12,343 nucleotides of DNA, from positions 1-12,343 of the forward strand of contig JAEOTE010000035.1 in NCBI GenBank assembly GCA_016839945.1, written 5' to 3'. Position numbers and translations under genes: made by a program. This document shows positions 1-12,343 of this stretch, piece after piece; position 1 is the first letter of the stretch, and the number at the start of each line of letters is the position of its first letter. This DNA is from Candidatus Heimdallarchaeota archaeon. Its GTDB lineage: Archaea; Asgardarchaeota; Heimdallarchaeia; Heimdallarchaeales; Heimdallarchaeaceae. A model generated the notes under the pieces. It was not told the DNA's origin. It ran no database searches and saw only the letters and a list, made by a program, of their open reading frames with translations.

Positions 1-1531
1 ATATTGTTGCAATGAAATGAGAGATTAGGGATTTGATTTCAGCTATAATATTATTTCTTCTATTGTAAACTCTCCGTAATTCTCCTAAAATTTTAGTAAA
101 CCGAATCGATTCATTTCTTCTAGATATGTTTTGTAAATTTCTATGAAGTTCAGATAATTTAATTTTAGTTAAATGATTGTATCTTCTTGTTAATTTAATG
201 ATTTCAGGAGGTAATGGTATATCTTCTGAGAAAGCAATCATATGTTCACCAATTCTATTTACATCTATCCCAATAGAATGGTTTTTACTCTGAATGGAAG
301 CATATTTTATCATCCATTCATTTATTTTATGTGTAATCATAAAAACATTAGAAGATCCTTCTAGAATAACTGTTACGATTATTTTATAACTTGGAGCTTT
401 TCCACTTTGTATTCGTAAAAGCTTTATTTTAGCACCTCTCTTAAGAAATAATCTTACTTTCTTAGAGAATTTGAGTGTTCCAACGATTTGAGAATGTCCT
501 TTCAATGTGAAAATTAAATCAAAATGTCCTTGCTTTTTAACAAGATCAGTCATTATTTTGGCGTTTCCTGGACGTATTACAACATATTCGTGTTTCATTA
601 AAAGTACTAATGGGAGTAATCCTTTTTTCTTGCTAATAAATGGGGAATTTATCAAACACTGAGAATAAATATTATTCAAAATTTTTAGTACAGTCTCTTC
701 AATAAATGGAGAGAGTGCGAATACAATTATTGTTCGCAGTGGAGATAGCAATTTCCATTTGCAATCCAACTCTTCTTCAATTGCTTTACTAAGAAATTTT
801 AACGCTTTCCAATGTGATATATGTTCAATGTTAAACCACTTATCAAGATAATTTGCAATTAAATTATAATTATCTTTTAGAAAGTTCAAAGCTTGAATGA
901 AATTTTTCTGATTTGTTGAAAGCACCTTATATTTTGATTTTATTTCCTTATTTTTCAAGATATAGCATTTCTGAATAGCGTTCTTGACTTCTTTCTTTAA
1001 TAGTTTTGGAAGCTTGGAGTTAAGTTTTAAATTCGAAGAGAAAAATTTATCTGATTGTCTCCTTGTTCTTGATACAAGATTGATAATGTAAAGGCGTTTG
1101 TAATTCATCTTTTTTCTTAGAATATATTCAAATCTAGGTGATCTACCAAATATTGACCATTCAATTGCTTCATCTTTGTGTTTAATGAGAGAAGAAATCA
1201 TAATTTTTGCATTCTTTTCTAATTCAACTGCGCTTTTTGCTGCAGCATGCAGTAGAAAATATGCACTCTGCGAAACATTAGGTCCTTTATTAGTGATTTT
1301 TCTCATTTCTGTATGTATGTATTTGCTAGAAAAATTAGGATAATTTCTAGCAAAATTCATTGCAGCATTTATAGCTTTTTTATCATAGATTAGATTTTCT
1401 TGTTGCAATTGTAATCCTTTAACTCGTTGGTTAGCTTCTCTTTCATATGCTCTTTTTTCTTTCAATGTTTTACCATTGAAACTAACACCCATTCTGTAAC
1501 TTCTGAGTATTGTTTGGGATTGTGTTGTCAT
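1..1531 (-). CDS. Large TnpB/Cas12-like RuvC-family RNA-guided endonuclease, 3'-truncated by the window edge (>510 aa)
   Basis: My manual translation from ATG 1531 (preceded by SD-like GTGAT; in-frame TGA at 1558-1556) stays open to base 2. It starts MTTQSQTILRSYRMGVSF, like the TnpB N-terminal strand. It then has a long basic helical region, the WED-like strands KIKLLRIQSGKAPSYKIIVTVILE, and a RuvC-I-like motif SIGIDVNRIGEHMIAFS (Asp423, codon 265-263). A basic bridge-helix-like segment follows (LRRVYNRRNNIIAEIKSLISHFIATI). RuvC-II/III and the Zn finger would lie outside the window. Confidence 0.78.
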   Translation of the reverse strand, partial: MTTQSQTILRSYRMGVSFNGKTLKEKRAYEREANQRVKGLQLQQENLIYDKKAINAAMNFARNYPNFSSKYIHTEMRKITNKGPNVSQSAYFLLHAAAKSAVELEKNAKIMISSLIKHKDEAIEWSIFGRSPRFEYILRKKMNYKRLYIINLVSRTRRQSDKFFSSNLKLNSKLPKLLKKEVKNAIQKCYILKNKEIKSKYKVLSTNQKNFIQALNFLKDNYNLIANYLDKWFNIEHISHWKALKFLSKAIEEELDCKWKLLSPLRTIIVFALSPFIEETVLKILNNIYSQCLINSPFISKKKGLLPLVLLMKHEYVVIRPGNAKIMTDLVKKQGHFDLIFTLKGHSQIVGTLKFSKKVRLFLKRGAKIKLLRIQSGKAPSYKIIVTVILEGSSNVFMITHKINEWMIKYASIQSKNHSIGIDVNRIGEHMIAFSEDIPLPPEIIKLTRRYNHLTKIKLSELHRNLQNISRRNESIRFTKILGELRRVYNRRNNIIAEIKSLISHFIATI

Positions 1532-1539
1532 ATGATCAC

Positions 1540-1566
1540 TATAATTCAGAGCACTTCAAAATTATA
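1540..1566 (-). promoter_or_regulatory. Kink-turn hairpin immediately 5' of the SD/start codon of the nuclease gene
   Basis: Minus strand reads UAUAAU-UUU-GA-AG-UGCU-CU-GA-AUUAUA: 6-bp canonical stem, 3-nt bulge ending in U, tandem G.A/A.G, then A-U and G-C pairs and a tetraloop. It is followed directly by GUGAUCAU-AUG. Confidence 0.6.
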
Positions 1567-1618
1567 ATACGAACTTTCATATTTAAACTGAAGAAATTTC
1601 AAAGAAACCATAGAATAA

Positions 1619-1702
1619 TGCGTGAATGTTCAGAGGTGCCGTTCTTCACATTGTCTTATAGTACAGACTCGAACGGTAAAACCTTCATCATTAATTCACG
1701 CA
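1619..1702 (-). ncRNA. Structured box C/D-like (double kink-turn) RNA element
   Basis: Perfect 9-bp terminal inverted repeat (1619-1627 with 1694-1702), exact box C AUGAUGA (1691-1685) and exact box D CUGA (1633-1630). C'-like GUGAAGA (1649-1643) and D'-like UCGA (1672-1669) are also present. Nested helices: AGGU/ACCU, CCGUUC/GAACGG, GUCU/AGAC. Confidence 0.65.
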
Positions 1703-1740
1703 AATAAGAATTAGTAAACCCCTAAATTAACATTCCTTTT

Positions 1741-1760
1741 GCGATAAGTTTAATTTATAT
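1741..1760 (+). promoter_or_regulatory. Putative archaeal BRE/TATA promoter for the 1779 gene (probably leaderless)
   Basis: gcgataag followed by tttaatttatat, about 20-30 nt upstream of ATG 1779; no SD visible. Confidence 0.35.
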
Positions 1761-1778
1761 CTCTCAAATTTAGTTGTA

Positions 1779-3527
1779 ATGATAGAAAACATAACCCAAT
1801 TTTTAGACAAAAAATATGCAGCTACTTCAAAAACTCATCAGCTGTTAATGCTGTTTGAAAGATATAAAAACATGAATAAAGAGCTAGTAGAGGAATATCA
1901 AAAACAATACTCTAGGCCTACTAATCTTATTGTTTCAGCCTTATACACTGCAGATTATATTCTTACTTCCTCTGAAGTAAAGTTTGAGTTGGAAGATTCA
2001 GACAGGAGAAAAGAGATTATCGAATTTTGGTCAACATTAACTCTTCAAAATGATGAGATGTGGTATGAAATCACTAACTTAGTTGCTTTTGCATATGATT
2101 CTGCCTCCTTATTAAGAAAAAGATATTATCATCTTCTTGATAGAGGAGTGGCCAAACATATTGCAGCTTCATTAGTAGCCGATTATTATACAAGACATGT
2201 TTTGGAATTTATTTCCAGTAAAGGAGGTTTTATCCCACTATGGTGGGTAACCTATTTATTAGACACAGCACTTTGCCAGACTATTTTCTCCAAAACATTG
2301 CAGAAATGGAGTAATCGTCAAGATATCCTACTTTCAAGAGACCATGGAATTCTTGCAAATATCTTAGCAAGCCATTTTGTACCAGAAACTGAAGGTGAAC
2401 CTAATCCAGCAGTTCCTGTTCCTTACTTCAATGATTCATCAATTTTCTACTATATGATTTGGGGTGAAGAAGGAGCAAAAAAAGAAAGGTTTGATTCAAT
2501 TGTTTCTGGAATGAAAATTACTAATTTGAGCAAAGAGTTCAAAAGATGTGTCCCTCACATTGGTATAAAAGCTCCGCATATACTGAAATATCTTAGAAAC
2601 ACAGTAAGAATTTCTTCATCACCAACTCCTCTGAATTTCTTTGTTGTTCATGCTAAAACTGAAATTGGTGAAGGATGGATTGGTCTTGTTAGTCCTCTAG
2701 ATGATATTAATCTAAAAGAAATAGAAGCACTTTTACAAAAGAAATTATTAGATATGCAAAGTTTTGACAACTTCAGGAGTAATTTACCTATTATTGAAGT
2801 CTTGCAGAGAAAGAAGGAAGAACGAGAAAAAGTTGTTGAAAAAATTGAACGAGAAGAGAAAGGTTTCTTTGCAAAAATAACAAGTAAAATATCTTCATTA
2901 TTCAAGAAAAGCACAACAACTACTAAATCAGTAGCTATCGCAAAAATACAACCTATAGATACATGGTCAAAACTATTCCTTGATGAAATTCTAATGGCAA
3001 GTGTTTCGGGAGTTGACTTAGGGATAGAAACATATGATACTTACAGAGAAGATGACTTTGTGATTAGTGGTGTAATAGAATCCGAACAAAAAGAGATACA
3101 ACCCACTGTATTCTACTCTGAAAAAAGTATAGACTTTCCATCTGAATTTCTTGATCCAATTATATATTTCATAAACATTTCAAAAATATTCATATCAGCA
3201 AGTGCTAAGGGGGATATAATATCAATAATTCCGGAGGAAGCATTATACGAAGACAAAATTGATGCAAAAAGAACTCGTTTAGTTGAATTTGTTTTCGCAG
3301 AGAAATTGCTTGTAGGATTGCTTGCTGAGAAATATTCAACTGTTATGACAACTGGGGAACCTACATATCAAAGACGTTCAATCCTTAGAAAAGCAAATGA
3401 AATTCAGAAAGCTAGAAGGGTAAATAACATGATTGACGTTGGAAAGAGAACGATATCACGAGAAATAAACTGGGATACTGTTAATCAAAGTTATGAAGAA
3501 AAACCCTTGTTTTTCTTAAAGAAATAA
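1779..3527 (+). CDS. Hypothetical protein, 582 aa, with a central charged coiled-coil and an amphipathic helix
   Basis: Long ORF with host-like codon usage and no family motif that I recognise. RKKEEREKVVEKIEREEK is followed by GFFAKITSKISSLFKK. Confidence 0.85.
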   Translation: MIENITQFLDKKYAATSKTHQLLMLFERYKNMNKELVEEYQKQYSRPTNLIVSALYTADYILTSSEVKFELEDSDRRKEIIEFWSTLTLQNDEMWYEITNLVAFAYDSASLLRKRYYHLLDRGVAKHIAASLVADYYTRHVLEFISSKGGFIPLWWVTYLLDTALCQTIFSKTLQKWSNRQDILLSRDHGILANILASHFVPETEGEPNPAVPVPYFNDSSIFYYMIWGEEGAKKERFDSIVSGMKITNLSKEFKRCVPHIGIKAPHILKYLRNTVRISSSPTPLNFFVVHAKTEIGEGWIGLVSPLDDINLKEIEALLQKKLLDMQSFDNFRSNLPIIEVLQRKKEEREKVVEKIEREEKGFFAKITSKISSLFKKSTTTTKSVAIAKIQPIDTWSKLFLDEILMASVSGVDLGIETYDTYREDDFVISGVIESEQKEIQPTVFYSEKSIDFPSEFLDPIIYFINISKIFISASAKGDIISIIPEEALYEDKIDAKRTRLVEFVFAEKLLVGLLAEKYSTVMTTGEPTYQRRSILRKANEIQKARRVNNMIDVGKRTISREINWDTVNQSYEEKPLFFLKK

Positions 3528-3558
3528 CTAAATCTATAAGCTGAAATCTAATAGTTCA

Positions 3559-3575
3559 ATTTTCTTTTTTCTTTT
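3559..3575 (+). terminator. Oligo-T archaeal terminator candidate
   Basis: T-rich tract (ttttt-c-tttttt-c-tttt) about 30 nt after the stop at 3527. Confidence 0.45.
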
Positions 3576-3596
3576 GCGGATAAAAATATTATAAAC
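3576..3596 (+). promoter_or_regulatory. Putative BRE/TATA promoter for the TPR gene
   Basis: gcggataaaaa followed by tattataaa, upstream of ATG 3661. Confidence 0.35.
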
Positions 3597-3660
3597 TATT
3601 TATTAATCAATGAGGATTCTATTCTAGAGAATCTGAGATATGGGCTAGGGTATAGCAGCC

Positions 3661-4458
3661 ATGAATGAACACGAAGTAAGTGCAAATATCTATTTTTCGA
3701 GAGGAAAAGAAGGGTTTCTTAAAGGAGACTTTCAAAGATGCATAAAAGATTTAATTTATGCTCAAGAAATGTTTTCCTCAATAGGAAAAAAAGATATGTC
3801 TGCTGAAACCCTATATATGCTCGCAACTTCTTACTATCAGATCAACCAATTTACACAAGCTAAACAAATGTTCTCATTAGCAATTACAAGATTTAAAGAG
3901 CTCAAAAATCTAACAAGAATAGGTGAGTGTGCTCTTAAACTCGGTGAAATCTACAGATCAGAAGGGAATTTTAAGAGGAGTAAACAATTCTTGGCAGAAG
4001 CTATTGAAATATATACACAGCTGGGAGATTTAGAAAAATTAGCTGATACTTGGAGAGAGCTTGCAAATGCGTTTGAAACAAGTTTAGATGAATCTTCTTC
4101 ACATCCTTCACGAATAATTAACGCATACAAAACAGCTATAAGCTACTACAAGAAACTCAAGTTTCTAGACAAAAAAGCTGAAACAGAATTTGATTTAGGA
4201 CATGTTATGCTGAATCAATCCAAATTTAACGAAGCTATAAAATATTTCTCAGATTCTCTCTCATTCTTTACAAAAAGTAAAGATAGTGAGAACATAGTAA
4301 CAGCTTTAATCATGATTGGAAGAGCTCATTTCAAGATGGATAATAAATCAAAGGCTAGAAACTATATGTACAAAGCGATAGAAAAAATGAGAAAAGCTGA
4401 ATATTCACCAGAAAAAATTAGTCAACTAAAACAATCTGTTTTCGCAATGTTAGGTTAA
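3661..4458 (+). CDS. Tetratricopeptide-repeat protein (~40-aa TPR units), 265 aa
   Basis: Repeated helix pairs with TPR consensus: AETLYMLATSYYQINQFTQAKQMFSLA, GECALKLGEIYRSEGNFKRSKQFLAEA, AETEFDLGHVMLNQSKFNEAIKYFSDS, VTALIMIGRAHFKMDNKSKARNYMYKA. Confidence 0.9.
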   Translation: MNEHEVSANIYFSRGKEGFLKGDFQRCIKDLIYAQEMFSSIGKKDMSAETLYMLATSYYQINQFTQAKQMFSLAITRFKELKNLTRIGECALKLGEIYRSEGNFKRSKQFLAEAIEIYTQLGDLEKLADTWRELANAFETSLDESSSHPSRIINAYKTAISYYKKLKFLDKKAETEFDLGHVMLNQSKFNEAIKYFSDSLSFFTKSKDSENIVTALIMIGRAHFKMDNKSKARNYMYKAIEKMRKAEYSPEKISQLKQSVFAMLG

Positions 4459-4466
4459 CCAAATAT

Positions 4467-6053
4467 CTAAAAGGTTGATTTGAAATCTAAGTCTAATTCA
4501 TCACTATTAGTCAGTATTTCTATTTGCTGGAATTTTTGTGGAGATTTCATTAAATCATATATTAATTGTACATCAAAATCTTCTACATGTTTCTCTGATT
4601 CTAATGATTTTGGCAAAATGTGCCCCAAAATCTGATATCCAGAGAATATTTTCCTTTTTTTCTTCAAATCCTTTTCACTCATTGTGGTACCCACAAAGAG
4701 AAGTGAAATGATCTCATCTTCGAAATTTAATATATTAATGCAAAAAATCTCAAGATACTCTAATATGTTTTCTCTGCTATTTTGATACGTAAAATCCGAT
4801 ATAGTTTTTTTAACCACACACAAATCTTTGAGAATTACTAATAGATTTTCTTCTAAAAATTGCTTACTTATGGCAAATGCAGCATCTGAATCATTTACAG
4901 CATTTCTATAAAGTATATTTGTATTCTTCTCCCCAAGAAGAGATGGGTGAGTGGTTTTTATACTTAGATTCTTCATTCGTTGTGATGTTTGAGAAGAAGT
5001 TTCTAAATCATATATCATAGACATACCGATTAGATTTGATAGAGTATAAGCATGTCCTTTTCTTACTTTTCTATGTGCTTCATCACTTAGGTATTTAGTA
5101 AATTTTAGAGCTTTTTCAAAATACATCAAAGTACCAAGAGACTCATTGTATCCAAGGATGCCATTTGCTATTGCCGAATAGTATAAAGCCTTCTTGTTAT
5201 TATTCAGGTTTTCAATATAAGAATCAATTTCTATTAAGGAAGTTTCAATCAGTTTATCTGATAGCTTTAGGAAACTTGTAAGAATAGATATTCTTCTAGT
5301 TGCTTCATAATCATTTTTCAAAATTTTAACTGCTCTCAAAACGATATTTACTCCCTTCAATATTGTTTCATGGTTTTTGGCAACAGCAACTAATCCAGGA
5401 TTATCAGAAAAGAGTTGAAGAATGTAATCTGCTGGCATTAACACTTTATTATCTGGATATGGATTATTTGATATGATTTCAATCATATTCTTACAAGAAT
5501 CAAATGCTTTGTTTACCTCTTTTTTGAAGAAATGTATAAGTCCCATATTGACTTCACAAAAAACTAAATCTTCATGAAAATCATTTTGTGCAGCTATTTC
5601 TTTGGATTTTAGAAGATATTCCATTGCTTTTTCTTTTCCAATAGTTCGGTGAATAATAAAGAGGAGATTTAATGCTCTAACCTTTAAATATGGGTCATCC
5701 TCACTAACAGCAATTGCATGTGCTTTGTTTACTGCTTTTTTAGCACCTTCAAAATCATTAGCAAGTAGAAATGAATCACTTAACCTTAGATAAAATGTAG
5801 AATGGTTTTTTTTGGAAACTTGGGGAAGTAAAGCCTTGACAGTTCTAAGTATTATCATGCCTTCTTTCCTTTTTTCAGAACTAAACAAGATCTTGGTTTC
5901 TCGTAGCATAAACTCAACAAAATTATCTTTTGAAAGATTTTTATCTAATTTTAAATGAGCTAGAATGTTCTGAAACTGTTTTCGATCCTTGATTCTGAGT
6001 GAGAATTCTTTTGGATCTTGTGACTTAAGGAAATTATGCAATGCAACACTCAT
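4467..6053 (-). CDS. TPR-like alpha-solenoid protein with an uncharacterised C-terminal alpha/beta region, 528 aa
   Basis: TPR-like units FYLRLSDSFLLANDFEGAKKAVNKA, CEVNMGLIHFFKKEVNKAFDSC and YYSAIANGILGYNESLGTLMYFEKA. Convergent with the upstream TPR gene, with an 8-nt gap between the stops. Confidence 0.75.
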   Translation of the reverse strand: MSVALHNFLKSQDPKEFSLRIKDRKQFQNILAHLKLDKNLSKDNFVEFMLRETKILFSSEKRKEGMIILRTVKALLPQVSKKNHSTFYLRLSDSFLLANDFEGAKKAVNKAHAIAVSEDDPYLKVRALNLLFIIHRTIGKEKAMEYLLKSKEIAAQNDFHEDLVFCEVNMGLIHFFKKEVNKAFDSCKNMIEIISNNPYPDNKVLMPADYILQLFSDNPGLVAVAKNHETILKGVNIVLRAVKILKNDYEATRRISILTSFLKLSDKLIETSLIEIDSYIENLNNNKKALYYSAIANGILGYNESLGTLMYFEKALKFTKYLSDEAHRKVRKGHAYTLSNLIGMSMIYDLETSSQTSQRMKNLSIKTTHPSLLGEKNTNILYRNAVNDSDAAFAISKQFLEENLLVILKDLCVVKKTISDFTYQNSRENILEYLEIFCINILNFEDEIISLLFVGTTMSEKDLKKKRKIFSGYQILGHILPKSLESEKHVEDFDVQLIYDLMKSPQKFQQIEILTNSDELDLDFKSTF

Positions 6054-6118
6054 TAAGATTTCAATTATGGATGGAGTTAAATCTGTTTTGTTTAAATCCT
6101 ACTCTGTTGAAGTTTACT

Positions 6119-7618
6119 CTATGTTAGTCTTTTCTTAATTTCATCTACAACATTGGAGATATCTATTAGATCTTGATCTCCTGTATCTAAATCTCTAATT
6201 GTTACCTTATTTTGGTTAAGGTCTCTTTCACCTACAATAATCATAAGAGGAGTTCTTCTATTATTTGCATCTTCCAATTGTCGAGATAATTTCCAATTAA
6301 AAGGATTGAATATTGTATCGAAATGATTTCTTAGCTCATTAACAATTTTTGCAGATTCTTTAATTACATCCTTCGATATAGGAGCAACATATACTTTTGC
6401 AGGATGTGTATATTTCTCTACTCTTCCAAGTTGTTTAAGAACAGAGAGTAGAACTGTTTCTCCCATTCCTATTCCTGTAGCAGGAATCAAACCTCCGCCA
6501 AAGCTTTCCACTAGTTGATCGTAGCGTCCTCCACCTGCTATAGATCTTACAACAGAACCTGTTCTATCATAAAACTCGTATACTATTCCAGTATAGTAAT
6601 CTAAACCTCTTGCTACAGAAGCATCATATATGCAATTTTCTAGTACACCAAACAGCTCTAGATACTCTATCAAATCTTCCATTTTCTTCAATGCTTCATT
6701 TGCTTTTTCTCCAACATCAATCTCATTTTTCATACGCTCAATGAACAGTTTTGGTGGAGCTTTAATTGAAGAAAAATGATACATTTTATCTGCTTTTTCT
6801 GCTGTTAATCCTTTAGCTTTAAGTGCGTTTTTAATAACATTTTCAGCAATTTCTTCAAGATTTTTAGAGTAATCTTTCAAGTATTTGTTTTCAAGCAGCT
6901 TTTTTCCTAGATTTTCTAATTTTGGATCTTGCATCCATGCTGTTCTAACTTTCAAAGAAAGTTCCACGGCTTGATCTTCTGGCACTCCTCTTTTCATTAA
7001 ATCTTCTTGGATAAAATCTTGAATATATTTTTCTCTTGAATCTATTACTTTGATTATGTCCAGGTAATTGGAAATCTCCAGATATTCTATAAATGATTGA
7101 ACTAACTCTCTACTATTTATTGTGCAAATAAAATCTTCATTTTTTAATCCAGCTTTTTTAATAATAGTTGTAGAGAGTGCGATTATTTCGGCATCGGCTC
7201 CAACATGATCGAAGCCTATAAGATCAGCATTGAACTGAAAGTGTTCCTTGACTCTTCCTCTTTGTGGTGTTTCGTCTCTAAAGACTCTTGGAATGCTAAA
7301 CCAACGCATAGGTTTTGCATATCTTTGTTGCTGATTTGTTACCATTCTTGCTAAAGTTGGAGTTTGTTCTGGTCTTAGTGCAAGTTTTTTCTCCTCTCGA
7401 TCATACAATCGAAAAGTTTCAGCAGCTAAGCTTTGTCCTGATTTATACTCTATTAATTTTGCATATTCAACTGAGGGACCTTCATATTCCTCGTAACCGA
7501 ATTGTTCAGAAACTTCTCTCATAATATTTAGAATCCTCTTTATTTCTGCAAAATCTTCAGGATAGAAATCCCTGAAACCTCTGATACCTTTTAGTACTTC
7601 TTTTAACTCTTTATCCAT
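6119..7618 (-). CDS. hisS: Histidine--tRNA ligase
   Basis: GIRGFRDFYP, LRPEQT, motif 2 FRDETPQRGRVKEHFQ, histidine-binding loops RGLDYYTG and GGGRYD, motif 3 ATGIGMG, and a C-terminal anticodon-binding domain (IIVGERDL...VTIRDL). Confidence 0.98.
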   Translation of the reverse strand: MDKELKEVLKGIRGFRDFYPEDFAEIKRILNIMREVSEQFGYEEYEGPSVEYAKLIEYKSGQSLAAETFRLYDREEKKLALRPEQTPTLARMVTNQQQRYAKPMRWFSIPRVFRDETPQRGRVKEHFQFNADLIGFDHVGADAEIIALSTTIIKKAGLKNEDFICTINSRELVQSFIEYLEISNYLDIIKVIDSREKYIQDFIQEDLMKRGVPEDQAVELSLKVRTAWMQDPKLENLGKKLLENKYLKDYSKNLEEIAENVIKNALKAKGLTAEKADKMYHFSSIKAPPKLFIERMKNEIDVGEKANEALKKMEDLIEYLELFGVLENCIYDASVARGLDYYTGIVYEFYDRTGSVVRSIAGGGRYDQLVESFGGGLIPATGIGMGETVLLSVLKQLGRVEKYTHPAKVYVAPISKDVIKESAKIVNELRNHFDTIFNPFNWKLSRQLEDANNRRTPLMIIVGERDLNQNKVTIRDLDTGDQDLIDISNVVDEIKKRLT

Positions 7619-7698
7619 GATTTTATCAAAATAAGAAAATATGAAAAATATTTAACACTATTGTTCAAGACTGATTTATTCTAAAAAGAGAAATATAT

Positions 7699-8682
7699 TT
7701 AGTTTTCATTTTCAACAATTGATATCTCAAACATTGGTTGTTGTTTTTCTGACCAAAATGTCTGGTTGTCAATCATATATTTTATGAGATAACTGGTTAA
7801 ATCAGATTCTGATAAATCAGATCCTTTTACACTTCTTAAACCATGTATTTCTTTAACAAATTCTGTTAAAAGTCGCATCAAGAGATTTGTTCCTCTAAAT
7901 TCATCACATTTTGTAGTTATTAACCAGCAAGAAGTATGATCATCTGCTGCCATGACAATTTGTCTTCCTTTAAATCGCATATATTCAAGAATTGACTCCT
8001 TTCCTGATGCGAATTTATATCTGATTACAGGTAAAATCCCTTTATCTATTATTATTGTATCTGGTGTTCTTATTCTAGCTTCAATTATACCTTCATCTGT
8101 TTTGATGTATGCAACAAAATAGTCTACAGAGATTCCAGCTGAAATTAAATTTGTAATAATTGCAGTGGCTAACCAGTCGACAGTTTTATTGATGTTCTTA
8201 CCTGTAATAGGGGAAATAGCGAAAGATTCTATGTTATGTTCTTTTGATGTGAGTTGAAAGGTTTTTTGAATGGATTTTACTACTTTGGAATCAACAGGTG
8301 TGTCCCAAGTATTGATGAGAACTAGAATTGGAGATTGATGCTTTATCCATTTAAGAGCTCTAACAAACCATTGCTTGGATTCATCTAACTTATTTTCCTC
8401 TGTTGCATCAACTACATAAATCAAAGCATCAGATCGAGTGATATAACTTTCCCATAAAGATTTTCTGAATGCTTCTTTCCCACCCAGATCTGTGAGACCA
8501 AGTCTTAGTCCATCAATTTTTACTACCTCGTGGTTTATGCCAAAGGTAGTATAAGTCTCTGAAATTTCTTCTCGAAGAATTTTGTTCACTATTGAAGTTT
8601 TTCCTACACCATCTAGACCAGCTATAGAGACCATTAAATCTTTGGTTGAAAGTTTCCAATCCTTATAGCCATCTGATCCCAT
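7699..8682 (-). CDS. Arf/Sar-like small GTPase with degenerate G3-G5 motifs, fused to a longin-like C-terminal domain
   Basis: G1 GLDGVGKT, G2 TTFG, G3 DLGGK, Arf-like FRKSLWESY and LIYVVDA, G4 NTWD, G5 SPI. The ~140-aa tail has a beta-beta-alpha-beta-beta-beta-alpha-alpha pattern. I prefer ATG 8682 (GAAGGA SD upstream) to the track's GTG 8694. Confidence 0.85.
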   Translation of the reverse strand: MGSDGYKDWKLSTKDLMVSIAGLDGVGKTSIVNKILREEISETYTTFGINHEVVKIDGLRLGLTDLGGKEAFRKSLWESYITRSDALIYVVDATEENKLDESKQWFVRALKWIKHQSPILVLINTWDTPVDSKVVKSIQKTFQLTSKEHNIESFAISPITGKNINKTVDWLATAIITNLISAGISVDYFVAYIKTDEGIIEARIRTPDTIIIDKGILPVIRYKFASGKESILEYMRFKGRQIVMAADDHTSCWLITTKCDEFRGTNLLMRLLTEFVKEIHGLRSVKGSDLSESDLTSYLIKYMIDNQTFWSEKQQPMFEISIVENEN

Positions 8683-8989
8683 CAAATCCTTCACTTCTTC
8701 GACTCATTTACACTTAAATGATTTATGTCGCCAAAAAAACCCCTAATATATTTATCTCATGGAACTTATAAAAGTATTCTGAATATATTGTCCGCAATTC
8801 CAGATTCACTTAACGAAATTAATATCTTGGAAATGATGTTCTCATTTTATTAATATCACCTAAAATTATGTTTTTGTTATCTTTTTCTCCTCTTTCAGAT
8901 TTTTCATAAAACCACAACAATTATATATCAATGATTGGAAAATGATTTTGAAATTTACACTCAAATATTACTAGAGTGAGGTTAAAAAA

Positions 8990-10606
8990 ATGTATGGAAC
9001 ACCTGTTTATATTCTTAAGGAAGGAACAGAGAGAACTAGAGGAAAAGACGCTCAAAGAAATAATATCACAGCTGCAAGAGCTGTGTCTGAAGCTATAAGA
9101 TCAGCATTAGGACCTAAAGGCATGGACAAAATGCTAATAGATAACTTTGGCGACACTACAGTAACTAACGATGGTGCAACAATTTTAAAGGAAATTGAAG
9201 TAGGTCATCCAGCAGCAAAATTTGTTATTGATCTTGCTAAAACACAAGATCAGGAAACAGGAGATGGAACAACAAGTGTTGTTGTTATCGCTGGTGAATT
9301 ATTAAAACAAGCTGAAGAACTTCTTGATATGGATGTTCATCCAAGTCTGATTGTTGAAGGTTATAAACTTGCACGCTTTAAAGCCGAAGAAATTTTAGAA
9401 GAAATGGCAACAGAAGTACCGTTTGAAGATGAAAAAACAGTAAAATATGTGGCTCAAACTTCAATGTCTTCTAAAATTGTAAGTGGAGAAAAAGAGCCTC
9501 TTTCAGAAATTGTTGTCAAAGCAATAAAAGCTGTTGCTGAAGACAAGGATGGAGAAATGCATGTTGATATTGACAATATTCAAATACAAAAGAAGAAAGG
9601 TGGAAGCCTTGTTGATACAGAATTGATTGATGGAATAATATTGGATAAAGAAGTCGTTCATGCTGACATGCCGAAGAAAGTTGAAGATGCAAAAATTCTT
9701 CTTATTGATAAAGGTCTTGAATTAAGTAAAACTGAAATTGATGCTAAAATAAACATCACAAGTCCTGATCAGATTCAAGCGTTTTTAGATAACGAACATG
9801 AAATGTTAAAAGAAATGGCAGACAAGATTATTGAAGCTGGTGCTAATGTTGTTTTATGTCAAAAGGGAGTAGATGATATCGTACAGCACTATCTTGCAAA
9901 GAAGGGAATTGCTGCAGTTAGAAGAATAAAAAAGAGTGACATGGAAAAACTAGCCAAAGCTACAGGAGCTAAAATCACTACAAGTTTAGAAGAAATTGAC
10001 CAGTATCTTGGAAAAGCAAAAATTGTAGAAGAAAGAGCAATAGGTGACGATAATATGATATTTGTTACTGGTTGTATTAATCCAAAAGCTGTATCTATTC
10101 TAATTCGTGGTGGAACAGAAATGATTGTTAGCGAAGCTGATCGTGCTCTACATGATGCATTGTGTGTTGCACGACAAGTAGTTCATGACAAGAAAGTTGT
10201 TCCAGGTGGTGGAGCCCCTGAAATTCGCATAAGTCAAAAACTAAATGAATTTGCCATGGGTCATTCAAGCAAAGTTCAATTAGCTATTGAAAAATTTGCT
10301 AAAGCAATGGAAATTATCCCCAGAACATTAGCAGAAAATGCAGGGCTGGATCCAATTGACGTAATTTCAGAACTTCATGTGCAGCACTCTAAGAATGGTC
10401 ATGTATTTGGTGTTAATCCATTTGCAGCTAAAGTTGATGATATGGCAAAACTAAATGTGTGGGAACCAATATCTGTTAAGACACAAGCAGTAAATAGTGC
10501 TGCTGAAGCTGCAGAAATGATCCTAAGAATTGATGATGTTATCGCTGCAAAAGAATTATCTGGTGGTGGTCCTCCAGCACCAGGTGGTATGGACGAAGAT
10601 ATCTAA
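8990..10606 (+). CDS. ths: Thermosome (group II chaperonin) subunit
   Basis: [41 protein letters not shown] and ILRIDD motifs; Gly/Pro/Met acidic tail; SD gtgagg upstream. The alpha/beta paralog cannot be assigned by eye. Confidence 0.98.
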
Positions 10607-10642
10607 GATATCTTCTTTTTTATTTCTTTTATTTTTAATTTT
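10595..10642 (+). terminator. Hairpin plus long T-tract terminator of the thermosome gene
   Basis: Inverted repeat gaagatatct-a-agatatcttc (10595-10615) spanning the stop codon, followed by several T runs. Confidence 0.6.
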
Positions 10643-10674
10643 ATAAGAACAATTAATAGATTTTATCAAAAATT

Positions 10675-10887
10675 TCAGCTGTAAGTTTTAAGAGCTTCTG
10701 CAACTTTATCTATCATATCTTTGGTAATTTTATCAGATTCCAATTCCACTATTGAAACCCAGGTAGAATATGCTGCTTCTCTTATCTTGTTATTTTTATC
10801 TGTCATACCATCTATGATTACGTCAACGATTTCAGGTGTTACTTTCAGAGTACCATCTTTCTGAATTTTCTGTGTTACGTATGACAT
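10675..10887 (-). CDS. Small protein (70 aa) with a single HEAT-repeat-like unit
   Basis: Likely start ATG 10887 (AGGTAAT just upstream). The track's extension to 10950 is AT-rich and intergenic-like. IVDVIIDGMTDKNNKIREAAYSTWVSIV matches the HEAT pattern L..L.D....VR.AA...L..I. Confidence 0.65.
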   Translation of the reverse strand: MSYVTQKIQKDGTLKVTPEIVDVIIDGMTDKNNKIREAAYSTWVSIVELESDKITKDMIDKVAEALKTYS

Positions 10888-11005
10888 ATTACCTAATTTT
10901 ATAATGCATTTCTCTTTAAAAATGTTTTTCATTTCTTTAAAAAAATGCATTCTAATTATATTTTAAACACTTTATCAAGAAAAAAAGTAAGGCAAAGAAG
11001 GAATA

Positions 11006-12193
11006 CTACTGCTTTGCTTTTGTTGCTATTGTTTTTCCTAATTCTTTAGCTTGCGTTAATAATTCTTCAGTTGGAGCCCCTTTGAATTCTAGTAAGGGTT
11101 CAACAATTTCCCAATCTAATTCCAGTAAAGCATCAGCAGCTTGTTTTAAAGCTCTTCCACTCCACATTGATGATCCAAAGAATCCTACAATCCTGTCTCG
11201 AAGATTTTTTCTTTTCATTAAATGGAGATAATATGATGTTTTTAGAAAAGGTCCCCCATCATATGTTGGAAATCCTAGAATTATCCCCTTGTTTTTCCAT
11301 GATTCTTTCAATAGATAACTAAAATCATCTCTTGAGAAATCTAGTACAGTAACTTCTACTCCTACTTCCTTAACTCCCTCAATCACATGGTCAACGACCT
11401 GTTTAGTGTTTCCATACATTGAACCCCAAATTATTACTACTGAGGGTTCAGCTTTTCTTTCTGAAAAATCTTCGTACAGTTTTATTATTCTTCCTGGATC
11501 TTTTCTCCAGATTAAACCATGAGCTGGAGCTATTATTTTGATACTCAATCCAGCTAATTTCTCCATAGCTTTCTTTACATATTTCACATATTTTGCAACA
11601 ATATTACTGAAGTATCTTATAGTTTCTTCATAATAATCATCAGGATTAACTTCATCATCAAAGATTCCATCATCCAGAGCTTTATATGAACCAAAAGCAT
11701 CGCATGAAAAGAGAACTTGTTCTTTTGTGTCATATGTAACCATTGTTTCTGGCCAATGAACTAATGGATCCATATAGAAAACTAATTCTCTGTCACCTAA
11801 ATCTAGCTTCTCTCCTTCTTCAACAACGTGCACATTTTCAGTTATCCGATAAAGACACTCAACCATACCTTTTGCTTTCTTTGAGCAATAGATTTTTGCT
11901 TGCGGAGCTTTCTCTAATAACTTTAGTAAAGAGCTACTATGATCTGGTTCTAAATGGTTTAGGACGATATAATCTATATCTTCAAAGGGTGTAACTTGTT
12001 CTACTTTTTTTAGAAATTCATCTACAAAGATAATTTTTACTGTATCAATTACTGCGGTTTTTTCACCTTTTACTATATAGCTATTATAACTGACACCTTC
12101 AGGCAAAGGCCACAATCCTTCAAAAATATCTGTATCATGATCATTAACTCCAACATAATAAATTCCTGATGCTACTTCTTTCATTCCAATCAT
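11006..12193 (-). CDS. fprA: Class A flavodiiron protein (FprA family O2/NO reductase)
   Basis: GVSYNSY, diiron ligands HLEPDH, HWPET, DAFG and PAHG, and a flavodoxin domain with SMYGNT and GFPTY. Confidence 0.95.
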   Translation of the reverse strand: MIGMKEVASGIYYVGVNDHDTDIFEGLWPLPEGVSYNSYIVKGEKTAVIDTVKIIFVDEFLKKVEQVTPFEDIDYIVLNHLEPDHSSSLLKLLEKAPQAKIYCSKKAKGMVECLYRITENVHVVEEGEKLDLGDRELVFYMDPLVHWPETMVTYDTKEQVLFSCDAFGSYKALDDGIFDDEVNPDDYYEETIRYFSNIVAKYVKYVKKAMEKLAGLSIKIIAPAHGLIWRKDPGRIIKLYEDFSERKAEPSVVIIWGSMYGNTKQVVDHVIEGVKEVGVEVTVLDFSRDDFSYLLKESWKNKGIILGFPTYDGGPFLKTSYYLHLMKRKNLRDRIVGFFGSSMWSGRALKQAADALLELDWEIVEPLLEFKGAPTEELLTQAKELGKTIATKAKQ

Positions 12194-12343
12194 CTCTTAA
12201 TCCACTAGAAATTAACTATATTTCCAGTTTTGATTCTTTAAGAATTTTTCACGATAAAATCAAATAGTTTATTTAAAAATATTAGCGTTTATCGAAAAGA
12301 TGATACCTTTTTAACCAAAATTCTTATCTAGTAATAATAGAAA

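Follow-up and report, generated by a model that had tools for sequence, protein, structure and literature searches.

What kind of protein is encoded by an archaeal tnpB-like gene in which the RuvC-I aspartate is found at residue 423, and not at residue 191 as in ISFba1 TnpB? TnpB is the ancestor of Cas12 and, at the same time, a compact genome-editing scaffold. The gene in question lies at the start of a contig from Candidatus Heimdallarchaeota archaeon, and the stretch of DNA analysed here, which is called the window below, consists of bases 1-12343 of this contig (C1; GCA_016839945.1 JAEOTE010000035.1), in an assembly of 3.0 Mb and 186 contigs that is 88% complete. On the minus strand, a frame of 510 codons, whose DNA has a G+C content of 29%, is open over window positions 2-1531, beginning with an ATG at 1531 and running to the end of the sequence with no stop. 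The contig start sits inside the tnpB-like gene, so the truncation is an end of the assembly and not biology. The last ~130 codons and the omegaRNA of the window copy were not found elsewhere in the assembly, where a query of residues 500-640 of the orthologue (P0005) matched four paralogues only. Since the window copy is without its 3' end, we infer its RuvC-II, RuvC-III, zinc ribbon and omegaRNA from relatives. The features of the locus are as follows.

2..1531, minus strand: tnpB-like gene, codons 1-510 of about 640, an open frame cut by the contig start; the 640-aa orthologue P0005, found by database search, is 86% identical to it, and in its genome the next gene codes for an M20 peptidase.
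1478..1513, minus strand: first WED beta-strand (residues 7-18), after the AF2 model of the orthologue; structural alignments with TnpB and Cas12f begin at model residue 6-8.
632..1477, minus strand: expanded all-helical REC lobe (residues 19-300), 13.8% Lys, a compact 12-helix domain when the window's own sequence is modelled (pLDDT 94.5).
353..610, minus strand: later WED beta-strands (residues 308-393), after the secondary structure of the orthologue model.
2..277, minus strand: N-terminal part of RuvC (residues 419-510), with the invariant Asp423 aligned to RuvC-I of ISFba1 TnpB.
271-257, minus strand: GIDVN, residues 421-425, with the Asp423 codon at 265-263.
1580..1587, minus strand: TATA-box-like element TTTAAATA, 48 nt ahead of the ATG, a putative promoter element.
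1620..1701, minus strand: C/D-box sRNA gene, with the C box at 1691-1685, the D box at 1633-1630 and a terminal stem formed by 1701-1694 with 1627-1620.

The rest of the window is occupied by host genes, namely those for a TPR protein, a histidyl-tRNA synthetase, an Arf-family GTPase, a thermosome subunit and a flavodiiron-type protein.

Our answer is that positions 2-1531 probably hold the first 510 of about 640 codons of a TnpB-family (OMEGA) RNA-guided nuclease, which belongs to an IS607-derived lineage of Heimdall-group Asgard archaea. The evidence for this reading consists of fold and motifs, the connection of the sister clade to IS607, and the RNA structure and selection in relatives; the protein would bind RNA and act as a nuclease at an Asp-Glu-His site, and the window copy's own 3' end would presumably be like that of its relatives. 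In the proposed mechanism, a WED strand, a REC lobe, a WED barrel and a RuvC domain with an inserted zinc ribbon would make up a protein that, by analogy with characterised TnpBs, binds an omegaRNA produced from the 3' end of the tnpB-like gene itself. The next 16-20 nt after the scaffold, which are flanking DNA, would be the guide, and the ribonucleoprotein would cut matching DNA beside a short motif (TAM), as TnpBs do. The relatives in the clade occupy fixed positions next to small-RNA genes and are under purifying selection.

The gene belongs to a sizeable family. In the same genome, four paralogues are present on contigs 47, 39, 154 and 104, with 34-45% identity to the window protein, and three of them are intact with 642-652 aa. 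A database search gave 17 proteins of 587-655 aa, which, where a name is given, are called only ‘transposase’ or ‘zinc ribbon domain-containing protein’ of Heimdallarchaeota. Paralogues and relatives are mostly 626-656 aa long; the 650-700 aa that had been predicted from the 510-codon fragment in the initial annotation were therefore close. In an exhaustive profile search, the family amounted to 527 clusters (50% identity), of which 96 were below E 1e-30. The 78 loci found in species-representative genomes, often several copies per genome, carry Heimdallarchaeota or unnamed archaeon titles, except for one Thorarchaeota MAG, and all the relatives with a source name are from Asgard archaea. Within the window's order, the family occurs in 24 of the 24 other genomes of the same genus and in 0 of 16 genomes of other genera (E 1e-20, this query); among the genomes of the genus, there is no orthologue above 47% identity. 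Larger relatives with the same His motif (see below), 900-1784 aa in length, are found in MAGs of Lokiarchaeota, Odinarchaeota and Hodarchaeales. In the tree of the Heimdall family there are two clades: clade 1 has 23 rows, including the window protein, the orthologue and paralogue P0002, and clade 2 has 44 rows, including three paralogues of this genome.

For the 510-aa fragment alone, Pfam gave no match, and Pfam and NCBIfam together gave nothing useful. Among the paralogues, the Cas12f1-like TNB domain PF07282 was above its cut-off once, on P0003 (31.9 bits, cut-off 26.3), and the NCBIfam TnpB/Cas12f models matched weakly, the TnpB model far below its cut-off. A search of PDB sequences with one paralogue alone returned noise only, and a profile was required. 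With a profile of 21 relatives, the search retrieved CnCas12f1 (E 1.2e-7), ISFba1 TnpB (E 1.8e-6) and other Cas12f chains. In the profile alignment, D423, which is invariant in the 21 relatives in the context G-x-D-x-N-R, corresponds to the RuvC-I Asp191 of ISFba1 TnpB (G-I-D-L-G), E522 to the RuvC-II Glu of I-E-D-L, H578 to the first Cys of CxxC, and H607 to the Asp of N-A-D-Y-N-A-A. The placement of RuvC-I at residue 423, which had been proposed at the outset, is thus borne out.

The structural comparison points in the same direction. In the AF2 model of the orthologue, built on the alignment of 21 relatives (pLDDT 84.4), Asp423 lies on the beta-strand 419-424, a further sign that GIDVN is no chance match. 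The best Foldseek match of the model is CnCas12f1 (E 6.5e-10), and VIA-align gave Z 13.4 with AsCas12f and Z 12.6 with ISDra2 TnpB, 346 of the 362 residues of the latter being aligned over model residues 6-624. Therefore, the entire small TnpB is contained in the large protein, and the extra ~270 residues are an insertion, chiefly the helical block 19-300. The window itself covers WED, REC and the start of RuvC, and the full fold was assessed on the orthologue model; the WED-REC-RuvC order with an inserted zinc-ribbon (TNB) domain was found there, in the alignments with ISDra2 TnpB and AsCas12f, and in the PF07282 match of one paralogue. Profile search, AlphaFold model and Foldseek all place the family in TnpB/Cas12f, so that the description of the product as a TnpB-like protein stands.

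The REC lobe consists of ~280 helical residues and is ~230 residues longer than in the 400-aa TnpBs, which explains why the RuvC-I Asp has moved from residue 191 to 423. More than 200 extra helical, Lys-rich residues had been predicted between the first and the later WED strands, and this is what the model of residues 19-300 displays. When the lobe was folded alone and compared with 48,161 PDB representatives, no convincing counterpart was obtained, the best Z of 6.5 being below the noise level for helical domains. The weak partial matches to the lobe include some winged-helix proteins.

What kind of element did this enlarged TnpB come from? In clade 2, an ORF of 248 aa lies 43-96 nt upstream of the tnpB-like gene, and matches the IS607 transposase model NF033518 with 170.9 bits (cut-off 110), containing Resolvase and MerR domains. 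This tnpA is full-length in ~15 clade-2 loci and reduced to a C-terminal remnant in ~10, and clade 2 reaches up to 10 matches per genome. No tnpA was found in the window or in any of the 23 clade-1 rows, nor an intact IS607 tnpA in this genome, where a 57-residue remnant on contig 39 was the only trace. The serine-recombinase tnpA that adjoins genes of the sister clade is consequently missing beside the window copy. The window's clade has lost the IS607 tnpA and cannot transpose by itself, and the window gene is a solo IS607-lineage TnpB.

The copies that are devoid of tnpA are nevertheless maintained. In ten pairs of them dN/dS is 0.10-0.18, the same range as in three clade-2 pairs. Moreover, all nine clade-1A loci (9/9), from different genomes, lie beside an antisense tRNA-Cys gene at a distance of 45-100 nt, and hence this locus has been vertically inherited. 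These observations bear on the proposal that the window gene is what is left of an IS607 element in decay and now serves no function, which we regard as quite improbable. The genome without an intact IS607 tnpA would fit such a decay, as would the broken family copies elsewhere (L062, L073, L082 and L088) and the long branch of the window lineage, which is the most derived one (~0.95 changes per site); the window protein departs from the family at 22 of 117 highly conserved positions, the most of any member, compared with 1-12 in the others. However, it keeps the remaining 95 of the 117, D423 included, its frame stays open over 510 codons despite the low G+C content, and a full-length orthologue exists at 86% identity. 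The purifying selection on other tnpA-less members argues against decay as well, and so does the conservation of the promoter block, since in both clades nearly all family loci have a T-rich tract and a TTTAAATA/TTTATAAAT block ahead of the start codon.

A further change concerns the active site. N-T-H-x-N-A-A-x-N-I is the RuvC-III block of the orthologue, of the paralogues and of nearly all relatives, and among the 53 members of the wider relative set that could be scored, 45 have the His of the N-x-H-x-N-A-A motif; four positions upstream of this His, most members have Asn and a few have Asp. The window copy ends before RuvC-II, and the triad was judged on the orthologue, the paralogues and the relatives. 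Instead of Asp-Glu-Asp, they have an invariant D423, a nearly invariant E522 and His607 at the third position. The orthologue retains E522, H607 and the zinc ligands. The zinc ribbon has the form HxxC...CxxC, with H578, C581, C597 and C600 as ligands. Three motifs had been anticipated in the continuation of the gene by the initial annotation. The RuvC-II Glu is indeed seen, as E522, in the orthologue and the paralogues; the CxxC zinc finger was rightly foreseen as a zinc ribbon, but wrongly as to its first ligand, which is His and not Cys; and the RuvC-III Asp is replaced by the nearly invariant His.

The missing RuvC-III Asp could mean a loss of cleavage. It has been considered, therefore, whether the Asp-to-His change abolished cleavage and the solo copies became domesticated RNA-guided DNA-binding proteins with a fixed guide, for example repressors like TldR or Cas12m. 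Besides the missing aspartate, the lack of a transposase in the window's clade, its conserved loci (for example, the nine by tRNA-Cys) and the purifying selection would fit such proteins. On the other hand, the same His is found in clade 2, in which intact IS607 tnpA genes and up to 10 matches per genome occur, and a TnpB carried by a transposon should need cleavage. D423 and E522 are also invariant or nearly so. Compared with TldR-like derivatives, whose fixed guide is directed at a host promoter, the family has a change in a single catalytic residue out of three, which it shares with the transposase-linked copies; the loci are fixed and under purifying selection. A 2023 census of TnpBs reports many immobilised and exapted members, but, as a rule, several catalytic residues or the C-terminus are gone from the dead derivatives that are known, and the authors interpret branches with a conserved D-to-H change in RuvC-III as probably active (PMC10691335). 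One of these branches, RIIIr-4 (Asp to His), is described without a zinc finger and linked to MazE-like genes, and further archaeal branches with an altered RuvC-III (Ser-6, RIIIr-6) are named without detail (PMC10691335). In the literature searched, no biochemical test of a His-type TnpB was found. Taken together, the conversion to a mere DNA binder seems rather unlikely, and an RNA-guided nuclease remains the preferred reading.

If the protein is guided by RNA, where is the RNA? The regions downstream of the genes in relatives share 36-42 nt at 95-100% identity, though the proteins are only 35-45% identical. The conserved nucleotide block starts within the last codons and ends abruptly 60-90 nt beyond, with the stop codon at three different places in the block, so the constraint acts on the nucleic acid; the C-terminal peptide P-S-x-H-x-R-G is the translation of the first hairpin. 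The predicted omegaRNA is very short (~85-100 nt in relatives) and folds into a G+C-rich hairpin, one or two more hairpins and a pseudoknot of 7 bp, which is formed between the loop of the first hairpin and the last bases before the variable flank. In 42 sequences of clade 2, 98.3% of cells pair and compensatory changes occur in 3 of the 7 pseudoknot pairs, a result reached by none of 500 shuffles. In 18 sequences of the window's clade, 94.7% of cells pair, compared with 38-50% when the partners are slid, and 10 pairs show compensatory changes. A structured putative guide RNA at the 3' end of the ORF, with a sharp boundary to the flank, is thus found in all these loci (42 of clade 2 and 18 of clade 1). 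Judged from the aligned sequences, the RNA architecture of the relatives is that of an omegaRNA with a predicted guide in the adjoining flank. No omegaRNA family of Rfam matched in four family loci. In a comparison of nearby DNA with the 20 nt that follow the scaffold, 13-17 of 20 positions matched, often only at or just above the maximum of shuffled sequences; consequently, similarity between guide and tRNA is by itself weak evidence.

This arrangement also bears on the question of whether the gene might encode a CRISPR effector of type V, or belong to the aCas1-associated TnpB groups of Asgard archaea, with a CRISPR-like hypervariable region. The size in the Cas12f range and the Cas12f chains among the best structural matches would fit, and Asgard aCas1-TnpB groups do exist (PMC10691335). 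However, the CRISPR-like array and the cas1 neighbour that the initial annotation suggested looking for did not appear: there is no CRISPR array or tandem repeat in the window, and no match to the Cas1 model PF01867 in the 88%-complete genome, although the model detected control genomes; a highly diverged aCas1 could escape this Pfam model. In Asgard TnpBs linked to aCas1 (Cas1H-Asgard-1/2), GTTCACTCA is reported downstream, after the hypervariable region (PMC10691335). Downstream of the 70 family loci examined, neither this motif nor GTTCACTGC was found, and the suggested membership in, or closeness to, that family is not supported. The guide scaffold is of the omegaRNA kind and directly continuous with the ORF, and none of the three giant relatives examined has a cas1 neighbour. 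With no repeats, no Cas1 and no motif of the aCas1 group, the gene is not a CRISPR effector as far as we can judge, and any such identity is extremely unlikely. The family is IS607-linked, not aCas1-linked.

We also found that the tnpB copy of the window is located directly downstream of a small RNA gene. In addition to the C and D boxes, the sRNA at 1701-1620 contains internal elements that resemble such boxes, and a terminal stem. In Rfam it gave weak C/D-box matches, which were the sole Rfam match in window 1-2200. Of 25 genomes of the genus, 24 have it as a single copy, mostly not beside a tnpB; its boxes are conserved, and its apical stem covaries. The sRNA is a host C/D-box gene, and probably the insertion site of the tnpB copy. 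The possibility that this upstream kink-turn RNA is the nuclease's guide was ruled out, given that in the 24 genomes the single-copy gene hardly ever has a tnpB beside it.

Besides the window's genome, G014 is the only one with a family member at this sRNA, in the order sRNA, promoter, 653-aa tnpB and omegaRNA. In its right flank, a second, diverged copy of the sRNA 3' half (the part that corresponds to 1673-1620 in the window) is followed by the flank as it is at the empty site of another genome (G003). In a further genome (G007), the contigs break within the sRNA. Other members of clade 1 are similar. For example, in one case tRNA-Asn lies upstream and its 3' end is repeated after the omegaRNA, at a tRNA-Ser a 15-nt repeat occurs at both flanks, and in a further case a tRNA half abuts the promoter. 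Clade-1 elements thus seem to reside in small-RNA genes, whose integrity they preserve.

Based on the repeat in the G014 flank, the flank repeats at tRNA-Asn and tRNA-Ser and the purifying selection on tnpA-less copies, we tentatively consider, as a possible but on balance doubtful extension of the nuclease reading, that the tnpA-less clade including the window copy consists of RNA-guided homing elements inside small-RNA genes (tRNA-Asn, tRNA-Ser, tRNA-Cys, a tRNA-like gene and the C/D-box sRNA). In such a cycle, the left side of the element would replace the part of the gene that it interrupts, so that the host gene stays whole, and the original part, displaced and now next to the omegaRNA, would take the role of the guide. 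Alleles that are not interrupted would then be cut by TnpB, and recombination would copy the element into them with no transposase. If true, this would be an RNA-guided counterpart of the homing endonucleases borne by introns and inteins.

Whatever their mode of persistence, these genes combine three departures in one Asgard family: a REC lobe more than twice the usual size, a conserved Asp-Glu-His site and an HCCC zinc ribbon. If the His site cuts DNA, the known RuvC chemistry of the superfamily is widened and a protein-heavy, RNA-light design of an editor is available; otherwise, the family represents a large set of natural DNA-binding proteins that are guided by RNA. The long-kept tnpA-less copies by tRNA and sRNA genes also provide a concrete case of how TnpB persists without transposition. 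The family is a real, unusual variant of TnpB and not a new system, and it is probably catalogued but uncharacterised.

How does it compare with known systems? The Fanzors share with it an enlarged TnpB-like protein, and Fanzor2 (9b0l) aligns to the model at Z 11.2, while many Cas12 types match equally well or better. Fanzors are eukaryotic and giant-virus homologues of TnpB, and Fanzor2 is of IS607 descent. In Fanzors, the RuvC-II Glu is relocated and lies about six residues ahead of the zinc finger (PMC13565253), whereas E522 of the family is 56 residues ahead of H578, the canonical prokaryotic spacing; an affinity to Fanzor, in whose size range the initial annotation had placed the protein, is thus not supported. 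A link to Fanzor via the giant relatives was likewise rejected, since P0125 and P0121 have no PDB sequence match and the named relatives are all Asgard archaeal.

The Cas12f proteins (CnCas12f1, 8hr5; AsCas12f, 8dzj) are the best profile and structural matches of the family, and its RuvC-III block resembles the N-A-D-x-N form that is typical of Cas12f and derived TnpBs. In contrast to Cas12f, the family has no CRISPR array, tracrRNA locus or adaptation genes, a single predicted guide derived from the flank, and His in place of the catalytic Asp. With the census branches of altered RuvC-III, it shares the conserved Asp-to-His replacement and the mostly archaeal distribution (PMC10691335). Unlike RIIIr-4, with its MazE-like genes and no zinc finger, it keeps the zinc ribbon and is linked to IS607 (PMC10691335).

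The closest correspondence is with the TnpB of IS607 (ISFba1 TnpB, PDB 8iaz) and with ISDra2 TnpB of IS200/605 (PDB 8h1j), which have the same WED-REC-RuvC-zinc-ribbon order, with RuvC-I Asp and RuvC-II Glu likewise in canonical positions, and in which the scaffold also overlaps the 3' end of the ORF, contains a pseudoknot and ends at the boundary of the variable flank. As in IS607-type elements, the genes of the sister clade are preceded by an IS607 serine-recombinase tnpA. The differences are that the family has ~640 aa, compared with ~400 aa, owing to the REC lobe of ~280 residues, that His replaces the RuvC-III Asp and is the first zinc ligand, that the omegaRNA lies outside Rfam, and that the window's clade is without tnpA. 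Because the triad is not Asp-Glu-Asp and no transposase is adjacent, the gene is a variant and not a textbook TnpB; it would nonetheless work like the IS607-type TnpBs, and it is best filed beside them.

The tnpB copy of the window and its equivalent in genome G014 lie beside the same C/D-box sRNA gene, and the two regions are as follows:

Window 1620-1701, (-) strand: C/D-box sRNA gene, with C box (1691-1685), D box (1633-1630) and terminal stem
Contig 117 of G014, 12700-16200: family member L117 adjoining the same sRNA, ORF 728-2689 plus flanks

In 24 of 25 genomes from this genus, the sRNA gene occurs as a single copy. Partial complementarity exists between the two putative guide segments of the sRNA (CCGUUC / GAACGG), and such mutual complementarity is unusual among C/D sRNAs. 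In L117, an intact sRNA copy is retained on the left side of the element, while the DNA past the end of the omegaRNA (the predicted guide scaffold) is a repeat of the sRNA 3' half, followed by the ancestral downstream flank. Since this repeat runs on into the ancestral flank, the element sits within the sRNA gene. The empty site matching this insertion is found on contig 10 of genome G003 (L118). In addition, the end of contig 137 and the start of contig 136 of genome G007 (L119) both break within the same sRNA, close to the G014 insertion position, which may be caused by a filled/empty polymorphism or by a repeat at the site.

Other tnpA-less copies adjoin tRNA genes:

tRNA-Cys: loci L004, L014, L019 and L021-L025
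tRNA-Asn: loci L011, L012 and L017
tRNA-Ser: locus L028
Further tRNA-adjoining copies: loci L027 and L029

The omegaRNA-side flank of these copies carries partial repeats of the tRNA. A 15-nt direct repeat is present at each flank of the tRNA-Ser copy, and the promoter of L029 is abutted by an antisense tRNA 3' half.

The last ~25 codons of all family loci show dual coding, in that the first hairpin of the omegaRNA, when translated, gives the conserved C-terminal peptide P-S-x-H-x-R-G (for example, L038, 7860-7890). Relative to the omegaRNA, the stop codon occupies three different places across the family loci.

The window also contains the following genes:

1779-3527, (+) strand: large ORF, 582 aa, divergent from the tnpB gene
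4467-6053, (-) strand: large ORF, 528 aa
7699-8694, (-) strand: Arf-family small GTPase, 331 aa (PF00025, E 1.3e-26)

Pfam gave zero matches for either large ORF. The contig of the orthologue P0005 also has an upstream divergent gene, with the same 248-nt spacing as for the 582-aa ORF. The GTPase, a typical Asgard 'eukaryotic signature' gene, has a C-terminal extension of ~150 residues.

The motif N-x-H-x-N-A/S-A is common to giant relatives of 900-1784 aa in Lokiarchaeota, Odinarchaeota and Hodarchaeales MAGs:

Proteins: P0043, P0051, P0072, P0073, P0120, P0121, P0125 and P0158
Loci: L107-L110

They are solo genes; the three whose surroundings were inspected have no cas1 among their neighbours, and P0121 and P0125 gave no sequence match in PDB. 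These giant relatives are Asgard TnpB-like proteins of Cas12 size.

Follow-up and report, generated by a model that had tools for sequence, protein, structure and literature searches.

A Heimdallarchaeota box C/D sRNA predicted to address both strands of SSU rRNA helix 18

The minus-strand element at positions 1620–1701 of the 12,343-nucleotide stretch of DNA analysed here (the window) is best read as an ordinary archaeal double-guide box C/D sRNA, in this case of Heimdallarchaeota, aimed at helix 18 of SSU rRNA, a reading to which we assign a probability of roughly 0.85 on the strength of sequence comparison. That the element is more than a chance arrangement follows from its conservation in 28 genomes together with compensatory changes in its terminal stem and hairpin. 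A first-pass annotation of this DNA had noticed the same parts, but had taken them for a rigid double-kinked scaffold instead of a methylation guide.

Results

Layout and folding of the sRNA

The box C/D motif order is present in the sequence, and the layout that had been described, stem–C–spacer–D′–hairpin–C′–spacer–D–stem, could be followed on the minus strand from 1701 to 1620 through these parts:

1620..1701, minus strand: the entire box C/D sRNA, about 82 nt between the outermost bases of the terminal stem, both included, identified by its sequence, a covariance-model match of 81.3 bits at 1617–1704 and homologues in 28 genomes
1694..1701, minus strand: 5′ strand of the terminal stem, GCGUGAAU, partner of 1620–1627; 8 bp in the source genome
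1685..1691, minus strand: box C, AUGAUGA, with UGAUG invariant across the genus; forms the terminal kink-turn with box D
1673..1684, minus strand: D′ guide, 12 nt, complementary to SSU rRNA helix 18 (E. coli 527–537), invariant in 28 genomes
1677, minus strand: the D′+5 nucleotide of the guide, five positions upstream when counted from D′ UCGA 1672–1669, partner of the predicted target U531 (E. coli)
1669..1672, minus strand: D′ box, UCGA here, with UNGA as the genus form, CUGA or AUGA as the sister-genus form and an invariant GA
1653..1668, minus strand: D′–C′ hairpin, GUCU / 8-nt loop / AGAC, the C-stem of the internal kink-turn; compensatory changes in three of four pairs
1643..1651, minus strand: C′ box region, readable in two registers, AUGUGAA at 1651–1645 (family-aligned) or GUGAAGA at 1649–1643 (alternative)
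1634..1644, minus strand: D spacer, 11 nt, core GGCACC, complementary by rRNA comparison to the 5′ strand of SSU helix 18 (E. coli 514–519) and also to the D′ guide
1630..1633, minus strand: box D, CUGA, invariant in the genus
1620..1627, minus strand: 3′ strand of the terminal stem, AUUCACGC, pairing with 1694–1701

AUGAUGA and CUGA thus stand close to the 5′ and 3′ ends, respectively, and are joined by the 8-bp stem, as looked for in a C/D sRNA. An internal D′ and an internal C′ box are also present, both degenerate (although D′ is CUGA in one sister genus) yet positionally conserved in the alignment, as UNGA and as AUGAAAA or AUGUGAA, respectively. The spacers measure 12 and 11 nt, close to the usual length of about 12 nt, and have the same lengths in relatives. 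All boxes are kept in the genus, the element being found in 28 genomes overall. The GUCU/AGAC hairpin between D′ and C′ was likewise confirmed at 1668–1653, where it covaries; its loop is shorter in the aligned relatives and longest in the source genome. The inner kink-turn had been called non-canonical for its longer bulge, which holds for the source genome but not for the family at large, as C′ in most aligned relatives is AUGAAAA after a 3-nt bulge and hence near canonical.

Across the 28 sequences, compensatory changes were seen at six of the eight pairs of the terminal stem, in which 99.5% of cells are paired. In the same set, both partners have changed in 11 pairs, and paired cells make up 93.5%, compared with 33–46% when the partners are slid. 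The element is richer in GC than its flanks, as had been remarked (0.40 versus 0.25–0.29). Its minus-strand MFE fold, which includes pairing between the two spacers, reaches −24 kcal/mol (z = −2.1; 8 of 200 shuffles equal or better). The plus strand gives a slightly more stable fold (−26.7 kcal/mol, z = −4.1); a function on that strand was rejected because the boxes, G-U pairs, promoter and rRNA complementarity are all features of the minus strand, the G-U pairs in the stems being valid there only.

Archaeal C/D sRNAs such as Methanocaldococcus jannaschii sR8 and the Pyrococcus sR families have spacers of about 12 nt, obey the N+5 rule and act with L7Ae, Nop5 and fibrillarin. The present sRNA shares with them the terminal C/D kink-turn, the internal C′/D′ motif and the spacer length, but differs in that D′ and C′ are degenerate and are joined by a small paired hairpin, making a true kink-turn, in place of a short K-loop. 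Sequences of this type are 70–82 nt long, versus about 55–60 nt for the other C/D candidates in the same genome, which are compact (53–55 nt from box C to box D), make 12-bp rRNA matches and have no inner hairpin; the hairpin is thus a mild peculiarity of this sRNA family. One pair of compact candidates lies at G000:C82 ~66003 (+) and G000:C32 ~15061 reverse-complement (script index, not contig coordinates), both with 12-bp rRNA matches: one matches LSU ~3064, with a further 9 bp at LSU ~3032, and looks like a double guide, while the other matches SSU ~988.

The source genome encodes fibrillarin and Nop5 in adjacent genes on one contig, C85 (PF01269, 308.7 bits, and PF01798, 223.9 bits), as well as two L7Ae-family proteins (PF01248). 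An Rfam scan of the whole window with E up to 10 returned sub-threshold snoRNA-like matches only; at the locus itself the best was GlsR4 (21.5 bits for a threshold of 70, E = 1.7), and there was no match to SNORD65. Since no Rfam family reaches threshold and a double-guide design for helix 18 is already known, the sRNA represents a new family and not a new kind of RNA. A limited literature search found no paper on Asgard C/D sRNAs.

Distribution and genomic setting

The element is single-copy in the source MAG (3.0 Mb, 88% complete), and BLAST combined with covariance model R1 detected one copy per genome in 23 of the 24 species of the genus. Copies were also present in five of six genomes from four sister genera, or in six of six when a weak match of 29.1 bits is counted; the 28 genomes compared here are the 23 species of the genus and five genomes of these sister genera. 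The covariance model gave no match in any of 16 genomes from the order's three remaining families. When 185,579 species genomes were scanned for the two-guide signature, the covariance model confirmed Heimdallarchaeota-type genomes only, and the scan matches include MAGs named Candidatus Heimdallarchaeota, Ca. Heimdallarchaeum aukensis and Ca. H. endolithica among them. Bacterial matches and one Methanomicrobiaceae match, unconfirmed by the model, were discarded as chance. One MAG labelled Candidatus Thorarchaeota (L117, JBHLQZ010000010.1) carries an sRNA copy at 93.2 bits, equal to that of G003, a species of the source Heimdallarchaeota genus, and its Thorarchaeota label looks wrong.

In the source genome the element sits in a 247-bp gap between divergent ORFs, where two further features were marked:

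1723..1730, minus strand: TATA-like box TTAATTTA, about 21–25 nt upstream of the first stem base; an A/T-rich box is kept at that distance in 23 of 23 genus loci
1737..1756, minus strand: conserved block AAATTAAAC + TTATCGCAAAA, almost unchanged across 23 loci; read on the plus strand, the block constitutes the TATA-like box of the divergent ORF 1779..3527 and a shared upstream motif

Judged by the archaeal promoter consensus, the TATA-like box at 1723–1730 is likely the promoter of the sRNA, and T-rich tracts follow 3′ of the terminal stem in the genus loci. The divergent ORF (1779–3527, plus strand, 582 aa) is syntenic with the sRNA in 26 genomes from several genera; it matched no Pfam or NCBIfam family. 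Conservation, stem covariation, the TATA-like box, the T-rich tracts and the syntenic divergent ORF together fit an independently transcribed small RNA gene. In one species (G006), the AAATTAAAC + TTATCGCAAA block of the shared promoter region is duplicated.

Elsewhere the window codes for a thermosome subunit, an Arf-family GTPase, HisRS and TPR proteins; a tRNA scan of it returned none. Inside the thermosome ORF lies another C/D-like motif with a 7-bp terminal stem (window 10423–10513, plus strand) and a weak SNORD79 match (23.1 bits, E = 6.4), which is probably a chance occurrence.

The D′ guide and its predicted rRNA target

No rRNA genes were found in the source MAG assembly, and those of relatives were therefore used for the target search, namely six SSU and six LSU genes of the genus and five SSU genes of sister genera. 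All 11 SSU genes examined share one helix 18 sequence, and this helix is the best rRNA match of the D′ spacer, which forms 10 contiguous Watson–Crick pairs and a terminal G-U pair with its 3′ strand (CGGUAAAACC, E. coli 528–537) in each of them, with a duplex energy of −17.4 kcal/mol. Shuffled D′ guides reached 10 pairs in 16 of 1000 trials. The guide is invariant across the family, whereas the stems vary. The LSU rRNA genes of the genus (L031–L036) measure 3.38–4.4 kb versus 2.99 kb for the model, a range that implies large insertions or expansion segments differing between species.

The nucleotide at D′+5 falls inside the duplex and forms an A-U pair with the U of the 530-loop GGU; a run of at least about nine contiguous pairs with N+5 in a Watson–Crick pair is seen for the D′ guide only. 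We take this U to be E. coli U531, with numbering anchored on the 515F primer site. By primer-site numbering rather than alignment, yeast U578 presumably corresponds to the same U531, and the primer-site offset likewise places yeast Gm562 at what we take to be G515, on the opposite strand of helix 18. The positions of G530, A535 and G515 quoted in PMC4644070 agree with the 515F-anchored numbering, and in yeast 18S rRNA Um578 is a mapped site guided by snR77 and Gm562 is guided by snR40 (PMC5199042). Human U627/SNORD65 finds no mention in PMC5027482, and we claim no human equivalence.

The D spacer and the opposite strand of helix 18

The core of the D spacer, GGCACC, is complementary to GGUGCC at 514–519 over six Watson–Crick pairs (−12.9 kcal/mol), extended to seven in species with an A before box D. 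In the sister genera, the spacer reads CUGGCAC and makes seven Watson–Crick pairs to 515–521, which an additional G-U pair extends to 514–521 (−14.0 kcal/mol); the invariant part of the core, GGCAC, is complementary to 515–519. N+5 would fall on G517 in the genus and on C518 in the sister genera. At 6–8 bp the match lies below the guide criterion of at least 9 bp, and its length is not significant alone, as shuffled spacers equalled the run length in 23–66% of trials.

It is conceivable, if rather doubtful, that the D spacer is an orphan or has its target elsewhere (at another rRNA site, in a tRNA or in an mRNA) and that its match to helix 18 is coincidental. Many archaeal guides have no assigned target (PMC4644070), and Watson–Crick runs of equal or greater length do occur elsewhere in rRNA, with 7 bp at SSU ~1013, LSU ~42 and LSU ~2084 for the genus version and 8 bp at SSU ~387 for that of the sister genera. 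None of these sites is common to the two versions, however, helix 18 being the sole rRNA site matched by both. The helix-18 site is 8 nt away from that of the D′ guide, an arrangement typical of double guides (PMC4644070), and a search of the source's own genome for perfect targets of D-spacer 8–9-mers yielded only one to three other copies, apparently all in coding sequence. Taken together, the comparisons suggest that the D spacer is probably a second, weaker guide for G517/C518, or else an accessory or chaperone contact.

Among the sites inspected, an LSU site with an 8-bp match was rejected as a conserved target because the match extends into the first base of box D and does not recur in the sister genera. 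At G000:C145:19505–19530 (+), a UGAUGA motif immediately precedes a 9-mer exactly complementary to the D spacer of the sRNA.

Pairing between the two spacers

The mutual complementarity of the spacers, which had been the ground for proposing a scaffold, is real and comprises eight pairs, GGU/ACC and CCGUU/AACGG. In the rRNA, 514–516 pairs with 535–537, and CC (518–519) faces GG (529–530). As the two rRNA strands of helix 18 are complementary to each other, the guide complements GGU/ACC and CC/GG must be so too, and five of the eight spacer–spacer pairs mirror helix 18's own complementarity in this way. The other three (G-C, U-A and U-A, next to the C′/D′ motif) are left unexplained by the mirror; the first nucleotide of D′ is a member of this group, and the three pairs may extend the non-canonical stem of the adjoining motif. 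The isolated spacer duplex amounts to −7.5 kcal/mol in the source genus compared with about −2 in the sister genera, where it is interrupted. We consider the duplex to be mainly a by-product of addressing both strands of helix 18, as the sequences suggest.

The spacers pair in the MFE fold, both are invariant in the genus, and the D spacer has no canonical rRNA match of at least 9 bp, all of which would suit a self-paired, rigid double-kink-turn scaffold that binds L7Ae-type proteins and guides no methylation. We nevertheless reject this reading, now very improbable, because the D′ spacer forms its rRNA duplex with D′+5 included. An rRNA match at the D+5 position was what the first-pass annotation itself had named as the mark of an ordinary sRNA, and the D′ spacer shows it along its full length (10–11 bp), in a universally conserved segment that is methylated in eukaryotes. 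The spacer lengths of 12 and 11 nt are moreover those that guiding requires, the intramolecular duplex is far weaker than that of guide and target (−7.5 versus −17.4 kcal/mol), its interruption in the sister genera leaves the isolated spacers with little pairing, and in two species one spacer–spacer pair is lost through a sequence change.

Relative to the four sister genera, the D spacer of the genus has lost one U and gained one C, which raises spacer pairing from about −2 to −7.5 kcal/mol and shortens the rRNA match from 7–8 to 6–7 bp. Because this change strengthens intramolecular pairing, we retain, as distinctly unlikely, a reading in which the D spacer of a genuine D′ guide RNA would have been remodelled under selection from a second guide into a pseudo-target: a helix-18 mimic masking the flanks of the D′ guide until RNP assembly, with the methylation-site nucleotide looped out, in a self-masking RNA that would need RNP-driven unfolding. 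Partial covariation of the nucleotide just 5′ of box D with position 7 of box C (A-U 12, U-A 5, U-G 1, unpaired 9) and a single compensatory change at the inner spacer helix, in one sister genus, are consistent with such a history. The same sequence change, however, merely shifts D+5 from C518 to G517 and leaves the energy of the D-spacer rRNA duplex nearly as it was, and the alignment, being fitted to the covariance model, leans towards the model structure. Within the genus the spacer helices show zero variation, so that covariation neither supports nor refutes spacer pairing there. The by-product reading is the one we prefer.

TnpB-like genes beside the sRNA

Downstream of the sRNA and on the same strand lies a TnpB-like ORF (window 2–1531, minus strand), within which the source contig ends; the sRNA is 88 nt upstream of it. 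A full-length homologue with TnpB hallmarks (653 aa, 39% identity) also lies 3′ of the sRNA in the relative G014; it has a Cas12f1-like TNB domain (PF07282) and a match to the NCBIfam guided_TnpB model that falls short of the cut-off. That the sRNA belongs to this gene as a leader, guide or regulatory RNA is nonetheless hardly credible. A TnpB-like gene is found at the sRNA in only 2 of 28 genomes, the divergent ORF on the other side being kept in 26, and the G014 copy is a 2055-bp insert splitting the sRNA gene, from which we conclude that the sRNA is independent of the nuclease. Furthermore, homology of the source genome to its nearest relatives ends 8 nt after the sRNA, and the TnpB-like gene has a TATA-like box of its own. 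The leaders of the two TnpB-like genes (window 1529–1600, minus strand, and L080:549–627) have a TATA-like box in common, and immediately ahead of the start codon both carry a similar motif, CUGA...UAUAGU...AUG.

The insert in G014 (L080:553–2607) is flanked by diverged 53-nt copies of the sRNA 3′ half (L080 500–552 and 2608–2660), with the break point at the border of the D′ guide and the D′ box. G013 lacks the insert and has a chimeric sRNA 3′ half, which looks like the outcome of recombination between two 3′-half copies with loss of the insert. The sRNA gene thus seems, from these sequences, to be a site used by TnpB-like elements, and the invariant D′ guide may, as a distinctly unlikely reading, be the landing site of elements that bring a replacement sRNA 3′ half with them.

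Discussion

In the mechanism that we propose, the sRNA would be transcribed from the minus strand as a stand-alone, promoter-driven gene and would assemble with L7Ae, Nop5 and fibrillarin, the spacer duplex of the naked RNA having to open at this step. The D′ guide would then base-pair with the 3′ strand of helix 18, in the 530 loop of the decoding centre, and direct 2′-O-methylation of the U531 equivalent, while the D spacer would contact the 5′ strand (514–519 here, 515–521 in the sister genera).

Such a design has precedents. Helix 18 is a predicted methylation hotspot (PMC4644070, PMC7994747), and Dennis et al. 2015 reported four crenarchaeal sRNAs with a D′ guide at A535 and a D guide at G515 of helix 18, stressing strong selection for the coupled helix-18 interaction (PMC4644070). 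Like Sulfolobus acidocaldarius sR115, Pyrobaculum calidifontis sR28, Thermoproteus tenax sR114 and Ignicoccus hospitalis sR21, compared here by published design, the present sRNA directs D′ to the 3′ strand and D to the 5′ strand; it differs from them in its lineage (Asgard/Heimdallarchaeota), in its shorter D match and in its predicted sites, U531 and G517 (C518 in sister genera) in place of A535 and G515. Its D′ guide addresses a U of the 530 loop as yeast snR77 does (U578 being presumably U531 by primer-site numbering), and its D spacer faces the opposite helix strand, which in yeast is methylated at the snR40 site Gm562, presumably G515. Unlike in yeast, where two separate snoRNAs serve helix 18, a single sRNA would do so here, and the likeness is one of target site, not of demonstrated descent.

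The biology is otherwise as expected for an sRNA of this kind. Addressing both strands of one helix accounts for self-complementary guides in simple structural terms, a helpful point where automated scans flag such RNAs as odd. The sRNA gene of the relative, split and rebuilt, is a small but concrete example of a conserved guide-RNA gene that serves a mobile element as its site. The sRNA itself adds a well-supported C/D family, outside Rfam, to Heimdallarchaeota, a lineage close to eukaryotes, and extends the double guide on both strands of helix 18 beyond Crenarchaeota. For the ribosome of these archaea, it predicts a 2′-O-methyl group at U531 of the decoding centre, a site that is modified in eukaryotes via snR77.
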